Origin: Streptomyces virus Yaboi
Taxonomy: Duplodnaviria; Heunggongvirae; Uroviricota; Caudoviricetes
Strand: one strand, 5' to 3'
Length of the DNA stretch: 64,000 nucleotides
Virus record (IMG/VR): IMGVR_UViG_2974625447_000001
Span: 57,808-121,807 of that record
Shown: positions 1 through 64,000 of the stretch, piece after piece
How the letters are laid out: each line of letters opens with the position of its first letter
Position numbering within the stretch: the stretch's first letter is position 1
Made by a program: the position numbers and the translations under genes
The notes under the pieces: generated by a model
Databases searched by the model: none
Seen by the model: only the letters and a program-made list of their open reading frames with translations
What the model was told of the DNA's origin: nothing

Positions 1-103
1 TTACAACGCACGTAAGAACTACTACATCAACGTTCTCGTTGATCGTGGCGATGGCAATGAGCCAGAGGTTTATGTTCTAAGTCGTGGTCTTAACTCTTCA
101 TTC

Positions 104-466
104 GTGGCTGACCTTATGGAAGAGACCGACGAAGAGGGTTCCATCACTGAGAAGACGTACAAGCTTACTCGTCGTGGTACTGGAACTGACTCCACTTACT
201 CAATTCGAGAGGTGAAGAACGACACTACTTTCGATGCCGTTGATTTCGACAAGCTAGAGATCTTCGACATTGAGGGCCAGGTTCTTCGTAAGATTCCTTA
301 CGAGACCGACTACGAGAATCGCGTATTCAGTCAGGAGCAGTTCTACACTCAGCGTCCTGGTGACTGGAAGCGAATCTTCGCTAACGATGACGATGACACT
401 CAGTCATCCTCAACTTCTACTCAGAAGACCGAGGACGCTGCCACTTCAATTGAAGTCGGCTGGTAA
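104..466 (+). CDS. hypothetical acidic protein
   Basis: 120-aa ORF with ATG start; acidic Ser/Thr-rich C-terminus; followed by GC hairpin terminator at 483-505. Confidence 0.4.
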   Translation: MADLMEETDEEGSITEKTYKLTRRGTGTDSTYSIREVKNDTTFDAVDFDKLEIFDIEGQVLRKIPYETDYENRVFSQEQFYTQRPGDWKRIFANDDDDTQSSSTSTQKTEDAATSIEVGW

Positions 467-506
467 TAAACTTTGTGAGACGGCCCCCGCAAGGGGGCCT
501 TCTTGC

Positions 507-535
507 TTGACAGGCCCGAACAGGGCTGATAGTGT
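507..535 (+). promoter_or_regulatory. sigma-70-like promoter TTGACA-N17-TAGTGT
   Basis: cTTGACAggcccgaacagggctgaTAGTGTagacc upstream of dnaE, after terminator 483-505. Confidence 0.5.
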
Positions 536-561
536 AGACCTACACAACAAGAAAGGTAACC

Positions 562-3500
562 ATGAATATCACTGAGCTTCACCTTCATGATTACTACTCA
601 GCTCTAGATGGACTTAACTCACCAGACGAGTATATGGCTCGGGCGAGAGAGCTGGGGATGACACATCTTTCTCAGACTAATCACGGAACACTGGCAGGAC
701 ATCGAGACTTTCAGCGCGCGGCAAAGGATGCAGGCATTGTGCCTATCCTTGGTGTAGAAGCCTACATCTCCGAGACTGGACGTTTCGACAGGACTGCAAA
801 GAACAAGCGTACTGACGGCACCAGCGTTTACAATCACCTCATCATCCTTTCTCAGAATGAGACTGGCCTCAAGACCCTACAGACCATTAATGAAATTGCG
901 TGGCGCGAAGGATACTACTACAAGCCACGTATCGACATGGAAGTTCTTGAGGAGCACAATGACGGGCTGATTGTTCTCTCTGGCTGCCTCAATGGTCTCA
1001 TCTGCAAGGCCCTCGAAGCCGGTAATGCAGAGAAGGCAATTCAGATTGCTCAGAGATTCAAGAGCATTTTTGGAGAGCGATTCTTCATTGAGGTTCAGGC
1101 TCACAATCCGCTGGAAATGAATCAGGGACTCCTGCATATTGCAGACTCTCTCGATATTCGCCCGGTGGTAACGAGTGACTGTCACTATGCTCGTAAGGAA
1201 GACCTATGGATTGAAGAGGCAATGCTGATTCTCTCCACCAATCCTAAGAGCATCAAAGATGCCGAGTTCAACATGGCTAAGTCTCAGAAGATGGAAATCA
1301 TGGAGAGGTTTAATTACCTCTATCCTGACAGAACGATGACGTTCCAGGAGATTGAAATCTATCTGCGCTCCGCAGAGGAGCAGAGGAATGCATTTCTTGA
1401 GCAGGGTATTGATCGCACCGATATCATTACCAACACTAATCTAGTAGCGGACATGATCGGTGAGTATCCGTACCACTCTGGCCTTGATCTGCTTCCTAAG
1501 CCTAAGAACGAAGATCCACAGGCTTTGCTCGAAAAGAAGGCTCGTGCTGGTCTAAAGAATCTTGGACTCGACAACAAGAAGGAATACATCGAGCGTCTTG
1601 AGGAAGAACTCAGGATCATCAAGGAGAAGGACTTCTCTGTATACTTCTTGATTGTTGGAAACATGATCAAGTGGGCCAAGGATCAGAAGATTCGCGTTGG
1701 TCCCGGTCGTGGTTCTGCCGCTGGAAGCCTTGTGTGTTACGCACTGGGAATTACAGAAGTAGATCCGATCAAGTGGGGCCTGCTGTTTTTCCGCTTTATC
1801 GACATCGGCCGTGATGACTGGCCTGACATCGATGTTGACTTTGCTGACCGTGATCGTGATAAGGTCAAGCAGTACCTTCGTCGTCAGTACAAGCATGTGG
1901 CTGAGATTGCTACGATTAACAAGTTCCAGGGTAAGGCCGCTGTAAAGGCTGCTGCTCGTGTATTCCGAGTCCCGGTGGGAGAGGTCAACTCTGCTACTAA
2001 GGACGTAGATGCACCTGCCGATAAGCCAGACCTGTTCTTCGACCTCTTTGGTAAGTCAGAAAAGGGCAAGAAGTTCACCGAGAAATACCCAGAGGTTCTT
2101 GAGCTTGCTCATCACCTCAGTGGTCGCATTCAGTCAATGGGTAAGCACCCTGCTGGTATTGTGGTAGCTAAGGAAGAAATTTCTCGTTACGCTCCAATCG
2201 AAACGGCAAAGGACCCTAACGATGCGAATGCACCACGACTTCCTATCGTTGCGTATGACATGAATGAGGCTGCGGACATTGGGCTAATCAAGCTGGACGC
2301 CCTTGGTCTAAAGACTCTGACTGTTATCGATGACACCCTTGAGATGATCAAGGATCGCACTGGTAAGGAAATTGATCTGCACAAGATCAATCTGGAAGAC
2401 CGAAGTGTATATCAGATGCTTGCAGACGGCTACACTCTCGGTGTATTCCAGGCAGAGGGAAATACCTTCACCAAGTGGATTCTTGAGGCCGGTGCTAGTG
2501 AGTTCAACGATCTAGTTATTGGTACATCAATCGCCCGTCCTGGTCCACTCAACACTGTTGGTGTTAATTACAAGGCCAGGAAGAAGGGCAAGGAGAAGGT
2601 CGAGTATGACCACTTCATTATGAAGAGGCACACTGAGGAAACTCTTGGTCTCATCATTTATCAGGAGCAGGTCATGCTTGCGATGACTGAGCTTGCCGGA
2701 ATGTCAATGACAGAGGCAAACAAGGTTCGTAAGATCATCGGTAAGAAGCGCGACGCAAAGGAATTCGAGCAGTACAAGGACAAGTTCATTGAGGGAGCCA
2801 GCACAAAGGTTCATCGCGCGGTGGCTGAGAAGCTATGGCACGACTTTGAGCAGCACGCTGGATACTCATTCAACAAGTCTCACGCGGTTGTATACTCTAT
2901 GATCACGTACTGGACTGCTTGGTTGAAGAAGCATTATCCTCTGGAATTCATGTGCGCTCTGCTCAAGAATGAAAAGGATACAAGCAAGAAGACTTCAAAG
3001 CTGACCGACTATCTCATTGAGGCCAAGCGTCTGGGAATCAAGATTCTCCTCCCTCACGTAAACGCTTCTAAGGAGGAGTTCAGCATTGAGGAAAATGCCA
3101 TCAGGTTCGGCATCACCAACGTAAAGTACATTCGTGGAAACACGGGTAAGAGGCTTCTGGAGCATGCTCCGTATGCCAACTACGCCGAACTTGAAGCAAA
3201 GGTTATGGAGAAGGGCAGTGGAATGACTGTCCGAGTGCTTACAGCGCTTAATGCCGTTGGTGGGGCTGCCTTTGAGGACAATCCACGCAAGGGGAATGAG
3301 CGTGACAACTTCTACGAATATCTGATGATTCCTGCTTTCGGAACACAGAAGGTTCCTCCACGGGTTCAGAATCAGTTCCGGACCTTGGATGAATACTCTG
3401 CAAAGGGTGCCTTCCCAGTTCTTGCAATGGTTAAGGACGTTCGTAGGGGTGAAGGATGGGCTCGTGTAGAATTGGTTGACGAGACGGGTACGGCTGGCGT

Positions 3501-3882
3501 GTTCACCGATAAGGAAACTCCTATCGAAGCAGGCCAGATGTATGCTATCCTGGTATCTGACAACCGGGTCCACAGGTATGCTACGATGGATGAGTTGATC
3601 GGTAAGATCGACACCCCGTTTGTCGAGTATCTGTATGCGAAGGACTACAGTGATATTCCTGCGGGAATGTTCAAGGTCTTGAGCTTCATGCCATACAAGA
3701 CAAAGGCAGGAAAGATGATGGCCTATACGATCTTGGCAGACTCCGAAAAGAATCTGCTTCCGGTCATGGCCTTCCCGACTACATTCCACAAGGCTTACGG
3801 AAAGTGTAAGCCCGGTGCAGTGATCGATCCTGTATTGAAGCAGACCCAAGAGGGCTCATACTTCTACGACAACATTCTGTAA
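562..3882 (+). CDS. dnaE: DNA polymerase III alpha subunit (DnaE-type replicative polymerase)
   Basis: 1106-aa ORF; N-terminal PHP motif (LHLHDYYSALDG...HGTLAG); long pol III alpha core; RBS aagaaaggtaacc upstream. Confidence 0.9.
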   Translation: MNITELHLHDYYSALDGLNSPDEYMARARELGMTHLSQTNHGTLAGHRDFQRAAKDAGIVPILGVEAYISETGRFDRTAKNKRTDGTSVYNHLIILSQNETGLKTLQTINEIAWREGYYYKPRIDMEVLEEHNDGLIVLSGCLNGLICKALEAGNAEKAIQIAQRFKSIFGERFFIEVQAHNPLEMNQGLLHIADSLDIRPVVTSDCHYARKEDLWIEEAMLILSTNPKSIKDAEFNMAKSQKMEIMERFNYLYPDRTMTFQEIEIYLRSAEEQRNAFLEQGIDRTDIITNTNLVADMIGEYPYHSGLDLLPKPKNEDPQALLEKKARAGLKNLGLDNKKEYIERLEEELRIIKEKDFSVYFLIVGNMIKWAKDQKIRVGPGRGSAAGSLVCYALGITEVDPIKWGLLFFRFIDIGRDDWPDIDVDFADRDRDKVKQYLRRQYKHVAEIATINKFQGKAAVKAAARVFRVPVGEVNSATKDVDAPADKPDLFFDLFGKSEKGKKFTEKYPEVLELAHHLSGRIQSMGKHPAGIVVAKEEISRYAPIETAKDPNDANAPRLPIVAYDMNEAADIGLIKLDALGLKTLTVIDDTLEMIKDRTGKEIDLHKINLEDRSVYQMLADGYTLGVFQAEGNTFTKWILEAGASEFNDLVIGTSIARPGPLNTVGVNYKARKKGKEKVEYDHFIMKRHTEETLGLIIYQEQVMLAMTELAGMSMTEANKVRKIIGKKRDAKEFEQYKDKFIEGASTKVHRAVAEKLWHDFEQHAGYSFNKSHAVVYSMITYWTAWLKKHYPLEFMCALLKNEKDTSKKTSKLTDYLIEAKRLGIKILLPHVNASKEEFSIEENAIRFGITNVKYIRGNTGKRLLEHAPYANYAELEAKVMEKGSGMTVRVLTALNAVGGAAFEDNPRKGNERDNFYEYLMIPAFGTQKVPPRVQNQFRTLDEYSAKGAFPVLAMVKDVRRGEGWARVELVDETGTAGVFTDKETPIEAGQMYAILVSDNRVHRYATMDELIGKIDTPFVEYLYAKDYSDIPAGMFKVLSFMPYKTKAGKMMAYTILADSEKNLLPVMAFPTTFHKAYGKCKPGAVIDPVLKQTQEGSYFYDNIL

Positions 3883-4056
3883 GGAGCACAATGGAAGAAG
3901 CAGTTAAGGCGGAGGATCTTCTTCGCCTTCTGCTTCTCGCCAAGGGTAACATTGTTATCACGGCTGAGGAGCTAGAGAGGGCGGTCAATGATCGCACTCG
4001 TTATTCAGTGGGTCTAAGTCATGACCCGCTCAAGAAGGAATTTACATTTCACCTGA

Positions 4057-4416
4057 TTGGAAACGATGAACGACCTGTCAATGACTGACTATCAGCAGAT
4101 TGCTGCTGAAACTGCTATTTACAAGGGCGCTGGCGAAGCCACAACCGAGGCAATCAATTACACAATCCTCGGTCTAGCTGGAGAGGCTGGCGAATTGTGC
4201 AATAGCTTCAAGAAGGCTCTGCGGGACGACAATGGCGTTGTAACGGCCGAGCGGGCAGAGAATCTGGCGAAGGAGCTGGGAGACGTATTTTGGTACGTTG
4301 CCAACCTTGCTAATGAGCTTGGTTACCCTCTAGAGCTGATTGCCAAGCAAAACTTGCAGAAGCTAAAGTCTCGCCAAGCTCGTGGGGTTCTTTCAGGTAG
4401 TGGCGACAACCGCTAA
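4057..4416 (+). CDS. MazG-like nucleoside triphosphate pyrophosphohydrolase
   Basis: 119 aa; MazG helices (EAGEL...LGDVFWYVANLANELG). Confidence 0.7.
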   Translation: METMNDLSMTDYQQIAAETAIYKGAGEATTEAINYTILGLAGEAGELCNSFKKALRDDNGVVTAERAENLAKELGDVFWYVANLANELGYPLELIAKQNLQKLKSRQARGVLSGSGDNR

Positions 4417-4580
4417 GAGCTGATATACTGGCTTCATGAGCACAGAAGCATATTTCCTCCGGGGAGTCGAAGACGAACACCTATTGGTATTCCGAGGCGA
4501 CGATCCGGAGGAAATTTTGTTTATCATTAAGCGGTTGGCCGCCTGCCGCGATAAGAAAATAAAGGCAATGGCAGAAAAAC

Positions 4581-5612
4581 TTGAAGAGGAATGGAACCAA
4601 AGAGAATATGGAAATCGAAGAGGAGATCCTAGCAAAGCTAAGTCCCAAGGTGCTGGCACGGGCAAAGATGGGCTCAGAAGTAATTCTTCAAAAGCAGCCG
4701 ACTCCAAGCACCGGACTTAATGCTGCATTGCGTGGAGGTATCGGCTACGGCCGTCAAACCCTTATTTGGGGGAGCAAGTCAGCCGGTAAGTCAACGTTCT
4801 GCCTAGGAACACTAGGTCTTGCACAGGCAGCCGGTAAGAAGGTAGCATTTATCGACTCAGAGCAGTCCTTTGATCCATCTTGGGCTGAAAGACTGGGAGT
4901 CGATACAAGAAAGCTAATCTACACAGACGTTAAGACAATCGAAGATATGGTTGGGGCCGGTGTCGAGTTTATGAAGGCTGGCATCGATGTTGTAACCGTA
5001 GACTCTATTTCAGCACTTCTGTCATCTGCATACTTTGAGAAGGATAAGAAGGGTGATGAGCTAAAGGATCTTAGCGGTACAAAGCAGATCGGCTCAGAGG
5101 CTCGTGAACTTGCAAATGGTGTTAAGATGCTCAATTACGCCAACAGAAACACAGCTCTACTACTGATTTCTCAGGTGCGTAACAAGATCACTACCTATGG
5201 TGCAATGCATCAGGCGACAGGTGGTCATGCGGTAGACTTCTTTAGTTCTACAGTGATTAAGCTATGGTCATCTGCACGTGAAGCCGATCAGATTCAGGGA
5301 GAAGTCTTCAATGGAGACATGATCCTCAAGGAACCTATCGGGCGAGAAGTCACTTGGAGCATTGACAAGAACAAGCTAGGACCGCCTAACAAGACGGGTA
5401 GTTACAATCTATTCTACGATGGTTCCTTCATCGGAATTGACAATCTTGGTGAAGCAATTGACCTGGCTATCGCTCTGGGAATTGTAGAAAAGAAGGGTAA
5501 CTGGCTCTACTACGAAGACATTAAGGAAAACGGTAAGGCCGGATTCACAGCCGTTCTACGTGCTAACGATGAGCTTTCCACTAAGCTGATTGGCCAGGTG
5601 GAAAATGCGTAA
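4581..5612 (+). CDS. RecA-superfamily recombination ATPase (RadA/Sak4-like)
   Basis: Walker A GSKSAGKST; RecA-like core; true start may be 4608 (MEIEEE). Confidence 0.6.
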   Translation: MKRNGTKENMEIEEEILAKLSPKVLARAKMGSEVILQKQPTPSTGLNAALRGGIGYGRQTLIWGSKSAGKSTFCLGTLGLAQAAGKKVAFIDSEQSFDPSWAERLGVDTRKLIYTDVKTIEDMVGAGVEFMKAGIDVVTVDSISALLSSAYFEKDKKGDELKDLSGTKQIGSEARELANGVKMLNYANRNTALLLISQVRNKITTYGAMHQATGGHAVDFFSSTVIKLWSSAREADQIQGEVFNGDMILKEPIGREVTWSIDKNKLGPPNKTGSYNLFYDGSFIGIDNLGEAIDLAIALGIVEKKGNWLYYEDIKENGKAGFTAVLRANDELSTKLIGQVENA

Positions 5613-6829
5613 TCCTTTCGAAGACGCCCCGGCGCAGAAGAAGCCTGTAGAACCAGGGATTCTCATTGATGGAAGCTTCGCATGTATGACGTGTGGAGAA
5701 GTGGTGGACGAAGCAGAGTATTTGCCAGTCGATAAGATTCTCGGCTGGCTTTGCTCAGAAGGGCATAAGTCCTTGATTGAAAACTTTAATCTAGGAGCGT
5801 AGTGACAGAGCTAAACGAAATCAAGAGAGATGGCGGAAAGGCTCAAAAGAATTCCGGCCGAGGAAAGATTCAGAAGGGAGATGCAAAGCTAGGTCCCTTC
5901 TGTTATGACATCAAAGAGTATGCTAATTCCTTTAGTGTTTCTAAGGATGTCTGGGGAAAGGTTTGCACAGACGCCTTTCGGTCTGGTAGGATGGTACCGG
6001 CACTCAAACTAGTTCTGGGAACTGGTGATGCGAAGACCCGCGTATGGGTAATTGGGGACAACATGTTCCATGAGATGCTAGAAGCCTGGGAGGAAAAGTA
6101 TGGCGAAGCTAATCAGGATTGAGTATATCCGTCGTGACAATGGCGGATGGCTGGCGTACAAGAAGTACGACGACGGCAGCGAGTATGGCGGCCCGGTGGA
6201 AAAGCATGAAGTTGAAAGCATGATTGCAGAAATGTTTGAAGACTTTGGCGGACCACTCATGCCAACCGATCTAGTAAAGGAAGAAAATGAAGCTGATAAT
6301 CACAGTTCCTGAACAGGTATTTGAATACGAAATTCCAGAGGCGACAGCTAAGCGTTACAGAGAACTTCTTGCCCGCGAGCACGAAGACTGGGCAGAGGAA
6401 GATTTCTGGGACGCTTGGACTTCTGATACTTGGCCAGAGTCATATCTGGAGGTAATTGATGACGACTCCGAATGAAGAAAATCCTCTCATTCTTATTTCA
6501 AGGATTTCTGAGTTTCAGGAGATTCACGAATTCATGGAGGATGAAGATCTGGACAAGGCTCTGCATTATGTCATTAAGCTAATGATGAAGCCAGATGTTC
6601 AGAATCCGCTAAAGGCTCAGCAGCTCATCATTCAGCTACAAGCCTTTGCAGCTAAGTTCGCCATGCTGGCAACGATCTATTCCACAATCAAGAAGGATCG
6701 CGCCGGAACTCCGAACAACAACAAGAAGAACATCTACTACACAGCCGCAGCCGAACTGGATAAGGTTGTTCAGTCCTTGAAGTATTCATTCAAGACTCAA
6801 GTATGATACAATGATATTCGCTAAGAGAA

Positions 6830-7612
6830 ATGGATACTATGTCTACAGGACTAATCAAAACAGTACGGCTAGGGAAGAAGCTGTCTTTCGACACTAAGAA
6901 GTTTCTTTCTGTAATTGAGCAGGCTTATGTCAACTCAAGGCCGAAGAGTAGAGTTACCAAGAAGGTTTCCTTTTCTCCGTCTTCTGTAGGTTATGGTGCC
7001 GGTACTTGTCCAAGGTACTGGTACCTAGCTTTTACAGGTGGAGAATTCGTTGATACCTTCGACGGACTAAGTGTCGCCAATATGGCAAACGGTACAGCAG
7101 CTCACGACCGAATCGAAAAGCTTTTTGCTGACGCTGGTGTACTGGAAGAAGCAGAACGTGAAATCACCCATCAGAATCCCCCAATCAGGGGATTTGTTGA
7201 TGTTATCGTGAACTTTGAAGGAAAGCGTGTAGTCGGAGAGTTTAAGACAACTCGCCAGGAGTCTTACATTCATCGTGAGGCAAATGGAACGGCTATCGAT
7301 TACCACAAGGTTCAAGTCCTAATCTATATGCGTGTCCTCGGTCTTGATGAGGGATTTGTTCTTTACGAGAACAAGAACACGCAGGAGCTATTCCTTGTGC
7401 CAGTCATCATGGATGAGGCAAATACGGAATATACGGACTACATCTTCAATTGGATGAACGAGGTAAGAAGGCTTTGGGAAGAAGAGAAGCTTCCTACTCG
7501 TCCATTCAGTCAGAAGAATAAGGCATGCAAGTCATGCGCGCTATTCAATCTGTGTTGGAACGAATCTCCAGAAGGCGACATTACTTACCCACCATTGGAG
7601 GTGAAGAAGTAA
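6830..7612 (+). CDS. Cas4/RecB-like PD-(D/E)XK nuclease with Cys cluster
   Basis: GFVDVIV...GEFKTT (D...ExK) nuclease motifs; N-terminal Cys plus C-terminal CKSCALFNLC (Fe-S-like). Confidence 0.65.
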   Translation: MDTMSTGLIKTVRLGKKLSFDTKKFLSVIEQAYVNSRPKSRVTKKVSFSPSSVGYGAGTCPRYWYLAFTGGEFVDTFDGLSVANMANGTAAHDRIEKLFADAGVLEEAEREITHQNPPIRGFVDVIVNFEGKRVVGEFKTTRQESYIHREANGTAIDYHKVQVLIYMRVLGLDEGFVLYENKNTQELFLVPVIMDEANTEYTDYIFNWMNEVRRLWEEEKLPTRPFSQKNKACKSCALFNLCWNESPEGDITYPPLEVKK

Positions 7613-7874
7613 TTGATTTGCGCCTATGGAGAATGCGGCAACATGTTTGAGCCCAAGACTCATAATCAAAAGTTTTGCAGCTCAGCATGTTGCCGTAAGG
7701 CGACCAACGCACGAATTATGGAAAAGTATTATGCCAGACGTGATCGCAAACGAGGAAAATTGCGAACATGTTCTGAGTGCCCGACCGTTCTTTCCAGATA
7801 CAATAGCTCAGACAAGTGCGAGGGTTGTCATGGAAAGGCCCGGCGGGATGAGAGGGCCGAACTTTTGGAGTTGA

Positions 7875-8450
7875 TTGGTAGTGCCTCTTTCTGACCTTCA
7901 TAAAACGAAGGCTCAGAAGGTAATGGGTATCGACTGCTCAACCAAGTCAATTGCATTCACGATTTTTGACGGAGAAGATTTCTACAGATGTGGAGAGGTT
8001 AATTTCACCGGCTCAACAGTGTTCGAAAGAACCTATGACGCTCACGCAAAGACTTTAGCACTGTTTGAAGAATTTACTCCAGACTTCGTAGCAATCGAAG
8101 CGGCGATTATGGTTAGAAGCACATCAGTTGCCATCAAGATGGCATATGTTTTTGGAGCCGTGATTGCCGCGTTGCTTAGAAGGGGAGCGAAGGTTATTGA
8201 AGTTCCTCCTATGAGCTGGCAGTCATTTATCGGAAATAAGATATTGACCAAGGCTGAGAAGGATGCGATTAAGGCTGAGTTTCCTGGCAAGTCTGCAAGC
8301 TGGTATCAGAATAAAGGCAGGCAGATCAGGAAGCAGAGAACCATTACCTTTGCCAAAGACAAGTTTGGCATTGAGCTAGAAAGCGATAACGTGGCTGACT
8401 CACTTGGAATTGCGTGGTGGGCAGTCAAAAACAAGACTAGAAGGGATTAA
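7875..8450 (+). CDS. RuvC-like Holliday junction resolvase
   Basis: N-terminal MGIDCSTKSIAFTIF (RuvC motif I Asp); about 190 aa. Confidence 0.6.
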   Translation: MVVPLSDLHKTKAQKVMGIDCSTKSIAFTIFDGEDFYRCGEVNFTGSTVFERTYDAHAKTLALFEEFTPDFVAIEAAIMVRSTSVAIKMAYVFGAVIAALLRRGAKVIEVPPMSWQSFIGNKILTKAEKDAIKAEFPGKSASWYQNKGRQIRKQRTITFAKDKFGIELESDNVADSLGIAWWAVKNKTRRD

Positions 8451-8916
8451 CATGATAGTAGCGGGAACTGGACATAGAGATCTGAGGGACCGTGACTGGA
8501 TTGCTGCCCAAACTGAGAAGGCCCTCATCGATATGGGGGCCTCTCTTGTTTACGTAGGCATGGCGTCAGGTTTCGATCTGCTATTGGCGAAAACAGCTTG
8601 GGGTCTAGGCATCCCATTCATTGCTGCAAAGCCCTGGAGGGGCCACAAGCCTCGCAGAGTAGATGAGTATGACTACAGCCGAGCACTGCACTACGCAGAT
8701 GAGGTTGTCAATGTAACCAGTTATGATGATTACCCTGGTGCCTGGGTGTACGAGGAGCGCAACCGATTTATGGTTGACAACGCAGACGCTTATCTGGCAG
8801 TATTGGAAGCTGGCAGGACTGGCGGAACATACAACTGCGTCAAGTACGCATCTCGTAAGAATAAGCCAGGGATGATTATTGACCCATTGATGAAGGAGGT
8901 GACTCGCCTTGGCTAA
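8451..8916 (+). CDS. Rossmann-fold SLOG/DprA-LOG-like protein (tentative)
   Basis: MIVAGTGHRD...LEAGRTGGTYNCV; Gly-rich nucleotide-binding-like motifs; weak. Confidence 0.3.
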
Positions 8917-8934
8917 GCTTTATGAAAGCAGGGC

Positions 8935-9843
8935 TTGGTTGATGGAAAGATACAGAACAAGGACGGCGAAGCAAATTGCCGAAGAGTGCAGAGTGTCAGA
9001 AATGACGATCACTCGATGGCTAGCAAAGCACGGCATTCCAATCAGGAGAAGTCGATGAGATATAACTCTCGTGAAGAGGTAGAGCGTGCGGGGGTGCGTG
9101 GTGCAAAAAGTGAAACAGACCAGCGCGGCACTCGCTACTGGATGCTAGATAGCTTCTGGATGTACGCAGAAGACGATGACTACGCAATGACTCCTCATTT
9201 CAAAGAGGGCCGGTGCTATTGGGAGAGCTGGGTTACAGCTTACATATCTCAAAGAGTAGAGCCTGAATCAGTATTTGTGGACGTAGGTGCCAATGTCGGA
9301 TACTATTCTTTGTGGGCCGCCAATCATGGCTGCAATGTTTTTGCATATGAGCCCAATCACGATCTATTCATGAAGCTTTACAATTCCAAGAGACTGAATG
9401 GATTTGAGATTACTCAGGGCCATCAAGCGCTGGGGGACTCATGGGACCTTGAAGAGAGAACTCTTTACATTCCCAAGAATCACTCTGGCGGGGCGAATCT
9501 CTACGGAATTGATGGAGAGTACACAGAGCAGACTGTGTATGTACAGAGTTTCGATTCAGCGAATTTAATCCCGATGAATTATGATGGAACTGTGTACATG
9601 AAGATTGATGCGGAGGGTGCAGAACCAGAAATCTTCGCTGGAATGAAGTGGTGCTGGAGACAACTTCCAATGGTTCTATTCATGGAATGGGATCTGACGA
9701 GATATGATAGATCATTCGGTGAGAAGCTTGTTGACAGTGGAAAGGTTAGCCTGATAGAGTACGATGGTACAGCCAGAGAACTAGATCTTGATGGCCTGCT
9801 AGGATTGAAGGAACTACGAATGATTGTGGTGGAAAATGATTAA
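8935..9843 (+). CDS. FkbM-family methyltransferase
   Basis: VDVGANVGYYSLW SAM-binding motif typical of FkbM family; true start may be downstream (9056). Confidence 0.5.
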   Translation: MVDGKIQNKDGEANCRRVQSVRNDDHSMASKARHSNQEKSMRYNSREEVERAGVRGAKSETDQRGTRYWMLDSFWMYAEDDDYAMTPHFKEGRCYWESWVTAYISQRVEPESVFVDVGANVGYYSLWAANHGCNVFAYEPNHDLFMKLYNSKRLNGFEITQGHQALGDSWDLEERTLYIPKNHSGGANLYGIDGEYTEQTVYVQSFDSANLIPMNYDGTVYMKIDAEGAEPEIFAGMKWCWRQLPMVLFMEWDLTRYDRSFGEKLVDSGKVSLIEYDGTARELDLDGLLGLKELRMIVVEND

Positions 9844-10453
9844 AATCGGAATGACCGGTGCTCATGGCACTGGGAAAACATCAATGGCTCAGGCCATGAT
9901 AAACAGCCCGGCGTTTAAGGATTTCGTCCTTGTTCCTTCTACAGCTAGGCAAATCAATAGCTATGGTCTTCCCATTAATAGAGAGGCTACGGAACTAAGT
10001 CAAATCCTTGTTCCAATTCTCAGAATGGTAGACGAGCACGAAACAACGACAAATCCCCAGAACACTCTTTACAAGCATGGGATCATTTCTGATCGCACGC
10101 CTCTAGATTCTCTGGCATACACATTCTATCAGAATGAATATGTATGGGAAAATGGCGATCTAGTGGAAAACGTCGCCAGGCGTCTGACAGAAATGCACAT
10201 GAAGACTTATCACTTCGTTCTGTACTTCCCCATTTATTGGGAGATGGAAGAGGACGGTGTGAGAGACCCAGATGAGTCTTATCGAGTCAAGATTGATGAC
10301 TACATCATTCAGTGTCTAGAAATGCTCAACGTCCCATATCTGACTGTTCCAGATGTTAATGCTGATGATCGAGTGGAATGGTTCATCGAAGAGGTTCAGG
10401 CTCTTTATGCAGAGGCGGAGCGTCAAGCGCGGCGCTTCAATGGTCTGCTATAA
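9824..10453 (+). CDS. P-loop nucleoside/nucleotide kinase (dNK/NadR-like)
   Basis: IGMTGAHGTGKTS Walker A; ISDRTPLDSLAY resembles dNK ERS motif. Confidence 0.45.
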   Translation: MWWKMIKIGMTGAHGTGKTSMAQAMINSPAFKDFVLVPSTARQINSYGLPINREATELSQILVPILRMVDEHETTTNPQNTLYKHGIISDRTPLDSLAYTFYQNEYVWENGDLVENVARRLTEMHMKTYHFVLYFPIYWEMEEDGVRDPDESYRVKIDDYIIQCLEMLNVPYLTVPDVNADDRVEWFIEEVQALYAEAERQARRFNGLL

Positions 10454-10787
10454 TAATCTTGAAAGCGAGGAGATATGGGAACCCCTACTAAGAGACGTTC
10501 CAAGGTAAAGAACCCTGATTCATGGTGGCAGCAAGCCTACCTTGGAATTGACTATATCGTTCCCGCGTACGAGTTTGAACTTGACGGAGAAACCATTCTT
10601 CCGAAGGCTCTGATCAAGTTCAAGAACACGCGAGGCGTTTACAAGTTTCGATGCGTAGCCACGAACATCAAGACTGGCAAGACCTGGATTGACTGCATTA
10701 ATGTAGACACAGGTGAATGGAAGTCATTCTATGTGGAAAAGCTTAAGGGACTAGTAAAGCCTAAGCACCCACGTAGAAGGAGAAAGG

Positions 10788-11312
10788 TTGCCTAAAGAAC
10801 TAGAGCAGATCGACCGAATAGAAAGAATGAATGAGGTCGTCACTGCATATCTAAAGGGCGACAATCCTACACAGATTGCCAAGATCACTGGGCTTAAGCG
10901 CGCCGAGGTGCTTGAATACATTGAAGAGTGGCGAGTCGTCGCTCAGAATAACAAGACAATTCAGGCGCGAGCTACAGAAGCATTGACTTCCATGGATGAA
11001 CATTACAACATGATCATCCGAGAATTGTGGGAGACAATGGAGCAGGCAGACCTAAACAACGATTTTAAGCTAAAGGCTACCGTTCTAAAGTCTCTTGCAG
11101 ATGTAGAAGGAAAGCGAGTTGACCTTTTGCAAAAGGCCGGGTTGCTGGATAATCAGCAAATCGGAGATGAGGTTATTGAAATGGAGAAGAAACACGAGAT
11201 TCTTATCGGAATTCTCCGCGAGGTAACTTCTGATTGTCCTCACTGCAAGGTGGAGGTCGCCCGAAGGCTTTCCAGCGTAACTGGCAAAACGGAGACTATT
11301 GTCGTTCCCTGA
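10788..11312 (+). CDS. HTH protein, possible terminase small subunit
   Basis: NPTQIAKITGLKRAEVLEYIEEW helix-turn-helix; sits immediately upstream of terminase large subunit. Confidence 0.35.
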   Translation: MPKELEQIDRIERMNEVVTAYLKGDNPTQIAKITGLKRAEVLEYIEEWRVVAQNNKTIQARATEALTSMDEHYNMIIRELWETMEQADLNNDFKLKATVLKSLADVEGKRVDLLQKAGLLDNQQIGDEVIEMEKKHEILIGILREVTSDCPHCKVEVARRLSSVTGKTETIVVP

Positions 11313-11317
11313 TCAAT

Positions 11318-11372
11318 AATCCTATATCCTTTCATGATATACTATTGCATATGAAAGGATATAGGATTTTTT
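11318..11372 (+). terminator. 18-bp perfect inverted repeat plus T-tract abutting the terminase start codon
   Basis: aatcctatatcctttcat-N15-atgaaaggatataggatt-tttttTGATG; right arm contains the only RBS-like AGGAT for terminase. Confidence 0.5.
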
Positions 11373-13194
11373 GATGTCAACCGACTTTACTGAGTTTTTC
11401 AACGCTCTCTCCGATGAAGACTTCGAAGAGATTCCTGTTGATATTGAGACTTTTGTTCAAAGCCCTGATTACTTGGGGATGCCTCATCTGTCAGAGTATC
11501 AATATCAACTTATTCGTGCTTCCAGCCAAATCTACAAGGAGAGCACTCTTTATAACATTTATGAGGCACAAAAGGCCCGGCAGCGATGGGAAGAAACCTG
11601 TAATGAAGTAATTGCTTGTCTAGGCAAGGGTAGTGGCAAGGACTTTACATCTACTATTGCATGCGCCTACATCGTTTACCTCTTGCTATGTCTGCGGAAT
11701 CCAGCAAAGTATTTTGGCAAGCCTGCTGGAGACTCCATTGACATTCTGAATATTGCTATCAATGCCGCACAGGCCAACAACGTCTTCTTCAAGGGTTTCA
11801 AGAGCCGCATCGAAGGCTCACCATGGTTTGTAGGAAAGTTCACAACCAAGTCTGGTCATATCGCTTTCGACAAAAACGTCAACGTCTACTCAGGCCACTC
11901 CGAGCGAGAGGCGTGGGAGGGCTATAACCTGCTGTACTGCGTCCTTGACGAGATCTCTGGTTTTGCACTAGACTCAACATCAGGTAACGAGCAGGCCAAG
12001 ACAGCCGATGCCGTTTATAAGATGTATCGAGCATCCGTAGACTCTCGATTCCCGGCGGAAGGAAAGGTAGTTCTTCTATCATTCCCTCGCTTCAAGAATG
12101 ACTTTATTTCACAGCGCTATGAGGCAGTAGTTGCAGACAAGCAGGTTGTAGAGAGAAGTCATACATTCAAGCTTGATCCAGATCTCCCAGATGATATTGA
12201 AGAGAACAAGTTCACTATCAAGTGGGAAGAAGATCATATTATCTCCTACAACATTCCACGTGTGTACGCTCTAAAGCGTCCAACGTGGGAAGTTAATCCT
12301 ACTCGTAAGATCGAAGACTTCACCACAGCATTCTTTACTGACCCTGTTGATGCCCTTTCCCGTTTTGCGTGTATGCCACCTGACGCGATTGACGCATTCT
12401 TCAAGGATAAGGAGAAGGTTGAGGCCGTATTTGTAAAGCCTAACGGTGTTGACGAGACTGGCGCTTTCAGGAGTGATTTTGTGCCGAAGGAAGGCGTGCG
12501 TTATTACGTTCACGTTGACCTTGCGCAGAAGCATGACCATTGTGCCGTGTCTCTTGCCCATGTTGAGAAATTTGTTCAAAAGAAGATCGGAGGACAGCTC
12601 AACGAGGTTTTGCCATTTGTTGTAGTGGATGCTGTGCGCTGGTGGACACCCAAGCCAGGCAAGGATGTTGACTTCGCTGATGTTCGAGAGTATATTGTTG
12701 GATTGAAGCGAAGAGGTTTCGATCTCCGTCTTGTAACATTTGACCGCTGGAACTCTGAGGACCAGATGAAGTATCTGCGAGGAGTCGGTATCAACTCCGA
12801 GATTCTTTCAGTGGCAAAGAAGCACTATGAAGACCTGAGCTGGGTCATCTATGACCAGAGGCTTTTGGGACCGGACATTCCTCTTCTGAGAAAAGAACTT
12901 CTTTCTCTGAGAATCATGCCAAATGATAAGATTGATCACCCTAGAACTGGATCAAAGGACTTGGCGGACGCAACTTGTGGAGCTGTGTTTAATGCAATTG
13001 CGCATACACCACGAGAGCAAGATGCTGTCATTGAGATCCAGACCTATGAATCTTTGAGGCGTGCAGAGATAGAGGCTCGACGCGAGGAGCTTGACACATC
13101 ACGTGAACGTGATAATGTTATTGTAGCCCCTCGTGAGAGGCGTGAGATGCCTGATGATATTCAGGAATATCTCACAAGGCTAGAAATTATCTAA
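11371..13194 (+). CDS. terminase large subunit
   Basis: 607 aa; Walker A-like LGKGSGKDFTST; C-terminal nuclease-like region; TTG-ATG start (MM). Confidence 0.8.
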   Translation: MMSTDFTEFFNALSDEDFEEIPVDIETFVQSPDYLGMPHLSEYQYQLIRASSQIYKESTLYNIYEAQKARQRWEETCNEVIACLGKGSGKDFTSTIACAYIVYLLLCLRNPAKYFGKPAGDSIDILNIAINAAQANNVFFKGFKSRIEGSPWFVGKFTTKSGHIAFDKNVNVYSGHSEREAWEGYNLLYCVLDEISGFALDSTSGNEQAKTADAVYKMYRASVDSRFPAEGKVVLLSFPRFKNDFISQRYEAVVADKQVVERSHTFKLDPDLPDDIEENKFTIKWEEDHIISYNIPRVYALKRPTWEVNPTRKIEDFTTAFFTDPVDALSRFACMPPDAIDAFFKDKEKVEAVFVKPNGVDETGAFRSDFVPKEGVRYYVHVDLAQKHDHCAVSLAHVEKFVQKKIGGQLNEVLPFVVVDAVRWWTPKPGKDVDFADVREYIVGLKRRGFDLRLVTFDRWNSEDQMKYLRGVGINSEILSVAKKHYEDLSWVIYDQRLLGPDIPLLRKELLSLRIMPNDKIDHPRTGSKDLADATCGAVFNAIAHTPREQDAVIEIQTYESLRRAEIEARREELDTSRERDNVIVAPRERREMPDDIQEYLTRLEII

Positions 13195-13207
13195 GAAAGG
13201 TCATGCC

Positions 13208-13735
13208 ATGCCCGCCTTAAAGCAAAGCAGACGAGAAATCGTCCAAATGCTTCTCAAGCGCGATGGTGGTTTATGTAAGCACCCTGATTGTGGACTTCCA
13301 TTCACCAAGGAGAAGCCAGCAACAATTGATCACTGGTTACCATTGAGTGCCGGTGGAACATGGGACTTAGAAAACCTCAAGCTCATGCACCAAAAGTGTA
13401 ACGCAGCCAAGGGAGACAAGATCCCGCTTGACGACGGCACGTTGCCTGTGGTAGAAAAGAAGAAGAGGGTTGACCGTGCGGTAAAGCGTGCGGCACGCCC
13501 AGTAGTTTGTGAACGCTGTCAGTCTGGTAGACTGCTCGGTCCAGACGAAGAGTGTGATCAATGTGGAAGCGGTCCTATGCCGCCAACATACCCTCAGTGG
13601 TCTAAGATGAAGCCAAACGAGTGTACGCACGAAGGCATCTGGTGGTGCTGGTGCTGCATGTCTGGTATCATCGAAAGAGTTCCAGCAAGTAAGTACGTCT
13701 TTAATGACGGTGAGCCGGGCATCGACCCGGCGTGA
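13208..13735 (+). CDS. HNH endonuclease
   Basis: IDHWLPLSAGGTWDLENLKLMHQKCNAAKGDK HNH motif plus extra Cys zinc ribbons. Confidence 0.8.
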   Translation: MPALKQSRREIVQMLLKRDGGLCKHPDCGLPFTKEKPATIDHWLPLSAGGTWDLENLKLMHQKCNAAKGDKIPLDDGTLPVVEKKKRVDRAVKRAARPVVCERCQSGRLLGPDEECDQCGSGPMPPTYPQWSKMKPNECTHEGIWWCWCCMSGIIERVPASKYVFNDGEPGIDPA

Positions 13736-13744
13736 AAGGATTAA

Positions 13745-14365
13745 ATGTCTACTACTACAGCTATGTTGCTCATCGTTGACCGATCTGGTAGCATGTCTAG
13801 TATCCAGATGGAAGCAGAGCAAGCGCTGAATGACTTCCTTGATCGGCAGAAGGCCGTAGATGGCCGATGCGGAATTAAGGTCGTTCAGTTTGATAACGAA
13901 GTAGAAGATCTATTTGGTCCAGTTGCCCTAGCTAATGCTCCTGAGATCAAGCTCATTCCTCGCGGAATGACGGCACTACTTGACGCAATAGGCAAGAGTG
14001 TGACAGAATTTAGGCAGACGATGGATCATATGCCGGTGGATAACAAGCTAGTCGTTATCCTCACAGATGGTCTTGAGAATGTCTCTCGGGAGTGGAAGCT
14101 AGATGCAGTTAACAAGCTGATTAGTGAGTCAAGGGAGCTGGGCTACGAGTTCATCTTCCTTGCTGCTAATCAGGACGCCATTGCAACTGGTGCCCAGATG
14201 GGTATTCCAAATGCTTCAAGTTTGACCTTTGCGGCCAGTCCGGCTGGTGTACGTGGCATGGGAGCAACCATGGATGCGTATGTCACTAATTATCGTGAAG
14301 GAAAGAGAGCAGAATTCACTGATCAGGATCGCAAGACAGCCAGCGGCTTGACAGACGAAGACTGA
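13745..14365 (+). CDS. von Willebrand factor A (vWA) domain protein
   Basis: MIDAS motif LIVDRSGSMSS; ...ILTDGLEN. Confidence 0.65.
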   Translation: MSTTTAMLLIVDRSGSMSSIQMEAEQALNDFLDRQKAVDGRCGIKVVQFDNEVEDLFGPVALANAPEIKLIPRGMTALLDAIGKSVTEFRQTMDHMPVDNKLVVILTDGLENVSREWKLDAVNKLISESRELGYEFIFLAANQDAIATGAQMGIPNASSLTFAASPAGVRGMGATMDAYVTNYREGKRAEFTDQDRKTASGLTDED

Positions 14366-14471
14366 TCTGTTAGAGTATTAAATGTGGGTCGAAGGGCTCG
14401 GTCGGTTATCTTACTTGGAATCAGATCGCCATTAAATTGGCACCCGACTCCCAACACTTATCCACATTATT

Positions 14472-14542
14472 GCGTCGGTAGTTTAATGGTAGAACGAGAG
14501 CCTTCCAAGCTTTCGGCGCGGGTTCGATTCCCGCTCGGCGCT
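14472..14542 (+). tRNA. tRNA-Gly (anticodon TCC)
   Basis: acceptor gcgtcgg/tcggcgc; anticodon loop cTTCCaa; T-arm gcggGTTCGATTCccgc. Confidence 0.7.
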
Positions 14543-14673
14543 CGAAAACCTGGATCTGCCCCTGCTACTTTCGTAGTAAGCAACCAGCGGAATGTAGTCT
14601 AGAATGCATTTCGGTTTCTGACCCGGAAACGTAAAGGGAGAGGCAGGCTCCAATAACTGCCAGGGTGTTTCAT

Positions 14674-14745
14674 TCCCCATTGGTGTAACTGGCAACACAG
14701 CAGACTCTGAATCTGTCATTCCTAGTTCGAATCTAGGGTGGGGAG
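14674..14745 (+). tRNA. tRNA-Gln (anticodon CTG)
   Basis: acceptor tccccat/gtgggga; anticodon loop ctCTGaa; T-arm cctaGTTCGAATCtagg. Confidence 0.7.
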
Positions 14746-14973
14746 CTGGAACGTACAGAAGTTGGGAAAACAAGGAATCTGGAACACACATAATAACCAT
14801 GGTAAAAGTGTGGAAAGGTGAACGGAAGTTCCTGACAAAGAGTGGGCACGATCCCTCACGTTCCGCCAATTTGTGGCCTAGTTGCAGGCCAGCATAAAAC
14901 AATAGATTTCCCTGGGTGTGGCGCTTACGCCGTCTATTGTTTGAATGCGAAGGGGTCACGCCCGAGCAACTAT

Positions 14974-15045
14974 GCATCCTTAGTGTAATGGTCAGCACAC
15001 GAGCTTCCAAACCTCTTAGAGTGGGTTCGATTCCTACAGGATGTG
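14974..15045 (+). tRNA. tRNA-like, probable tRNA-Trp (anticodon CCA) with imperfect anticodon stem
   Basis: acceptor gcatcct/aggatgt; D-arm gtgtAATGGTCAgcac; loop ttCCAaa flanked by only 3 bp; T-arm gtgggTTCGATTcctac. Confidence 0.45.
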
Positions 15046-15099
15046 CTTAACAATTAAAGCCCGGCGCTAAATGCTCCGGGCTTTAGCATTAGGAGCAAT

Positions 15100-15546
15100 A
15101 TGGGATACTACACACGATATCAATTAGAGATTGTGACAGACAGCGAGCGCGCCAAGGATCTTATCGATGCTGCCGACAGTGTGACAATTCCAGGAAGCTA
15201 CGAACTGAGTCTATCTAGACTGCTCAATGGCAACTATGATACGATGAAGTGGTACGACTGGGAAAGCGACATGGCAGCTCTTTCAAGAGATTGGCCAAAC
15301 GTTCTCTTTGCTATCAGTGGTGAAGGCGAGGAACCTGGCGATCTCTGGAAGGCTTGGGTAAGAAATGGCAAGGTCATCAAGGTGCAGGGCAGAATCACGT
15401 ACGATGTCCCAGACCTTGACAGAGAGCTTCCAGTCAACTACGATGTAGAAGAGAAGTACAAGGCAGAAAAGAAGGCTGAACTTCAAGCTACAATCAAGGA
15501 TCTTGAAAGTCGGCTGGCCGAATTAAAGGGACTATCTAAGGATTAA
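15100..15546 (+). CDS. hypothetical protein with C-terminal coiled coil
   Basis: 148-aa ORF between tRNA genes; plausible start MGYYTRYQ. Confidence 0.35.
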   Translation: MGYYTRYQLEIVTDSERAKDLIDAADSVTIPGSYELSLSRLLNGNYDTMKWYDWESDMAALSRDWPNVLFAISGEGEEPGDLWKAWVRNGKVIKVQGRITYDVPDLDRELPVNYDVEEKYKAEKKAELQATIKDLESRLAELKGLSKD

Positions 15547-15711
15547 GATGGCACTCGTTGGAAGCGGCGATACCTGTTGGTTTCAGCGATGTGGCAACAA
15601 ACCGATCCATCCTATTAGGTACCACAACAAGACTGTAATGGTCTGCAACAAGCACAAAAGTCTCGATGGAAAGGGTTGTGCGCCTAGTCGCAGAAGGCCA
15701 AAGGGATAGGC

Positions 15712-15740
15712 TTGACAGACGGTACGAGGTCTGTTAGTAT
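15712..15740 (+). promoter_or_regulatory. sigma-70-like promoter TTGACA-N17-TAGTAT
   Basis: gcTTGACAgacggtacgaggtctgtTAGTATtaagt upstream of tRNA-Pro genes. Confidence 0.5.
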
Positions 15741-15769
15741 TAAGTACAACGCAGCAAACAAGCTGCTAT

Positions 15770-15841
15770 CTGGCACGGGGAAGATGGTAATCCATTCGCT
15801 TTGGAAGCGTAAGAAACCCGGTTCGATTCCGGGGTGCCAGA
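15770..15841 (+). tRNA. tRNA-Pro (anticodon TGG), atypical A37
   Basis: acceptor ctggcac/gtgccag perfect; anticodon loop ttTGGaa with one U-U stem mismatch; T-arm cccggTTCGATTccggg. Confidence 0.55.
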
Positions 15842-15967
15842 CCGAATGCAGTTCTTTGAGCTGCACGTCCTGCGAGCGTGATGCTGGAATGGTAAGGTGA
15901 TGTCCTGCCATCAAGGTTCGACTCCTTGCGCGTTGCGAACTGGGTGTGATACGATAACTCACAACTA

Positions 15968-16041
15968 CGGGATGTAGCTCAGCTTGGTAGAGCGCGCCGT
16001 TTGGGGCGGTGAAGTCGCAGGTTCGAATCCTGTCATCCCGA
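15968..16041 (+). tRNA. tRNA-Pro (anticodon TGG)
   Basis: acceptor cgggatg/catcccg; D-arm gctcAGCTTGGTAgagc; anticodon loop ttTGGgg (G37); T-arm gcaggTTCGAATcctgt. Confidence 0.8.
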
Positions 16042-16115
16042 CAATTTGGGTCGAATGGGACACGGTTATCATACAATGGATAATAGGTTCGATTCCTATC
16101 GCTGGGTTCGCCCGG
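16042..16115 (+). ncRNA. tRNA-like element X1 abutting tRNA-Pro (paralogue of X2)
   Basis: starts cAATTTGGGTCGAATGGGACACGGTTATC (shared with X2) and contains T-arm-like ataggTTCGATTcctat; no canonical cloverleaf. Confidence 0.3.
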
Positions 16116-16203
16116 TAGATAAAGTCATCTGAGATTGTGTGTGGTAGGATGACATTAAGGACTACACACTCTCCGTTCCCACCTTATACCTAAAGGATTT
16201 ATT

Positions 16204-16725
16204 ATGACGGTACTTCTGCGAACAATTCATGGAAGCCATCTGTATGGCCTCGCTCACGCAGACAGCGATAAGGATATCTACGAAGTAGTTACAACCACTC
16301 GCACTAAGCGTAAGCGAAACATTAAGCAGACCATTTCAAATGGTGTTGACAAGACGACGGTAGATATGTCAACATTTATGAGGATGGTTGATGATTGCGT
16401 ACCTCAAGCACTTGAAGCGCTATGGACGCCGGTAGCTGAGATCGATAAGATCCACGAATTCCGGACACAATATCGAGTGAATCGCGCCAAGATGAAGGAT
16501 GTGTACGTAAGAACTGCTCTGAATTTTGCCAAGAGTGACGGAATTAAGCAGAAGAAGCACGCAGTGCGGCTCTTGCTGAACCTTGGTCACACTTTGGAAT
16601 TTGGAAAGTTCAATCCTCGATTGGATGCAATGGATAAGATCATTATCAATGCATCTGTCGGAGATGCGGGAAAGTATGATGCTGTGTTCGACGCTCTTAT
16701 TGATGAGGTCGGCCGGTGGATATGA
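16204..16725 (+). CDS. Pol-beta-superfamily nucleotidyltransferase
   Basis: HGSHLYGLAHADSDKDIY = GS-x9-DxD NTase signature; 173 aa. Confidence 0.5.
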   Translation: MTVLLRTIHGSHLYGLAHADSDKDIYEVVTTTRTKRKRNIKQTISNGVDKTTVDMSTFMRMVDDCVPQALEALWTPVAEIDKIHEFRTQYRVNRAKMKDVYVRTALNFAKSDGIKQKKHAVRLLLNLGHTLEFGKFNPRLDAMDKIIINASVGDAGKYDAVFDALIDEVGRWI

Positions 16726-16734
16726 TCCCACCAT

Positions 16735-16811
16735 TGGGGCGTATACCCTCTGTCTGATAAACAGTTGAAAGGTTAAGTGGTCACATGTGGGTTCAACTCC
16801 CACCGTCCCAA
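16735..16811 (+). tRNA. non-canonical tRNA-like gene W1 (anticodon-like loop GAT, Ile)
   Basis: acceptor tggggcg/cgtccca (7 bp) and T-arm gtgggTTCAACTcccac are canonical. The only anticodon-like hairpin (tctgt-ctGATaa-acagt, U33/A37) sits at positions 15-31 directly after a 7-nt linker tataccc. A 21-nt region with a D-loop-like AAGTGG follows. Confidence 0.45.
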
Positions 16812-16851
16812 CTGGTCTCCTTGGAGAGACATTAGCAGAAAAACTAAAAAG

Positions 16852-18660
16852 ATGGTGAATTTCAACAAGACTCATTCAAAAGAACTTGTGAAACTCCCTG
16901 ACTCAGACCTAGAGCTTAGCTCTAGGTCTTTTAGGCTTTCCAGTCAGGGTGCACTTAAGCATGTCTCCGGAGGAGCGCGTCTAAGTGTGAAGAATCTGAT
17001 TGACTGGTTGACCGTAGCAGACTATAAAATCGAGATTGCTAAGGCCAAGCACGAGGGGAACTTCGAGAAAGCCCGCAAGCTTCGAATGGAACAACAGAAG
17101 CAGGCACAACCACGCCGAAAGCATTTCTACATTTCCCTAGGGGCGATCCTAGCCGTCACAGCATGGCTAACTAGCGCCTTCGGAGCTGTCACTTTTGGCG
17201 CGGCAGCAGTGAGCCTCTTGATTCTCTTTGCCATCGTAGGTGTAACTAATAAGACTTACATCTTTGGAGAAGAGACAGCCGAAGAGGAAGAACCAATGGC
17301 ACCATTTCCAATTGCTGACGCTCGCAACAGAGAAGAGGCTATTGAATGTCTACGCAGAGCCCTTCTTGCGGAAGGCATCACACCAAGAACGATTCTTGAT
17401 CCGACAAGATATAATTGGGGATGGGAGTTCACGGTTATTCTTCGCAAGGGCAAGCCAGATGATGTAATGGCTAAGACCAAGGATATGGAAACTCTGATGA
17501 GATTGCCTTCTGATGGAATGCTTGTCGCAGCTACCAGATTCCGAGCAGAGGTCATTATCAGACTAATGCAGTCAGACCCATTTGCTGATCTAACGCCTCA
17601 GCCAAGAGCAGAGCCTTTGTCACGGTCAATCAAGAATAAGTACAAGGTTGCCCAGAGAATGGACGGAAAGCATCTTGAGCTTAGTCTGCTGAGAAATCAC
17701 GCAGTCATTATCGCCGCGCCTGGTGGTGGTAAGTCTATGTTTATGCGAACACTGGCAGATATCACTACTAGCTGTAGAGACTGTGTAACTTGGGACATTG
17801 ACCCCGGCGGAAATGGTCTTGAGGTATTTGGAGACGCTATTGCACGTAGAGGTAGAACCGAAGCTGAAATTGAAGAAATGCTAACTGAGGCTCTGGAGTA
17901 CACCAAGATTCGTGCAAAGAAGCTCACAAAGCTTCGTATGGGCGATAACTGGCAGCCAACCAGAGAACACCCTGCCCTTGTTATCTTCATTGATGAGTTT
18001 ATTCAGCTCAACAAGAAGTGCAAGGATCTGGCTATTGACATCATTCGCAATGGACGCAAGTCAGCAATTACTGTAATTCTTGCAGCACAGCAGGCAACCA
18101 AGGATCAGCTTGGAGCGGCTATCGCAGACTCTGTGTCAATTAAGGTAATGTTTGCCTCTCGTCATGCCGACGTTCCTTTGGTATTTGGAGAGGGGGCCAT
18201 CAGCCAAGGATGGAGGCCAGATAAGCTTCACCCTGCTTCTGGAGAAGATATTGAAGATGCAGGAAAGTGTTACATCATGGGTGGGGGATCAAGAGAGCCT
18301 TATCTCTACAAGGCGTTCCCACTTGATCCAGAAGAGGCAATTGAAATCGGTGACGAACGTGCCGGTGAAGGAATTGTTGAGCTAGACAAGGACACTTATC
18401 TTGATGTAACAGTCACAGATGTAACAGACAAGAGGTTGCTGGAAGATGTTCTAGACATTTTTGAGAACTTTGATGAGCATGACTGGCTACCAGCAAGTAT
18501 CTTGACCAAGGAGCTTCGAGGCTACGGACACATCTTGACAGCCCGTCAGCTACATGAGATCCTAGGTGATACCGGCAGAGAGAGCCGCATCTGGGAAGGC
18601 TCTAAGTATAAGGTTGCCGGTTACTTTAGAAAGAACATCGAGAAGCAACTGGAGCGGTAA
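16852..18660 (+). CDS. FtsK/SpoIIIE-like DNA translocase ATPase with N-terminal TM segments
   Basis: TM helices (ILAVTAWLTSAFGAVTFGAAAVSLLILFAIVGV); Walker A IIAAPGGGKSMFMRTL; Walker B VIFIDEF; ORF track starts at 16777 but that overlaps a tRNA-like gene. Confidence 0.6.
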   Translation: MVNFNKTHSKELVKLPDSDLELSSRSFRLSSQGALKHVSGGARLSVKNLIDWLTVADYKIEIAKAKHEGNFEKARKLRMEQQKQAQPRRKHFYISLGAILAVTAWLTSAFGAVTFGAAAVSLLILFAIVGVTNKTYIFGEETAEEEEPMAPFPIADARNREEAIECLRRALLAEGITPRTILDPTRYNWGWEFTVILRKGKPDDVMAKTKDMETLMRLPSDGMLVAATRFRAEVIIRLMQSDPFADLTPQPRAEPLSRSIKNKYKVAQRMDGKHLELSLLRNHAVIIAAPGGGKSMFMRTLADITTSCRDCVTWDIDPGGNGLEVFGDAIARRGRTEAEIEEMLTEALEYTKIRAKKLTKLRMGDNWQPTREHPALVIFIDEFIQLNKKCKDLAIDIIRNGRKSAITVILAAQQATKDQLGAAIADSVSIKVMFASRHADVPLVFGEGAISQGWRPDKLHPASGEDIEDAGKCYIMGGGSREPYLYKAFPLDPEEAIEIGDERAGEGIVELDKDTYLDVTVTDVTDKRLLEDVLDIFENFDEHDWLPASILTKELRGYGHILTARQLHEILGDTGRESRIWEGSKYKVAGYFRKNIEKQLER

Positions 18661-18923
18661 TGGAAATGTTGATGGTTGGCCCGGTGTTCCTGTGGGTTCT
18701 GGTCACTCTCTATCTTGTAAAGAAGAAGGGTAGGCAGTGGCCAGACCTCTTTTGGGGAATTCTCGGCGGCCTGATTGTTGCCAAGCTGTTTCCTCAGACT
18801 CCGGACACGATTTTCAATCTGTTTGCAGGAGCATGGGATGGCCTGGTAGGAATCTTCCAAAGCGTCAGTGGTTGACAGACTGCCTGACAAACTGTAAGCT
18901 GTAGCTAAAGGTCTTCGGACCGA

Positions 18924-18997
18924 GCGCCTGTAGCATATGTGGTTGATGCGCCAGTCTTATAAACTGGAGAAAGCGGGTTCAAATCCTGCCAGGCGTA
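18924..18997 (+). tRNA. tRNA-Ile (anticodon TAT)
   Basis: acceptor gcgcctg/caggcgt (G1-U72); anticodon arm ccagt-ctTATaa-actgg; T-arm gcgggTTCAAATcctgc. Confidence 0.6.
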
Positions 18998-19200
18998 CGT
19001 ATTATTGTCAACGAAGGGACCACAGTGGCTCTTTCAAATCTATTTCCTGTAGGTCAGCGAGTTAAGGTTGTTCGTGGATCATACAAGAATAAGCAAGGAA
19101 AGGTCGAGCGGGTCGGTGGCAGTAAGGTCGTCATCCTTGATGACAATACTGTTCTGTACGGCGCAAGCGACGAAATGGTTAAGCGGGCCTGAGTGCCCTA

Positions 19201-19273
19201 GCTCCTATAGCCCAATGGCAGAGGCAGGTGCCTTAAAAGCACTAAAGTGTCGGTTCAAATCCGACTAGGAGCA
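19201..19273 (+). tRNA. class-I tRNA with anticodon TAA (Leu-type anticodon, short variable arm)
   Basis: acceptor gctccta/taggagc; D-arm gcccAATGGCAGaggc; anticodon arm ggtgc-ctTAAaa-gcact; T-arm gtcggTTCAAATccgac; A73. Confidence 0.55.
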
Positions 19274-19796
19274 CATGATGACACTAAATGAACTGATGAA
19301 GTGCAAGCGTTGCCATCGACACGAGCCTTTGTGGGCTCACGATCTTGGTAATTTCTGCATTGAATGTGCGCATCTGGCGGATCAAATAAAGGCTGATGAA
19401 TGCAAGATTCTTGCATTTCTTGCGTATGAGCCACATGAATTCGCCCAGGGAGATGCTGTCTGGGATCTTATAAGCGGAGATCGTGGATACTTCTTCACCG
19501 AAGGCTTGCATTGCTATCACGTTCTTGTCGATGGCGAAGTTAAGCAATATCCGAAGATAAATATTTATCTGTCCAACGTGGAGGACTAATGGATAGCAAG
19601 AAGGGACTTAGCGTCGGAACCAAGGTTATCGTTGGTCCCGACAAGGCTAAGGGTGAGATCTGGGATCTTGGAACGAATCCCACTCTTGTTAAGGTTCTGA
19701 TGAAGGAAGGTACTTGGGAAGGTCAGGTTATGCTGGTCGTCCTTAAGCAGATCAAGCTTGACAAGTAAGCAAAGGGCCTGATAGAATCAGGCTATT

Positions 19797-19881
19797 GGCG
19801 GGTAAGCGATTGGTTAGCAGTCGTGTTGGAAGCACGATAAGGGTGTTAAAGCCCGGCAGAGTTCGATTCTCTGGCCCGCCG
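19797..19881 (+). tRNA. tRNA-Ser (anticodon GGA), class II
   Basis: acceptor ggcgggt/gcccgcc; anticodon arm tcgtg-ttGGAag-cacga; long variable arm; T-arm cagagTTCGATTctctg. Confidence 0.7.
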
Positions 19882-20126
19882 CTTCCGATTAAGTGAGGTA
19901 TCGCATGATTATATGCGGAACAGAAGTCCGTGTAAAGGACGGACGGCCAAAGGTCTCTCCAGAGTATTATGGAGAGAAGGGAGTCGTATTCAAGAGGACC
20001 CGATTCTTGAAGGCTCTTGGTGCCGGTGAATATGAAATTCGCTTCTACGATGATTCTCTAAACAGAATCAATGGAGTCACTGGCGGATTTATTGAAGAAG
20101 ACCTGGAGATTTTGTAATCTCCACCT

Positions 20127-20214
20127 GGAAGTGTTAACGTTGGCAGCGTGGAAGGCTCTTGAAAAGCCTACGGCATAGTGATATGCCGCGTGAGTTCGAA
20201 TCTCACCACTTCCG
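20127..20214 (+). tRNA. tRNA-Ser (anticodon TGA), class II
   Basis: acceptor ggaagtg/cacttcc; anticodon arm aggct-ctTGAaa-agcct; variable-arm hairpin ggcata-gtga-tatgcc; T-arm gtgagTTCGAATctcac. Confidence 0.7.
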
Positions 20215-20470
20215 CTTACCCGGTACAAAAGTGCCGGGCATTTTTATATCTAAGGAATGGAATGAATCCAGAAGAGGAAATTCGCTTCTACGAAAATCTC
20301 AAGAGGGATCTCCCTGGCAAGGAGAGGGAGCTTTCACAGCTTGAGAGATCTATGAGGGGGAAGTCTGGTGACGAATTGAAGAAGATTCGAAACAAGGCTA
20401 CTATTCTCGCAATGGAAATTGGTGGCATGAAGAATACTATGAAGGCCATCAGACACAAGAGAGGGCTTAA

Positions 20471-20863
20471 GTGAGCGCTGCTCTCGTTGGCGTTCTATTG
20501 CACTTTGTTGGTGACTATCTCATCCAGACGGATTGGATGGCCCAATTAAAAACAAAGAGGTGGACACCGGCCATTCTTCACGGAGTGACCTATGGTGTTC
20601 CATTTCTTTTTGTCACGCAGTCATGGCTAGCTCTACTAGTCATCATTGGAACGCATATCATAATTGATCATTATCGCCTGGCTCGACATGTAGTCTGGGC
20701 AAAGAACCAATTGGCTCCGCGCGAGTTTAGATACTCATGGGCCGAAGGTAGCAAGACAGGGTATCGAGATGATGCGCCAGTTTGGCTAACGACCTGGCTC
20801 ATGATCATTGCTGACAACACCATACATGTCACGATCAACACACTAGCCATCCTCTACCTGTGA
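20471..20863 (+). CDS. integral membrane protein
   Basis: 130 aa with 3-4 hydrophobic helices. Confidence 0.4.
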   Translation: MSAALVGVLLHFVGDYLIQTDWMAQLKTKRWTPAILHGVTYGVPFLFVTQSWLALLVIIGTHIIIDHYRLARHVVWAKNQLAPREFRYSWAEGSKTGYRDDAPVWLTTWLMIIADNTIHVTINTLAILYL

Positions 20864-20872
20864 GGGTGGCTT

Positions 20873-21037
20873 TTGTCATGTCACAATCTTGTCATTTCTG
20901 TCATGACATCCTGGTGACATCCTGGTGACATGTCACGGTGACAGTGACACTTCTGTCACGGCGTCTGTCACGGTGTCACACATTGCGAAATGTCACGGTG
21001 TCACTCTGTCACATCTGTCATTTTCTCATTTGTCACG
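20873..21037. repeat. dense array of about 20 TGTCAC/GTGACA/TGTCAT hexamers (direct and inverted)
   Basis: tgtcatgtcac...tgtcat..tgtcatgacat..ggtgacatcctggtgacatgtcacggtgacagtgacac..tgtcacg..tgtcacggtgtcac..tgtcacggtgtcac..tgtcac..tgtcat..tgtcacg; includes palindromes GTGACATGTCAC and TGTCACgGTGACA. Confidence 0.8.
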
Positions 21038-21768
21038 CGCCCGGCGGCGGGCGGCGGAGGGGTTCTGCCTTTGTCGTTCTCTATATACTAAGAAGAAGCA
21101 AGGGAAGGGGTGACTTGACAGAGCAGGAGAGACCTGTTAAGGTAAATTATACTGGGAAGAGAAAAGAAAAAGAGTAACTTAAATCGATCTTCAAATCGAT
21201 AAGAGATAATAATATAGGGATATTATATATGAGACTGTTCGAGCTGCACAGAGATATTGATTCATCAGGCGTCAGCGGCACAGGCATCGTTGCTCAGGGT
21301 GTAGAGTTTGACAACGGGCAGTGCGCTATGTCATGGTTGTCTCAGTGGACCTCAGTCGCCTTGTATCCAGACATTGAGACGCTGGAAGCGATTCATGGAC
21401 ACAACGGCAACACTCGTGTAGTATGGCTAGAAGACGACGAAGACTACTGGGCAGGCTATCAGTCAGCTCCAGTCCGACCTTGAGGATCTAAATGTTCAAT
21501 GGCTTCGGTGAGTTCCTTGACATGGTTGACAAGGGTATGGCACAGTGGGAAGCAGAACAAGAAAAGATTCGTGAAGCATTCAAGGATGGTGTAACCGTCG
21601 AGTTTGAAGACGGAGAAGTGCGAGAGTACGGACCGTTTGACAAGCCCTCACCTTGATGCTACTGTAGTTAGTAGGTGGTCAGCCATAAGGCGGTAACGTT
21701 GAATTGGCCCGCCACTCGTGAGTAAGTTATCCCTACGCCTTGGCGGAGAATCCCTGCTTGCTCACTAT

Positions 21769-21845
21769 GGCCTCTGGGACTGCTAGGTTGTGGTCACTGC
21801 CCTGTCAAGGCAGACATCAGGCGGGTTCGATTCCCGTAGGGGTCG
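21769..21845 (+). tRNA. tRNA-Asp (anticodon GTC)
   Basis: acceptor ggcctct/aggggtc; anticodon arm ctgcc-ctGTCaa-ggcag; T-arm gcgggTTCGATTcccgt. Confidence 0.6.
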
Positions 21846-22086
21846 CTTCTGTAACCAATATAAGGGAAAATAATGGCCAATAGCGAATGGCATGTTAAGG
21901 GCACCATTAAGGTAAATGGCAAGAATGATGTCGTTGATGACATTGTTACTGCTCCTTCTGCTGAGAAGGCTAAGAGAGTCATGTATGATCGACTTGAGAG
22001 CATGAAGGGCGGCCCAGTTACATACACTGATCTCAAGATTACTAGTGTTCGTCTGTATCGGCGATAATATTGCCCTTCGGGGCTAA

Positions 22087-22157
22087 CCCGGCGTAGTGTA
22101 ATGGAAACACGATTCGTTGTCAGCGAATTATCGAGGGTTCGATTCCCTTCGTCGGGA
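22087..22157 (+). tRNA. tRNA-Asp (anticodon GTC)
   Basis: acceptor cccggcg/cgtcggg; anticodon arm attcg-ttGTCag-cgaat; T-arm gagggTTCGATTccctt. Confidence 0.7.
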
Positions 22158-22232
22158 CTTTTGGGTCGAATGACTATCGGTTATCTGTCTATGAAACAGA
22201 CTGAAACACGGTTCGAATCCGTGGCTTGCTTT
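22158..22232 (+). ncRNA. tRNA-like element X2 abutting tRNA-Asp, candidate Y-RNA-like/tRNA-mimic near rsr
   Basis: starts cTTTTGGGTCGAATG, contains hairpin gtct-atgaaac-agac and T-arm-like acacgGTTCGAATccgtg but no pairable acceptor; homologous to X1. Confidence 0.35.
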
Positions 22233-22713
22233 GGATGCTAGGTTTACGGTCGATGTCAACAACTTACCCATACAATTTTATATCGGGCCGAAGAGTATCG
22301 ATTATCTTACACTGCAAATGAAAGATCGATATTCACCAACTTGCCCGATCTTTTCATTTCTACGAAAGGATCAAAGGTTGGACACCGAAGCGCGCATCGC
22401 ACGTTTCAAGGAGCTTTGGCAATCAGGCGAAAGCTATTGGGCAGAAGACATTGTTGATGAAATCAATGGTGAGCTGTCAGACGATGAGTTCAAGCTGAGG
22501 CATGTAGATCAAATCGAAGAGGACACCTCTCGATGGATGGATCACATGTTGGATATCGTTGAAATTAACGAAGGTGTCTTCGTTGGAGTACGCTGGGAAA
22601 GCGGCAAGACGGAGATGCAAGAGAATATGTATGAAGACGATTCCGTCTATCTGCTTGAGCGAGTAGAGAAGGTCATCACTACTGTTGAGTGGAATGATCT
22701 AAAGACTCTCTAA
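22231..22713 (+). CDS. hypothetical acidic protein upstream of Ro60
   Basis: 160-aa ORF. Confidence 0.4.
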   Translation: MDARFTVDVNNLPIQFYIGPKSIDYLTLQMKDRYSPTCPIFSFLRKDQRLDTEARIARFKELWQSGESYWAEDIVDEINGELSDDEFKLRHVDQIEEDTSRWMDHMLDIVEINEGVFVGVRWESGKTEMQENMYEDDSVYLLERVEKVITTVEWNDLKTL

Positions 22714-22748
22714 TATCAATTGCCCTAAAAGGGCCGGAAAGGAAAGAA

Positions 22749-24374
22749 ATGTCCAACGCACTAACTAACGCCGCAAAGGCAGCAAACAAGACTTCTCAGT
22801 CAATGAAGGCTAAGGCTGGACAGGTTAAGAACAACGCTGGTGGATTCGTCTTCCAGGTTTCTGACCAGGCCCGCCTTGAGCGTTTCCTTATTCTGGGAAC
22901 TGACGGAGGAACGTACTACGTCAATGAGGTTAACCACACTCAGAAGAACGTAGATTTCCTTAACGAGTTTATTGCTCGTGACGAAGCTGCTGTCCTGAAC
23001 ACGATTGTTGATGTCTCTGTCAATGGCCGTGCATACAAGCAGTCTCCAGCCCTTTTCGCCCTTGCTTCTGTTATTGTCAATGGCAAGGACAAGCAGGCGG
23101 TAAAGGCTGTATTCAACAAGGTCGTAAGGACTGCTACTCATCTCTACGAGGTGGTTAACTACCTTAACGAGCTTGGTGGATGGGGTCGCGCAAAGCGCGA
23201 GATCGTGGCTGGCTGGTTCGATAGGGACGCTGATAAGCTTGCTTATCAGGCAGTCAAGTATCGTTCCCGTAAGTTCGGTGGCAACACCTGGACGCTACGA
23301 GACGTGATGCGAAAGGCTCATCCACAGAACGTTGATGCGAATGTAGCTGCCTTTATCACAAAGGGGGATGTTGTAACAGACTCTCCAGTTGCGATTAAGG
23401 GTTTCGCCCGAATGCAGAAGGCAACTTCTGTTGAGGAAGTCCACAGCGTTCTTCGTGAATACGAGATGCTTTCATGGGAGACAATTCCAACACAGTTCCT
23501 CACGGATGCCAGTGTTTGGAAGCGACTCTTTGCTAATGGTCAGCTTCGCGGCCAGGCTGCTGTTCGAAACATCACTCGCCTTGCGCGTATTGGTGCCTTC
23601 AAGGATATGCGTTTCGCTGCGAACTTTGCTAGCCAGCTAACGAATGAGGAAATGATTCGTCAGTCTCGACTGCACCCAATCAACTTCCTTAACGCTGCCG
23701 TTGTTTATGCGGAAGGCCAGGTGGATCGAAAGACCTACTATGGTGGTCGTGTGAAGAACTGGGAGACTGAGGGCGTTATTGTCGATGCTATCGATGAGGC
23801 GTTTCACAAGTCATTCAAGACCATTGAGCCAGCGGGAAAGAGGACGATGCTCGCCATCGACTGTTCCGGTTCAATGAGTGCACTTGCGTCAGGTCTCGAT
23901 CTAACTTGTGCACAGGTCGCTGCTGCAATGGCAATGACTGTTGCACGTACTGAGCCAGCTCACATTATTCGTGGCTTCTCCAGCGCGGGTTACAACTGGC
24001 GTGACAGTGGTCTAGCTGAGCTAAAGATTACCGGCCGTTCCTCTCTTGCCCAGGCAATGAGTGAGATGCGAAAGGTGAACTGGGGCGGAACTGACTGCTC
24101 ACTGCCAATGACGTGGGCTCTTGAGAACAGGGTTGAAGTTGACACCTTTGTTGTTATCACTGATAACGAGACATGGGCTGGAAAGATTCACCCATTCCAG
24201 GCTCTCAAGCAGTATCGCAAGAGCATGGGAATCGATGCGAAGCTTGCTGTTCTAGGAGTTTCTGCAACTGATTTCTCTATCGCTGATCCAAGTGATCGCG
24301 GCATGATGGATTTCGTTGGCTTTGATAGCAACGCTCCACGTGTTCTGGCTGACTTCTCTGCGGGTCGTCTCTGA
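22749..24374 (+). CDS. rsr: Ro60/TROVE-domain RNA-binding protein (Rsr homologue) with C-terminal vWA
   Basis: 541 aa; N-terminal RLERFLILGTDGGTYYV matches Ro60 RLHRFLCFGSEGGTYYI; PALFALASV matches Ro60 PMLFALAIC; C-terminal vWA MIDAS LAIDCSGSMS; RBS ggaaaggaaag; terminator 24376-24405. Confidence 0.85.
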   Translation: MSNALTNAAKAANKTSQSMKAKAGQVKNNAGGFVFQVSDQARLERFLILGTDGGTYYVNEVNHTQKNVDFLNEFIARDEAAVLNTIVDVSVNGRAYKQSPALFALASVIVNGKDKQAVKAVFNKVVRTATHLYEVVNYLNELGGWGRAKREIVAGWFDRDADKLAYQAVKYRSRKFGGNTWTLRDVMRKAHPQNVDANVAAFITKGDVVTDSPVAIKGFARMQKATSVEEVHSVLREYEMLSWETIPTQFLTDASVWKRLFANGQLRGQAAVRNITRLARIGAFKDMRFAANFASQLTNEEMIRQSRLHPINFLNAAVVYAEGQVDRKTYYGGRVKNWETEGVIVDAIDEAFHKSFKTIEPAGKRTMLAIDCSGSMSALASGLDLTCAQVAAAMAMTVARTEPAHIIRGFSSAGYNWRDSGLAELKITGRSSLAQAMSEMRKVNWGGTDCSLPMTWALENRVEVDTFVVITDNETWAGKIHPFQALKQYRKSMGIDAKLAVLGVSATDFSIADPSDRGMMDFVGFDSNAPRVLADFSAGRL

Positions 24375-24375
24375 G

Positions 24376-24405
24376 CAAAACCCCTCTTCGGAGGGGTTTT
24401 TTGCT
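24376..24405 (+). terminator. rho-independent terminator after rsr
   Basis: aaaacccctcttcggaggggttttttgc. Confidence 0.7.
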
Positions 24406-25325
24406 ATACTAGATAGATGATTAGTAAAGAAGAACGAAAACAATTGAAGCTTGCAAGGTCAAAGGCAGAACTTGTAAGAACCGTAACGAGCATCTTCCAG
24501 ATGATTATTGGATCTGCCACCCTCATCATTCTGGTCTATGTCAACTTCGGACGTTGACAAGTCGTCGGGGGTACGCTACCTTAGAGACATGAACAGAGAG
24601 ACACCAGGAGTGACGCTCTCTAGCCTGTTCCGAATGATCTTTCAGAGATCTGCTAAGGAGCGCCCGGCGGCAGTAGAGTCCACTTGTGGTCATTGTAAAA
24701 CCAAGTACAATGTCAACGTAGGGCATATGTGTCCCTACATCAAAGAACTCTATACTAAGCTGAGGGAAGAATGAACTACACAAGCCGAACCTATCGATTC
24801 AGTGGTTCCAACAAGTTGGCAGATGAAATCGCGTACCTTGCGGTAAAGAATCACCTTCGTGTCAGCACTAGGACTTCAACTGGTCTTCTAAGGAAGAACC
24901 ACATGTTCGTCGTCTTTGGCGACACTGACGGCCTTGGTCGATTTGAATCTGAGATGGAAAACGCCAAGCGGAGGATCAAGTGACATTTGAGCAGAAGTTC
25001 AAGAAGGCGTTCCGAGAGGTTCGTAAGCACGACGTAGCGGCCAAGATGCAGGTCTGGGAGTGTTGCAGGGGCTGTATCGGAAAGGAAAAATTGGGCATGG
25101 CCTCCGACGCCGACCCGTATGTTTACACATATGCAGGTCAGGGTTCAAGGCTTCGGTTCAATGGCGATTCAGTAGTGTATGCTGACAGTCGTCGGGCCGT
25201 TCCTCACATCTACGTTTATCACGGAAACGGCGGCGGCGAGAGGTTTGCCGAGGTTGCCAAGTCCCTTGGTCTTGATGTAGAGTGGGATGGAAGCAAGTGG
25301 CAGGCAATCGTAGTAAAGGTGCCCA

Positions 25326-25643
25326 ATGAAGAACTGTCCGATCTGCGATAAAGACAAGAAGCTCGATGAATTTGGAAGGCAGATAACAAATCCTTCCAAG
25401 TTCTACAAGTGGTGTCGTGATTGCAGGCTCTCGATGGCCAGACGGAAGAGAAACGACTTTAACGAGGGTCGAGAGCTTCGATCAAAGACTGTTCAGCTAA
25501 GAAAGCTGACAGACGCACAGGTTGTAGAAGTCAAACTTCTTGCCGAATGGAACACTCCATATTCAGAAATTGCACAACAGTATGGAGTTTCTGCAACTAC
25601 AATTTCAAAGGTCGTAAACAAGGGATATGCAAACGTTTACTGA
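25326..25643 (+). CDS. zinc-ribbon plus HTH putative transcription regulator
   Basis: CPICDK...CRDC zinc ribbon; C-terminal HTH LTDAQVVEVKLLAEWNTPYSEIAQQYGVSATTISKV. Confidence 0.45.
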   Translation: MKNCPICDKDKKLDEFGRQITNPSKFYKWCRDCRLSMARRKRNDFNEGRELRSKTVQLRKLTDAQVVEVKLLAEWNTPYSEIAQQYGVSATTISKVVNKGYANVY

Positions 25644-27354
25644 CATGACTGGTCGTCCGCTTAATGTGGGCGATAAAGTCATTTTCGCGCGGCCACAAGG
25701 TGGCAATTCAAAGGGGGGATTCCTGGATTCAGGAGAGATCACCAAGATGAATCCAGAGACTAACTACATCTCAATCCGTGTTGACAGCGAGCCTGAGACT
25801 CGGTACAGTAAAAGAGTGGTTGGAACTCCTTACCACATGAAGAAGTTCTATAAGCTGGAGGGCTAATGTCTAATAGCTGGTTTCATGCCGTAAGCAGCTC
25901 ACGTAAGTGGGGCGGCAAGCCAGAAGACTATCTCCACATTCATGAGTGGATTGATGGATCAAAGGCTCATTTTGGTGACGCTCGTCACCGGGCGCTTCGC
26001 CATCACACCGAAGGATGCTGGGAAGCCGAACGTGTCTTCGGGCCTACCATTACAGTAGAAAAGAAGAACGGTATGGGCACTCATCAGGTTCCTGTTAGGG
26101 AAATTGCAGAGCAGCACGTTTTTGAGGATCTGGGACGTATCCCTAGCCTCGCTGACTGGCTGGAGTGCATGACCTTGAAGACCTGGATGGGTGGAAAGAT
26201 CAAGAAGTTCCTAGGACGCGAGGACGTTCTAAACAACGTTGTTAAGGATGCTAAGTGAGCGAAGTAGAAGAAGTAACCGGACGCCCAATCACGGGTGATC
26301 GTCAGTACGCCTCAAGCCATATGGTTGAGCAGCGTGATCCACGAGAGTTCATTGAGGCCATGGATGCTGTACTTGCGCATCCCAATGTGGTTGCTGTAAA
26401 GTGGACTCAGTACACACCAGGCTTCAATGATGGTGAGCCATGTACTTTTGATGGTCATTCACCAGAGGTAAAGCTTGTTGGCTTCACCGATGTCGATGAG
26501 GGCGTTGAGCTGGAGTCAGGAGATTATCTCGATGACTCAGAAGATGGCACATGGCTATCAGAGTATGATCTCTATCAGTATCGAAATGAGGCCGGTGAAG
26601 TAGATTACCGTAATGGTAAGCGAGTCTACGAGGTATGTGGACTAGACACTACTGAAATCTCTAAGCTACTTGGAGACTTCGAATCCGCTGTAACAAGTGG
26701 TGCACACGATGTATGGATGAACACTAACTTTGGTGATCCTGCGGAAGTCGTTGCCACACCAGAGGGTTTTGAGGTAGAGTATTACGAGTGCGGCTACTGA
26801 GGAGTTAAATGTCAATTGAGAAGGTGGATGCAGATCGCATCCTAGATGTTCTAGCGAGTCAGGTTGACGGAGACTGGAATGATGGTCTAGAGTGTTATGT
26901 GAGCGCATCTCACGATGGCGAGACCTTGAAGGTAACCATCACAGACGATGATGACAAGAAGAAGGTTTTCTACCTCACGCTCGAATCTGACTGATCTTTA
27001 GAATCTCATCTGTAGTACAATGGACACCGAAGGAGGTGTTATCATTGGCTTACATTGAGATCAACAGTTTCCATTTTGACACGGAGACTGGTAACATTAT
27101 CGTACAGTTCAGTAGACCTGTTAATGTATCTTATGAACATGAGGACATTGCTCAGGCTTATGAGAATCTTGAGGGCGAGCTATACCTTGACGCAAGCACA
27201 TCAGTGATTGGTAACTGGTGGCCAGCTTCTCTTGATGGTACGATTCAGCAGGGCCAGTCAGGAAGACAGGTTGGGCAGACTAGGAACGTAGTCCCTGATG
27301 TTCCTCTCCAGCCAGTTCCCACGTCAGAAGATGTTCCTCAGCCAGAGGAGTGAC

Positions 27355-27383
27355 TTGACAGTCTAGATCGTAACATGTAGACT
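27355..27383 (+). promoter_or_regulatory. sigma-70-like promoter TTGACA-N17-TAGACT
   Basis: acTTGACAgtctagatcgtaacatgTAGACTagt upstream of the tRNA-Glu cluster. Confidence 0.5.
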
Positions 27384-27427
27384 AGTAACACAGCGCAGGA
27401 CGGAGCGCAGCAATTAAATCCGTTCAT

Positions 27428-27503
27428 GCCCCGGTAGGATAGTCCGGTCCAATCCGCCAGACTCTCAATCTGGAAATCACGGGTTCAAATCCCGTTCGGG
27501 GTG
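27428..27503 (+). tRNA. tRNA-Glu (anticodon CTC)
   Basis: acceptor gccccgg/tcggggt; D-arm ggat-11nt-atcc; anticodon arm ccaga-ctCTCaa-tctgg; T-arm acgggTTCAAATcccgt. Confidence 0.65.
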
Positions 27504-27758
27504 CGTGCCAGCAAAGATACCAACCCAAATAGAAGCAAGAATAGTAGTGGCCATCTTAAGTGGAATTATTGGCGCACTACTATCAAGCATCCTCTTAATG
27601 GGTTGCATTGCAGAAGGCAATGAAACGAGCAAGATGAAAGCTTGTGTCTCCAAGAATATGGAGTGGGTAAACGCGCCCGGTGGCCCTGAGTGCAGGAAGC
27701 CACTTGACAGACTACCTGAACCAAGCTACAGTAGTACAAGTAAGCCAGAGTAAAGCAA

Positions 27759-27830
27759 GCCCCCATCGTCTAGTGGCCAGGATCTGAGACTTTCAATCTC
27801 AAGAGGAGGGTTCAATTCCCTCTGGGGGTA
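27759..27830 (+). tRNA. tRNA-Glu (anticodon TTC)
   Basis: acceptor gccccca/tgggggt; D-arm gtctAGTGGCCAggat (Glu-like); anticodon arm tgaga-ctTTCaa-tctca; T-arm gagggTTCAATTccctc. Confidence 0.75.
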
Positions 27831-27898
27831 CGTGGGCCGTGACGCAACAAACTCTTTAAGAGAAAATCCTATGACGTACGCATAGGAACACGGCTTAT

Positions 27899-27971
27899 GC
27901 GGGTGTCGTCTAGCGGCAAAGGCTCCTGCCTTACAAGCAGGTAATCGGAGGTTCGAGTCCTCTCACCCGTA
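27899..27971 (+). tRNA. tRNA-Val (anticodon TAC)
   Basis: acceptor gcgggtg/cacccgt; anticodon arm cctgc-ctTACaa-gcagg; T-arm ggaggTTCGAGTcctct. Confidence 0.7.
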
Positions 27972-28013
27972 CTGCGCCAGGGTCGGTTTAACTGCCGGTT
28001 CTGTACGCGCATT

Positions 28014-28091
28014 GGGTCTGACAGGTGTGACGTTACTGAAAGCCGACAATGGACCGGTAACGGATAGTGGGTTCGACTCCCACCAGATCCA
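28014..28091 (+). tRNA. tRNA-like gene, anticodon undetermined (atypical middle region)
   Basis: acceptor gggtctg/cagatcc and T-arm gtgggTTCGACTcccac are canonical. The interior has a 6-bp stem cgttac/gtaacg around a 20-nt loop that contains AATGG, with no 5-7-5 anticodon arm. Confidence 0.35.
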
Positions 28092-28112
28092 CAAGTGATT
28101 TATTCACTATAT

Positions 28113-28187
28113 GCTCCCATAGCCCAATTGGCAGGAGGCACAAGGCTTAGACCCTTGGTAGTGTCAGTTCGAATCTGACTGGGAGTA
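28113..28187 (+). tRNA. class-I tRNA with anticodon TAG (Leu-type anticodon, short variable arm)
   Basis: acceptor gctccca/tgggagt; D-arm gcccAATTGGCAGGaggc; anticodon arm caagg-ctTAGac-ccttg; T-arm gtcagTTCGAATctgac; A73. Confidence 0.55.
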
Positions 28188-28200
28188 CGTAAGAAATGAT

Positions 28201-28281
28201 GGGCTCGTGGTGGAATGGTATACACGCCAGTCTTAGGAACTGGTGCCGAAAGGATTGTGAGTTCGAGTCTCACCGGGCCTA
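28201..28281 (+). tRNA. tRNA-Leu (anticodon TAG), class II
   Basis: acceptor gggctcg/cgggcct; anticodon arm ccagt-ctTAGga-actgg (G37); 13-nt variable arm; T-arm gtgagTTCGAGTctcac; A73. Confidence 0.65.
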
Positions 28282-28334
28282 CTTTGACTAACATCCGGAG
28301 TTAGTCAAATGCATATTGGGTCGCTCCCAATGTG

Positions 28335-28448
28335 AGGAGTGTAGTTTAATTGGCAAAACCGCGAAATGCACTGCCGAAAGTGATGTGGCGTAGCCCGCAG
28401 TGAGTAGGTAACAGAGTAGCAGTTGCGGGTTCGAGTCCCGTCGCTCCG
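28335..28448 (+). ncRNA. tRNA-like RNA with about 40-nt internal insertion (pseudo-tRNA or insertion-containing tRNA)
   Basis: 5' acceptor-like aggagtg plus canonical D-arm gtttAATTGGCAaaac; 3' T-arm gcgggTTCGAGTcccgt plus cgctccg; 64 nt between them with no anticodon arm. Confidence 0.3.
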
Positions 28449-28585
28449 CTAGCCTGAGACGACGATCCGATGTAGGTCCCCTAGGGCTTGCGCAGGCCCG
28501 AAGGGCATTCGGGAAAGGTTCCTAGCTAGGTCCGTCTATCAATAGGGTGAGAGTTTTGACAGTTTCCTCATAATAAACTGTCCCC

Positions 28586-28657
28586 GGTCCTTTGGCAGAG
28601 AAGGTAATGCACTCGGTTGAAGCCCGAGATATCTCAGTTCGATTCTGAGGGGGACCA
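28586..28657 (+). tRNA. tRNA-Phe (anticodon GAA)
   Basis: acceptor ggtcctt/ggggacc; anticodon arm ctcgg-ttGAAgc-ccgag; T-arm ctcagTTCGATTctgag. Confidence 0.7.
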
Positions 28658-28730
28658 CAATGAGTAGGCAGGGAACGGTTCGATTCCGTGTTTCGCGCGT
28701 TGGTGTATGGTGCATAGGCTTGCTCAGTAA

Positions 28731-28801
28731 TCCGCAGTAGTATAATGGTAGTACGTCACTTTGCCAAAGTGATAGCGCGAGTTCGATTCTCGTCTGCGGG
28801 A
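28731..28801 (+). tRNA. tRNA-Gly (anticodon GCC)
   Basis: acceptor tccgcag/ctgcggg; D-arm gtatAATGGTAgtac; anticodon arm tcact-ttGCCaa-agtga; T-arm gcgagTTCGATTctcgt. Confidence 0.75.
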
Positions 28802-28878
28802 CTTTGCTGGAAGATGATAGACTCTGGGGAAGGCCAGATAAATAACGAAAGCGCGGTGCGAGTCCGCCAACAGCGTAT

Positions 28879-28956
28879 GCCCTAGTATCGCCACTGGCTT
28901 CTAACCAGTCGTTAACAGCGTAATGGAGTATGCAGGTTCGAGTCCTGTCTAGGGTA
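28879..28956 (+). tRNA. non-canonical tRNA-like gene W2 (anticodon-like loop TCT, Arg)
   Basis: acceptor gccctag/ctagggt; 7-nt linker tatcgcc; hairpin actgg-ctTCTaa-ccagt at positions 15-31; 22-nt region with AATGG; T-arm gcaggTTCGAGTcctgt; same layout as W1 and W3. Confidence 0.45.
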
Positions 28957-29474
28957 CTTTCTACAATGGAGGCAACATGCCTGTAACGATGACTGAGCTG
29001 TTCCTTGCTGGTGTGATTGAGCATCACGGAGTAGAGGATAATGGCGAAGCTCTTGTGAAAATCAACTGGGATGTGCTTCGTGAGTACAACTATGATCTCT
29101 ATGTTCATATGAAGGCGGCGGAGATTGACGCCGACCTAGATGATGATACAATGGACTCATGAATACATACGAAGTAGCTGTGAGCCTATTGGTTACAGTG
29201 GAAGCCCCAGATGAGTCAGATGCAAGAGAAGCGGTCCAAGATGCATTTGACGTAGGTGAGTTTTGCGGACTGAACGTCAAAGACGTAGAGGTTGAGATTC
29301 TTGAATCTTGATTTCAACACAGTCTCCAAAATGGTAGATGATGTTCAGTTCATGTTAAAGTGTACTTTCTGTACAGAGCCAGCAACTACAGAGTTGACAG
29401 TAGAGGTTGGGCCTGATATGGTAGTACCAATGCCGAGCTGCGAGGGCTGCAAGGCTAACGGCTGAAAAGCCAAT

Positions 29475-29546
29475 GGGCGATTAGTGTTAATGGTAGCACG
29501 TCTGTTTTGCAAGCAGATAGAGGGGGTTCGAGTCCCCCATTGTCCA
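29475..29546 (+). tRNA. tRNA-Ala (anticodon TGC)
   Basis: acceptor gggcgat/attgtcc with G3-U70; anticodon arm tctgt-ttTGCaa-gcaga; T-arm gggggTTCGAGTccccc. Confidence 0.75.
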
Positions 29547-29711
29547 CAACTTCCTGCGCAGGAGGTGGTAGAATGCGAGAAGGCAGTATCCTATGGACGA
29601 TTGTCGCTATTCTAGCGATCGTCGCTCTAGTAATTTTCATCTTCTAAGATTTATGGCTGGCCGATACGAACCCCCATCGTATCCTTGCCCGAGGGTTAGG
29701 GACCAGCGCTT

Positions 29712-29786
29712 GCCCCGGTAGTTCAGTTGGTTTAGAACAGCGGACTCTTAATCCGTATGTCGTGAGTTCAAGTCTCACTCGGGGTA
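29712..29786 (+). tRNA. tRNA-Lys (anticodon CTT)
   Basis: acceptor gccccgg/tcggggt; D-arm gttcAGTTGGTTTAgaac; anticodon arm gcgga-ctCTTaa-tccgt; T-arm gtgagTTCAAGTctcac. Confidence 0.7.
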
Positions 29787-29841
29787 CGTAAACCACCCAG
29801 TCCCTAGTGGGCTGGGTTTCTTTTATGCTACAATAGTTGTT

Positions 29842-30396
29842 ATGACTACACCAAAGAAGTACACACCAAAGCCCGGCGACATTGGACTTACTCGCATTGG
29901 TGGTCTCACAGGCGTCCTAGTGGGACTAGGACAATTTATCCTAAGAGATGCCAGCCGATACACTCACGTGTTTGTTGTATTGGACAGAGGAGAAGTCGTT
30001 GAAGCCATGCCCGGCGGAGCGATCATCAGTCCGCTGAGCAAGTATGAAGGAACTACCAAATATGGTAGCCCACTAGCTGTCTACCTGGACATCAAGTTGA
30101 CAGCAGAGCAGCGAGCACGTATCGTAGAAGAAGCTAGACAGCTCGAAGGAACGCCCTACAGCTTCCTTGACTATGTTGCACTAGCTCTTGAACGTCTTGG
30201 CATTAATTGGAAGTGGATCGAGAACAGAGTTACATCTTCTAAGCATATGATCTGCTCTCAGCTAGCAGACGAAGCTTACAAGCGTGCTGGCGTTCATCTG
30301 TTCGAAGATGGTAGACTATCTCAGAAGGTCACGCCAGGTGATCTTACCTACGTTGGAATGGACCAGCGATATGAAGAAGAACTGCCTGGGCTGTAA
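29842..30396 (+). CDS. permuted papain-fold (NlpC/P60-like) hydrolase (tentative)
   Basis: His (YTHVFVV) precedes Cys (MICSQLADEAY), a permuted NlpC/P60-like arrangement. Confidence 0.4.
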   Translation: MTTPKKYTPKPGDIGLTRIGGLTGVLVGLGQFILRDASRYTHVFVVLDRGEVVEAMPGGAIISPLSKYEGTTKYGSPLAVYLDIKLTAEQRARIVEEARQLEGTPYSFLDYVALALERLGINWKWIENRVTSSKHMICSQLADEAYKRAGVHLFEDGRLSQKVTPGDLTYVGMDQRYEEELPGL

Positions 30397-30751
30397 GAAA
30401 GACAAGCCTGAGAATCAGTTTGGCTCAGTCGGCATGGACAGGGCCTTGTGCGCAAGTTGTCGATCTGGTAGGATGAAGGTAACAAGCCAGAGGAAGTCTC
30501 GCGGCGGCAAGATTGCTGATGCTATAGGAGACTTTTTCGAAGGGCTTGGTGACCTTCTTGACTAGAAGTAAGCTTCTTGGTATCCTTGAACACAAGGTGA
30601 AGATAGCTAAGCGAAAAATGTCCGAGGCAAATCAGCGCGATGATCGAATAGAGACTCGTGCGTATGCTGTAGAGGTAAAAGAAACAAACGCCTTTATACA
30701 GGCACTCAAGACTTTAAAGAGTCTTGATTGAACAACGCCCGAAAGGGCTAT

Positions 30752-30823
30752 TCCCCGGTAGCCAAGTGGTAAGGCAAGTGACTGTTAATCACTGTATCGC
30801 TGGTTCGAATCCAGCTCGGGGAG
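30752..30823 (+). tRNA. tRNA-Asn (anticodon GTT)
   Basis: acceptor tccccgg/tcgggga; anticodon arm agtga-ctGTTaa-tcact; T-arm gctggTTCGAATccagc. Confidence 0.75.
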
Positions 30824-31064
30824 CTGGCCGCCAAAGCTAGAGGAGATAGCTACCTCTGGCAAGGATAAACCGGATGGTAGGTCATAGTTTTCTAGATACG
30901 CTATGACTGATGATAAGGTGGAAACCCGGAGGCAAACCGGGGCACGGCCAACCAATTGATGTGGTAGCCCAACTACAAGAGGCAGCCAGCAACCTGGAAA
31001 GTCCCCTATGCAGTCTGACTACAAGGTTAGGGGTAGTGCGGGTGGAAGTCCCGTCCACATCATC

Positions 31065-31093
31065 TTGACACACTAGCTATCACACACTAGGAT
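31065..31093 (+). promoter_or_regulatory. sigma-70-like promoter TTGACA-N17-TAGGAT
   Basis: tcTTGACAcactagctatcacacacTAGGATggaagcATG. Confidence 0.45.
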
Positions 31094-31467
31094 GGAAGCA
31101 TGAACGAGATTGAAGCTTGGCTTCTTAATATCGAAGGTGTTCCCACCTGGAAGGGCCTCTATCGTGAAGAGGCTGTAATAGTGAATAATGAGATCTGGGT
31201 TTGGTTCAAAATAGACGGCGGGCAATGGGCTCTCCAAAAGCCACAGTGGATCGTTATTCCTGACTGACTTAGCTCACGGCACGTAGATTCATTAGCTTGA
31301 TGGGGTTTTACGTCTTTTCAAATCCCGGCGGCGGTGATGAAGAACAGTTTAGCGGCTGTACTTGTACAAGAGGAAGACGTTGAGTACAATCGTGCCAGAG
31401 TGAAAGAAGCTGACGGACAGCTTAGAGCAAGAGACCTCGCTCAAAGAGGGAGTGCTGCATCCGACTA

Positions 31468-31539
31468 TGGCCTATAGCTTAACGGCAGAGCGATGGACTG
31501 TTAATCCATTAGGTGCTGGTTCGAATCCAGCTAGGTCAG
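31468..31539 (+). tRNA. tRNA-Asn (anticodon GTT), second copy
   Basis: acceptor tggccta/taggtca; anticodon arm atgga-ctGTTaa-tccat; T-arm gctggTTCGAATccagc. Confidence 0.7.
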
Positions 31540-31567
31540 CTCCAACAACAGCTAACAAAGGATATAA

Positions 31568-32437
31568 ATGGGTTACCTCATTTTTGCGGTAATTTTTACA
31601 CTGCTCACTGTAGGTGGAATCGGTCTCTATCTCTTTACAAAGGATAAGGGATCTCTGCTAGTGGGAGCTGTTGGTGGCATGGTGCTGATTGGTGGATCAT
31701 TTCTTTGGTCTATCACAGTAGTAGACAGCCGTAGCGTTGGTATTCAGACTTCATTCAATCGATACCAGGGAACGCTTGACAGTGGTTTCCAGCTAACGGC
31801 TCCATGGTCAGAGCATGAAGACTTCACTACCCGAATCCAGTACCTCGACCTTGACGGTGAGAAGTGGGAGGATGGTGCGCCTGTCACCTTTAAGGGCGGC
31901 GGTCGCGGTGTGGTTTTTGCTACTCCTCGCTGGAAGATTGATGAGGAGTCCGCTGGTAAGCTTTGGAACAAGTACAAGACTTTCGACAATGTTCGGGACC
32001 AGCTTGTTCGTTCCTCAGTGAAGGATTCATTCCGAGCTGTGCTTACCGATTACACTCCGAATGAGGCTCGTGAGAATGTTCGTGAGATCACTCGTGAGGT
32101 AGAAAAGGATCTGGCTACTACCCTTACTGATGATGGTATTAAGATCGACTCCATCAGCATTAAGGACATCAAGCTTGACGAACGTACTCAGTCTTCACTA
32201 GACAAGATTGTTCAGGCTAACAACGACATTGAGCGTGCTCGTGCTGAGCAGGAGCGTGCCAAGATCGATGCCGAAACTCTCAAGATCAAGGAGAAGGCTG
32301 GTAACTTGACCGAGGGTGGTCTTATGGACAAGTGCCTGACCATGATGGACAAGTGGGATGTCAAGAAGAACGGTAACCTGCCTGCGGGCTTTAGCTGCAA
32401 TGGCTCTGGCGCTCCGTTCACCGTCACCAACAAGTAA
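31568..32437 (+). CDS. SPFH/band-7 (prohibitin-like) membrane protein
   Basis: N-terminal TM; SPFH core; C-terminal coiled coil; strong terminator 32488-32513. Confidence 0.7.
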   Translation: MGYLIFAVIFTLLTVGGIGLYLFTKDKGSLLVGAVGGMVLIGGSFLWSITVVDSRSVGIQTSFNRYQGTLDSGFQLTAPWSEHEDFTTRIQYLDLDGEKWEDGAPVTFKGGGRGVVFATPRWKIDEESAGKLWNKYKTFDNVRDQLVRSSVKDSFRAVLTDYTPNEARENVREITREVEKDLATTLTDDGIKIDSISIKDIKLDERTQSSLDKIVQANNDIERARAEQERAKIDAETLKIKEKAGNLTEGGLMDKCLTMMDKWDVKKNGNLPAGFSCNGSGAPFTVTNK

Positions 32438-32487
32438 TAAATTTCGCGGTGAGATTACTTCAATCCGCTCTCGTCATGCCGGGCCTT

Positions 32488-32515
32488 CGGGTCCGGCTTT
32501 TGGCGGTTAGAGGCC
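32488..32515 (+). terminator. rho-independent terminator after SPFH gene
   Basis: gccgggccttcgggtccggcttttgg. Confidence 0.7.
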
Positions 32516-33196
32516 CGGTGGAGAGTAGGTTGACACAGGCCCTTGCCTCTAGTACAGTAGTAACCAAGCAAGCAAGGACTAATTGTGGTATCCTTTAATA
32601 ACAATTGAAGGAGACTACAATGCTTAAGTTTGCGAAGAATCTACAACCTGGCGATATTACACCGTATGGACGTGTGGTTGCCAATCAGCTACTATGGGCT
32701 AACAAGACAGTCCAACTCACATTGGCTGAGCAAAGTAAGAACGTTTATCTGAAAAAGTACAAGATCGTTCGAACTAACAAGGGATAAGAATGAGCATCGA
32801 AGACGAGATCGCTAAGGAAGTTGCCAAGGAGGCCGAAGAGGAGAAGGCTTCTGGTAAGTCCTGGAAGGTAATCGCTGCTGAGGCGGCCTGGAAGTTCACC
32901 AAGGAAAAGGGTTATCCTGCCTTCAAGGCTGGAGCTAAGTACCTTTACGCAAAGGGCAAGGACGTCAAGAATCGCCCCGAGAAGCCCAGCGAGAAGAAGG
33001 CTTCAAGCCTACGCCCTGGTGACGTTACCGCTCTTGGGCAGGTTGCGGAAGCCAAGCGTGATCCGGTCGAGAAGAATAACTATCAGATCTCTTTCATCGG
33101 TTCCAATGGAATTCGAATTGAGAGGGTTCCTGGAAACAAGAAGTTCGGCGTTGTAGAGCGTCGAAGCGTTAAGTAATAGCGCGGCCTTCGGGCCTA

Positions 33197-33273
33197 GTCT
33201 CCATATCTCCTCTGCCTCCTAAGCAGTTGAAAGAGTAACCGGATACATGTGGGTTCGACTCCCACTGGGGACA
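33197..33273 (+). tRNA. non-canonical tRNA-like gene W3 (anticodon-like loop CCT, Arg)
   Basis: acceptor gtctcca/tggggac; linker tatctcc; hairpin tctgc-ctCCTaa-gcagt at 15-31; 21-nt region tgaaagagtaaccggatacat (near-identical to W1); T-arm gtgggTTCGACTcccac. Confidence 0.45.
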
Positions 33274-33275
33274 CG

Positions 33276-33304
33276 TTGACAGATCGGCCCGGTGAGGGTA
33301 GAGT
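33276..33304 (+). promoter_or_regulatory. sigma-70-like promoter TTGACA-N17-TAGAGT
   Basis: cgTTGACAgatcggcccggtgagggTAGAGTagtt. Confidence 0.5.
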
Positions 33305-33516
33305 AGTTAACAGATCGACAGTGAGCGTCTGGAGTACACTACACTGGAGGTCAAATGAAGGTCTGGATCGTAACGACTGACATCTGTTGCTGCGGCGAAG
33401 AAGTCATTGAGGTTTTCTCAACAGAAGAGAAGGCTCAGGAGTTCGTTGACAGCGGAGAAAAGTTCAAGTACGCTGAGATCACAGAGTGGGAAGTGCAGTA
33501 AACCCGAAAGGGTTTT

Positions 33517-33591
33517 GGGGGCGTAGCTCAGTCTGGTCGGAGCAATGCACTGATAATGCATCGGTCGCTGGTTCAAATCCAGCCGTTCCTA
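33517..33591 (+). tRNA. tRNA-Ile (anticodon GAT)
   Basis: acceptor gggggcg/cgttcct; D-arm gctcAGTCTGGTCGgagc; anticodon arm atgca-ctGATaa-tgcat; T-arm gctggTTCAAATccagc. Confidence 0.75.
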
Positions 33592-33664
33592 CGTAGCAAG
33601 GAGTCTATCGCTGTAACCGATGGAATTAAATGCCCGCAATTCAGGAAGGGGCGTCCTAGCTTAT

Positions 33665-33737
33665 GGGGTCGTAGCATAACTGGTAATGCACTTGTATGGC
33701 ATACAAGCGATTGTGGGTTCAAATCCCATCGACTCCA
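33665..33737 (+). tRNA. tRNA-Ala (anticodon GGC)
   Basis: acceptor ggggtcg/cgactcc with G3-U70; anticodon arm cttgt-atGGCat-acaag; T-arm gtgggTTCAAATcccat. Confidence 0.65.
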
Positions 33738-33972
33738 CTCTTTTAATGGTTCTTCACAGAGGTGATAGTAACCATGCGGGTCAGCTCTAGCAGGCTGATA
33801 TTGGGTGCAAGGTAATAGCCCGTACATACCCCTTGCAGCAGACATACCACATGTGCTAGCATGGTCTGTAGATGGTGGAGAGCTGGTAACTCAAAGCCAT
33901 TGATTATTTCCCGAGGAACTGACGCGCTATGCGCTAAGCCTCTATTCGTCCTAGGGTACCCTAGGGCAACCA

Positions 33973-34045
33973 GCTCCGGTAGCTCAGTTGGTAGAGCAGT
34001 TGACTCTTAATCATCAGGTCCACGGTTCGAGTCCGTGTCGGAGTA
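33973..34045 (+). tRNA. tRNA-Lys (anticodon CTT), 28-42 U-U mismatch
   Basis: acceptor gctccgg/tcggagt; D-arm gctcAGTTGGTAGagc (E. coli Lys-like); anticodon arm gttga-ctCTTaa-tcatc; T-arm cacggTTCGAGTccgtg. Confidence 0.6.
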
Positions 34046-34171
34046 CAAAACGAGGTTGCAAACTCGTTCAATCATAATGTGGGTTCGATTCCCTGCTGGT
34101 GCAGCATTATGGTGTAATTGAGCGGAAAAGGCGGCACCATTATGCGGTGCGCTGTCTGGCCTCTCTCTTAT

Positions 34172-34245
34172 GATCCAGTCGCACAATTGGCCGTGCAATG
34201 GGCTCTTAACCCTTGCGGATGTGAGTTCGAGTCTCACCTGGATCA
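34172..34245 (+). tRNA. tRNA-Lys-like (anticodon CTT), third copy with 28-42 mismatch
   Basis: acceptor gatccag/ctggatc perfect; D-arm gcacAATTGGCCgtgc; anticodon arm atggg-ctCTTaa-ccctt; T-arm gtgagTTCGAGTctcac. Confidence 0.55.
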
Positions 34246-34607
34246 CGTTTGGAAGCAGGCAAGCACACGCCCCACGACTAGCCCAGAAGCCTGTGTAAGC
34301 TAGTCCGGCATAGAAGCGGCGCAGACAAGGGAAGGGCCGCCAGGTGGGAGTACCGCTACAATGTGGCGATTGTAGTAGGCACAAGGGATGAGACCACCAG
34401 CCATCATTTATCCAATCCTCTGAGGAGCTATGGCTAATAACAAGGTCTGGAAAGTCGGAGACAAGGTAAAGTCTAATGACAACAGATATGTTGGAGTTGT
34501 CAGCAAGATCGTTGATTCAAATCATGTGAATGTGAATGTCAACGGTCACGGAGAAATGCAGTTTCGCAACAGGGAACTTAAGCGCCAGTTTGGTGGCTGA
34601 GGCCCAT

Positions 34608-34682
34608 GATTCCTTAGCTCAGTTGGTAGAGCACCAGACTTTTAATCTGTTGTGGTCCTCGGTTCGAGTCCGAGAGGAATCA
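34608..34682 (+). tRNA. tRNA-Lys (anticodon TTT)
   Basis: acceptor gattcct/aggaatc perfect; D-arm gctcAGTTGGTAGagc; anticodon loop ctTTTaa; T-arm ctcggTTCGAGTccgag. Confidence 0.7.
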
Positions 34683-34837
34683 CGTGAAAAATGGCGATAT
34701 AGTAAAGATAATCGAAGGTCCGAACAAGGGTAGGGTAGGGTCAATCGAAGGAAAATCTGGAAAGACTTACATCGTCAGAACAAATTCGGGAACATATTAC
34801 GTTCACGAAAAGCACGTAAAGAAGGCGTAAGCCTTAT

Positions 34838-34911
34838 GCCTCCGTGGCGCAAATGGATAGCGCAGCGGTCTTCGAAGTCGTTGGTTGGGGGTTCGAATCC
34901 CTCCGGAGGTG
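34838..34911 (+). tRNA. tRNA-Arg (anticodon TCG)
   Basis: acceptor gcctccg/cggaggt; D-arm gcgcAAATGGATAgcgc; anticodon loop ctTCGaa (stem has 3 G-U pairs); T-arm gggggTTCGAATccctc. Confidence 0.6.
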
Positions 34912-35044
34912 CTTGACATAGCCAGACTGGTGATGTCATACTACAGAGAGAGCACACGGACAAGGCTTAGGCGGGTGAAACAAACCGGTGGGATGCGAGT
35001 GGTGATGCTCTCTCTTTTAATGTCCAATCTCAACAAGGAGCAAC

Positions 35045-35836
35045 ATGGGATTTCTTTCCCGCAAGATGAAGTCTTTCGTTCCGGCTCAGAACCTTTCAGC
35101 CAAGAAGACTGTTACGCTTACTCCTATTCAGGCCGGTAAGCCTGCGGCAAACGTAAGTCTGATTAAGCAGAACGGCGTAAGCTTCGAAAAGAAGGTTGAT
35201 AGCGCTGTTAAGCTACAGAAGGATCTGGGTGTAGCCAATCGATTTGACGTCATTGCTCTGATCGATGAGTCATACTCTATGGATACGCTATTCGCAAACG
35301 GCACTGTTCAGGCTATTACTGAGCGAGCGCTAGCCTGGACTGCTGGCGTTGATGCTGACGGAATGGCCCCGGTGGGAGGATTTGCCAATGGCTTCCAGTG
35401 GCACGGTGAAATTGATCTGCGTAACGTTATGGGATGCGCTTCTAGCTGGCGTCCTTGGGGTGGTACGGATCTAGCGGCTGGTCTTCGAGAAGCTTTCGAG
35501 GTTGCTAAGGCTGCTGACAATCCTGTGTACCTGTTCGTAGTTACTGATGGATCTCCTAACGACCGTAATGCGGTTGTTCGTCTGGTGAAGCAGATGTCAG
35601 AGTATCCCATCTTCATCAAGTTCCTGCTCGTTGGCAACGACCAAAGAGGCAAGCAGTTCCTTGAGTACCTTGACGATCTAGAGCAGCACGAGGGTCCGTC
35701 TCGTCTCTTTGACAACGTAGACACTCAGCACATCAAGGACGTGTCTCGTGTGAGCGATGACGAATTCAACAAGGCAATGACTGAGGAAGTCCCATCAGCC
35801 ATTGATGCAATGCGTCAGGTTGGCCTAGTTCGCTGA
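35045..35836 (+). CDS. vWA domain protein (TerY-like)
   Basis: MIDAS ALIDESYSMD; ...FVVTDGSPND. Confidence 0.6.
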   Translation: MGFLSRKMKSFVPAQNLSAKKTVTLTPIQAGKPAANVSLIKQNGVSFEKKVDSAVKLQKDLGVANRFDVIALIDESYSMDTLFANGTVQAITERALAWTAGVDADGMAPVGGFANGFQWHGEIDLRNVMGCASSWRPWGGTDLAAGLREAFEVAKAADNPVYLFVVTDGSPNDRNAVVRLVKQMSEYPIFIKFLLVGNDQRGKQFLEYLDDLEQHEGPSRLFDNVDTQHIKDVSRVSDDEFNKAMTEEVPSAIDAMRQVGLVR

Positions 35837-35837
35837 T

Positions 35838-35866
35838 TTGACAGGCTCTACGTGATGATGTAGAGT
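35838..35866 (+). promoter_or_regulatory. sigma-70-like promoter TTGACA-N17-TAGAGT
   Basis: atTTGACAggctctacgtgatgatgTAGAGTagtt (nearly identical -10 context to 33299 and 46600). Confidence 0.5.
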
Positions 35867-36038
35867 AGTTAACAACAACCCGCTCAAACTTGGCCTAAGA
35901 AGCCCGGTGGCGTTCAGGGAAGCGGGGGCGTGTGGTAGAGTGAACGTACCCACACCGCAGAGCCTAGGCTTCGTAAGTTCCTAGGAAGGACCGGCTAGCT
36001 CGTGCTACACTAAAGTGTATCTAGGCGAAGGTCCGAAT

Positions 36039-36111
36039 GGCTCGATGGTGAAAGCGGTTATCACGCATCTCTCATAAAGATGTATTCCGGGTTCGAATCC
36101 CGGTTGAGCTA
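36039..36111 (+). tRNA. tRNA-Met (anticodon CAT), elongator-type
   Basis: acceptor ggctcga/ttgagct; anticodon arm catct-ctCATaa-agatg; T-arm ccgggTTCGAATcccgg. Confidence 0.65.
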
Positions 36112-36113
36112 CT

Positions 36114-36182
36114 TGCAGAGTAGTGAAACGGTATCACGCGGGGCTCATAATCCCGAATAGCGGTTCGACTCCGCCTCTGCCC
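36114..36182 (+). tRNA. tRNA-Met (anticodon CAT), initiator-like
   Basis: unpaired 1-72 (U.C); anticodon stem cgggg/tcccg has three consecutive G-C pairs next to loop ctCATaa; D-arm gtgaAACGGTAtcac; T-arm gcggTTCGACTccgc. Confidence 0.5.
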
Positions 36183-36601
36183 CCACTTAAAGTGAAAGTG
36201 AAAGGAAGCATCGCGTTGATGCGATACGACTAAACTCCCTCTACTAACAGTAGAGGGAGGTGGAAAATGCCAGGACCAATGAGTCGCCCTGATGGAGTTC
36301 GTGAAACTCCGGAACAGCGCAAAGAGCGCGGGCGGAAGATTGTAGCGGGAAAGCCTGTTAAGACAGGGAAGACTGCGAAGAAGTGAGGTGTTGATGGCTG
36401 AACGCTTCGTCAAAGATCTTGGCGAGGCCAATAATGAAGAACACGCTTGGGATATCTGCGTAAGGCTTCGGCAGAATATGTCAAAGGGAGCAGAAAAGGA
36501 ATTCAAGCGTAAGAATTATGTCTTCAAGGCTCACAGGATTAAGGGCAAGTGGCACGCCTGCTTGTTCGAAAAGATTTAAGCTTAACGGCCTTCGGGCCTA
36601 T

Positions 36602-36683
36602 GCGTAAGCGACGAAGTTGGAGAGTCGTGGCGGTCTGTAAAACCGTTCCTTCGGGTGAGTCAGTTCGAATCTGACCTTACGCA
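36602..36683 (+). tRNA. tRNA-Tyr (anticodon GTA), class II
   Basis: acceptor gcgtaag/cttacgc perfect; anticodon arm gcggt-ctGTAaa-accgt; variable-arm hairpin cc-ttcg-gg; T-arm gtcagTTCGAATctgac. Confidence 0.7.
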
Positions 36684-36758
36684 CGCGAGGTTTGTAGTTC
36701 GCCCTCTGTACAGCAAGAGCGCAGCATCCATTAAGTTGGGGTACAGAAAAACTACATT

Positions 36759-36830
36759 GGTTGCGAGCCAGGGATAAGCTAGGCGGGTCTGTAAAACCCT
36801 ACCTTGGGAGTTCGAATCTCCCCGCAACCA
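36759..36830 (+). tRNA. class-I tRNA with anticodon GTA (Tyr-type anticodon, short variable arm)
   Basis: acceptor ggttgcg/cgcaacc perfect; anticodon loop ctGTAaa on 4-bp stem gggt/accc; T-arm gggagTTCGAATctccc. Confidence 0.45.
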
Positions 36831-36832
36831 CT

Positions 36833-36905
36833 GTGACGTAAGCCGAGCGGTTAAGGCACTTGGTTGTGACCCAAGGTTTGGCGGGTTCGACTCCCGTACG
36901 TCACC
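36833..36905 (+). tRNA. tRNA-His (anticodon GTG) with encoded G-1 and C73
   Basis: 8-bp acceptor gtgacgta/tacgtcac including G-1:C73; anticodon arm cttgg-ttGTGac-ccaag; T-arm gcgggTTCGACTcccgt. Confidence 0.75.
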
Positions 36906-36907
36906 CT

Positions 36908-37234
36908 ATGAAAAGAATGAGAATAGCAGCCAGTGCTGTTATGCTTCTCGTTCTTGTTGGTTGCAGTTCAGATGAAGATAATCTAACTCCACGAGACAAG
37001 GCATATGTTAAAACACTGAGAGAAGAGATCACTGGCGTAAAGGATATGTCTGATGGCAAACTAGTTGCTATAGGACATGAGGCATGTGCCTCTGCTGATA
37101 AGGCTAGCAATATCGAACAGGTGGTTGAGAATATCAGCCGCTACGATCTAACTCCTAGTGATTCTGCATATGTGGCTGGAGCGGCTTTGGCAGCCTACTG
37201 CCCAGAAAATCTAGAACTTCTTCCTGGAGGGTGA
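36908..37234 (+). CDS. lipoprotein
   Basis: MKRMRIAASAVMLLVLVGCSSDED: signal peptide plus lipobox LVGC; ORF track start 36860 would overlap tRNA-His. Confidence 0.45.
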   Translation: MKRMRIAASAVMLLVLVGCSSDEDNLTPRDKAYVKTLREEITGVKDMSDGKLVAIGHEACASADKASNIEQVVENISRYDLTPSDSAYVAGAALAAYCPENLELLPGG

Positions 37235-37519
37235 AATGCAAATCGGTTTCGAATACATTGAGGGCGATGGACCGTTCACAGTAGTAGGCTATATTGGTGA
37301 CAGCTTCAATCCGATGAAGCAGCCCTTTGAGCTTCACTATCACGACGGTTTCGCAGAACTGATTATTATCACTGATGACTATGTTGTTCGCGCCACTGGT
37401 GAATACAACAGAGGCATAGGAATTCTCAATGCAGGAGAGACCGGTCAGCTCATCTTCAATCTTGTTCATCAACTTGACAAGGAAGACTGACTGCTGTAAT
37501 GTAGTTATTGGCGGCGTTG

Positions 37520-37595
37520 CAGAGAGTTTCTGCCGGTAGTCTGCAAAACTACTCGATTTAGAGGGTGCGACTCCCTCCGTTGCCTCTGCCGAAAG
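37520..37595 (+). tRNA. tRNA-Cys (anticodon GCA), unusual T-loop TGCGACT
   Basis: acceptor ggcggcg/cgttgcc; D-arm gcagAGAGTTTctgc; anticodon arm gtagt-ctGCAaa-actac; T-arm gagggTGCGACTccctc (G at position 55). Confidence 0.6.
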
Positions 37596-37637
37596 GCTAG
37601 GAGCCCTTTACCGAGGCCAATGACAGTATCGGTTCTT

Positions 37638-37712
37638 GCCGGATTAGCTCATTTGGTGTAGAGCGTCTGTCTTGTAAACAGAAGGTGGTCGGTTCGAAAC
37701 CGACATCCGGCT
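37638..37712 (+). tRNA. tRNA-Thr (anticodon TGT)
   Basis: acceptor gccggat/atccggc perfect; anticodon arm tctgt-ctTGTaa-acaga; T-arm gtcggTTCGAAAccgac. Confidence 0.75.
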
Positions 37713-37804
37713 CAATGAAGGACCAACCTGGGGAGAATGCAACCGAACCAGGCAATGGGAATTCAGGACGGTCTAGTACCTAGTTGCAGGGGAACGGCCT
37801 TTAT

Positions 37805-37876
37805 GCCCCCATAGTGCTAGTGGTAACACATATCCTTGGTACGGATATATCGTCAGTTCGATTCTGACTGGGGGAT
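37805..37876 (+). tRNA. tRNA-Thr (anticodon GGT), 1-72 G.A mismatch
   Basis: acceptor gccccca/tggggga; anticodon arm tatcc-ttGGTac-ggata; T-arm gtcagTTCGATTctgac. Confidence 0.6.
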
Positions 37877-37995
37877 CTGGGAAGGAGTGATTGAAATCAA
37901 TCGCGTAAAGCTACTTGTAGCAAAGCTAAAGCCCTATCTACCAATGGCTCTCATTTGGTGGAAGAACCGTAAGAACAAGGCTCGCTAAGAGCTAT

Positions 37996-38069
37996 CTCTC
38001 TGTAGCTCAATCGGACAGAGCGTCTGACTACGAATCAGGAGGCTGGAGGTTCGAATCCTCTCAGAGAGA
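37996..38069 (+). tRNA. tRNA-Arg (anticodon ACG)
   Basis: acceptor ctctctg/cagagag perfect; D-arm gctcAATCGGACAgagc; anticodon arm tctga-ctACGaa-tcagg; T-arm ggaggTTCGAATcctct; terminator 38072-38096 follows. Confidence 0.75.
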
Positions 38070-38071
38070 CT

Positions 38072-38102
38072 GGCCGGTGCTAAATGCACCGGCCTTAATT
38101 CA
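38072..38102 (+). terminator. rho-independent terminator after tRNA-Arg
   Basis: ggccggtgctaaatgcaccggcc + ttaatt. Confidence 0.6.
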
Positions 38103-38265
38103 TGTTTAAGGTGATTTAACATGTGTGAAATCGAACGGTGGGAGAGTGAAGGAGGTAGACCCATCAAGTTGCCTTGCATCTTCCATGGAAAAGAATACAA
38201 ACAACACGACTTCTACTATGGAGATGAATGCCGTAGGTGCGGAGTCAAGAAAGATGAGGTAGAAC

Positions 38266-38820
38266 TTGAAGATCTTCTATGATACCGAATTTTATGAAAC
38301 TGGCCCAGAGGAGCCTATTAGGTTCATTAGTCTAGGCGCGGTGCGTGAGGATGGCGAGAAGCTGTACTTAATCACCAACAATCTGTATGCGCTCAACAGA
38401 GCAAATGAGAATCCGTGGCTGGCAGAGAACGTCATCAGCCATTTGCCAGTAAAGCAGAACGGCGATGGAAGCCTCTCCTGGGACACTCAGCACCCTGACT
38501 ATGCAAGGGTGTTGCCCAACGAAGCAATTGCTGGTCTGTGGAGAGATTTCGTTCTGGACTACGATGAACGTGACTACCTTGACAAGCCTGAGCTGTGGGC
38601 ATACTATGGTGCTTATGACCACGTGGTTGTCAGCCAGCTCTTTGGCCGTATGATCGACTTGCCAGATGACATGCCGATGTATACGATGGATCTAAAGCAG
38701 CGCTGGCACACAGAAGGTATGCCTGCCCTTCCTCCGCTGGAAGGATCAGAGCACAACGCCCTTGACGATGCCATGTGGAACAAGGTAGTATCAGAGTATC
38801 TGGACTCCCTTAAGGGATAA
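38266..38820 (+). CDS. DEDD-family 3'-5' exonuclease (DnaQ/RNase T-like)
   Basis: Exo I FYDTEFYE; Exo III HNALDDA; TTG start. Confidence 0.7.
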   Translation: MKIFYDTEFYETGPEEPIRFISLGAVREDGEKLYLITNNLYALNRANENPWLAENVISHLPVKQNGDGSLSWDTQHPDYARVLPNEAIAGLWRDFVLDYDERDYLDKPELWAYYGAYDHVVVSQLFGRMIDLPDDMPMYTMDLKQRWHTEGMPALPPLEGSEHNALDDAMWNKVVSEYLDSLKG

Positions 38821-39259
38821 CGAAACTTAGGCGAAGGGCAAAAAATGGGTGATCGCACCAATGTTGGGGTAGTAATGCGCGCTTCTAATGGGCGCGACAA
38901 GGAAGGCATCCTTTGGGTTTATTCTCACTGGGGCCTGCCAGGTATTACTGCATCAATTGCAAAGGCTCTTGACAATGCCAAGGGTCGATGGGATGATGAT
39001 ATGTATGGACAGCGAATCTTCGTTCAGTCCATCATGGAGGCCGGTGGCATGGAGTCTAGCTCCGAGCTAGGCGGTGGTCTCAGCTTTAACTTCATTGCTG
39101 ACAATGAACACAAGCTTTGGGTGGCAGACTTCTACGACCAAACGATGTATCTCTTCCCAGAGTATGAGGGCAACCTTGACACACCAGAGCCTCTTGCGGT
39201 AATATCATTCCAAGAGTTCGTCACTACTTACCTAAAGTGACACAGCCCTTCGGGGCCTA

Positions 39260-39537
39260 GGGGATGCCTTGGTTTCGACTGGCGCGGATAACCTTAGTTT
39301 GCAGCCTGACATTGAGGAGATGTCATTAAAAAGCCTCAAACCTATAAATGCCAACTCTAACGTTGCATCTGCCTACGCCCTAGCGGCGTGATGGCCGGGC
39401 GGCAACTGCCTAGGAACAGAAAGTTGCGAATGTTTGGCCCGGTGGGGATAAACACATGCAGTACCTGCTTGACACATGGCTGTGTATAGACTACTGTTAG
39501 ATTCGTCAGGACGCGGGTTCGACTCCCGCCATCTCCA
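39260..39537 (+). ncRNA. ssrA: tmRNA (ssrA), tag reading frame ANSNVASAYALAA
   Basis: 5' GGGGATGCCTTGGTTTCGACTGG resembles E. coli tmRNA 5' end; 3' GGACGCGGGTTCGACTCCCGCCATCTCCA nearly identical to E. coli tmRNA T-arm/acceptor; acceptor ggggatg/catctcc with G3-U70; internal frame 39350-39391 GCC AAC ... TAC GCC CTA GCG GCG TGA. Confidence 0.8.
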
Positions 39538-40150
39538 CTTAAGGATCATCATGCAGATGACTGCAAGGTCTACTATGATAGACTTTGATCTCACCGAGCG
39601 CGATGCTCGAACAATTCAGAAAAGCATGAAGACTGGACCAGTCACTCTCAAGGTTACTAGGGTTCAGATCAGCTACACATATGGTGCCGTTCTTGTTGGC
39701 ACTGAGCGTAATCCTGGTCCTCACTACAAGGTGAGGGTGTCAGGATATCGAATGAAGGCTGGCATGAAGCAACGGGATACTGTTGTCCAGCACAGCTATC
39801 TCAACCCTAATCTGCCGGATTGGCTGGAGCAGATGGTTGTTGACAACGCCCCAAACTGGTACTAGGATGTAGACATGCCGAACTGGATGCGACTACCTAA
39901 CACACGCAAGGATGTCTCACTCGGATACCGAATGGGATCTGCGTTCGAAAATGGCTATGGCGATGAGGGACCTCTCGCCAGGGGCCTTGTTGTTGGAGGA
40001 TGTGTTTTCCTCCCCCTTCTAATTGTCATCGCTCTCTTTGGCGGTGCAGCCTACGGACTCTGGGAGCTTGCCACATGGCTCTGGACTATGATAGCCTGAT
40101 GAAGAAGTGGATGGACACCATCCGCAAGATCGAGCAGCGTAAGGACTGAA

Positions 40151-40555
40151 ATGCGTACCAAAACAGTTACCAAACTGGTGCGTAATCTCACGCAAAAAGA
40201 GTACAGCCAGTGTAAGTCTCTGAACTTCCGCTACGATGGCTGTATGATGTATGATCTGCCGTGGTCTAAGAAGGCTTATCCGAAAGACGCACGAGTAGTC
40301 ATGATCAAGGATGCTGAGACTGATATGCTCATTGCATGGTGTCTCGCTTATCCAAATAACAGCGGAGACAACTTCATCACTCAGTATTACACTAGGGTGA
40401 AGTTCCGTGGAATGGGCTATGGGAGTCGCTTGCTGTATCATGTCAGGAAGTTTGCTCCGAGTCCTGTAGTAATGCCGCATGACGAACCAAGTCGTGCATT
40501 CTTCCGAAAGCACGAAGACAAGATCACTGTTCGTGCATCTCACTCACTTTACTGA
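40151..40555 (+). CDS. GNAT family N-acetyltransferase
   Basis: motif A VKFRGMGYGSRLL (R-x-x-G-x-G/A). Confidence 0.5.
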   Translation: MRTKTVTKLVRNLTQKEYSQCKSLNFRYDGCMMYDLPWSKKAYPKDARVVMIKDAETDMLIAWCLAYPNNSGDNFITQYYTRVKFRGMGYGSRLLYHVRKFAPSPVVMPHDEPSRAFFRKHEDKITVRASHSLY

Positions 40556-41046
40556 AAGGCCCAAAATGGCTAAGCGTGTTAAGGCTTTCGAGCTTCGTTC
40601 CACCGACCGTGACAACTTTTTCAACCTCTATGTCGGTGGTAATTGGAAGGGTCTCGTAGAGACCAGCAAGGTTGGCCGCAAGACCAACTTCCGTGTTCAC
40701 GGTGCAAAGCGTAACTTCGAGGACTTCACTGGAACCAAGAAGGACTTTGAGGCTTTCGCCAAGGACCGCTTCTCTAGCTGAGAGGCACCAATGTTTGACA
40801 GGGTAGTTAAGAGCTGGGATTATTCCTGCTACGCCTGTCCGGTGATTGTGGATGGCTTCCTTAAGACGGGGGAGCCATTCTATTTCCGCCTCCGTCATGG
40901 TGTTGCTAGGCTTGTTCTAGAGAACACAAAACGCGCGGCGGTGATGGATGCAATTGACGGTCTAGACGGTACATGTAGTGACGAGCAATTCAAGCGAATG
41001 TTCAATCGACTCTATCTTGAAATCGTAATGGGCTGAAAGGCCCTAA

Positions 41047-41116
41047 TGCTACGTAGCTTAATATGGCAAAGCAACTCTTGGCCAGGGTGTCACGTGGTTC
41101 GAACCCCGTCGTAGCA
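41047..41116 (+). tRNA. degenerate tRNA-like (pseudo-tRNA?)
   Basis: perfect acceptor tgctacg/cgtagca and D-arm gcttAATATGGCAaagc, but T-arm (cgtggTTCGAAcccc) and anticodon arm (loop ttGGCca) are imperfect. Confidence 0.3.
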
Positions 41117-41667
41117 GCAATATCAATTAGACTTCATAATCACCTTCCTGTTATACTAATGGTGCCCTAATCCATCAGAGGCAGGAGGATTGAATATGGA
41201 CTTTGTGGAACACCTAGGTTACCAGTACCTCTCTGATCTTCTGACGGAAATCCGACAGGGCCAGCAGAGATTGGAGGATAGAATGGCAGACCTAACAACT
41301 GAGGTTGCAAACCTCCGCGAAGCGGTATCTGGCGTAAGTTCAAGAGTTGATGCCCTTGTTGGCCCTCTTGCGGACGCCGTTAGAGAGGCACAGGAAGCTC
41401 TACAGGCAGAGCGTGACGCCGCTGAGGCATTGCGTGTATCTGAGGACGCCGAAGATGTTGAGCAGAATGCTGCATTGCAGGACGCTCAGGATCGTCTTGA
41501 TGCTGCACTAGCTCAGGCTTCCGATGCAGCCGATCAGATCAGTGTTGAGACAGCTCGTCTAAATGAGGTCGCAAAGCCAGCAGAGGAGCCTACTCCGGAG
41601 CAGCCAAGCGAGCCAACACCTGATGAGCCATCCGGCCCTGGTACCGAGCTTTGATAGAAAAATAGTT

Positions 41668-41706
41668 GACAGCCAGCTTAATATAATGTTAGGCTGGCTG
41701 TCGCAT
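41668..41706 (+). terminator. stem-loop (10-bp inverted repeat gacagccagc/gctggctgtc), terminator-like
   Basis: perfect inverted repeat around a 15-nt AT-rich loop ttaatataatgttag, directly after CDS ending 41654; overlaps an apparent TTGACA hexamer. Confidence 0.45.
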
Positions 41707-41734
41707 GCTGGGGAAGTTCTTTGGTAAGAGCAGC

Positions 41735-41763
41735 CGCTCTATAGCGTCACTTCATTGTGCACG
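41735..41763 (+). promoter_or_regulatory. sigma-70-like promoter TTGACG-N17-TAGAAT
   Basis: tTTGACGccttctagtagcgctgcTAGAATgacag; transcript leader carries a T-arm-like hairpin before gene at 41853. Confidence 0.45.
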
Positions 41764-43424
41764 GTGTTTTGACGCCTTCTAGTAGCGCTGCTAGAATGAC
41801 AGAGATGGAAGGTTGCGGGTTCGATTCCCGCCCCCGGATTTTAAGGAGTATCATGAAAGATGATCTGATTGAGATCTCAGATGAAGAGTTTCGAGCGGCG
41901 TACCAAAGAAGGTTGAAGGCTCTAGGAATTACTGAGCAAGATCTTCTACGTCAAGCTGCGGCAGGAAACTTTGACACACATCAAATTAGAATGCTATGGT
42001 TTACAGTAGGCGGCTGGAAGAACGGCAAGCCTGTAGTCATGGCGTGAGGAGTGAAATGAACTACAACCCTGGTTAAGTAGCTTGACAAAGCTACACAACA
42101 ACAACTAGGATGTGATGTATGGCTACTGGCAAGGAGCGAGGCTTCAAGGACTGGAAGGGCTCCAAGGAGTTCCGCCGAAGCGCTCGTAATTACACTGAGT
42201 CCGAGACCGTTGGTAAGGGCAAGAAGAAGAACACTCGCAAGTGGTGCAAGGGAAAGGTCGGACGTAAGCACGTCCTTGGGCTTTTCAACAAGTACACCTG
42301 GCGACACGGGTACAAGTGCATCAATTGTGGGCGCGAGTTTCTTTGGCATTTTAGCGACCCGAACCGTGACAAGTTCGACTATGTTCCCGTAAGCTGGGAT
42401 GACCCTAGGGCGAACTGATGCAACTTAAGATGTACGCAATTGCCTGTGACCAAGCAGAAGCTATAAAGAACTGTTACACAGGCAAATATACAAACCAACC
42501 ATTCTGGCCTGATCATAAAACTCTGCTCCCATATCTGGAGCGAGCTAAGGCCGACAATCCTGATCTCCCATTGAAGATCTTTGTCATTAAGGTGAGTGGA
42601 TAAAATTGGCCGGTAACAAGAACAGCCGTAAGAAGTGGCTTTGCCTTGATTGTGGTGTAGACACTGGCAGGGTTGGCGAACACTTCTTTCTGATCAACGA
42701 GGTCTGGTCCTTGACAGGACTTGGGCACAAGGGTATGCTCTGTATTGAGCACGTTGAGAAGCGCATCGGTAGGCGTCTTGTTCCGGCCGATTTTGCTTCT
42801 GTGTGGATCAATGGACCGCGCGGCGGAATGAAGAGTCAGCGCCTTGCCAATCGATTGGGATACAAATGAATTGGAATTGGGTAGACGCGGCTCCAGAGGC
42901 CGTAGCTTATTACAAAAAGAAGAAGGCTGTCAAAGTCAACACAGTTGGCGACATAGAGGTCTGGCGAGATGTTTACGGCTATTCACGATTGATTCGTGAA
43001 AAGGACGGTAAGATTCAGGTCAGCGGTCGAGACTTCTTCACGATCAAGGACGCCACCGATGCAGCCTCTGCGTGTTAAGGTTGGCGATACTGTCTGTGAT
43101 TGCAGATACCTCCACCAAAAGGTGTTGAAGATCTGGCCAGACGGTGATACAGTAACTCTAGAAGATGGGGCAAGCTGCTCCATACGGCACTGCCTTGATG
43201 AAGCAAATCACGAATGGCAGCACCCAGAAGAAAACTAATCAGGAGGCCCGATGAGCTGGTTCAAATCAAAGAAGGGAAAGACTCAGCAAATCACTGAGCC
43301 TTCAAGACTGAGCCTAGATATTCTGGACATTCCAGGAATCGATGATGAAATCGACCAATGTGTTTGTGCGGAAGATTTTCTTGATCTCCTCGAAAAGTAT
43401 CGGAAAAATTAACCAGGAGGACCG

Positions 43425-44501
43425 ATGAAGTTCACCAAGATTTTCTCTCAGGAGCTTCTTGACGAGATGATCGCTGAGGGCTACGTCCGGGTGCAAACTC
43501 ATCCGGTCCTGCCTCTCAAGATTCTTAACTACTCTGAGAAGACTCAGTTCGCCGGAAAGTGGAACGAGTGCACGCTTAACTGCCGAGGCACAATTGTTGA
43601 CTTTGACGGCAACCTGATCGCTCGTCCTTTCATGAAGTTCTTTAACCTGGGTGACTCTCAGTCTGCACAGCTTGACTGGGATGCTCCGGTTGAGGTTACC
43701 GACAAGAAGGACGGGTCTATGGGAGTCTTGTACTCCTATAATGGAGAGCTGGCAATTGCAACTCGCGGCTCATTCATGTCAGATCAGGCAATTCACGCGA
43801 CTCGCGTTCTGAACGAGCGATACAGCCACATTCAGTTCGTCTCAGACTACACATTCATCTTCGAGATCGTTTACCCTGAGAACAGGATCGTTCTGGACTA
43901 CGGTTCACTTGACGACCTGATTCTGTTGGGTGCGGTTCACAAGGAGCATGGGTACGTCTGTGGCCCTCTGGAGGCTCAGGCAATTGTAAATTGGGACGGG
44001 CCGGTGACGGAGGTCTTCAATTACTCATCATTGCGTGAGGCGGCAGGGGCGCAGTACAGGAAGAACGCAGAGGGTTTCGTCGTCCGATCAGGCTCTAAGA
44101 TGGTCAAGATCAAGCAGGCAGATTACGTTGAGCTGCACCGCATGATCTCCATGCTTTCAGAGCGCTCTGTATGGAGTCAGCTCACCGAGGGAAAGACAAT
44201 TCTTGAGATTTGTGAGGCACTGCCTGACGAGTTTCACGGATTCGTCAAGGATGTCGGTGGCAAGCTGCTGGAGGAGTACAAGCGCATTGAGGTTGAGGTT
44301 TACGGTATCTACCAGAACCTTCTGACTTCTTTGGGCGAGGGCTTCTCACGCCGAGACTTCGCTATGGCTGCAAACCGAATTGATCTGTACCGATCTCACA
44401 TGTTCAACCTGCTTGACGGGAAGAGCATCGATGAGCTAATCTGGAAGCAGATCAAGCCGGAGGCCAAGCGAGAGGACGTACACCCTACTAATGCAGGCTA
44501 A
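43425..44501 (+). CDS. ATP-dependent RNA ligase (covalent nucleotidyltransferase, KxDG motif)
   Basis: motif I VTDKKDGSMGVLY (KxDG lysine nucleotidylation site); 358 aa; adjacent to polynucleotide kinase-phosphatase. Confidence 0.7.
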   Translation: MKFTKIFSQELLDEMIAEGYVRVQTHPVLPLKILNYSEKTQFAGKWNECTLNCRGTIVDFDGNLIARPFMKFFNLGDSQSAQLDWDAPVEVTDKKDGSMGVLYSYNGELAIATRGSFMSDQAIHATRVLNERYSHIQFVSDYTFIFEIVYPENRIVLDYGSLDDLILLGAVHKEHGYVCGPLEAQAIVNWDGPVTEVFNYSSLREAAGAQYRKNAEGFVVRSGSKMVKIKQADYVELHRMISMLSERSVWSQLTEGKTILEICEALPDEFHGFVKDVGGKLLEEYKRIEVEVYGIYQNLLTSLGEGFSRRDFAMAANRIDLYRSHMFNLLDGKSIDELIWKQIKPEAKREDVHPTNAG

Positions 44502-45230
44502 TGAAGAGTGGCGCAACGATCCTCGACGTAGGTATTTGGCCGAGCACCTTTGTAAGAAGCGTGCTCGGCTGTACCGTATGATGATTGAGGATCTTGAGAA
44601 AGCAGACCGTTGTCTCCAGATGATTCAGGAGACAGGTGAAGAAGTGCCGAATGCATTTAATGGATACCGAACAATGAGTTTTGCGAGGGATCTAGAAACT
44701 GCCCGGCGGAAATACAAGCATTATAACAATCCAACTAGTGTCCTCATCGGCAACATGGCTGCCTTTGGGGAAGGGGCATAATGAACGAGTTTATTGCTAA
44801 GCATCCTGTGGCTTTCGCCATCACATTCTTTGTGATTGGATGGGTTATCGGATGAACGGGGCTCGCAGGAAGGCGCAAAGCGCCATTTCAAAGGGCAAGT
44901 GTGTAAGTCTTGCCGGTCTTCCAATTGGTTGTGGAAAGACAGTTGATCCCAACAAGGAGTTCAAGAATGAGCTGTCTCGTAGAGAGTACGGAATCTCAGG
45001 TCTCTGTCAGTCTTGTCAAGACAAGTTTGACGACATGTTCTCCGACTAACGGATTCAAGTGTACTGAGTGTGGGTACGAATTCCCATATCATGCTGACAG
45101 TTGTCCTTACCACCCGGACAATCTGTGATGATTGCAGCATTGATCGCAGGCTCCAACGGAGCCTGCGTCTTTGTTTTCGGACTCATAGATGGGTTGACAG
45201 GATCAGCATGGTTCGATAGTCTTAAGACAG

Positions 45231-46139
45231 ATGAACGAAGGAGGCAGCGTGCAGCTTCTAATTCTCCGGGGCGTTCCCGGTTGTGGTAAGAGCACCTGGG
45301 CACACGATGTGTGGCTCAAGGGAAACCCGAATGGTGTTCGTGTAAACCGTGACGACATTCGTATGCAGCTCTTTGGCCGGGAGACCGGAGTAGATGAGGA
45401 GCTTGTAACTCGAATTGAGCACGGAATGGTGGAAGGCGCTCTGTCAAAGGGCTACTCTGTCATTGTCGATGACACCAACATTCGACACAAGTACATCAAG
45501 GAATTTGTCAAGATTGGTCAGCGTCATGGCGCTAGCGTTGCTGTAAAGCAATTCGATGTCTCTCTTGAGACGGCAATTGCTCGAAACAAGGCGCGTGCTG
45601 AGGCCGGTGGCCGAGACGTTCCTGAGTCCGTTATCCGTAGAATGCATCAGTCTCTCAAGTCTAGTGGAATTTTCACTGACTTCCACACTGATGTTACGGC
45701 CGTTCGTCCTTATGAGCGTCCCGAAGGTGCAGAGAAGGTCTACCTCTTTGACATTGACGGCACGCTTGCTGAGATGAATGATCGTGATCCCTTCAATTGG
45801 AGGGAAGTTGGAACGGATGATCCGCGACGACAGGTGATCCTTACTGCTCAGGCTCACGCCAAGGCAGGATACAAGATCATCGTCATGAGTGGACGAGATG
45901 GCTCATGTCGCAATGAAACAATCGCTTGGCTGAACCTGTACGACATTCCTTTCTCAGAATTGCACATGCGTGCTGAGGGGGATATGCGCAAGGACTCCAT
46001 CGTCAAGCAAGAGCTGTTCGATGAGCACATTCGGGACATCTATGATGTTGTGGCTGTGTACGATGATCGTCAGCAGGTTGTTGACATGTGGCGTGCGATG
46101 GGCATAGACTGTTTCCAGGTAGCACCCGGAAACTTCTGA
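45231..46139 (+). CDS. polynucleotide 5'-kinase/3'-phosphatase (Pnkp, T4 PseT-like)
   Basis: N-terminal P-loop LRGVPGCGKSTWA kinase; C-terminal HAD phosphatase LFDIDGTLAEM; terminator 46141-46170. Confidence 0.85.
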   Translation: MNEGGSVQLLILRGVPGCGKSTWAHDVWLKGNPNGVRVNRDDIRMQLFGRETGVDEELVTRIEHGMVEGALSKGYSVIVDDTNIRHKYIKEFVKIGQRHGASVAVKQFDVSLETAIARNKARAEAGGRDVPESVIRRMHQSLKSSGIFTDFHTDVTAVRPYERPEGAEKVYLFDIDGTLAEMNDRDPFNWREVGTDDPRRQVILTAQAHAKAGYKIIVMSGRDGSCRNETIAWLNLYDIPFSELHMRAEGDMRKDSIVKQELFDEHIRDIYDVVAVYDDRQQVVDMWRAMGIDCFQVAPGNF

Positions 46140-46140
46140 C

Positions 46141-46172
46141 AAAAGGGAGCTTCGGCTCCCTTTTGTTGTTTG
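46141..46172 (+). terminator. rho-independent terminator after pnkp
   Basis: aaaagggagcttcggctcccttttgttgtttgg. Confidence 0.7.
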
Positions 46173-46576
46173 GAGATATATGGAAATCATAGGAATGATT
46201 GCAGTCACGCTGCTCTTTGGCTGGCTAGCACTCATGGGAATTGCAATTAATATGATTCCGGCAGAGATGACCCCGGTGCAAAGAATTCTTGTATTGGCAT
46301 GGTCTGTAGGATGGATCTGGCTCTGGTGGATCGTAGTAGGATCTGATATTCAAGTGACGGTGAAGTGATGTTGCCAAACCCTGAGAAGTACGTTAGCATC
46401 TATCCTTACGAGGTTAGTCACGGATCTTGGTCTGTGCTTGGCACTGATGGATATCGATCCCAGACTATTCAGTCTGGCTTCAAAAGCAAAGACCTTGCGC
46501 AAGCATGGATCAGGGTGTATCTTGAGAACTACGTCAAGCAAAGCATGCTTCGAGGTGACGAAGAGTACGAGCTTCC

Positions 46577-46605
46577 TTGACATGCAGTGCCTAGCACGAT
46601 AGAGT
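46577..46605 (+). promoter_or_regulatory. sigma-70-like promoter TTGACA-N17-TAGAGT
   Basis: ccTTGACAtgcagtgcctagcacgaTAGAGTagtacc upstream of lipoprotein gene. Confidence 0.5.
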
Positions 46606-46634
46606 AGTACCAACAACAACGACGAAGGGTCGAA

Positions 46635-47015
46635 ATGAACAAGCTGACTAAGATCGCTGTCTCATCCGTTGTCGTCGGTGGACTTGCCTTTGGGCTGGTT
46701 GGCTGTAACGATGCTCCGGAGGACTTTAAGAAGCGGTGTGACAAGGCCAATGGCAAGGTCATGAAGGAGAATGATTTCGAGGGCGAGACCTTGGGAATGG
46801 CTCCGGTTGCCTTTGTTGCTGGTAAGGGCGGCGGCGGAAGTCGTGGTGGATCTAGCTCAAAGAGCAGTGGTTCAAAGTCTAATGGATCTAAGTCCAAGGG
46901 CTGGGACATGGGCAGTGGTGAGGGCACTAAGCCCAAGCCTAAGAAGAAGTCTAAGAAGAGTGACAACGACTGGATCTGCGTTAAGAACAACGAGATCCTT
47001 TTCGAAGAGGACTGA
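46635..47015 (+). CDS. Gly/Ser/Lys-rich lipoprotein
   Basis: signal peptide plus lipobox LVGC; low-complexity GGGGSRGGSSSKSSGSKS. Confidence 0.4.
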   Translation: MNKLTKIAVSSVVVGGLAFGLVGCNDAPEDFKKRCDKANGKVMKENDFEGETLGMAPVAFVAGKGGGGSRGGSSSKSSGSKSNGSKSKGWDMGSGEGTKPKPKKKSKKSDNDWICVKNNEILFEED

Positions 47016-47580
47016 TAAATGGGATTTATGGACTTTCTTACTGGCGTGGGTAATCCACTAAGTGCGACCTCTCGCGCCGGTCGAAAGCTCGAAGTAGAGG
47101 CTTTGCGCTGGGCGTGCAATCGGGTTAAGCTTCACACGCCATATTATGTTCGTTCTGAGATTCATCCTCGGCACAAGGCAACTTATGCTGACACGAATCC
47201 TGACGGATATGTGTACTTTGAGTACATCTTCGTAAAGAAGACTCGAATTCACAAGATTCCTGTCACTGCGCATGGCACTCGTGCTAATCAGATCTATTAC
47301 TACTACAATGGTGAGATTAGCGAAAAGCGTCCAAAGAATTATCTGACCAATAAGCAGCTCAAGGCGCTAGAGTCACGCATCATGCGTGAGTGCTCTGAGG
47401 GGTTCACCTTTGACTAAGTACAAGAAGGGTGATAGGGTCGAATTCATCCGAGGAAAGCTGGATGGAAAGAAGGGCAAGGTTTCATTTGTTACCGCACACG
47501 GCAAGTTGCTCGTTGACTTGAACGATGGTAGCGATGTATACTGTAACCCAGAAGATGTTAAGCCTGCGTAAGCAGGCCCC

Positions 47581-47662
47581 GCGCTCATGGTGGAATGGCA
47601 GACACACTAGACTGAGACTCTAGGCTCGAAAGGGCGTCCGGGTTCGAGTCCCGGTGGGCGTA
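47581..47662 (+). tRNA. tRNA-Leu (anticodon GAG), class II
   Basis: acceptor gcgctca/tgggcgt; anticodon arm ctaga-ctGAGac-tctag; variable-arm hairpin; T-arm ccgggTTCGAGTcccgg; A73. Confidence 0.7.
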
Positions 47663-48237
47663 CATGGTTTATCTACGAGTTGGCGGCTGGGCAATGGTTG
47701 TAGAAGATCATTGGATTGGTCGTGAAAACTACAAGAATAGATATGGTCGAGTAGTCATGATGACTCGTAGGAAGATTGTCATTGACTTCCCTGGCCTAAA
47801 GCAATTTGAAGATGTTCCAACAAAGAAGGTGGTTGCTTACCAGCCGCCGGATAAGGAAATCAATTGAGCTGGTGGGTAATCGTTCTAATTACAATTGGAA
47901 GTCTGGCAGCGGCTGGCTTTGGATTGTTCGTCTGGGCAATGATTCGTGTAGCTAAGTCCCCTGGTGGCTGGGGACTGTGAGAGGATAAGATGAATTCTGA
48001 TCTCAAGAGGGTCGTAGAGGCAGGCAAGTTTTTGGGCACAGTTGCTCTTGACACTGCTGAACTTGCGTTGCTTCTTCGTAATGCCGATACTGCCCAAAAG
48101 AAGGCGGCACAGGCTTATCTGTCTGCCTTTGAGGAGCAGCGGGGAAAGTGCAAGACTCGGGAAGACTGGAAGATGCTCTACAACGGTGTGAAGAAGCGTC
48201 TGACAGTTTGAAAAATAGGAGTGGCAACACTCCACCC

Positions 48238-48308
48238 GCCCGCTTAGTTCAATGGAAGAACACCTGCTCGACACGCAGGATACGGGAGTTCAATTCTCTC
48301 AGCGGGTA
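48238..48308 (+). tRNA. tRNA-Val (anticodon GAC), unusual C33
   Basis: acceptor gcccgct/agcgggt; D-arm gttcAATGGAAGaac; anticodon arm cctgc-tcGACac-gcagg; T-arm gggagTTCAATTctctc. Confidence 0.55.
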
Positions 48309-48331
48309 CTCCATCGACCGAAAGGGTTTCA

Positions 48332-48769
48332 ATGAATCTCGTTCGAGCCGAGCGCCTTGCGCGCGATCTTATGTGGGAATTCGACCTCTTCACACGAGGA
48401 TGGGAATTCGGTTGGAATCGTATGGTGAAGACATACGGGACCACATACCACGTTCAGAAGATGATTAAGCTGTCAAAGACCTGCACTCCCAATCTGACCG
48501 AGGATCAGGTAGACAACGTAATCCGACACGAAATTGCACACGCCTTGGTTGGGCCGGGGCATGGCCACAATGCGGTATGGCGGGCAAAGGCAATTGAGAT
48601 TGGTTGCACGGGAAATACCTGTGAAAACTATACTCCTGCTACGCCTAAGTGGAAAGCTGTTTGTCCTGACGGACATACGGCAGGAACACGTTACCGCCGC
48701 CCGGCGCGAGGCAGGGTCCTTGTTTGCGCCGTTCATCGTAAGCGAGTAGATTGGGTAAGCAATGTCTAG
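48332..48769 (+). CDS. SprT-like zinc metalloprotease
   Basis: HEIAHALVGPGHGH (HExxH) followed by a Cys zinc ribbon. Confidence 0.6.
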   Translation: MNLVRAERLARDLMWEFDLFTRGWEFGWNRMVKTYGTTYHVQKMIKLSKTCTPNLTEDQVDNVIRHEIAHALVGPGHGHNAVWRAKAIEIGCTGNTCENYTPATPKWKAVCPDGHTAGTRYRRPARGRVLVCAVHRKRVDWVSNV

Positions 48770-48980
48770 TTCAGAAGTAAAGGTCGGCATGATCATCGCA
48801 TCAGTGTTCATTTCACTGTTTGTTGCGATTGGTGTAAGCGTTAACTATTCTGACTATCTAAAGAATCAGACAGCTCAGAAGTGTATTTCTTCTGGCAAGG
48901 TCTGGGGTGAAGGCGCTTGTGTTGACAACGTAAGCGATCTCAAGTATATTGATAATGACTGATCGAGGCCGAAAGGCCAT

Positions 48981-49055
48981 GCCCACGTAGCCCAATCGGC
49001 AGGAGGCGGCTCTCTCAAAAAGAGTACAGTGGCGGTTCGAATCCGCTCGTGGGTA
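48981..49055 (+). tRNA. class-I tRNA with anticodon CAA (Leu-type anticodon, short variable arm)
   Basis: acceptor gcccacg/cgtgggt; D-arm gcccAATCGGCAGGaggc (same family as 19201 and 28113); anticodon arm gctct-ctCAAaa-agagt; T-arm ggcggTTCGAATccgct; A73. Confidence 0.55.
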
Positions 49056-49289
49056 CATGGAATATGAACTAGGAGAAGCGCCAGAAGGTTACGAATGGAC
49101 TCTTGAATCTTCCGAGGGTGATCCATTGTTTATGGGTCGTGCTGGAATGACATGGAGTATTGTCGTAACAAAGAATGGCGAATTTATTCAGCGCCAGGGA
49201 GTTTTTGTCCCGGCAGATCAAGAAAGTGAAACGCAGGAGTTCATCTCAGGAATGGAAGAAAGCCTGCGCCAGTCCCTCTAAGGGACCCT

Positions 49290-49378
49290 GGAAGGGCAAG
49301 CCAATTGGAGATGGCAGCGGATTGCTAATCCGTCGAACTGCGAAAGCGGTCTTGCGAGTTCGACTCTCGTTCCTTCCG
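49290..49378 (+). tRNA. tRNA-Ser (anticodon GCT), class II
   Basis: acceptor ggaaggg/tccttcc; anticodon arm gcgga-ttGCTaa-tccgt; long variable arm; T-arm gcgagTTCGACTctcgt. Confidence 0.7.
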
Positions 49379-51282
49379 CAATGATATAATATCTTCATGG
49401 AAATTAATCATCGAAGAAAAGAGGGGAGCTTTGTAAGGCGTCACAGTCTTTCAATTGCTCTCCTCTTTGTTTTTACATTGCAGTCCACCATCGTATGGTT
49501 CTCAGGTTATGAAGACTGGGCCGGTGATCAGATGGTTCATGGGCAACCTGTTGACATCTGGCCTGGTTACCTGATACATTGGATCTATGAGATGGCAGTG
49601 AGCCTAGTGGCCGATACATACGGGGCACTACTCCTGGTCCTCTTTGCAAAATGGTTTTATGAACAGGGTAGTCCAGAGAGCGAGGATTAATGTTCTATTT
49701 GAATTGTAGTCGATGTGGGGCTCACTACAGCGACGACGATTACATGGAGGATGGCGTCTGTGCTCCCTGCCTCCTTGTAGAAATAACTGAGGAGTTGGGA
49801 CTTTATGAGTCAAAGAACGAAGTGGATTAAGCCTGGTTCCAGAATCATGGACCGAGCTTACATGTATGATAAGAGTGGAAATGTCCACACTGGTGAAGCC
49901 CTATTGCTAGCGCTGCTCCTGCATGCCAAGGGAAAGACAAAGCGCGGCGAAAAGGAACTTCTTGAAGTAAGCAAGATTATGCGCGATCCAAATCTACCAA
50001 AGGATAAGAAGTGATCCAGAGCGTCAAGCCTGAGCTTGTTAGTCGTTACGAATGGCACTACATTGACATGGAAGAGTATGTCAAGAGTCTTTTCGGTCAG
50101 GAGTATGAGGCTGCCGCTGCACTGGGATTCCCTAGTCAGGACACATATCATGACTTTGATGTGACCGGCGGCATTGTCGAAGAGGGAATTAATGCCGAAG
50201 GGGAAAAGAAGTTCGGCCGGTGGATGGATGAGCAGAATACACTTGAAGATGCTGTCAAGCTGATCGAGGCTTTCAAGGTTGACGGCATGCCCCGCGAGGA
50301 GTATGCTGATCCTAGTGTTGAGCTGATGCTCAACTGGCTTGCGTATGAAGGTCACATTCCTACGGGCAATTACCGTATTATCGTCTGGTGGTGACAATGT
50401 ATACTCCAAAGCGCGAAGTGTACTACACGATGGATGCATTTGATCTGAATGAGCTGGTGGAGAAGGAATTCAACACCAATTGGGATTTCGTCTCAGCAGA
50501 GGAATGCAGCAATGACAGTGCCCATGTAGTTCATCCAGATCTTGACGGTTTTGGTGAAGATGGGACGGAAGATGATGAGGGAATGAGCTACGCTTCTGCT
50601 CGCCAGGTGATTGGTGAACTTATTAAGCGCAACACTCTTCCTTCTGGCAAGTATCTGATTGAGGTGTGCTGGTAATGGGTTGGGGATCAGGAACAAGCTA
50701 CTTTGACGTACCTCTAAATCTCATGCTAGAGTATGTCCCAGAAGACAAGCGCAAGGAAGTTGTTGAACGTCTGTACAGACATGTGCGTGACGGCGACTGG
50801 GATACTGTTGATGAGTCAGCATATTTTGACTTGCTTGTCGAATATGACATTGATGGTTACGGAAGGTATGCGGATGAACTTGAGGACGAAGCAGAGGAAC
50901 CTTGGTAAGTGCAAGTGTGGTCGCCCAATCTTGACTGGCTATCTTCGCACTTACAATGGCTCCAACACCAATCTCTGTCCGCAATGCAATGCAGAAAGAA
51001 TCATCAATGAAGTCACCGGTCGTGATCGTGTTGACAACTCTGATTCTGATGGGCACACTAGGGAATCTGGCACTGATGATCGCTCTGAATGAAGCAGAGC
51101 AAAGATTTGTAAAGGAAGTCAATGAGGTACAGCGAACTGCGCGTTGACATGCCAATTAAGCATATCAAGACTAAGCGCACTGCTATTGTTGCTGAGATCA
51201 AGAGCGGTAAGTTCAAGATCGTAGACAACAAGGGCAAGACTGAAACGCTTGACAGGTATTACGCTGGTGAGTGGGAGCGCAA

Positions 51283-51650
51283 TGGCTAACGGAGAATCGA
51301 CCGGTCTTTCTAAGAAGGACCGGTCATTCCTGTCTCTTGCTATGGAGCTGTCTGCCAACTCTAACATGAAGCAGAAGCATGGAGCTGTGATTGTTAGGTC
51401 TGGCAGGGTTCTGGCACGTGGCTGGAACATCTTGAAGAACAATCCTGAAAATGTTAGTGATGAGCACATTGAGCGGTTCTGCTCTGTGCATGCTGAACAG
51501 ATGGCCATCGCCCGGTGCAAGAAGGCCGCTGGAGCAATTATTTATATTGCTCGCAACAAGGACGGGCAGGGAGTTTTCTCAAAGCCCTGTAGTGCCTGTG
51601 AGAAGGCGATCAGACTTGCTGGTATAAAGCGTGTCATCTACACATGTTGA
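51283..51650 (+). CDS. dCMP/cytidine deaminase-fold zinc enzyme
   Basis: HAEQMAI ... PCSACEKAI (H-A-E ... PC-x2-C) zinc-binding CDA signature. Confidence 0.75.
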
Positions 51651-51703
51651 CGGCTTGATCAGCATGTGTTAATGTTGTACTAACAACGAACGAAGGGAAC
51701 AAC

Positions 51704-52474
51704 ATGGCTAAGATCATGATCGCCGGTGACTGGCATGGCGACACTGTTCATGCCCGTAAGACTGTCCGACGTGCGGATGCCATGGGCGTCCGTAAGATCA
51801 TGCAGGTTGGTGACTTCGGTTACTGGGAGCATGATGAGGATGGTGTCACTTATCTCGACGCTCTGAATGAGGAGTGCCGTAAGTATGGCGTCAAGGTTTA
51901 TTTCGTTGCCGGTAACCATGAGAATTGGGACCGACTCGACTGGCTTGAGGCCAATAACCCGAAGACCTACAATGGTCTGACAATCATCCGAAGCCATATC
52001 CGTTACACTGGGCGAGTTAATCGCTGGCGTTTCGATGACAGGTGGTTCCAGGCCGTTGGTGGCGCTGTTTCAATTGACAAGAACCGGCGCAAGCTTGGAA
52101 AGACTTGGTGGGCTCAGGAGGCTGTTCCTGAGAAGGTTGTCAAGCAGCTTGAGATAGTTGGAAATCAGTCCGACATCCTCTTGACGCATGACTCTCCTAC
52201 TCATGCTCCGTTCGGATTCCGCTTGAAGGATGATCCTGACTCAACGGCTCATCGTCAGCTAATGGACAGGGTTGGCCGTGTGGTCCGTCCGACATTGTGG
52301 TTTCACGGCCACTATCACACGTGGATGGAGAATTACCCATTCGCCCACCAGCTTGGTGAGGCCAGTGTTTATGGCCTTGAGATGAATGGCATGTTCTACA
52401 ACTACTGTGTTCTTGACACGGACAACATGTCAGTCCAGACTGCTACTGGAAAGATCAACCACCTTCTTACTTGA
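51704..52474 (+). CDS. calcineurin-like metallophosphoesterase
   Basis: GDWHGD, GDFGYW, GNHE motifs. Confidence 0.75.
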   Translation: MAKIMIAGDWHGDTVHARKTVRRADAMGVRKIMQVGDFGYWEHDEDGVTYLDALNEECRKYGVKVYFVAGNHENWDRLDWLEANNPKTYNGLTIIRSHIRYTGRVNRWRFDDRWFQAVGGAVSIDKNRRKLGKTWWAQEAVPEKVVKQLEIVGNQSDILLTHDSPTHAPFGFRLKDDPDSTAHRQLMDRVGRVVRPTLWFHGHYHTWMENYPFAHQLGEASVYGLEMNGMFYNYCVLDTDNMSVQTATGKINHLLT

Positions 52475-53240
52475 TCCGCCTCATAAACAAGTCTGTGTTA
52501 TTCTTTTAGAGAATTCTTCAAGAATGCGCAGACTTGGAGAGAAGGAGGTGAAAGTAAAAGATGGCAGATAACAAGGATTACCGTTACAAGTCTTCACAGG
52601 ACGTTGTTGCACCACACCTTGACCCACTAGCGGATGAGGACGTAAAGCGTGCTGAGGAAGCCGGTGTAAAGGATTCTGCATACGTTGACTACGAGGTAGC
52701 TCTAGACAACTACCAGTCTCGTCCAGACGTTGAGACCCTAGCGGCTCGTCGTGCTCGTGAGGCAGGTTGGCAGTTTGAAGATGCTGCATTCCGTCGTTCT
52801 GTAGAGGATGATGAGCTAACCGGTGGTGGAGTTGTTACCACTGATGAGGCAAGCGGAAAGACGGCTAAGAAGGAAGATGCGAAGGTCGATGCAAATTCCT
52901 CACCAGCCCGTAAGTCAAGCAAGTAATCAGACTTTGTAGTACAATTGAACAGGAGGGAATATTTCCTTCCTGTTCTTTTGTATCTCACAAACAAATAAGC
53001 ACTACTTAAGGAAAAACATGTCTGTTGTTCTGGATTTTGATTCAGTCGAAAAGTTCGTCAGTGAGCAGCGCAAGCTAAAGAATGACGTTCGATGGGACGG
53101 CTGGACGCTAGTATTCTTCCGCAAGAGCCGGAAGAATCTCGGTTGGAACAAGCGTGAAGGCGCTTACCGTAATGGCAACTGGGGTTTTGAGACTCGTATC
53201 GCGGTGGGCAATGATGGGAAGTGGAGGGTTCCTTCTCGCA

Positions 53241-53552
53241 ATGTCCGGAATTCTTGAGCAGAGGGGCATAAGTCCGGAAGAAGTACAGTGGGAAGACTTG
53301 GCTCTGTGTCGTGGTCTTCCCACTTCCTTCTTCTTCGAGACTTACGAAGAGGATAAAATCTCTGCCCGATACGTAGATGAAATGTGCCTTCGCTGCCCGG
53401 TTATGAAGCAATGTGCAATGGCAGCCAAGGAGAACTCAGGCTTCGGAGTCTGGGGCGGTGTTTATTGGAACGCTGCTAGGGTAGACAAGTATCGTAATGC
53501 CCATAAGACTCCGGAAACATGGGAAAGGATCAAGGAGAGGTTGAGTGAATGA
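53241..53552 (+). CDS. whiB: WhiB-family Fe-S transcription regulator
   Basis: four Cys (C-x-C-x2-C-x5-C) plus hallmark GVWGG followed by basic tail; start chosen downstream of overlapping ORF 53018-53257. Confidence 0.7.
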   Translation: MSGILEQRGISPEEVQWEDLALCRGLPTSFFFETYEEDKISARYVDEMCLRCPVMKQCAMAAKENSGFGVWGGVYWNAARVDKYRNAHKTPETWERIKERLSE

Positions 53553-54592
53553 GCGCTGAGAATGTAGCGGCACTCATGGCCGTAGAGAACGTCAGGAAGC
53601 TGTTCAGGGAATTTCGTTTTGAGCCGGGCACCGGATTCATGTGTGACCTTGTTCAATACCCTGCAACGCAACACGACGTTCCCAACTTCGCTCTAAGAGC
53701 CTACAGCAACACCTTTGACAACCTTTCTCAGAAGAACAGGCTGCTAATCACCGAACAGATTGGCAGTCTGATTCAGAAAATCCGTTCTCTTGGTGTTAAC
53801 TGTATTTTGGAGGTATATGATGCACCGGGAAAGCCAAGTGGTTCTGGTAGTTAGTGAAGGTGTCTACGGGATTATCACCGAAGTTCATAGCTATATGTGC
53901 AAGGTGCAGTATTCCGTGGGTGGAATAGAGTACAATGAATATTTCGAAAACGATGACCTTGAGGTCATTGGAGAGATTGGATATGAGGAGGAGTGAGCGA
54001 ACTGGTTTGTCAGATCTGTGACAAGCAGAGGAATTCACTGGTGAATTACAAGTCAAAGCTTAATCCAGATATGGATTTCATGGCTTGCTCTCCGTGCGCC
54101 AATGGCGAGCTAGAGCCTAGATGGCTTGTAATTCTGATGGCCCGATCAGGAGCCAACGTGAGCAGATGGCTTGAGAATAAGCTTTACGTTGGTGAGGACA
54201 TCACTGAGAAGCATTTGAATTAAGCCATCAGGCCGGGTATACTAGCCAAGACTAGGGAACTACGGGGTTCGAATCCCTACCGGCCGCAATTGATCCCCTT
54301 GATGGGAGGACGATGTATTTTGAAGATGAGCCTTCAACAGCGCAGTGTATAAAAGATTTGACCAAAGAGATCTGGGTGACCATCAAGATGGTTTTGAGAT
54401 CAGAAGCAACTCCGGAGGAAATTTCCGGTGCTGCTGAAAGGGCCAAGTTTCTGCGTTTGTATATCGACAGATATCACTCAAAGGACATGGATGCTCTAAC
54501 CGAGACAGAAATTTGGCTCGCTCAAGAAGTAGCCGATGCCGTTGAAGACTTGATTGATTGACTTTTAACTCATCAATGACTACAATTCGTAT

Positions 54593-54994
54593 ATGTCCAA
54601 GATATCAGCAGGTCTAGTTAAAGCTTATGCTCATCCCCTCGTGATTATCGAGGTGATAATAGCTGTTGGTCTTTTGGTCTCCGGATTGTATACGATGAGT
54701 TGGTTGTATGAGCCTAGTTCCAATACGCCAATTGGACAGGCAATTGATTCAACCTATGTGAGAATGACTATTGGAGTTTTCTATTCCTTCTCTGGATTGG
54801 CGATTATGGCCGGTGCAAAGAGGGGAAGCTCACGGTGGGAATCCACTGGTCTATTCATGGCTTCACTGAGTTATGGTTTCATGACCTTGCTTAGATGGCT
54901 AACAATTGGCTTTACACCTTTGACTTGGGTATTCAGCCTGACTCTCATGTTCATCGTAGCATTCCTATACTTTAGGATAAGGTTGCTGAGATGA
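54593..54994 (+). CDS. integral membrane protein (4 TM)
   Basis: 133 aa with four hydrophobic helices; followed by a TM plus coiled-coil ORF at 54991-55293 (holin/spanin-like arrangement is speculative). Confidence 0.35.
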   Translation: MSKISAGLVKAYAHPLVIIEVIIAVGLLVSGLYTMSWLYEPSSNTPIGQAIDSTYVRMTIGVFYSFSGLAIMAGAKRGSSRWESTGLFMASLSYGFMTLLRWLTIGFTPLTWVFSLTLMFIVAFLYFRIRLLR

Positions 54995-56208
54995 TGCCCG
55001 AGATGACTACGGCTTGGATTGCCCTATTGGGAACAGTGCTGGGTGGGGTTGGACTAAAGTTTGTCGAACACTGGCTCAGCCGTAGCAAGGTTCGGGATGA
55101 TACGGCGGCTCAGCTCAGAACAGAGCTTAGGACCGAAATTCAGGGTCTAAAGCAGGAGCTGAACAATGTAGAGGCCGACCTAGATAAATGGCGTGGAAAG
55201 TATTACGAATTGATGGATAACTTCATCAAGGTAAAGAGTGAGCTTGAAGCGGCTATGAGACAGCTACAAAACAATCAACCCCCTAGCCCATAAGCTAGGG
55301 GTGTTGTGCTAAGTAAGGAGCAATATGCAAACAGTTGCGGAACGTCCGCTGAATAAGACAGAAGATCGTTGCGACAAGTGCAACGCACAGGCTTTCGTTA
55401 TTGCAGAAAAGGAAGACTTTGTTCTTCTGTTCTGTGGGCATCATGGCAAGCAGTACAAGCAATCACTTGAAGTAAAGGGATGGAGTCTACTAGACTTCAC
55501 AGACGAGATCGGATGATCAATGGGTTACATCGAAGTATGGGTAGATGAAGATGAATTCGAAGACGAGTTCCTTGACGCCCTACGAGACGGCGAGTATGAT
55601 GAACATGTAAGGCGAAGGGCAGAGGCACTTGGCCTAGACTTCTCTCTGGCTCAGAAGTATCATGAGCTACTGCATCCACAGGGTACGTTGACAGTGGAGC
55701 GGTGCAGAGAGTATCCTTGTAATGAGGTCGAGCTGGAGGCAATGTGAATCTAGAAGTCGGAACCATCGTAATTCTTAAGAGAGACCCTGACGCTGGAACA
55801 GGCTGGGAAGGTCTTCGATGCGAAGTTGTTGAGCCCGATGAATTCAGAAATGGATACGTGTGGGTTCGACCTTTCACCGATCGGCCGGACGGTTTCAAGC
55901 TGTCTCCTTTTTTCTGGAAGCGCACTCAAATGAGGATTGATGGCACCACTGAACCTCAAGAGGCAGGGGAATCAATGCCTGTTGGAACGCGAGTGATGAT
56001 CGTTAACTCTTACGAGGAGCTTCACCAAAAGCCCTATCTGGAGAAGTGGCAGGGTCTTGTCGGTCGAACGACTGGAAAGCCTTTTAAGGGCAAGGTTCGT
56101 ATGAAGCTTGAAGGCCCTCGCCCTGATGGAATCGATATTGATTCCAATGATTTCTTCTGGAATCTCACCGGTCTTATGACTGACTGATTTCATGCCCTTC
56201 GGGGCTAT

Positions 56209-56283
56209 TCCCCCGTGGTCTGCTGGCATGGCCCACCTGACTTTGAATCAGGTTGTTCGTAGGTTCGATTCCTGCCGGGGGAG
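56209..56283 (+). tRNA. tRNA-Gln (anticodon TTG)
   Basis: acceptor tcccccg/cggggga; anticodon arm cctga-ctTTGaa-tcagg; T-arm gtaggTTCGATTcctgc. Confidence 0.7.
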
Positions 56284-57701
56284 CTTTCTATGAGGGGAGA
56301 AATATGGCTGCACAGTTCAGCTTTAATGATCCAAAGGGCAGGCCAGTCAACAAGGTTGATTACGTAAAGATTAAGAGTGCCCCGAAGAATCTGAGGGAAT
56401 GGAATAATGTGGTCTGCATGGTCATGAGCGTTCCACTTCCTGATGGGACTGTTCTTCTTTCTATTGAGAAGAATCGGCCAAAGCGCTACACGGATCGTCT
56501 GGTATACATTCCTACTCAGTACCTCTACCTTGAGAAGAAGAGGACTTGATTTGGAAGACATGGCAGGCAACAAGCTATATGGAAACAGTGTGGTTGAGTT
56601 GTACCACGAAGGACCCTGGCATGGCTTTAGAGCAAAGGTTTTAAACCGCCGGGGGAAAGAGTTGGTCTGGCTTTCTCCAATGTCTCCTAGGCCCGATGAC
56701 AACGGCATGAACAAGTTTGTATGGCCACTAAACAGTTTGACGGTGGTCAACTAATCAACTACTATAGAGGTAGTTGAAAGGAAGACATGGAAAACTACAG
56801 GCTAACTATCGAAGGAGCAGTTCTAGACTCTGACAAGGCAGCAATTCGCAGTCTTAATATGGGTATGGCACTGCTTCTTTCTATTTTGATGGAGCAGGTT
56901 GAAGATCCTGACCATTACACTAAAGAAGCATTCGTTGTAACTGCACAACTACATGACGCCGTGGCAATGTACCTTGAGAGGCACGGCGAGTGGAACTAGA
57001 GGAAGAACTAAAGAGACTTTTTGACGAGAAAGAATATCGTTGGAGAGTCAACGGAAGGCTAAAGAAGCCTACCCTCCGCGACCTGAGCGACACTCTTGAA
57101 AAAATCAAAGAGAAGCTTAAGGACGAGCCTGTTGGAACCTGGCTTTACGTTGGTCGCCTGATCATCGTAAAAGATGCGGAGGGCAAGCTAGATGTCTATG
57201 CGCATCACGGAACAATTGAAGAGGAAAATGCGGATTCTGATTAACAGAGTTCGTAAACTCATCTACGAAGGAATCAAATGAACTACCTGTATGAATTCCC
57301 TTACACCGACCACTTCACCGCAAACAGCAGCGTAATTGCTGCGGTGTATTACAACAAGAATGAGCAGTTGCTTGCCATTCTTTTCAAGCGTGGGGATGTA
57401 ACTGTCTACTCTGGAGTTGATTCAGAGGAGTTTAGCCGTCTTCACTCTGCTCTGAGTGTTGGTGTTTATTACAACCAGCGAATCAAGGGTCAGTACGGTT
57501 CACAGAGCTGGGGAGATCGTGTCAAGTTCTACAAGCTTGCTGAGAAGAAGACTCTAGATCAGCATCCTGAGTTCAACACGGCAGAAGAGAAGTCCGGCGA
57601 TGTAAATGTCACCATTAACATTTATGTCAATGGAAATCCGGAAGATGTTGCAAGGGCGGTTGAGCGTCTGGCTCCATCATTCCGAGCTATGAAGAGGTGA
57701 A

Positions 57702-57998
57702 ATGATAAAGGTAAATAACCTGCATGATCTGGGTCGCCACGCGGAAAAGGCCGTTGTGGTTTTCTCAGCTCCCGCATGGTGTGCGCCTTGTCGTGCTCTA
57801 CAGCCTCACGTCGAGAAGCTAGCTGAGAAGCTTGACTATCCTGTCGTATATGTAGACATTGACCAGGCAGAGGAAATCAGAGAAGAGTACGGTATCATGT
57901 CAGTGCCGCGCATTTACGAATTCGCCAACGGCGATCCTGTGCGCGAATTGAAGGGTCGTACAGTTCTTGCCCTCACCACGGAACTGGCCGCTGAGTAA
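57702..57998 (+). CDS. thioredoxin
   Basis: active site APAWCAPCRAL (WCxxC); 98 aa. Confidence 0.8.
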   Translation: MIKVNNLHDLGRHAEKAVVVFSAPAWCAPCRALQPHVEKLAEKLDYPVVYVDIDQAEEIREEYGIMSVPRIYEFANGDPVRELKGRTVLALTTELAAE

Positions 57999-58018
57999 TC
58001 AGCGGCCTTTGCCGTACC

Positions 58019-58047
58019 TTGACAGATAGTGACAACAGATGTATCTT
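58019..58047 (+). promoter_or_regulatory. sigma-70-like promoter TTGACA-N17-TATCTT
   Basis: ccTTGACAgatagtgacaacagatgTATCTTttaacc. Confidence 0.35.
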
Positions 58048-58390
58048 TTAACCATGAACGTCTACATAGCACAACTAATTGGTTTAGTTCTGGGTGTTGT
58101 CGGAGTGATCATAGGTCATTACTCATATGAGTTGACAAGCCGCATAATTCATCGAAGGGGATGATCAAATGACTTGTGCTGCATGTGGTGGGGAATGTGA
58201 CGAAACAGTTTGTTTCGAAACATTTGGCGAGAAGATAAGAAGACTTTTCTTCTGTAGTATCGCTCATCGGGCCGCATGGTTCTTCGGGATGGTAGTATGA
58301 GAATTATTTTAATTGGGGCCATAGTAATATGGCTCCTTTTAATTCTACTTATTTGCAGGTGGTTTTACGTCGTCAGCGAGAGGCGAAAAA

Positions 58391-58873
58391 ATGAGGGTAA
58401 GCCCGATAGTCAAGTTCGTTGGTGAGCATTATTTTCTCTCCAACTTCTATTCAGCTCCAGTAAAGCTGGGAAATCTCACATTCAAGAGCAACGAGGCTGC
58501 ATTTCAGGCTGCCAAGTACAAGGTGATGACCGGGACGCAACAAGAGCAGTATGCATACATTGCTGCAATTCTTGAGTGTGACAAGCCTGGTGATACTAAG
58601 AAGCTTGGCAAACGTGTCTCAATAGACCTTGACAAGTGGGAGCAAATCAAGGTACGTTGTATGAGAGACATCGTAAGAGCTAAGTTCGATCAGAACGAAG
58701 ATCTAAAGATCAAGCTCATGGCCACCGGAGCCGCTTTGCTAGTCGAAGGCAACGACTGGGGAGATACGTTCTGGGGCCGGTGCGATGGAAAGGGTGGTAA
58801 TGTCCTTGGCTCCATCCTAATGGAACTAAGAGGCTTTTACTACTGGTCAGAAACGGATTCAATAAACTTCTGA
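58391..58873 (+). CDS. NADAR (YbiA/DUF1768) domain protein
   Basis: N-terminal FxxExYFLSNFY...AFQAAK motif characteristic of NADAR N-glycosidase/ADP-ribosyl processing family. Confidence 0.7.
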   Translation: MRVSPIVKFVGEHYFLSNFYSAPVKLGNLTFKSNEAAFQAAKYKVMTGTQQEQYAYIAAILECDKPGDTKKLGKRVSIDLDKWEQIKVRCMRDIVRAKFDQNEDLKIKLMATGAALLVEGNDWGDTFWGRCDGKGGNVLGSILMELRGFYYWSETDSINF

Positions 58874-60599
58874 GAGGATCAGAATGCTCACTCTTGACAG
58901 GATTGAGTTCAATGGCGTAAGCCACACGGGATTCGCAAATTCCGTAGAAACATTCCTCATGGCCGTTACGCCGTCAGGCAAGAGGGCTCTTGATGTTGTG
59001 ATTCCCGACAAGCTTCCGAAGATGAATAATCGCAGGTGGCTTACCAAGGGTAAGGATGTCAAGCCTAGCGCTCTTTTCGATGAGGCTCGTAACCTCATGA
59101 TTAAGCACGGCAAGGCGAGAGGGATTGCAGTAGATGCAAAGGGTCAGATCTGTGTAGGTTTCGCTCTTTGGATGGCGGCAACAGGCAAGAAGGCGAACAA
59201 CGCTTCTGTTGTCCGAATGCTCCAGTACGCAGCAGTTGAGTCTGCTCGTCTTGGTTATGAAGGTCGGGCGGCATATGTTCAGCTCAATGACAACAGCCGT
59301 ACAACCTTTGCAGATGTTCTTCGTTATCTTGAGGCGGCAAGGGATCGTGCCCGAGTTCGAGGAGAATGACTGGGAGCTAGCTGGATATGCTACCGAAGCA
59401 GATTTCCAGCTAGACCAGGCAGATTGGGAAAGGGTGGCTGAGAGCTTCGCCAGGATGACTGAATCCTTTGCAAGAATTCAGGCGGCGGTGCAGGACGCCC
59501 AGCTTTCTATCAATTCATTTAGAGGGGACGATATGGCTGTGGACATAAGGCGCAGTGAATACCCAATGACAGACGGCTATGGAACCTATTGGTACGACCC
59601 AAGCGGTATGCATTCCAATGAGCCGGGCGAATGTTTTATGTGCAAGAAGCTGACAAACAGGATTGACATTGACTTTCATGGTTACTTCTGTGACTCAGAT
59701 GAATGCAACGAACAGATCCGAATAGATCTTGAAAGGGCAAACAGTGAAGATCGGAATCGAACTGAGGACGATCAATAAGACCTCTCACTTCTCAGACTTG
59801 CTAGACTTGTCTGACAAGACAGAGGATGAGATCGCAGATATCAAGGACGACATTGAGTCAATTCTCGGCGGCGTTTCTACGGGTGACGGATTGACCATGC
59901 TTATTGAAGGCAGAACGTATGCCTTCCCGCCAAGCGCAATTGAATATGTAACAACATACGAGGCCGATTGACAAATCCATATGTTCTGATCTAGCATGAG
60001 AACATTATGAGATATACAATCGTAAAGGAGCCTCTTAAAAGAGGTCGGGTGGTGGAGGGCTACAATTACTGCATCCTTGATACAAAGGTTGGCAAGGTAG
60101 TCTTCCGTCATTCATCAGAATTCAAGGCTGAGTTCATCAAGGACTCCTTCAATGACGCAAATGTAAGCAGCCGGTTTGAATACGAATTGCCAGGCGACGA
60201 AAGCATTGAAGATCTAGATGAGTCAGCATTCCGAGGAGAATGAATGCTGGAAAAGCTAGCCTGGCGATATTTGGCCCGGCGCATGGAAGTCCATCGTAAG
60301 TCAGGTAGACACCATGAGGCAGACCATATAAGAGCAGCCCTTGCAACTAGACAACAAAAGCAATGCGCACTCTGCTGCATACTGGAGAATACCGATTGGC
60401 TCTCTTGGGCAACAAGATTCGACCCAACGTCCGACATGGACAAGGACAGTGAGCTATATGCAAGTGTTATTAAGGATGAATCCCGGTTTGGAGATGTGGT
60501 TCGGAGAAGTGGTCTGGACTGACGAAGACTGGGATTGGGATGAAGAGGACCGGCTTATTGCTGGTCCTTTCCCATTTTCCAGAGGCAACTCAAATTCCA

Positions 60600-61720
60600 C
60601 AGATTTTTAGTCAAAGTCCGATTTTTTAGTCAGAAGTGGCTCCAACGAATTTTTAGTCACAAATCGCCCGGCGGCGTGGCATCCCCCATACATATAAGAC
60701 TCATAAGACATAGTGCATATAAGACAATACCGAAGCTCTGTGAGCCTTTGTAATAAAGAAGGGGCAGTAGGAGACATGGTTCATTTAAAATAACGGGAGA
60801 GAGCAACGCAGGCATGCTGTCAGCCTTGATAGAAGACGTATAGAGCAGTGGCAGAAACAGCAGACATATCTTGATGTCGAGATAGTTATAGCAGCAGAAC
60901 TGCTGTCGGCAGGCGAAGTTATCCACAACCAAACGCACAACCTGTGGATAACTTTCTGAGATCATTCGTTATCTTGACATAGAGATACTTTCTAAAAGTT
61001 AGTGTGTAATGACGCAGGTAAATCAGCGGCGAAACACACGCATTTCCTTCATTTCTAAGGCCAGAAGGGGGTTCCAGCCTTCAATATGCAGCCAAGATAC
61101 GCAGCCAGCCTTTTAAATCCATCAATCAGGCCCTAAAACAGCCCTTCAAAACAAGGAGAAATCGGCCTGTTTCCTTCCAAAATCAATCAAAAATGCCCCA
61201 AAACCTGCGAAAACTAGCCAAATCTGCAAAATTTTGGACACTTTCGTAAAGGGCATGCCAGATAGACCTTAGAATCATAGGATGTTGGGCAGATTTTGCC
61301 TTCATTCGTAAAGCAGCCTGGCTAGACAGCCTGATTATGCAGCCATGATAGTCAGCCAGAGTATTCAGACATGACAGACTGATTGTTCTCTGTGTCTTAT
61401 ATGTAGAATTGACCCGGTGGGTAGTAGTTAGTTGTTATATGTCTTATATAGAGCAAGGGCACCTAGACCACCGGCCCAACATCTCTCCTTGTACTATGTC
61501 TTATATCGTAAAACAGAAGAAGCCTGCCAAAAAGAACTGGCAGGCTTTGTTGCATGTCTTATATAAGACAGACCGAACTAACGATCTTCAATTTGAATTC
61601 GTAAAATCGTCCGGGTTTTCAGGCCCATTCGTAAAGGCCCGGAAATTCGAGCCCGGAAATTTTGACGCCTATCGTAAAGGGCGAAAAATCGGACATCAGG
61701 GTCAAATCAAAAAATAGATG
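60600..61720. repeat. iteron-rich non-coding junction (candidate replication origin / partition or packaging site)
   Basis: ATTTTTAGTCA x3 (60603-60659); CATATAAGAC x3 (60691-60725) and inverted copies ATGTCTTATAT x4 (61391-61570, including 14-bp palindrome GTCTTATATAAGAC); TCGTAAAG x5 (61244-61680); GCCCGGAAATT x2 (61636-61661); GCAGCC(A) repeats 61088-61350. Confidence 0.75.
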
Positions 61721-61920
61721 TACAGTGATGCTGTTAGTTAGAGTAAGCAATGAACCGCCCCGGCTAGCGCTACGCGCCACAGGATAAAATTGAAAGGTCC
61801 CTGGGCTGCTGCCGACCATCAGCTATTTAACCCCTTGCCAGAACTGACTGATAGGGGACCCAGGAACACAACCTCATGACCTCACTACAATAGTGTAACA
61901 AGGTCATCGCTCTGTGTCAA

Positions 61921-62124
61921 TCACCACTCCAGCTCATCGACCACACAGTAGTGAGAGACGAACGGAACGACCCACCGAGTGTTGAGCAGCTTGCCCCTTT
62001 CCTCCCACAGAGTGAGAGTCTTGGTTTCGTTGTTCATCTCGATACCGTTGGTCATGATCCCTGTGAATTCCAGCTCCCTTCGGACGCCTTCTTCGAGAAC
62101 GATCACAGTTACGGTGTGAGTCAT
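61921..62124 (-). CDS. hypothetical protein (minus strand)
   Basis: 67 aa; RBS gaagggaatcgcATG on minus strand; TAGACA-N17-TAGACT promoter upstream. Confidence 0.4.
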   Translation of the reverse strand: MTHTVTVIVLEEGVRRELEFTGIMTNGIEMNNETKTLTLWEERGKLLNTRWVVPFVSHYCVVDELEW

Positions 62125-62219
62125 GCGATTCCCTTCGTTGGTACTAGTCTAACAGAGTACAAGGGACATGTCTACCACCGGCCAAAATAGCCGGGGCGGC
62201 CCGAAGGCCGCCCGTGGGC

Positions 62220-62537
62220 TTAGTTCCAATAGGACTCGGACTCGTAGTCCTCCATCATTTCCTCGAAAGCCTCAGCGAGCCACACAGCCCGCTCCTTACG
62301 ACGGATCTCACGGCGGAGGAGAGGACCCTTCTCACCCTCATCCGCGTAGCGGTGGGGCAGGATGCGGCTGCTGGCACTGACACCGCCGTTGGCGCTGGAG
62401 TTCTGAGAGCAGAATCCGCAGCGGCAGCTACGACGACCGGTGCCGGGAATCGGAATGCCCTTGGCACTGTTGGCAAAGGCGACGGAGCGACGGTGGCCCA
62501 CGATGCGGTCCTGAGTGAGCGCGTAGTAACCCATACA
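62220..62537 (-). CDS. small Cys-containing protein (minus strand)
   Basis: MGYYALTQDRIVGHRRS...CRCGFC; RBS gggaaggaattgtATG; start refined from track ORF 62220-62633; terminator 62183-62206. Confidence 0.4.
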   Translation of the reverse strand, partial: CMGYYALTQDRIVGHRRSVAFANSAKGIPIPGTGRRSCRCGFCSQNSSANGGVSASSRILPHRYADEGEKGPLLRREIRRKERAVWLAEAFEEMMEDYESESYWN

Positions 62538-62550
62538 ATTCCTTCCCTCG

Positions 62551-62581
62551 AACTGATACGAGTCTAGCAGAGTAGTCGGCC
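62551..62581 (-). promoter_or_regulatory. minus-strand promoter TAGACA-N17-TAGACT
   Basis: minus strand reads gGTAGACAatggccgactactctgcTAGACTcg upstream of gene 62220-62537; same motif upstream of 61921-62124 (plus coordinates 62140-62172) and of 62638-63705 (63742-63775). Confidence 0.45.
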
Positions 62582-62637
62582 ATTGTCTACCCGAACCGGG
62601 GCGGCCAAAAGCCCCCGCCGAAGCGGGGGCCATTGAC

Positions 62638-63705
62638 TCAGGAAGCCAGAGCGAAGCCCAGGACAGCCCTACGGATCTTGTTCTTCTCGGAGTTGATCAC
62701 CGGGTCGAAACCGGAAGCAGCGGCGAAGAGGTTGTCCACCTCGCCCTTACGCGGCATGCGGTACCAGTCCAGACGCTCCGTCAGGGCGTTCAGCGCACCC
62801 GCCATGGTGCCCTGGAGAGACTGAGTGGTCTTGGGGCCGTCGCCCGTGTCGGTGAAGATCCCCATCAGCAGGTCACGCTTGTTGTCCCACTTGACCTGAG
62901 AACCCTTGACGTTCTCCTTGGGACGGTCGCCGTAGACCTCACGGATGATCTCATCGAACTGGTTCTTCGTGCACTCCGTGCGGAACAGCTCGTTCATCTC
63001 ACGCTCGAACTCATCGGCGTAGGCGAACGTGATGCTCAGAGCCTCACGCGCAGCGGCCATGCGGCCCTCGATAGTCTGCGTGTGGCGCATCTTGAACGTC
63101 TGCTTCACACCGTTACGGAGTGCGAAGTTCAGCGTGTTCTGACACACGACACGGACCGGGGTGACGCTCGCCTGCACCGCAAGAGAGCCGTCGTGGGAGG
63201 TGTTGACCAGAAGATACATGTTGGTCACGTCGTCGTCACCGACCAGCACCTCACGGCCGATACGCAGAGATCCGAAGACCTGCGTACCATCCTTGATAGA
63301 ACCGGCAGTTTCCCACGTGCCACCGCCCGCGAGGATGCCGTCACCGAAGGCGAACAGCTCCTCATTCTGGACGACCTTGTATCGCTCCGCGACGATACCG
63401 AGAGAGTCCGCCTCGCCGTCGAACGGGTTGGTACGGATCACCTCGAAAGCGTTCTTCTTTGTGCGCCCCTTGCGCTCCAGCAGTTCCAGCCGGACGTTCC
63501 AGTTGGAAAGGTGTGCCAGGTCCAGCATCTCTCGCGTGGACAGCTCACCCTCGAAAACAGTGCCAAGGTTGTGCCAGGCAGGCTCAGCGCGGGTGGCGAA
63601 GGCGACCTGACCCCTGGAACCAATCTCAAGACCGTGCATCTTTGCTCCTAGTGTAGTCGTTTCTTCTAGCTTACTGCCATCATGACTGTCTGTCAAAGTA
63701 GTCAC
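62638..63705 (-). CDS. 355-aa protein, DUF932-like (phage/plasmid family) or structural protein
   Basis: contains NTSHDGSLAVQ motif that I recall from DUF932/TIGR03299; RBS ggagcaaagATG; terminator 62594-62622. Confidence 0.4.
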   Translation of the reverse strand: MTTLTDSHDGSKLEETTTLGAKMHGLEIGSRGQVAFATRAEPAWHNLGTVFEGELSTREMLDLAHLSNWNVRLELLERKGRTKKNAFEVIRTNPFDGEADSLGIVAERYKVVQNEELFAFGDGILAGGGTWETAGSIKDGTQVFGSLRIGREVLVGDDDVTNMYLLVNTSHDGSLAVQASVTPVRVVCQNTLNFALRNGVKQTFKMRHTQTIEGRMAAAREALSITFAYADEFEREMNELFRTECTKNQFDEIIREVYGDRPKENVKGSQVKWDNKRDLLMGIFTDTGDGPKTTQSLQGTMAGALNALTERLDWYRMPRKGEVDNLFAAASGFDPVINSEKNKIRRAVLGFALAS

Positions 63706-63838
63706 GCTGGCCTGCCGAACGGGGTTTCCCCCTGTTCATGTTCTTAGTCTAACAGGGTCGGCCTGATCTGTCGAAGAGATTTGGGACATGATCATTTCGC
63801 CGGGGCGGCTTTGCGGCCCCGGAGGGCCGCTAGCCAAT

Positions 63839-64000
63839 TAGGGAATCATGCCGAGCGGTTCCCACGTTTCGATAATCTCGTCATCCGTGACAGCCGCTAC
63901 AGCCTGGTACTCACCCTCTCGCACGTTCGAAGAGGTGTCATAGACAACGACACGGTAACCCGCATCGTCCAAGTCGTAGCCGAAGTTTTCGAACCAGCGT
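63839..64000 (-). CDS. hypothetical protein, C-terminal fragment (gene continues beyond window)
   Basis: minus-strand frame ...ETWEPLGMIP* ending at TAA 63839-63841; terminator hairpin 63797-63822. Confidence 0.35.

What the first reader, a model, noticed from the sequence alone, without database searches (positions are those of the whole stretch)
16735..16811. Family of three tRNA-like genes with a shared non-canonical architecture (W1: GAU loop)
W1 (16735-16811), W2 (28879-28956) and W3 (33197-33273) each have a perfect 7-bp acceptor stem and a canonical GTTCGANTC T-arm. None can be folded into a cloverleaf. In all three the only anticodon-like hairpin (5-bp stem, 7-nt loop with U33 and A37; anticodons GAU, UCU, CCU) sits 12 nt too far 5', at positions 15-31. 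It follows directly after a conserved 7-nt linker TAT(A/C)(C/G/T)CC. A 21-22-nt segment with a D-loop-like AAGTGG/AATGG and a terminal ACAT/GTAT separates it from the T-arm. Positions 11-13 can pair with 37-39 (W1 acc/ggt, W3 ctc/gag) or 40-42 (W2 cgc/gcg), and those pairs covary. That suggests a real helix that nests the anticodon arm inside a D-arm-like element. W2 and W3 carry the only AGA/AGG-decoding anticodons in the entire tRNA set, which argues they are functional rather than decayed. I am not aware of a described bacterial or phage tRNA class with this topology.
Basis: seen in the sequence. Interest (0 to 1): 0.85.

Follow-up and report, generated by a model that had tools for sequence, protein, structure and literature searches.

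The report
Phage tRNAs with a re-threaded core
Three unannotated or mis-annotated genes in Streptomyces phage Yaboi encode isoleucine and arginine tRNAs whose D-arm strands are wired in a different order from every textbook tRNA, and the same layout occurs in hundreds of unrelated phage genomes, where standard tRNA finders miss it.

Summary
The window is Streptomyces phage Yaboi. W1 (GAU), W2 (UCU) and W3 (CCU) each have a 7-bp acceptor stem, a normal T-arm and a normal anticodon loop, but no D hairpin. ARAGORN misses all three. Rfam's tRNA model scores them 30-33 bits (threshold 29), and only by deleting the D-arm.

The proposed helix 11-13:37-39, which encloses the anticodon arm, is confirmed. 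It is Watson-Crick in 128 of 129 distinct homologues (the other has one G-U), in six complementary combinations.

The strand after that helix behaves as a D-loop plus the end of the variable loop:
- Its purine "15" covaries with the base before the T-stem ("48"): A:U 68/69, G:C 52/60. This is the Levitt tertiary pair.
- G18G19 is conserved.
- The next base is A in 28/28 Arg-anticodon members and U in 58/59 Ile members, matching ArgRS identity element A20.

The scaffold occurs in at least 270 IMG/VR contigs and in crAss-like, Microbacterium, Rhodococcus and 735-kb phages, always with Ile or Arg anticodons, apart from five with CAU.

Related phages carry canonical tRNAs at the same positions. 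W2 and W3 are the window's only AGA/AGG decoders (30% of Arg codons).

Ten literature searches found no description. Expression, charging and 3D fold are untested.

The parts
16735..16811 (+). W1: re-threaded tRNA-Ile(GAU), 76 nt plus discriminator A
   Evidence: RF00005 30.3 bits; new-layout model R1 92.7 bits; orthologues in about 77 Streptomyces phage records, nearly all unannotated
16735..16741 (+). W1 acceptor stem, 5' strand (pairs with 16804-16810)
   Evidence: All 7 pairs covary in homologues
16742..16744 (+). W1 U8-A9-U10 linker
   Evidence: Invariant TAT in the alpha family
16745..16747 (+). W1 ACC: strand equivalent to the 3' half of a D-stem; pairs with GGT at 16771-16773
   Evidence: Columns 11-13:37-39 are 100% paired, with compensatory changes
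16749..16765 (+). W1 anticodon arm (U.U plus 4 bp; loop CTGATAA; anticodon GAT at 16756-16758)
   Evidence: Stem covaries, TCTGT/ACAGT versus TCACT/AGTGT in related phages
16766..16770 (+). W1 purine-rich bulge UGAAA between the anticodon stem and the D-like helix
   Evidence: NGAAA is constant in alpha members, though partly fixed by the search patterns
16771..16773 (+). W1 GGT: strand equivalent to the 5' half of a D-stem
16774..16786 (+). W1 junction strand TAAGTGGTCACAT: U13-A14-A15..G18G19-U20..A21, ending in U48
   Evidence: 15:48 covariation (A:U 68/69, G:C 52/60); the base after GG tracks the anticodon
16787..16803 (+). W1 T-arm (GTGGG / TTCAACT / CCCAC)
16804..16811 (+). W1 acceptor stem, 3' strand, plus discriminator A73; no CCA encoded
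   Evidence: discriminator is A in 59/59 Ile members
28879..28956 (+). W2: re-threaded tRNA-Arg(UCU). Acceptor 28879-28885 / 28949-28955; CGC 28889-28891 pairs with GCG 28918-28920; anticodon arm 28893-28909 (TCT at 28900-28902); 8-nt bulge 28910-28917; junction strand TAATGGAGTAT 28921-28931; T-arm 28932-28948
   Evidence: RF00005 32.8 bits; R1 47.6 bits although not in the training set; GenBank calls it tRNA-Val(aac); orthologues in relatives are canonical tRNA-Arg(tct); same subtype in L010, L017, L301, L306, L307
33197..33273 (+). W3: re-threaded tRNA-Arg(CCU). Acceptor 33197-33203 / 33266-33272; CTC 33207-33209 pairs with GAG 33233-33235; anticodon arm 33211-33227 (CCT at 33218-33220); bulge TGAAA 33228-33232; junction strand TAACCGGATACAT 33236-33248; T-arm 33249-33265
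   Evidence: RF00005 29.9 bits; R1 84.1 bits; relatives hold a canonical tRNA-Arg(cct) with the identical acceptor stem at the syntenic site; unannotated in Yaboi and Stanimal

Best explanation
W1, W2 and W3 are genes for working elongator tRNAs: tRNA-Ile(GAU), tRNA-Arg(UCU) and tRNA-Arg(CCU). Their core is threaded in a non-standard order.

SHOWN by comparative analysis:
- After U8-A9-N10 comes a 3-nt strand (11-13) that runs, via C14, straight into the anticodon arm.
- After the anticodon arm a 5-nt bulge (8 nt in W2) leads to the complementary strand (37-39, or 40-42 in W2).
- The D-like helix therefore encloses the anticodon arm, and the molecule is a three-way junction rather than a four-way one.
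- The 11-13-nt strand that follows carries U-A-R..GG-N and ends with a pyrimidine that covaries with the R.

INFERRED from canonical tRNA tertiary structure (established knowledge):
- Strand 11-13 stands for D-stem positions 23-25, and strand 37-39 for positions 10-12.
- The junction strand stands for 13-21 plus 48.
- U8.A14, R15.Y48 and G18/G19 with the T-loop are rebuilt, giving a normal L-shape. The 43->10, 9->22 and 21->49 connections replace the usual 9->10, 21->22 and 48->49 ones.

INFERRED function:
- The transcripts are matured like other tRNAs. CCA is not encoded, so it must be added.
- They are charged by host IleRS (A73) or ArgRS (A20 plus C35).
- They read AUC/AUU, AGA (and AGG), and AGG. 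The 49%-GC phage uses these codons heavily; by general knowledge its roughly 72%-GC Streptomyces host uses AGA and AGG rarely.

Why phages use this fold is not established. My leading guess, held at low confidence, is escape from host tRNA-directed nucleases or from other factors that read the D-arm side of a tRNA.
For: Layout
- No D hairpin; ARAGORN negative; RF00005 marginal and only with the D-arm deleted.

D-like helix
- 11-13:37-39 is paired in 159/159 cells of 53 distinct sequences. Pair 11:39 is CG 44, AU 7, UA 2; pair 12:38 is CG 33, UA 20.
- Pooled 129 sequences: CCC/GGG 68, CTC/GAG 33, ACC/GGT 16, TCC/GGA 5, CGC/GCG 4, CAC/GTG 2, and one wobble.
- 0 of 5000 shuffles reach the observed pairing, and slid registers score far lower.
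- In an unbiased APC-corrected mutual-information scan, the top 13 pairs are exactly the acceptor stem, the anticodon stem, 12:38, 11:39 and 42:52.

Tertiary Levitt-type pair
- With A at position '15', base '48' is U in 68/69. With G it is C in 52/60, G in 7 and U in 1. Position 48 was left free in both scans.
- Both states occur on several helix and acceptor backgrounds, so there were repeated independent switches.

Identity elements
- The base after GG is A in 28/28 Arg-anticodon members and U in 58/59 Ile members.
- Column 23 (nt 35) covaries with column 47.
- Canonical Arg and Ile tRNAs of the same window follow the same rule.
- The discriminator is A in 59/59 Ile members.

Interchangeability
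- Syntenic sites in related phages carry canonical tRNA-Ile(gat), Arg(tct) and Arg(cct). W3 and its canonical counterpart share an identical acceptor stem and anticodon loop.
- W2's GCGT-AATGGAGTA matches the D-arm 5' strand plus loop (GCGT-AGTGGATA) of its canonical orthologue.

Demand
- AGA plus AGG make up 30% of Arg codons in the window's ORFs. No other UCU or CCU tRNA is in the window.

Spread
- At least 119, at least 120, 27 and about 10 IMG/VR contigs for four subtype patterns.
- Also in a crAss-like Kehishuvirus, Microbacterium phage Zooman, Rhodococcus phage NiceHouse and a 735-kb phage.
- In 61 aquatic contigs it sits next to a canonical tRNA-Arg(UCU) as one of only two tRNAs found in the fetched stretch.
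Against: - There is no expression, processing, charging or ribosome data for any member.
- The 3D mapping is inference from sequence logic. No structure or chemical probing exists, and thermodynamic folding is indecisive: z-scores for W1-W3 run from -0.8 to -1.1, and only W1's minimum-energy fold contains the helix.
- Several 'invariant' positions were fixed by my own search patterns (GAAAG, GTGGGTTC, GCATAACGG), so their constancy is not evidence.
- In the beta subtype (TAATGGC...GCATAA) the D-like helix never varies, so it is untested.
- Some members have only 2 Watson-Crick pairs in the helix: Zooman, L149 and L050.
- Counts of sequences are not counts of independent events.
- W1 duplicates a canonical tRNA-Ile(GAU) at 33517-33592, so it is not strictly needed for decoding.
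- Why only Ile and Arg use this scaffold is unexplained.
Confidence: 0.8

Rival explanations
1. tRNA-like decoys or regulators rather than translating tRNAs. For example, they could be baits that soak up host anticodon nucleases, or substrates for phage RNA-repair enzymes, and never deliver amino acids.
For: W1 is redundant with a canonical tRNA-Ile(GAU) in the same phage. The gene just upstream of W1 matches Pfam RlaP, an RNA-repair-pathway nucleotidyltransferase family. An RtcB-like ligase lies near the Zooman member. The window also holds an acceptor/T-arm RNA with no anticodon arm at 28014-28090.
Against: A decoy has no need for synthetase identity elements, yet A20 tracks Arg anticodons in 28/28 members and A73 is present in 59/59 Ile members. 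Canonical and re-threaded genes replace each other at syntenic sites. W2 and W3 are the window's only AGR decoders although 30% of Arg codons are AGR. In many aquatic phage stretches it is the only Ile-anticodon tRNA found.
Confidence: 0.1
2. A D-armless tRNA with merely a long, unstructured variable loop. The 13-nt strand would not act as a D-loop, and the L-shape would be held some other way, as in mitochondrial D-armless tRNAs.
For: This is how Rfam's model aligns them: D-arm deleted and an insert in the variable region. No structure has been solved.
Against: The strand keeps U-A-R..GG with fixed spacing. Its R covaries with the last base before the T-stem exactly as the 15:48 Levitt pair does. 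Its post-GG base behaves as identity element 20. W2's strand is near-identical to the D-stem 5' strand plus D-loop of its canonical orthologue. Total length is a normal 76 nt, not the 54-65 nt of mitochondrial cases (general knowledge).
Confidence: 0.07
3. Decayed or rearranged tRNA pseudogenes, left over from recombination in a tRNA array.
For: Related phages have canonical genes at the same sites. Homing endonuclease genes are interspersed in these arrays.
Against: There are compensatory changes in every helix. The layout is preserved across Streptomyces, Bacteroides, Microbacterium and Rhodococcus phages and hundreds of metagenomic contigs. Only Ile and Arg anticodons occur, each with matching identity bases.
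Confidence: 0.02
4. A canonical tRNA read in another register, for example W2 as tRNA-Val(AAC), which is how GenBank annotates it.
For: The Yaboi record annotates 86686-86764 as tRNA-Val(aac).
Against: ARAGORN finds no cloverleaf. Orthologues are tRNA-Arg(tct). The UCU loop sits in a covarying stem. The 'AAC' lies in the variable 8-nt bulge, which reads CATTAACA in Ile(UAU) members of the same subtype.
Confidence: 0.01

Closest known systems
Canonical class I elongator tRNA (Rfam RF00005), specifically bacterial and phage tRNA-Ile and tRNA-Arg
   Same: 7-bp acceptor stem and 5-bp T-stem with a T-loop. A 7-nt anticodon loop with U33 and R37. U8, A14, R15:Y48 and G18G19. A20 in Arg, A73 in Ile. 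About 76 nt long, with no encoded CCA in most members. Located in phage tRNA arrays and interchangeable with canonical genes at syntenic sites.
   Different: There is no local D hairpin. The two D-stem strands flank the anticodon arm, giving a three-way junction. The anticodon arm starts at nt 15 instead of 27. The D-loop runs directly into the T-stem. A purine-rich bulge sits between the anticodon stem and the D-like helix. In W1, W3 and the alpha subtype, pair 27:43 is a conserved U.U.
D-armless mitochondrial tRNAs (e.g. metazoan mt-tRNA-Ser(AGY), nematode mt-tRNAs)
   Same: No D hairpin. The anticodon helix is effectively extended. Standard finders have trouble with them.
   Different: The mitochondrial forms are short (about 54-65 nt) and have lost the G18G19/T-loop contacts (general knowledge). 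The phage class is full length and keeps all core tertiary signatures on a relocated strand.
Class II tRNAs with a long variable arm (Leu, Ser, Tyr, Sec)
   Same: Extra nucleotides between the anticodon arm and the T-arm.
   Different: In class II tRNAs the extra nucleotides form their own stem-loop next to a normal D-arm. Here the strand is unpaired, carries D-loop motifs and replaces the D-arm. The isotypes are Ile and Arg.
Circularly permuted and split tRNA genes (Cyanidioschyzon merolae, Nanoarchaeum)
   Same: The order of tRNA segments in the gene differs from the textbook order.
   Different: In those cases the mature tRNA is canonical after processing (general knowledge). Here the 5' and 3' ends are normal, and the permutation is internal and would persist in the mature RNA.
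allo-tRNAs and (8/4) or (9/3) tRNAs (Mukai et al. 2017, PMC5389517)
   Same: Non-canonical tRNAs found in metagenomes and phages. UAU is a frequent anticodon.
   Different: Those alter the acceptor/T-stem split and keep a D hairpin and a long V-arm. W1-W3 have the standard 7/5 branch.

Membership tests
tRNA (Rfam RF00005 / canonical cloverleaf) | Score at or above the curated gathering threshold (29 bits) | tested here: met
   30.3, 32.8 and 29.9 bits, just above threshold. Canonical tRNAs in the window mostly score 45-70.
tRNA (Rfam RF00005 / canonical cloverleaf) | 7-bp acceptor stem and 5-bp T-stem with a TPsiC-type loop | tested here: met
   pairs covary.
tRNA (Rfam RF00005 / canonical cloverleaf) | Anticodon stem with a 7-nt loop, U33 and purine 37 | tested here: met
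   Loops are CTGATAA, CTTCTAA and CTCCTAA. The stem covaries. It lies at nt 15-31 rather than 27-43.
tRNA (Rfam RF00005 / canonical cloverleaf) | Local D-arm hairpin (10-13:22-25) between the acceptor and anticodon arms | tested here: not met
   Only 7 nt separate the two arms. The covariance model deletes the D-arm. ARAGORN is negative and called 2 of 147 family occurrences.
tRNA (Rfam RF00005 / canonical cloverleaf) | Core tertiary signatures: U8/A14, R15:Y48, G18G19 | tested here: met
   All are present on the relocated strand. 15:48 covaries. Physical contacts were not testable.
tRNA (functional definition) | Transcribed, CCA-ended, aminoacylated and used by the ribosome | not testable with these tools
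   Indirect evidence only: identity elements, codon demand, and syntenic replacement of canonical genes.
D-armless mitochondrial-type tRNA | Short (about 54-65 nt), with loss of D-loop/T-loop interaction motifs | tested here: not met
   76-77 nt long, with conserved GG and a canonical T-loop.
Class II (long variable arm) tRNA | The variable region forms its own stem-loop next to a normal D-arm | tested here: not met
   No covarying pairs lie within columns 40-52, and there is no D hairpin.
Permuted or split tRNA gene | 3' half encoded upstream of the 5' half, with a canonical mature tRNA after processing | tested here: not met
   The acceptor 5' and 3' strands are at the gene ends in normal order.
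allo-tRNA (8/4 or 9/3) | Acceptor/T-stem split of 8/4 or 9/3, with a long V-arm | tested here: not met
   A 7/5 branch in all members.

The most novel reading that the evidence does not exclude
These genes define a previously undescribed, phage-restricted structural class of translating tRNAs in which the D-stem strands are re-threaded around the anticodon arm while the L-shape's tertiary contacts are kept. The class has spread among unrelated phages because this topology makes Ile and Arg decoders invisible or resistant to host tRNA-directed defences (anticodon nucleases or other tRNases that read the D-arm side), yet still chargeable by host IleRS and ArgRS.
Probability: 0.2. Interest if true: 0.95.

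Novelty: new variant of a known kind. Interest (0 to 1): 0.86.

Why it matters
[quoted passage not shown] Known exceptions either lose arms (mitochondria) or change stem lengths (Sec, Pyl, allo-tRNAs). If these RNAs are charged and used, they would be, as far as ten literature searches show, the first reported natural, full-size tRNA that keeps the tertiary core but connects it in a different strand order.

Consequences:
- They would show that synthetases, EF-Tu, RNase P, the CCA-adding enzyme and the ribosome tolerate a re-threaded core.
- They would give a new scaffold for orthogonal tRNA engineering.
- They expose a systematic annotation gap. ARAGORN found 2 of 147 occurrences, and about 77 GenBank Streptomyces phage records leave the W1 orthologue unannotated. 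Phage tRNA repertoires and codon-adaptation analyses therefore undercount Ile(UAU/GAU) and Arg decoders.
- The restriction to phages, and to Ile and Arg, poses a testable question about host tRNA-targeting immunity.

Tried and rejected
- Thermodynamic folding of W1-W3 and three relatives was indecisive. z-scores for W1-W3 were -0.8 to -1.1, and only W1's minimum-energy fold contains the helix. tRNA-like cores are not well predicted this way.
- Inversion of the central segment was considered. I rejected it because the anticodon loop reads CTGATAA in the forward sense, as in canonical orthologues.
- A fourth member at 28014-28090 was rejected. It has no anticodon arm and scores only 19.7 bits with the new-layout model.
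- The beta-subtype helix (TGGC/GCA) cannot be tested because both strands are invariant. Two G13->A variants are uncompensated under one alternative register.
Only 2 of 120 rows are true members. One is the same 362,763-nt contig that IMG/VR lists as viral. The other is a MAG contig with 24 tRNAs in 8 kb. This is not a census.
- Ten literature searches and two papers on non-canonical tRNAs (a review and a primary report) gave no description. Subscription-only papers are not covered.
- Not run: protein homology or structure tools, which are not relevant to an RNA gene, and the metagenome-contig scan, which was not needed.

Full report
**What the window is.** The window is 100% identical to Streptomyces phage Yaboi (NC_048730/MH727564). 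Yaboi is a 131-kb siphovirus of actinophage cluster BE (genus Karimacvirus) with a large tRNA array and a tmRNA. Window position equals record position minus 57,807.

**Checking the observation.** The three sequences are as described.
- W1: TGGGGCG TAT ACC C TCTGT CTGATAA ACAGT TGAAA GGT TAAGTGGTCACAT GTGGG TTCAACT CCCAC CGTCCCA A
- W2: GCCCTAG TAT CGC C ACTGG CTTCTAA CCAGT CGTTAACA GCG TAATGGAGTAT GCAGG TTCGAGT CCTGT CTAGGGT A
- W3: GTCTCCA TAT CTC C TCTGC CTCCTAA GCAGT TGAAA GAG TAACCGGATACAT GTGGG TTCGACT CCCAC TGGGGAC A

Two small corrections apply. Each acceptor stem has one G-U pair. In W1 and W3 the first anticodon-stem pair is U.U.

ARAGORN finds 41 tRNAs and a tmRNA but none of these three. 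Rfam's tRNA model reaches 30.3, 32.8 and 29.9 bits (threshold 29). It does so by deleting the D-arm and inserting about 18 nt in the variable region. A simple scan for a 7-bp acceptor plus T-arm recovers the known tRNAs, W1-W3, two other oddities and one spurious overlap; nothing on the minus strand.

**Relatives hold canonical genes at the same sites.**
- Phage Tomas has a canonical tRNA-Ile(gat), and TomSawyer a canonical tRNA-Ile, where Yaboi has W1.
- StarPlatinum and many others have tRNA-Arg(tct) where Yaboi has W2.
- Several have tRNA-Arg(cct) where Yaboi has W3, with the identical acceptor stem and anticodon loop.
- Conversely, the W1 form sits upstream of the FtsK-like gene in nearly all cluster BE phages, in two variants. 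Their anticodon stems differ by compensatory changes, TCTGT/ACAGT versus TCACT/AGTGT.
- A 73-nt UCU form is present in 26 other Streptomyces phage records.

Canonical and non-canonical genes therefore replace each other at syntenic positions, which argues for equivalent function. W2's segment GCGT-AATGGAGTA is almost the D-stem 5' strand plus D-loop (GCGT-AGTGGATA) of its canonical orthologue, but it lies after the anticodon arm instead of before it.

**The scaffold is widespread in phages.** BLAST with W3 and with the 73-nt form hit four groups outside Streptomyces phages: a crAss-like Kehishuvirus (GAU), Microbacterium phage Zooman (ACG), Rhodococcus phage NiceHouse (ACG) and a 735-kb uncultured phage (UCU).

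Pattern scans of IMG/VR returned:
- at least 119 contigs (alpha subtype, A15);
- at least 120 contigs (alpha subtype, G15);
- 27 contigs (beta subtype);
- 14 stretches (W2-like subtype), about 10 of them true members.

Parsed members carry only Ile and Arg anticodons (UAU, GAU, UCU, CCU, ACG, UCG), plus five with CAU. ARAGORN overlaps 2 of 147 occurrences. In 61 aquatic contigs the UAU form sits beside a canonical tRNA-Arg(UCU) as one of only two tRNAs found in the fetched stretch.

A scan of 185,579 species' genomes gave almost only chance matches. The two real ones are a contig also listed as a 363-kb virus and a MAG contig with 24 tRNAs in 8 kb. In GenBank, the W1 orthologue is unannotated in about 77 Streptomyces phage records.

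**Secondary structure.** I used a gapless alignment of 53 distinct 76-nt alpha members (A3).
- The structure of acceptor stem, 11-13:37-39, 16-19:27-30 and T-stem is 94% paired. Shuffled columns give 72%, and slid registers give 38-52%.
- The helix 11-13:37-39 is paired in every cell, with changes on both sides at 11:39 (CG 44, AU 7, UA 2) and 12:38 (CG 33, UA 20).
- Pooling 129 distinct sequences gives CCC/GGG 68, CTC/GAG 33, ACC/GGT 16, TCC/GGA 5, CGC/GCG 4, CAC/GTG 2 and one wobble.
- In an APC-corrected mutual-information scan over all column pairs, the top 13 pairs are exactly the seven acceptor pairs, three anticodon-stem pairs, 12:38, 11:39 and 42:52.
- G37, and therefore the invariant C13, was fixed by my search pattern, so it is not evidence.
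- A covariance model of this layout scores W1 at 92.7 bits, W3 at 84.1 and W2 at 47.6. W2 was not in the training set. The best canonical tRNA scores 23.5.

Exactly three genes in the window belong to this family.

**Tertiary and identity signals.** The strand after the helix reads U-A-R-(2-4 nt)-GG-N-...-Y and then enters the T-stem.
- When R is A, the last base is U in 68 of 69 distinct sequences. When R is G, it is C in 52 of 60, G in 7 and U in 1. That position was unconstrained in both scans.
- Both states occur on several helix and acceptor backgrounds.
- This is the behaviour of the Levitt pair R15:Y48 of canonical tRNA (established knowledge).
- The base after GG is A in 28 of 28 Arg-anticodon members and U in 58 of 59 Ile members. 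It covaries with anticodon position 35.
- The canonical Arg and Ile tRNAs of the same window follow the same rule: 2 of 2 Arg have A, against 4 of 39 others.
- A20 and C35 are the main ArgRS identity elements in bacteria (established knowledge).
- All 59 Ile members have discriminator A.

**Model.** The 5' strand (11-13) corresponds to D-stem positions 23-25, and C14 to position 26. The anticodon arm is unchanged. The 5-8-nt bulge takes the place of the variable-loop and position-9 nucleotides that line the D-stem groove. Strand 37-39 corresponds to positions 10-12. The junction strand corresponds to 13-21 plus 48.

In a canonical tRNA the D-stem stacks on the anticodon stem. The strand 39-43/44 is followed in space by 10-13, and A21 lies next to U8. 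The new connections (43->10, 9->22, 21->49) are therefore geometrically plausible. That step is inference; no 3D test was possible.

**Function.** The window's long ORFs use AGA and AGG for 30% of Arg codons, at 48.9% GC. The only other Arg tRNAs in the window are UCG and ACG. W2 and W3 would therefore supply decoders that a high-GC Streptomyces host has little of (general knowledge). W1 duplicates a canonical Ile(GAU) at 33517.

Why phages adopt this fold is open. Circumstantially, the gene upstream of W1 matches the RNA-repair-associated RlaP nucleotidyltransferase family, and an RtcB-like ligase lies near the Zooman member. This hints at pressure from host tRNA nucleases, but it is a hypothesis only.

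**Comparison and novelty.** These RNAs work like class I tRNAs, and pass every membership feature I could test except the D hairpin.
- They are not mitochondrial-type D-armless tRNAs: they are full length and keep the GG motif.
- They are not class II tRNAs: there is no variable stem.
- They are not permuted genes: the termini are normal.
- They are not allo-tRNAs: the acceptor/T-stem branch is 7/5.

Ten full-text searches, the 2020 review of non-canonical tRNAs and the allo-tRNA paper contain no such layout. I cannot exclude a description in journals outside the library.

**Verdict.** The main uncertainty is the lack of any experimental evidence of expression, charging and 3D fold.

Noticed in passing
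window 28014-28090 (+): A 77-nt RNA with a 7-bp acceptor stem and a T-arm identical to W3's, but no anticodon arm. Instead it has a long hairpin (CGUUACUG...CCGGUAACG) around a loop containing AAUGGA. It is conserved in cluster BE phages with compensatory changes (GTTAC/GTAAC versus GTCAG/CTGAC in L016). It could be a tRNA-like decoy or handle; its function is unknown.
   Followed up: partly
window 36759-36829 (+): A 71-nt tRNA-like gene with a GUA (Tyr) anticodon, a short variable region and an irregular D-arm. It lies between canonical tRNA-Tyr (36602) and tRNA-His (36833). ARAGORN and Rfam at gathering threshold both miss it. It is conserved in relatives, with acceptor and T-stem covariation.
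   Followed up: partly
window 28335-28449 (+): An RF00005 hit of 31.2 bits spread over 115 nt. It looks like a tRNA-like gene with an insert of roughly 40 nt. ARAGORN does not call it.
   Followed up: no
window 28879-28957 (= NC_048730 86686-86764): GenBank annotates W2 as tRNA-Val(aac). Orthologues are tRNA-Arg(tct), and the covarying hairpin carries UCU, so the annotation is very likely wrong. The identical sequence is left unannotated in Genie2, BoomerJR, Stanimal and Sollertia.
   Followed up: yes
window 16204-16725 (+): The ORF ending 9 nt before W1 is annotated 'nucleotidyltransferase' or 'tRNA nucleotidyltransferase' in relatives. It matches Pfam RlaP (RNA-repair-pathway pol-beta family; E = 6e-6) rather than a classical CCA-adding enzyme. 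RNA-repair genes (RtcB-like ligase, nucleotidyltransferase) also lie near the members in phages Zooman and NiceHouse.
   Followed up: partly
window 41780-41840 (+); L007:20147-20226: Relatives carry an 80-81-nt acceptor/T-arm RNA family that ARAGORN does not call (GACTCCA...GGAGGGTTCGAATCCCTCTGGGGTC). The window has a T-arm-like GCGGGTTCGATTCCCGC at the corresponding place.
   Followed up: no
L035-L153 (IMG/VR aquatic contigs): A large group of aquatic phage contigs carries the re-threaded tRNA-Ile(UAU) within about 80-1,200 nt of a canonical tRNA-Arg(UCU). In the fetched stretches these are the only tRNAs found: an AUA plus AGA rare-codon pair.
   Followed up: partly
L311-L428 (IMG/VR): Five members of the G15 alpha subtype carry a CAU anticodon with the Ile-type U after GG. 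They may be lysidine-dependent tRNA-Ile2 or Met versions of the scaffold.
   Followed up: no
L282 (JBAZIW010000001.1, 'Candidatus Paceibacterota' MAG): This 362,763-nt scaffold has the same length as IMG/VR contig 3300029288_000055 and carries the same re-threaded tRNA inside a dense tRNA array. It is probably a huge phage binned as a CPR bacterium.
   Followed up: partly

Follow-up and report, generated by a model that had tools for sequence, protein, structure and literature searches.

The Streptomyces phage Yaboi (genus Karimacvirus, family Stanwilliamsviridae, BE cluster of the actinobacteriophages) has a genome of 131,250 bp with terminal redundancy, a direct repeat whose length, judged from duplicated annotation, is about 12.4 kb. 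The left arm is transcribed leftward, and one long region rich in tRNA genes and small ORFs is transcribed rightward. We analyzed a window of 64,000 nucleotides, 100% identical to the corresponding part of the Yaboi record NC_048730.1; a window coordinate is the record coordinate minus 57,807, and window coordinates are used below unless the record is named.

The left-hand neighbour of the locus is the conserved DUF3307 membrane-protein gene (gene 122, 20471-20863, plus strand), closed by a terminator-like hairpin with a T-run (20845-20871, plus strand) that is essentially invariant in nine phages. Directly downstream lies an array of TGTCA(C/T)/(A/G)TGACA sites (20873-21037), here called array B. 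Next come a GC block of 27 nt, G-rich on the plus strand and interrupted by one A only (21036-21062), and a sigma-70/HrdB-type promoter-like site, TTGACA-N17-TAAGGT (21115-21143, plus strand), invariant across the relatives. The composition of the GC block is conserved and its sequence is variable, and an alignment fold of the relatives gave no conserved hairpin or terminator for it. The candidate DNA-unwinding element is an AT-rich segment (21137-21228) that precedes the right-hand neighbour, gene 124 (21229-21483), and could alternatively be the 5' leader of that gene. About 100 bp downstream of the array this segment reaches 75% AT over 80 bp, more than any other stretch of that length in the 131-kb genome, and it also contains the longest homopurine run found in Yaboi, GGGAAGAGAAAAGAAAAAGAG (21 nt, 21154-21174, plus strand). 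An FtsK/TraB-like translocase gene (gene 111, 16852-18660, plus strand) is located 2.2 kb upstream of the array. The initial annotation placed the array between a membrane-protein gene and a promoter, followed by a GC-only block and a TTGACA promoter. These features are all present, as the DUF3307 gene, the block at 21036 and the site at 21115, but GenBank additionally annotates a CDS across the array, "gene 123" (20938-21177, plus strand, 79 aa, Cys/His-rich), which we judge spurious.

Array B contains 18 TGTCA/TGACA cores in 165 bp (9 TGTCAC, 4 GTGACA, 4 TGTCAT and 1 ATGACA) in both orientations, with start-to-start spacing of 5-17 bp, confirming the dense cluster noticed initially and correcting its count from about 20. 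The background expectation is 0.55 cores per 165 bp (Poisson P about 2e-21 for 18), and the array tops all 5-mer and 6-mer clusters of the window. The palindromes and tandem units quoted in the initial annotation were all found: GTGACATGTCAC at 20925, TGTCATGACA at 20899, TGTCAC-g-GTGACA at 20931, and TGTCACGGTGTCAC at 20966 and 20991. A further pair with 8-bp spacing, TGTCACtcTGTCAC, lies at 20999.

Two or more hexamers within 40 bp occur at two places only in the whole Yaboi genome. The second place, array A, carries 26 TGTCAC/GTGACA hexamers (record positions 14168-14603) and lies outside the window, 64 kb from array B on the opposite arm. It covers the 3' 40% of gene 35 (record positions 14241-15125, minus strand, also outside the window) and the first 73 bp past its stop codon. 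Together the two arrays account for 39 of the 90 genome copies of TGTCAC/GTGACA, and no further iteron-like cluster was detected in the Yaboi genome. Gene 35 encodes gp35, a DUF2637 (PF10935) protein. The array A motif falls in several reading frames (VT, RDK, LSR) and stands in both orientations; 5-8% of its positions are substituted, against 13-25% of the interspersed positions and 12-14% in the N-terminal domain.

Alignment demonstrated that array B is kept in nine Karimacvirus phages. It was also found in Coruscant and MulchMansion, where it is likewise trailed by an AT-rich segment and the order of the elements is as in Yaboi. In four close relatives, 1 of 92 motif positions (1%) is substituted versus 10-15 of 47 spacer positions (21-32%; Fisher p 8e-5 to 2e-7); the comparison of Yaboi with LukeCage gives 1/92 and 12/47, and that with Karimac 1/92 and 15/47. 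The contrast is weaker for Enygma (7/91 versus 13/47, p 0.004) and for Wofford (p 0.03). In Wofford and Elmer the right half of the array has been replaced, with 11 sites retained, and at the syntenic site of Samisti12 the array is absent and a hydrolase gene follows directly. The hexamers of array B are under purifying selection at the DNA level.

The conserved element is non-coding. A CDS across it is annotated in Yaboi and in Enygma (gene 122, 75 aa), and nothing is annotated there in Stanimal, LukeCage, StarPlatinum, Karimac, Wofford, Elmer and MindFlayer. The indels in the alignment of the nine phages are not multiples of three, and the longest open frame varies among these phages in frame, start and C-terminus. 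Since no ORF is conserved in the nine phages and a Pfam search with the gene 123 product gave no match, we rejected gene 123 as a real CDS; the Cys/His richness of its "protein" is explained by the translation of TGT-CAC. The comparison with relatives, coding in other frames included, favours a real non-coding element and agrees with the initial impression that this is not an ordinary intergenic region, because the hexamers are conserved while the spacers drift and there is no conserved ORF.

The motif was found to vary between elements together with one protein family. Both arrays of Yaboi and MindFlayer contain TGTCAC/TGTCAT only, with 0 TGTCC, both arrays of MulchMansion and Coruscant contain TGTCAC plus TGTCC, and array A of Samisti12 has the same TGTCAC plus TGTCC mix. 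The satellite MiniFlayer has 15 copies of TGCGAA within its own DUF2637 gene (gp19). The satellite Mulchroom (gp15) and the uncultivated L042 and L043 have 17-21 copies of ACGACA in theirs, and integrated Mulchroom-like satellites have weaker arrays of 7-10 copies of (A/G)GACA. The 70%-GC plasmid NZ_CP108353 carries, likewise in its DUF2637 gene, about 35 copies of CGCTCA/TGAGCG (GCGCTCA), including TGAGCGCGCTCA palindromes. Those DUF2637 genes with the C-terminal domain that we examined have a private array in their own 3' half, with the exception of BillNye, where the C-terminal bundle is present and no array lies within 2.5 kb on either side. Chromosomal Streptomyces DUF2637 paralogues lacking the C-terminal bundle have no array. 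These chromosomal genes are core genes in conserved synteny and serve here as a negative control.

The third helix of the C-terminal domain, the putative recognition helix, corresponds to the motif. Helix IPANTITVALSR was found with TGTCAC only, VPxNTINKAVSR with TGTCAC and TGTCC, VKRSTLNTCIQR with ACGACA, and VDKAKVSKALSY with TGCGAA; the same helix occurs with the same motif and different helices with different motifs. Across the elements compared, arrays A and B co-vary and the motif tracks the predicted DUF2637 C-terminal helix. DUF2637 is the sole protein common to Yaboi and both satellites, MiniFlayer and Mulchroom. The MiniFlayer motif is unlike that of its helper MindFlayer (TGTCAC), and the reader must therefore be encoded by the element itself. 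The HTH gene at 25326-25643 and the WhiB gene at 53241-53552 of the window, named in the initial annotation as candidates, are absent from the satellites with homologous arrays, and a link of array B to them is not supported.

The Pfam match of gp35 is PF10935 only. The AlphaFold2 model, built on 39 homologues, has four long hydrophobic transmembrane helices (residues 6-136), two amphipathic helices, a disordered stretch of about 65 residues (180-242), for which array A is the coding sequence, and a confidently modelled C-terminal three-helix bundle (250-292, pLDDT about 85). The linker is disordered, so that a DNA-level constraint from array A would be tolerable there. From the positive N-terminus and the even number of helices we infer that the bundle is cytoplasmic; in the model it resembles a helix-turn-helix (HTH), suggesting DNA binding. 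A Foldseek search of the PDB with the whole model gave nothing below E = 0.9, and a profile of the C-terminal domain gave no significant match in the PDB or Pfam and no known HTH family.

These comparisons suggest that array B is very probably a binding array for an element-encoded protein, and gp35 is its predicted binder, which we consider probable. The same protein most likely reads both arrays. The combined reading, a multivalent gp35-binding array acting as an origin or as a membrane-attached site for organizing replication, has in our view about an even chance of being correct. The C-terminal three-helix (HTH-like) domain of gp35 would recognise the 6-bp sites of array B, hanging via the disordered linker from a membrane-embedded and probably oligomeric body. 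Because the HTH domains would be flexibly tethered, sites of any orientation and spacing could be occupied. Small domains on long tethers would thereby coat two DNA segments at the membrane in an avidity-driven manner, and gp35 occupancy of arrays A and B would tie both segments to the membrane. Given the GC block, the promoter and the most AT-rich, purine-asymmetric stretch of the genome that follow it, array B is most probably the one of the two arrays at which the DNA can unwind.

Taken separately, a function of array B as an origin or replication organizer, the one that we favour, is a plausible proposal at somewhat less than even chances. The features of iteron origins are partly present: array B is a cluster of 18 conserved sites with a reader predicted from covariation, and an AT-rich element is adjacent to it, but none is found at array A or at the satellite arrays. 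Helically phased iterons of about 17-22 bp are not seen, the sites being 6 bp with irregular spacing and mixed orientation. GC skew is uniformly positive without a switch at array B, and it is uninformative on the origin because all genes are co-oriented. DnaA boxes (TTGTCCACA-type 9-mers, at most one mismatch) number 20 versus 16 expected in the 64 kb, with none near array B. Arrays of TGTCACg in unrelated IMG/VR contigs lie directly against the 3' end of a gene of the AAA_25 replicative-helicase type, a typical position for an origin; these contexts were retrieved by the motif itself (TGTCACGGTGTCAC), and among the 120 loci listed 12 were real arrays and most were chance single matches.

The layout resembles several known systems in part. 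The EBV oriP consists of two separate clusters of EBNA1 sites (FR/DS), one a tether with many sites and the other an origin with few; EBNA1, a protein of a eukaryotic virus, is unrelated, and the analogy is functional only. The phi29 protein p16.7 is a membrane-anchored DNA-binding protein organizing phage replication at the membrane, again a functional analogy only, as p16.7 binds DNA without sequence specificity, unlike the reader proposed here. The binding repeats of lambda O lie within its own gene, in the stretch coding for an inter-domain linker; array A is similarly located in the part of gene 35 encoding the linker, with no homology between the two proteins. Lambda has four phased 19-bp iterons, and MiniFlayer gene 13 (see below) is much closer to that layout than the DUF2637 arrays are. 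RepAM of pMEA300 recognises 8-bp repeats situated at the 3' end of the gene that encodes it (PMC2440964), and array A is likewise embedded in the coding sequence of its predicted binder. We rejected gp35 as a RepAM-type initiator: RepAM belongs to PF12307 (DUF3631) (PMC3218068) and gp35 to PF10935, and the two are not homologous.

The two-array layout is most similar to that of phage SPP1, where the repeats bound by gp38 are found in oriL, within gene 38, and in the intergenic oriR, each beside an AT-rich DNA-unwinding element, oriR being bracketed by transcription signals (PMC6316719). Array A is likewise in the gene of its predicted binder, and array B is distant and intergenic, with a terminator-like hairpin on one side, a promoter on the other and an AT-rich neighbour. 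Unlike the soluble replisome organizer gp38, gp35 belongs to an uncharacterised family and is a membrane protein with four helices. The Yaboi arrays comprise many more sites (18 and 26), each of 6 bp and at irregular intervals, with an AT-rich neighbour at array B only, and origin activity is putative in Yaboi.

An integral membrane protein would be an unusual replication initiator, the sites are unphased and the origin of MiniFlayer appears to be separate; for these reasons initiation may not be the role of the DUF2637/array pair, which could instead act in tethering, partition or transfer. For array B, membrane tethering of another kind or DNA transfer is a possible function to which we give about one chance in four. 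In MiniFlayer gene 13 a palindromic repeat of 22 bp is present in five copies; four of these are arranged in tandem with a spacing of 22 bp, and an AT-rich tract made up of 12-bp repeats comes after them. The N-terminal segment encoded by the gene is wHTH-like by eye, and the product had no match in Pfam or PHROG. The gene thus carries a textbook candidate origin of the lambda-O-like type, apparently overlooked. As MiniFlayer has this separate candidate origin, its DUF2637 array need not be one.

A role in transcriptional control is improbable. Array B could be an upstream operator, enhancer or roadblock to which a phage regulator binds, controlling the promoter at 21115 or blocking transcription that reads through from the operon upstream, and array A would then provide autoregulation of gene 35. 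The conserved terminator-like hairpin and the conserved promoter flanking array B are consistent with this, and binding within the own gene is a known autoregulatory layout, discussed for RepAM (PMC2440964). Array B ends 79 bp upstream of the -35 hexamer and does not overlap the promoter, and 18 to 26 sites far exceed the needs of an operator. TTGACA-N17-TAAGGT-type sites number 43 in the window, versus 1.5 expected, and the 42 others have no array; the sites do not lie at -35/-10 and do not recur at co-regulated promoters, since the genome has two arrays only, one of them intragenic. Of the multi-site operator or sequestration array suggested in the initial annotation, the likeness to a multi-site protein-binding array is supported, and the link to the adjacent promoter is not. 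The irregular spacing and mixed orientation likewise argue against half-sites for a rigid dimeric regulator.

The main rival reading, slightly less probable still, is a clt-type site, in which the FtsK/TraB-like gp111 would recognise the arrays, loading a pump that moves phage DNA, for instance between hyphal compartments, and gp35 would be at most a Spd-like partner. The best NCBIfam match of the FtsK-like gp111 is plasmid TraB (9e-9, far below the cut-off). The pWTY27 clt, with four TGACACC repeats and CCCGCCC repeats bound by the FtsK-like TraA, resembles GTGACAC plus the GC block (PMC3583192). More generally, the clt/TRS sites of pSVH1, pWTY27 and pJV1 are short repeats (7-9 bp), direct and inverted, within 50-175 bp, and their reader is a DNA-handling protein associated with the membrane that has a C-terminal HTH, as predicted in Yaboi. 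The plasmid NZ_CP109008 has a DUF2637 gene beside an FtsK-like gene under GntR regulators, and SpdB2-like four-TM DNA-binding proteins were proposed to aid phage DNA spread (PMC4447253). By eye, phiC31 gp25 has an architecture like that of gp35 (four TM helices, a PE-rich linker and a helix-rich C-terminal tail), but phiC31 gp23 and gp25 gave no significant match (gp25 by Pfam and hhalign), and homology of DUF2637 to SpdB2 is not established. In the plasmids the wHTH of the FtsK-like pump reads the motif and clt abuts the pump gene, whereas in Yaboi the motif tracks the DUF2637 C-terminal helix rather than the translocase, no gamma/wHTH domain is detectable in gp111, the sites are 6 bp rather than 8 bp, and array B is separated from gene 111 by the 2.2 kb noted above. 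Satellites without an FtsK-like gene nevertheless have arrays, with motifs unlike those of their helpers.

A host sigma factor decoy, in which the TGACA cores would mimic -35 hexamers and titrate the RNA polymerase holoenzyme, is very improbable. GTGACA agrees with TTGACA at five of six positions, which is the full extent of the -35 match claimed initially, and many promoters on which the phage depends have TTGACA. What the relatives conserve is TGTCAC/TGTCAT and not TTGACA, TGTCC is interspersed in the BE2 arrays, suitably spaced -10 elements are absent, and the homologous arrays of related elements (TGCGAA, ACGACA, GCGCTCA) are unlike any -35 hexamer, so that sequestration through the -35 core is not supported. 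We regard as equally improbable that the segment encodes the gene 123 protein, given the drifting frame described above, or a structured or sponge RNA: the single strand of array B folds better than shuffled sequences (z = -4.5), but this signal stems from the upstream terminator hairpin and the inverted motif pairs, and an Rfam scan over the array found no family.

Site arrays with one copy in the gene of the binder are of a known kind. What is new is that the predicted reader comes from a family of membrane proteins that is uncharacterised, that the 6-bp sites are very dense and unphased, that a Streptomyces phage of 131 kb has two such arrays, and that satellites and plasmids have versions with private specificity. 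A full-text search for DUF2637 returned unrelated papers only, with no function assigned. The satellite literature calls the product "a predicted membrane protein" and does not mention the repeats, and we found no description of such a DUF2637/array system. We tentatively suggest, as a possibility well below even chances, that DUF2637 with its C-terminal domain and in-gene arrays, plus a second array in the large phages, is a previously undescribed membrane-tethered, sequence-specific DNA-anchoring system. If so, it would be common to BE-type Streptomyces phages, their satellites and phage-like plasmids, and the private specificity of each element would act as an incompatibility or identity determinant. 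It could supply the missing replication-organizing function of the "replicase-less" satellites or, alternatively, be a cis/trans pair handing element DNA to a TraB-like pump for mycelial spread.

No replication origin or cis-acting maintenance site has apparently been described for the BE-cluster/Stanwilliamsviridae Streptomyces phages. The analysis also bears on the maintenance of the Streptomyces "satellite viruses", which were reported without replication genes and each have a private DUF2637/array pair. It provides a concrete predicted pair, in which the C-terminal domain of gp35 would recognise TGTCAC and of which MiniFlayer, Mulchroom and the plasmids offer natural variants in specificity, and it corrects the spurious calls of Yaboi gene 123 and Enygma gene 122.

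A second TGTCAC-type array, of 26 hexamers and larger than the array at 20873-21037 of the window, was detected outside the window at positions 14168-14603 of the whole Yaboi record, where it occupies the 3' part of gene 35, encoding a DUF2637 membrane protein, and the stretch just downstream. The adjoining gene 36, encoding a Dps/ferritin-like protein, is annotated as "DNA binding protein".

The DUF2637 gene of the Streptomyces "plasmid" NZ_CP108353.1 (93 kb, 70% GC), which carries phage-like genes for an HNH protein and a protein with a ParB N-terminal domain, also contains a hexamer array (positions 5350-6080, about 35 CGCTCA/TGAGCG), including TGAGCGCGCTCA palindromes. Integrated satellites of about 13 kb, similar to the satellite Mulchroom, were found in Streptomyces genomes (L023-L025, L027 and L028, from Streptomyces chromosomes and IMG/VR), and their gene set comprises integrase, HTH regulator, Lsr2-like protein, DUF2637, terminase, portal, scaffold and capsid; this family of satellites has DUF2637 among its core genes. 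In the satellite MiniFlayer, gene 13 (11911-13017), which had no match in Pfam and PHROG searches, contains repeats at 12247-12467, namely five palindromic 22-bp iterons (TGTCTGTCCTC...GAGGACAG), four of them in tandem at a spacing of exactly 22 bp, followed by AT-rich 12-bp repeats. This layout resembles the "origin inside the initiator gene" of lambda O, and it occurs in a satellite reported to be without replication genes.

The window array is kept at the site after the DUF3307 gene in phage MulchMansion, a congener of Samisti12; in Samisti12 (1594-2790) the array is absent after the DUF3307 gene and a large "hydrolase" gene comes directly next. A conserved AAATCGAT / ATCGATA element pair, at window 21200-21228 and at the homologous positions of related phages, is flanked by the homopurine run on one side and the gene 124 start on the other. 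In Karimac, Enygma and MindFlayer the two elements form a perfect inverted repeat (ATCGATAcgggTATCGAT), in Yaboi a direct one.

Among the IMG/VR matches listed, seven unrelated viral contigs (L062, L140, L130, L152, L138, L136 and L104; GC about 0.59-0.66) carry 9-12 TGTCACg hexamers within about 170 bp immediately past the 3' end of an AAA_25 gene, encoding a RepA/DnaB-like helicase of 723 aa. Similar arrays were listed for L144 (37% GC) and L165, in AT-rich intergenic DNA.

Across the whole window, 43 promoter-like TTGACA-N16-18-TAnnnT sites (40 on the + strand) were observed versus 1.5 expected, which implies that predicted host-type promoters are very dense across the tRNA and small-gene region. 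Two other repeats were noted in the Yaboi genome: CCGCCCCGG, with 43 copies, and ATATAAGACA, with 11, five of these clustered in a 300-bp stretch inside the terminal repeat near the left genome end (record positions about 380-700).

An Rfam match to RF01656, the nematode sbRNA family, which is related to Y RNAs, was detected on the + strand at window 22279-22351 (38.2 bits, gathering score 38), about 400 bp upstream of a Ro-like (TROVE/vWA) gene (window 22749-24374). This element may be a Y-RNA-like RNA of the phage that partners Ro.

What the first reader, a model, noticed from the sequence alone, without database searches (positions are those of the whole stretch)
22087..24405. Phage-encoded Ro60/TROVE (Rsr) orthologue with candidate tRNA-like Y-RNA elements upstream
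ORF 22749-24374 has the diagnostic Ro60 N-terminal motif (RLERFLILGTDGGTYYV) and a C-terminal vWA/MIDAS domain. Bacterial Rsr proteins are partnered with Y RNAs (YrlA) that contain a tRNA-like module with a GGTTCGAATCC T-arm. About 500 nt upstream, directly abutting tRNA-Asp, lies X2 (22158-22232). It has a T-arm-like hairpin but no acceptor stem and starts TTTGGGTCGAATG, reminiscent of the GGUCCGA Ro-binding helix strand of Y RNAs. A paralogue, X1 (16042-16115), shares the 5' 25 nt and the T-arm. This could be a phage Ro-Y RNA RNP acting on the phage's own large tRNA set.
Basis: partly seen in the sequence, partly recalled or inferred. Interest (0 to 1): 0.75.

Follow-up and report, generated by a model that had tools for sequence, protein, structure and literature searches.

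The report
Phage Ro60 gene with four Y RNAs
This Streptomyces phage carries a Ro60 (Rsr) RNA-binding protein gene plus four unannotated small "Y RNA" genes scattered through its tRNA gene array, a pairing already known from mycobacteriophages but here with unusual RNA shapes and placement.

Summary
The window is Streptomyces phage Yaboi (cluster BE). ORF 22749-24374 is a genuine Ro60/Rsr orthologue and is already annotated as such. Each continues to a 3' strand that closes a Ro-binding-type bulged helix (GGGU-CGAA ... CAACUU-ACCC). This gives Y1 (22160-22271) and X1 (16045-16194).

Two more family members were missed:
- Y2 (22282-22348) is a short hairpin. It matches the Rfam nematode Y-RNA family RF01656 at its cut-off.
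- Y0 (14383-14465) sits just downstream of a conserved promoter-like site, ahead of tRNA-Gly.

A covariance model built only from Y1 orthologues recovers all four elements. It also recovers the published mycobacteriophage YrlA and bacterial YrlA loci. In 28 viral Rsr loci it gave 36 hits, all on the rsr strand and 35 of them upstream of rsr. Covariation supports the helices.

The Rfam YrlA model itself does not detect any of the four. Y1 lacks the acceptor-like stem-loop. X1 has an enlarged D-loop that looks pseudoknotted, and it lies 6.5 kb from rsr, abutting an RlaP nucleotidyltransferase gene.

Verdict: the identity claims hold. This is a new structural variant of a known kind. Expression, Rsr binding and the proposed role in tRNA surveillance or repair are untested.

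The parts
22749..24374 (+). rsr: Ro60/Rsr orthologue (Yaboi gp130, annotated 'Ro-like RNA binding protein'). TROVE plus vWA domains, with an intact MIDAS motif (DCSGS).
   Evidence: Pfam PF05731 8.5e-34 and PF25045 3.2e-62. Full-length match to D. radiodurans Rsr 2NVO (2e-104) and Xenopus Ro60 1YVP (6.6e-84). Annotation.
22160..22271 (+). Lower stem 22162-22166/22266-22270. CGAA 22167-22170 opposite AACAACUU. Upper stem 22171-22174/22255-22258 and 22176-22180/22250-22254. UUAUC 22181-22185. V hairpin 22187-22201. T arm 22207-22223. One weak D-like hairpin 22225-22241 with GG in its loop. No acceptor-like stem-loop.
   Evidence: R1 hit of 35.3 bits, E 1.8e-6. MFE recovers the closing stem. 12-phage alignment. 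Covariation.
22282..22348 (+). Y2: short Y RNA hairpin (YrlB-like). AUCGGGC-CGAA-GAGUAUCGAU...AUCGAUAUUC-ACCAACUU-GCCCGAU, followed by a conserved CUUUUCAUUU tract.
   Evidence: Rfam RF01656 (nematode sbRNA, a Y RNA homologue) 38.2 bits against a gathering score of 38, E 1.3e-5. R1 32.9 bits. MFE z = -3.7. 4 of 10 upper-stem pairs show compensatory changes.
16045..16194 (+). X1 (extended): a YrlA-like Y RNA with V, T and acceptor-like (AS) hairpins, a 6-bp D-like helix with an 18-nt loop, and a second helix interleaved with it (candidate pseudoknot). The 3' strand of the closing stem overlaps the RBS (16192-16197) of the RlaP gene.
   Evidence: R1 22.2 bits; the full-length orthologue scores 29.3 bits in Daubenski. 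In a 16-phage alignment 96.8% of cells are paired, and 6 pairs carry compensatory changes against 0-3 in slid controls.
14383..14465 (+). Y0: short Y RNA (no T arm) with the same GUGGGU-CGAA...UCGGUUAUC...CCGA...ACACUU-AUCCAC frame. It lies 6 nt upstream of tRNA-Gly.
   Evidence: R1 35.0 bits, E 2.1e-6. Orthologues in 5 phages show upper-stem covariation by eye. MFE closing stem.
14348..14376 (+). Sigma-70-like promoter (TTGACA-17-TAGAGT, with TG before the second hexamer). It would place the transcript start at about the 5' end of Y0.
   Evidence: Consensus scan. The site and its spacing to Y0 are conserved in 5 phages. Function is inferred.
22087..22158 (+). tRNA-Asp(GTC) directly abutting Y1, with no encoded CCA. 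Its 3' processing would create the Y1 5' end (inferred).
   Evidence: ARAGORN and Rfam. In BoomerJR a 526-bp homing-endonuclease insertion separates the two exactly at this junction.
15968..16042 (+). tRNA-Pro(TGG) directly abutting X1.
16204..16725 (+). RlaP-family nucleotidyltransferase (gp110), immediately downstream of X1.
   Evidence: Pfam PF10127 RlaP, 5.9e-6, 26.6 bits against a cut-off of 23. The tRNA-Pro / X1 / RlaP order is conserved in all BE phages examined.
22378..22713 (+). gp129: small conserved ORF between the Y RNAs and rsr. No Pfam match.
   Evidence: Annotation. No Pfam hit. An ORF occupies the same position in all BE phages fetched.
24383..24402 (+). Intrinsic-terminator-like hairpin plus T tract after rsr, marking the end of the transcription unit.
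   Evidence: sequence.
43425..44501 (+). Context: Rnl1-type RNA ligase (gp206).
   Evidence: Pfam PF09511 1.1e-15; annotation.
45249..46139 (+). Context: Pnkp-type polynucleotide kinase/phosphatase (gp210).
   Evidence: Pfam PF25109 2.2e-52 and AAA_33.

Best explanation
The phage encodes a Ro60/Rsr ring protein and a family of four cognate Y RNAs: Y0, X1, Y1 and Y2.

Each RNA has a basal bulged helix (5' GGGY-CGAA / 3' CAAYUU-RCCC) followed by an upper stem ending in CGGUUAUC. This corresponds to the Ro-binding module of bacterial YrlA/YrlB and of animal Y RNAs. The distal modules differ:
- Y1 keeps only a tRNA 'elbow' (T arm plus a D-like hairpin), with no acceptor-like stem.
- X1 has T and acceptor-like arms plus an enlarged, apparently pseudoknotted D region.
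- Y2 and Y0 are plain hairpins.

Inferred steps: the RNAs are transcribed with the phage tRNA array. Y0 would sit at the 5' end of a transcript, and X1 and Y1 follow tRNA-Pro and tRNA-Asp directly. They would be released by tRNA end-processing. By analogy with the Deinococcus and Salmonella Rsr-Y RNA-PNPase complex, Rsr would bind the basal helix of each RNA. The distal module would then tether or gate Rsr towards partners such as host PNPase or tRNA-handling enzymes. The assembly would act in surveillance or repair of structured RNAs, most plausibly the phage's 41 tRNAs, alongside the phage's RlaP, RNA ligase and Pnkp.

Shown here: protein identity, RNA motifs, conserved structure, homology to YrlA, and the genomic association with rsr. 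Inferred only: expression, processing, Rsr binding, partners and biological role.
For: Protein:
- TROVE and vWA_Ro60 domains.
- Full-length similarity to solved Rsr and Ro60 structures.

RNA motifs:
- All four elements carry the published YrlA hallmarks GNCGAAN0-1G and YUAY (PMC4201824; sequences).
- The 15-nt signature occurs 3 times against 0.00 expected.

Homology:
- Model R1 was built from 8 Samistivirus Y1 orthologues only.
- It recovers Y1, Y0, Y2 and X1 in the window at E 2e-6 to 4e-3.
- It also recovers the Catera mycobacteriophage YrlA (E 0.003-0.006).
- It hits immediately upstream of rsr in Chthonomonas and Poribacteria MAGs. In three loci (L244, L245, L246) Rfam YrlA hits the same coordinates.
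- Y2 reaches the gathering score of Rfam RF01656, the nematode Y-RNA homologues.

Association with rsr:
- In 28 viral Rsr loci there were 36 R1 hits. All lie on the rsr strand and 35 are upstream of rsr.

Structure:
- Across 69 elements, 94.3% of cells are paired and 22 of 24 pairs carry double-sided changes. That is 253 cells, against at most 64 in slid controls.
- The X1 and Y2 helices covary.
- MFE folds close the same stems.

Context:
- RlaP, Rnl1-type ligase, Pnkp, a Band-7 protein, a tmRNA and 41 tRNAs lie in the same window.
- There is a terminator after rsr and a conserved promoter-like site before Y0.
Against: - There are no expression or binding data.
- The Rfam YrlA model RF02553 gives no hit on any of the four elements at E<=10.
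- Y1 lacks the AS stem-loop. In Yaboi itself its D-like hairpin is weak: 4 of 5 pairs, with one U-U mismatch.
- X1 lies 6.5 kb and Y0 8.3 kb from rsr, outside the 4-kb criterion of Chen et al.
- MFE z-scores are unremarkable except for Y2.
- The large covariation alignment was fitted to the model, which biases it towards the structure.
- The BE phages are closely related, so the X1 and Y2 statistics rest on few independent changes.
- No phage or host partner of the distal modules has been identified.
Confidence: 0.72

Rival explanations
1. X1, Y1 and the others are decayed tRNA genes or spacer/processing hairpins of the tRNA array. They have no functional link to Rsr.
For: - They sit inside a tRNA array and abut tRNA genes.
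- Mildred21's annotators called the Y1 orthologue 'tRNA-Ser(tga)'.
- Other degenerate tRNA-like pieces exist nearby at 15900-15935 and 16735-16811.
Against: - The conserved part is not tRNA-like. It is the GGGU-CGAA/CAACUU-ACCC bulged helix plus CGGUUAUC, which is shared with YrlA RNAs lying next to rsr in mycobacteriophage and in bacteria that have no tRNA array there.
- Y2 and Y0 have no tRNA features at all.
- Strand and position are tightly coupled to rsr across 28 viral loci.
- The helices covary.
Confidence: 0.06
2. Some copies act mainly in cis. X1 would be a structured 5' leader controlling translation of the RlaP gene. Y2 plus its U-tract would be a leaky terminator or attenuator ahead of gp129-rsr. 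Rsr binding would be secondary or autoregulatory.
For: - The 3' strand of the X1 closing stem (ACCUAAA, 16188-16194) overlaps the AAAGGA RBS at 16192-16197, 10 nt before the RlaP ATG. This arrangement is conserved in 16 phages.
- The Y2 basal stem is followed by the conserved tract CUUUUCAUUU.
Against: - Only 3 nt of the RBS lie inside the stem.
- The terminator scan did not call Y2.
- The same RNA frame occurs where no downstream gene could be regulated: Y0 lies before tRNA-Gly and Y1 before Y2.
- This reading is compatible with the main explanation rather than exclusive of it.
Confidence: 0.12
3. The Y-like RNAs work without the phage Rsr. They would act as decoys or sponges that mimic tRNA elbows, titrating host tRNA-targeting nucleases, RNase P/Z or PNPase during infection.
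For: - Y1 and X1 retain canonical T-loops (UUCGAAU, UUCGAUU) and D-loop GG residues.
- The phage invests heavily in tRNA supply and RNA repair genes.
Against: - This does not explain the invariant Ro-binding-type helix, which is also present in the non-tRNA-like Y2 and Y0.
- It does not explain the strict co-occurrence and co-orientation with rsr.
Confidence: 0.08

Closest known systems
Mycobacteriophage (Bxz1/Catera, cluster C) Ro60 with predicted YrlA RNAs (Chen et al. 2014, PMC4201824)
   Same: - An actinophage-encoded Ro60 with Y RNAs upstream on the same strand, in a phage with a large tRNA set and a tmRNA.
- Catera also has three Y-like elements: short, YrlA, short.
- They share GGC-CGA(A/U)...UCGGUUAYC and ...ACCAUGU-CU...
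- R1 detects the Catera YrlA.
   Different: - The Rsr proteins are only about 40% identical.
- Catera's YrlA has the full T-AS-D order with a textbook D arm, UAGCUCAGUGGUAGAGC. Yaboi Y1 has no AS.
- Yaboi X1 has an expanded D loop with a candidate pseudoknot, and lies next to RlaP 6.5 kb away.
- In Yaboi the Y RNAs abut tRNA genes.
S. Typhimurium and M. smegmatis YrlA/YrlB bound to Rsr (Rfam RF02553; crystal structure 6CU1, bioRxiv 10.1101/312249)
   Same: - The GNCGAAN0-1G motif, a YUAY motif starting the V loop, V and T arms, and a T-loop/D-loop elbow.
- One tRNA-like and one or more hairpin-type Y RNAs per locus.
- Association with RNA-repair genes.
   Different: - No RF02553 hit at E<=10.
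- The AS is absent from Y1.
- The phage uses an Rnl1-type ligase plus Pnkp and RlaP rather than an adjacent RtcB/RtcA operon.
- Binding and tRNA-type modifications are not shown here.
D. radiodurans Yrn1/Yrn2-Rsr-PNPase (RYPER) complex
   Same: - The Ro60 orthologue is 2e-104 to 2NVO.
- Multiple Y RNAs are encoded upstream, beside a tRNA gene.
- It is the functional model: a Y RNA tethers Rsr to an exoribonuclease.
   Different: No PNPase gene was seen in the window. A host partner is only inferred. The order of Yrn1's tRNA-like features differs from that of YrlA-type RNAs.
Metazoan Y RNAs and nematode stem-bulge RNAs (Rfam RF00019, RF01656)
   Same: Y2 aligns to RF01656 over the UCGG(G/U)CCG-A...GGUUAUC 5' strand and the CCAACUUG(C/A)CCG 3' strand, at the family's gathering score.
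   Different: - The host is a bacteriophage, so there is no Pol III context.
- The hit is marginal and appeared only in the sensitive local scan, not in the whole-window gathering scan.
- There is no RF00019 hit.
[quoted passage not shown]
   Same: tRNA-like RNAs are placed next to RNA-repair proteins. The window has a Band-7 gene directly after tRNA-Asn, and RlaP directly after X1.
   Different: The phage genes are dispersed over about 30 kb rather than forming one operon. The X1-RlaP pairing is not, to my knowledge, described.

Membership tests
Ro60 / Rsr (TROVE) proteins | TROVE domain | tested here: met
   PF05731, 8.5e-34, 117.9 bits against a cut-off of 23.
Ro60 / Rsr (TROVE) proteins | C-terminal Ro60-type vWA domain with a MIDAS motif | tested here: met
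   PF25045, 3.2e-62. DCSGS...GGTDC...ITDNE are visible in the translation.
Ro60 / Rsr (TROVE) proteins | Full-length similarity to structurally characterised Ro60/Rsr | tested here: met
   2NVO 2e-104 (residues 16-540) and 1YVP 6.6e-84.
Ro60 / Rsr (TROVE) proteins | Binds Y RNA on the outer ring surface | not testable with these tools
   Needs EMSA or RIP.
YrlA-type bacterial Y RNA (Chen 2014; Rfam RF02553) | 5' GNCGAAN0-1G motif | tested here: met
   Y1 GUCGAAUG, X1 GUCGAAUG, Y0 GUCGAAG, Y2 GCCGAAG.
YrlA-type bacterial Y RNA (Chen 2014; Rfam RF02553) | YUAY motif at the start of the V loop, plus a V hairpin | tested here: met
   UUAUC is invariant in the 12-phage Y1 alignment and the 16-phage X1 alignment. 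V hairpins are GUCU/AGAC (Y1) and UAUC/GAUA (X1).
YrlA-type bacterial Y RNA (Chen 2014; Rfam RF02553) | T stem-loop (5 bp, UUCGAAU-type loop) | tested here: met
   Present in Y1 at 22207-22223 and in X1 at 16083-16099. All 5 T-stem pairs covary. Absent from Y2 and Y0, which are of the YrlB type.
YrlA-type bacterial Y RNA (Chen 2014; Rfam RF02553) | [quoted passage not shown] | tested here: not met
   Y1: only 1-3 nt separate the T stem from the D-like hairpin in all 12 BE phages. X1 does have an AS: CUGGG-UUCG-CCCGG, with different sequences in other phages such as Evy (GGUUCCC/GGGAACU).
YrlA-type bacterial Y RNA (Chen 2014; Rfam RF02553) | D stem-loop with the conserved GG | tested here: inconclusive
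   Textbook in Samistivirus Y1 orthologues (UA-GCCC-AAGGCAC-GGGC, with GCCC/GGGC changing to GGCC/GGCC). Weak in Yaboi Y1 (CUUGC-UUUGGAU-GCUAG, one U-U mismatch). X1 has a 6-bp helix with an 18-nt loop containing GUGGUAG.
YrlA-type bacterial Y RNA (Chen 2014; Rfam RF02553) | Encoded within 4 kb of rsr on the same strand | tested here: met
   Y1 ends 478 nt and Y2 401 nt upstream of the rsr start, on the same strand. Not met for X1 (6.5 kb) or Y0 (8.3 kb), although both are on the same strand.
YrlA-type bacterial Y RNA (Chen 2014; Rfam RF02553) | Reaches the Rfam RF02553 gathering score (69 bits) | tested here: not met
   No RF02553 hit on any of the four elements at E<=10. The model is narrow: the Catera YrlA scores 36 bits and bacterial YrlA next to rsr score 33-43 bits, all below 69.
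YrlA-type bacterial Y RNA (Chen 2014; Rfam RF02553) | Detected reciprocally with accepted YrlA loci | tested here: met
   R1, built from BE Y1 orthologues only, hits the Catera YrlA (24.2 bits) and the same coordinates as RF02553 in L244, L245 and L246.
YrlA-type bacterial Y RNA (Chen 2014; Rfam RF02553) | Co-purifies with Rsr; carries tRNA-type modifications (Psi55, D) | not testable with these tools
   Experimental only.
Animal Y RNA / nematode sbRNA (RF01656) | Reaches the family gathering score | tested here: inconclusive
   Y2 scores 38.2 against 38 bits in the sensitive local scan. It was not listed in the whole-window gathering scan. I read this as shared Ro-binding helix architecture, not as membership.

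The most novel reading that the evidence does not exclude
Phage Rsr loci encode modular sets of Y RNAs that share one Rsr-binding handle. Their distal modules differ: hairpin, elbow-only, full tRNA mimic, or pseudoknotted. Each module would direct Rsr to a different partner. In BE phages one of them, X1, is physically and perhaps regulatorily coupled to the RlaP tRNA-end-repair enzyme. The whole would form a phage-borne tRNA repair and quality-control RNP that counters host anticodon nucleases. The natural loss of the acceptor-like stem in Y1, and in similar elements of other phage contigs, would identify the T/D elbow as the effector-binding surface.
Probability: 0.2. Interest if true: 0.75.

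Novelty: new variant of a known kind. Interest (0 to 1): 0.5.

Why it matters
What bacterial Ro60-Y RNA particles do, and why YrlA mimics tRNA, is still unresolved.

These phages offer a compact and genetically tractable system. It has one Rsr and four structurally graded Y RNAs in a genome that also carries 41 tRNAs, a tmRNA, RlaP, an RNA ligase and Pnkp.

The elbow-only Y1 is in effect a natural deletion experiment. It suggests the acceptor-like stem is dispensable.

The X1-RlaP adjacency gives a concrete, testable link between Y RNAs and tRNA end repair.

There is also a practical point. About 115 Streptomyces phage records match this Rsr. The Y RNAs were unannotated in the records examined here, and in one record (Mildred21) a Y1 orthologue is labelled as a tRNA.

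Tried and rejected
1. Rfam YrlA (RF02553) as the decisive test. There was no hit on the elements. The only window hit (20 bits, 15911-15993) is the known artefact in which the T arm of one tRNA-like piece is joined to the D arm of the next tRNA.

2. The idea that the 526-bp LAGLIDADG insertion in BoomerJR, Stanimal, Sollertia and Genie2 is an intron inside the Y RNA. It is rejected. The insertion lies exactly between the tRNA-Asp 3' end and the Y1 5' end.

3. The long TTG-started ORF 22231-22713, which would overlap Y1 and Y2. It is rejected in favour of the annotated 22378 start, which has an RBS.

4. A bulged register for the second X1 helix (GUGU-G-GUAG/CUACACAC). It was replaced by the contiguous register 93-100/118-125, because only that register makes the Daubenski and Riptide changes compensatory.

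5. IMG/VR pattern scans. Most of the 119+ and 68 matches are chance hits. Only those confirmed by R1 or lying on BE-like contigs were used.

6. MFE z-scores as evidence. They are uninformative for Y1, Y0 and X1 (z = -0.9 to -1.6).

7. The supplement of Chen 2014 and the 2020 Annual Review were not available. I therefore could not check whether any Streptomyces phage was among their 22 phages.

8. The single-protein genome-contig scan returned only 7 loci and no Mycobacterium or Streptomyces host locus.


Full report
**Source and context**

The window is identical to Streptomyces phage Yaboi, MH727564 (cluster BE, Karimacvirus). Window position equals record position minus 57807. ARAGORN finds 41 tRNA genes and a tmRNA, all on the + strand. 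Rfam agrees.

**The protein**

ORF 22749-24374 (541 aa) contains the quoted motif.
- It matches Pfam TROVE (8.5e-34) and vWA_Ro60 (3.2e-62).
- It aligns end to end with D. radiodurans Rsr 2NVO (2e-104) and Xenopus Ro60 1YVP (6.6e-84).
- The MIDAS residues (DCSGS, TD, D) are visible in the translation.
- GenBank already annotates it as 'Ro-like RNA binding protein' gp130.
- Relatives occur in 357 phage records: 212 Mycobacterium, 115 Streptomyces, and others.

So this part of the finding is correct and already known.

The 220-nt stretch between tRNA-Asp (22087-22158) and the annotated start of gp129 (22378) carries no annotation. Both folding and comparison show that it continues.

- The 5' segment UGGGU-CGAA-UGAC-U-AUCGG pairs with UCGAU-GUCA-AACAACUU-ACCCA at 22250-22270.
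- Between the two strands lie, in order: UUAUC, a small V hairpin (GUCU-AUGAAAC-AGAC), the T arm (CACGG-UUCGAAU-CCGUG), and one further hairpin with GG in its loop.
- This is the layout Chen et al. 2014 defined for YrlA: a GNCGAAN0-1G motif, YUAY opening the V loop, then V, T, AS and D stem-loops. The AS stem-loop is missing.
- In twelve BE phages the element is conserved, and the helices change in a compensatory way. Position 2 of the lower stem is U-A, A-U or C-G. The upper stem shows C-G changing to U-A.
- In the Samistivirus orthologues the post-T hairpin is a textbook D arm (UA-GCCC-AAGGCAC-GGGC, with GCCC/GGGC changing to GGCC/GGCC). It lies only 1-3 nt after the T stem.
- In Yaboi itself that hairpin is weak (CUUGC-UUUGGAU-GCUAG, one U-U mismatch).

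**A missed second RNA, Y2**

A sensitive Rfam scan of 21700-24600 gave a hit at 22279-22351 to RF01656. That family comprises nematode stem-bulge RNAs, the worm homologues of Y RNAs. The score was 38.2 bits against a gathering score of 38, with E 1.3e-5.

- Y2 is a hairpin: AUCGGGC-CGAA-GAGUAUCGAU ... AUCGAUAUUC-ACCAACUU-GCCCGAU.
- Its MFE z-score is -3.7.
- Four of the ten upper-stem pairs show compensatory changes among only four distinct sequences.
- It occurs in the Karimacvirus phages and Tomas but not in the three Samistivirus phages included in that alignment.

X1 also extends, to 16194. Its 5' segment UUUGGGU-CGAA-UGGGA-C-ACGG pairs with CCGU-UCCCA-CCUUAU-ACCUAAA.

- Inside are a V hairpin (UAUC/GAUA), a T arm, and an AS hairpin whose sequence varies between phages. 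Examples are CUGGG/CCCGG, GGUUCCC/GGGAACU and GUGC/GCAC. The AS pairs were read by eye and were not included in the counted structure.
- A 6-bp helix follows (GUCAUC/GAUGAC). Its 18-nt loop contains GUGGUAG, resembling the 3' half of a D loop.
- Part of that loop (GUGUGUGG) can pair with CUACACAC downstream. This gives two interleaved helices.
- On 16 phages the whole structure, pseudoknot included, is 96.8% paired. It has 6 pairs with compensatory changes, against 0-3 in slid controls. Each of the upper stem, the T arm, helix A and helix B carries at least one such pair.
- These phages are closely related, so the evidence is consistent but thin.
- X1 lies between tRNA-Pro and gp110, which is an RlaP-family nucleotidyltransferase (PF10127). 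The 3' strand of the closing stem overlaps the gene's RBS.
- The order tRNA-Pro / X1 / RlaP is conserved in every BE phage examined.

**A covariance model ties the elements together**

Model R1 was built from eight Samistivirus Y1 orthologues only. In the window it finds:
- Y1 at 35.3 bits, E 1.8e-6;
- Y2 at 32.9 bits;
- X1 at 22.2 bits;
- a fourth element, Y0 (14383-14465), at 35.0 bits, E 2.1e-6.

Y0 is a short hairpin-type RNA built on the same frame. It lies 6 nt before tRNA-Gly. A promoter-like site (TTGACA-17-TAGAGT, with an upstream TG) ends 7 nt before it. That site and its spacing are conserved in five phages.

R1 also hits accepted YrlA loci:
- The YrlA of mycobacteriophage Catera (24.2 bits, E 0.003-0.006). 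That locus contains a short, a YrlA and a short element sharing GGC-CGA..UCGGUUAYC.
- A position immediately upstream of rsr in five of seven genome-collection loci (MAGs labelled cyanobacterium, Chthonomonas and Poribacteria). In three of these, Rfam's YrlA model matches the same coordinates at 36-38 bits.

Rfam's YrlA model has a gathering score of 69. It scores even the Catera YrlA at only 36 bits, and it gives nothing on the Yaboi elements.

**Association with rsr**

In 28 viral contigs encoding an Rsr relative, R1 gave 36 hits at E<=0.05. All are on the rsr strand, and 35 are upstream of rsr. Typically there are 2-5 per locus.

Across 69 aligned elements:
- 94.3% of cells pair, against 31-51% when the 3' partners are slid.
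- 22 of 24 pairs show double-sided changes.
- That amounts to 253 cells, against at most 64 in the slid controls.

This alignment was fitted to the model, which favours the structure.

The elements sort into classes:
- canonical T-AS-D, for example Gilson L149:3206-3334 and Catera;
- T plus one hairpin with no AS, which covers BE Y1 and also elements in other contigs, such as L051:2614-2723 with GCUC-AGUGGCA-GAGC directly after the T arm;
- plain hairpins;
- longer forms.

The AS-less form is therefore recurrent rather than a one-off decay product.

**How it probably works**

Shown here are the Ro60 orthologue, four RNAs carrying the conserved Ro-binding-type helix, their structural conservation, their homology to YrlA, and their linkage to rsr. 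The rest is inferred.

- Y0 would start a transcript. X1 and Y1 begin 3-4 nt after the discriminator base of a tRNA that lacks an encoded CCA. tRNA 3' processing would therefore create their 5' ends.
- In BoomerJR and relatives a homing-endonuclease gene is inserted precisely at the tRNA-Asp/Y1 junction. This shows that the two are separable units.
- A terminator follows rsr.
- By analogy with the Rsr-Y RNA-PNPase particle and with YrlA biology (PMC4201824; bioRxiv 10.1101/312249), Rsr would bind the basal helix and the distal modules would recruit partners.
- The window also encodes RlaP, an Rnl1-type RNA ligase, Pnkp, a Band-7 protein and a metallophosphoesterase.
- RlaP enzymes add 1-2 nucleotides to damaged RNA 3' ends and help restore tRNA function (PMC12776372). 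Phage RNA-repair sets of this kind, including TROVE proteins, have been discussed for jumbo phages (PMC7824862).
- A role in surveillance or repair of the phage's tRNAs is therefore plausible, but it is untested.

**Novelty**

Phage Ro60 together with YrlA was reported in 2014 for mycobacteriophages: 22 phages, with the list not available to me. I found no paper describing Y RNAs in Streptomyces phages. They are unannotated in the records I examined, and in Mildred21 one is labelled tRNA-Ser.

The new elements are these:
- the four-member family dispersed through a tRNA array;
- the acceptor-less elbow-only Y1;
- the X1 form, with an enlarged and apparently pseudoknotted D region, coupled to RlaP.

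I rate this as a new variant of a known kind, of moderate interest.

Noticed in passing
window 16735-16811 (+): An unannotated tRNA-like element lies just downstream of the RlaP stop codon. It scores 30.3 bits on the Rfam tRNA model against a gathering score of 29. Its D arm is reduced to about 4 nt, it has a long variable region, and its anticodon loop is CUGAUAA. ARAGORN does not call it. RlaP is therefore flanked by X1 upstream and this element downstream.
   Followed up: partly
window 31468-32437 (+): A Band-7/SPFH protein gene (PF01145, 8e-22) directly follows tRNA-Asn(GTT). This recalls the 'Band-7-associated tRNA' RNA-repair modules described by Burroughs and Aravind.
   Followed up: no
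window 43425-44501, 45249-46139 and 51704-52474 (+): An Rnl1-type RNA ligase, a Pnkp-type kinase/phosphatase and a metallophosphoesterase. Together they form a T4-like tRNA repair kit in the same phage arm as rsr and RlaP.
   Followed up: partly
L002 (BoomerJR) 683-1208; also Stanimal, Sollertia and Genie2: A 526-bp insertion carries a 155-aa ORF, annotated as a LAGLIDADG endonuclease in Sollertia. It lies exactly between tRNA-Asp and Y1 in phages that are otherwise 99.8-99.9% identical to Yaboi. It looks like a free-standing homing endonuclease targeting this junction.
   Followed up: partly
L011 4080-4223, L012 4213-4356 and L010 5466-5609: Samistivirus BE phages carry an additional 144-nt Y RNA directly after tRNA-Ile. 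It has the canonical T-AS-D order (D arm UA-GCUC-AAUGGCA-GAGC) plus an extra hairpin. Yaboi has a small CDS (gp114) at that position instead.
   Followed up: partly
L010 2397-2479 and L012 1140-1222 (NootNoot, Cross); also Jay2Jay: An 82-nt tRNA-like insert lies between tRNA-Pro and X1. It has an acceptor-like pairing (UAGCCCC/GGGGCU) and a CCGG-UUAAAUU-CCGG hairpin.
   Followed up: no
window 15860-15940 (+): A degenerate tRNA-like remnant with a T arm (AAGG-TTCGACT-CCTT) lies between the two tRNA-Pro genes. Together with the D arm of the next tRNA it produces a spurious 20-bit RF02553 hit.
   Followed up: partly
window 28335-28449, 33197-33273 and 28879-28956 (+): Rfam finds tRNA hits near its threshold (31.2, 29.9 and 32.8 bits) that ARAGORN does not call. 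The first is 115 nt long and could contain an intron or insert. The third is annotated in GenBank as tRNA-Val(aac).
   Followed up: no
window 14348-14376, 15712-15740 and 19758-19787 (+): A recurrent phage promoter-like motif, TTGACA-N17/18-TAG(A/T)(G/A)T with an upstream TG, heads segments of the tRNA array.
   Followed up: partly
window 22349-22362 (+): The Y2 basal stem is followed by the conserved tract CUUUUCAUUU. It may define the Y2 3' end or act as a leaky terminator before gp129-rsr. The terminator scan did not call it.
   Followed up: no
L008 (Mildred21) 3079-3150: The 5' two-thirds of the Y1 orthologue is annotated in GenBank as 'tRNA-Ser(tga)'. This is probably a mis-annotation caused by the tRNA-like module.
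   Followed up: yes
L243 (CAINGU010000031.1, labelled as an uncultured cyanobacterium MAG): This 110-kb contig encodes an Rsr 57% identical to Yaboi's. It has Y-like RNAs upstream and an array of about 20 tRNA genes downstream. It looks like a phage contig binned into a bacterial MAG.
   Followed up: no
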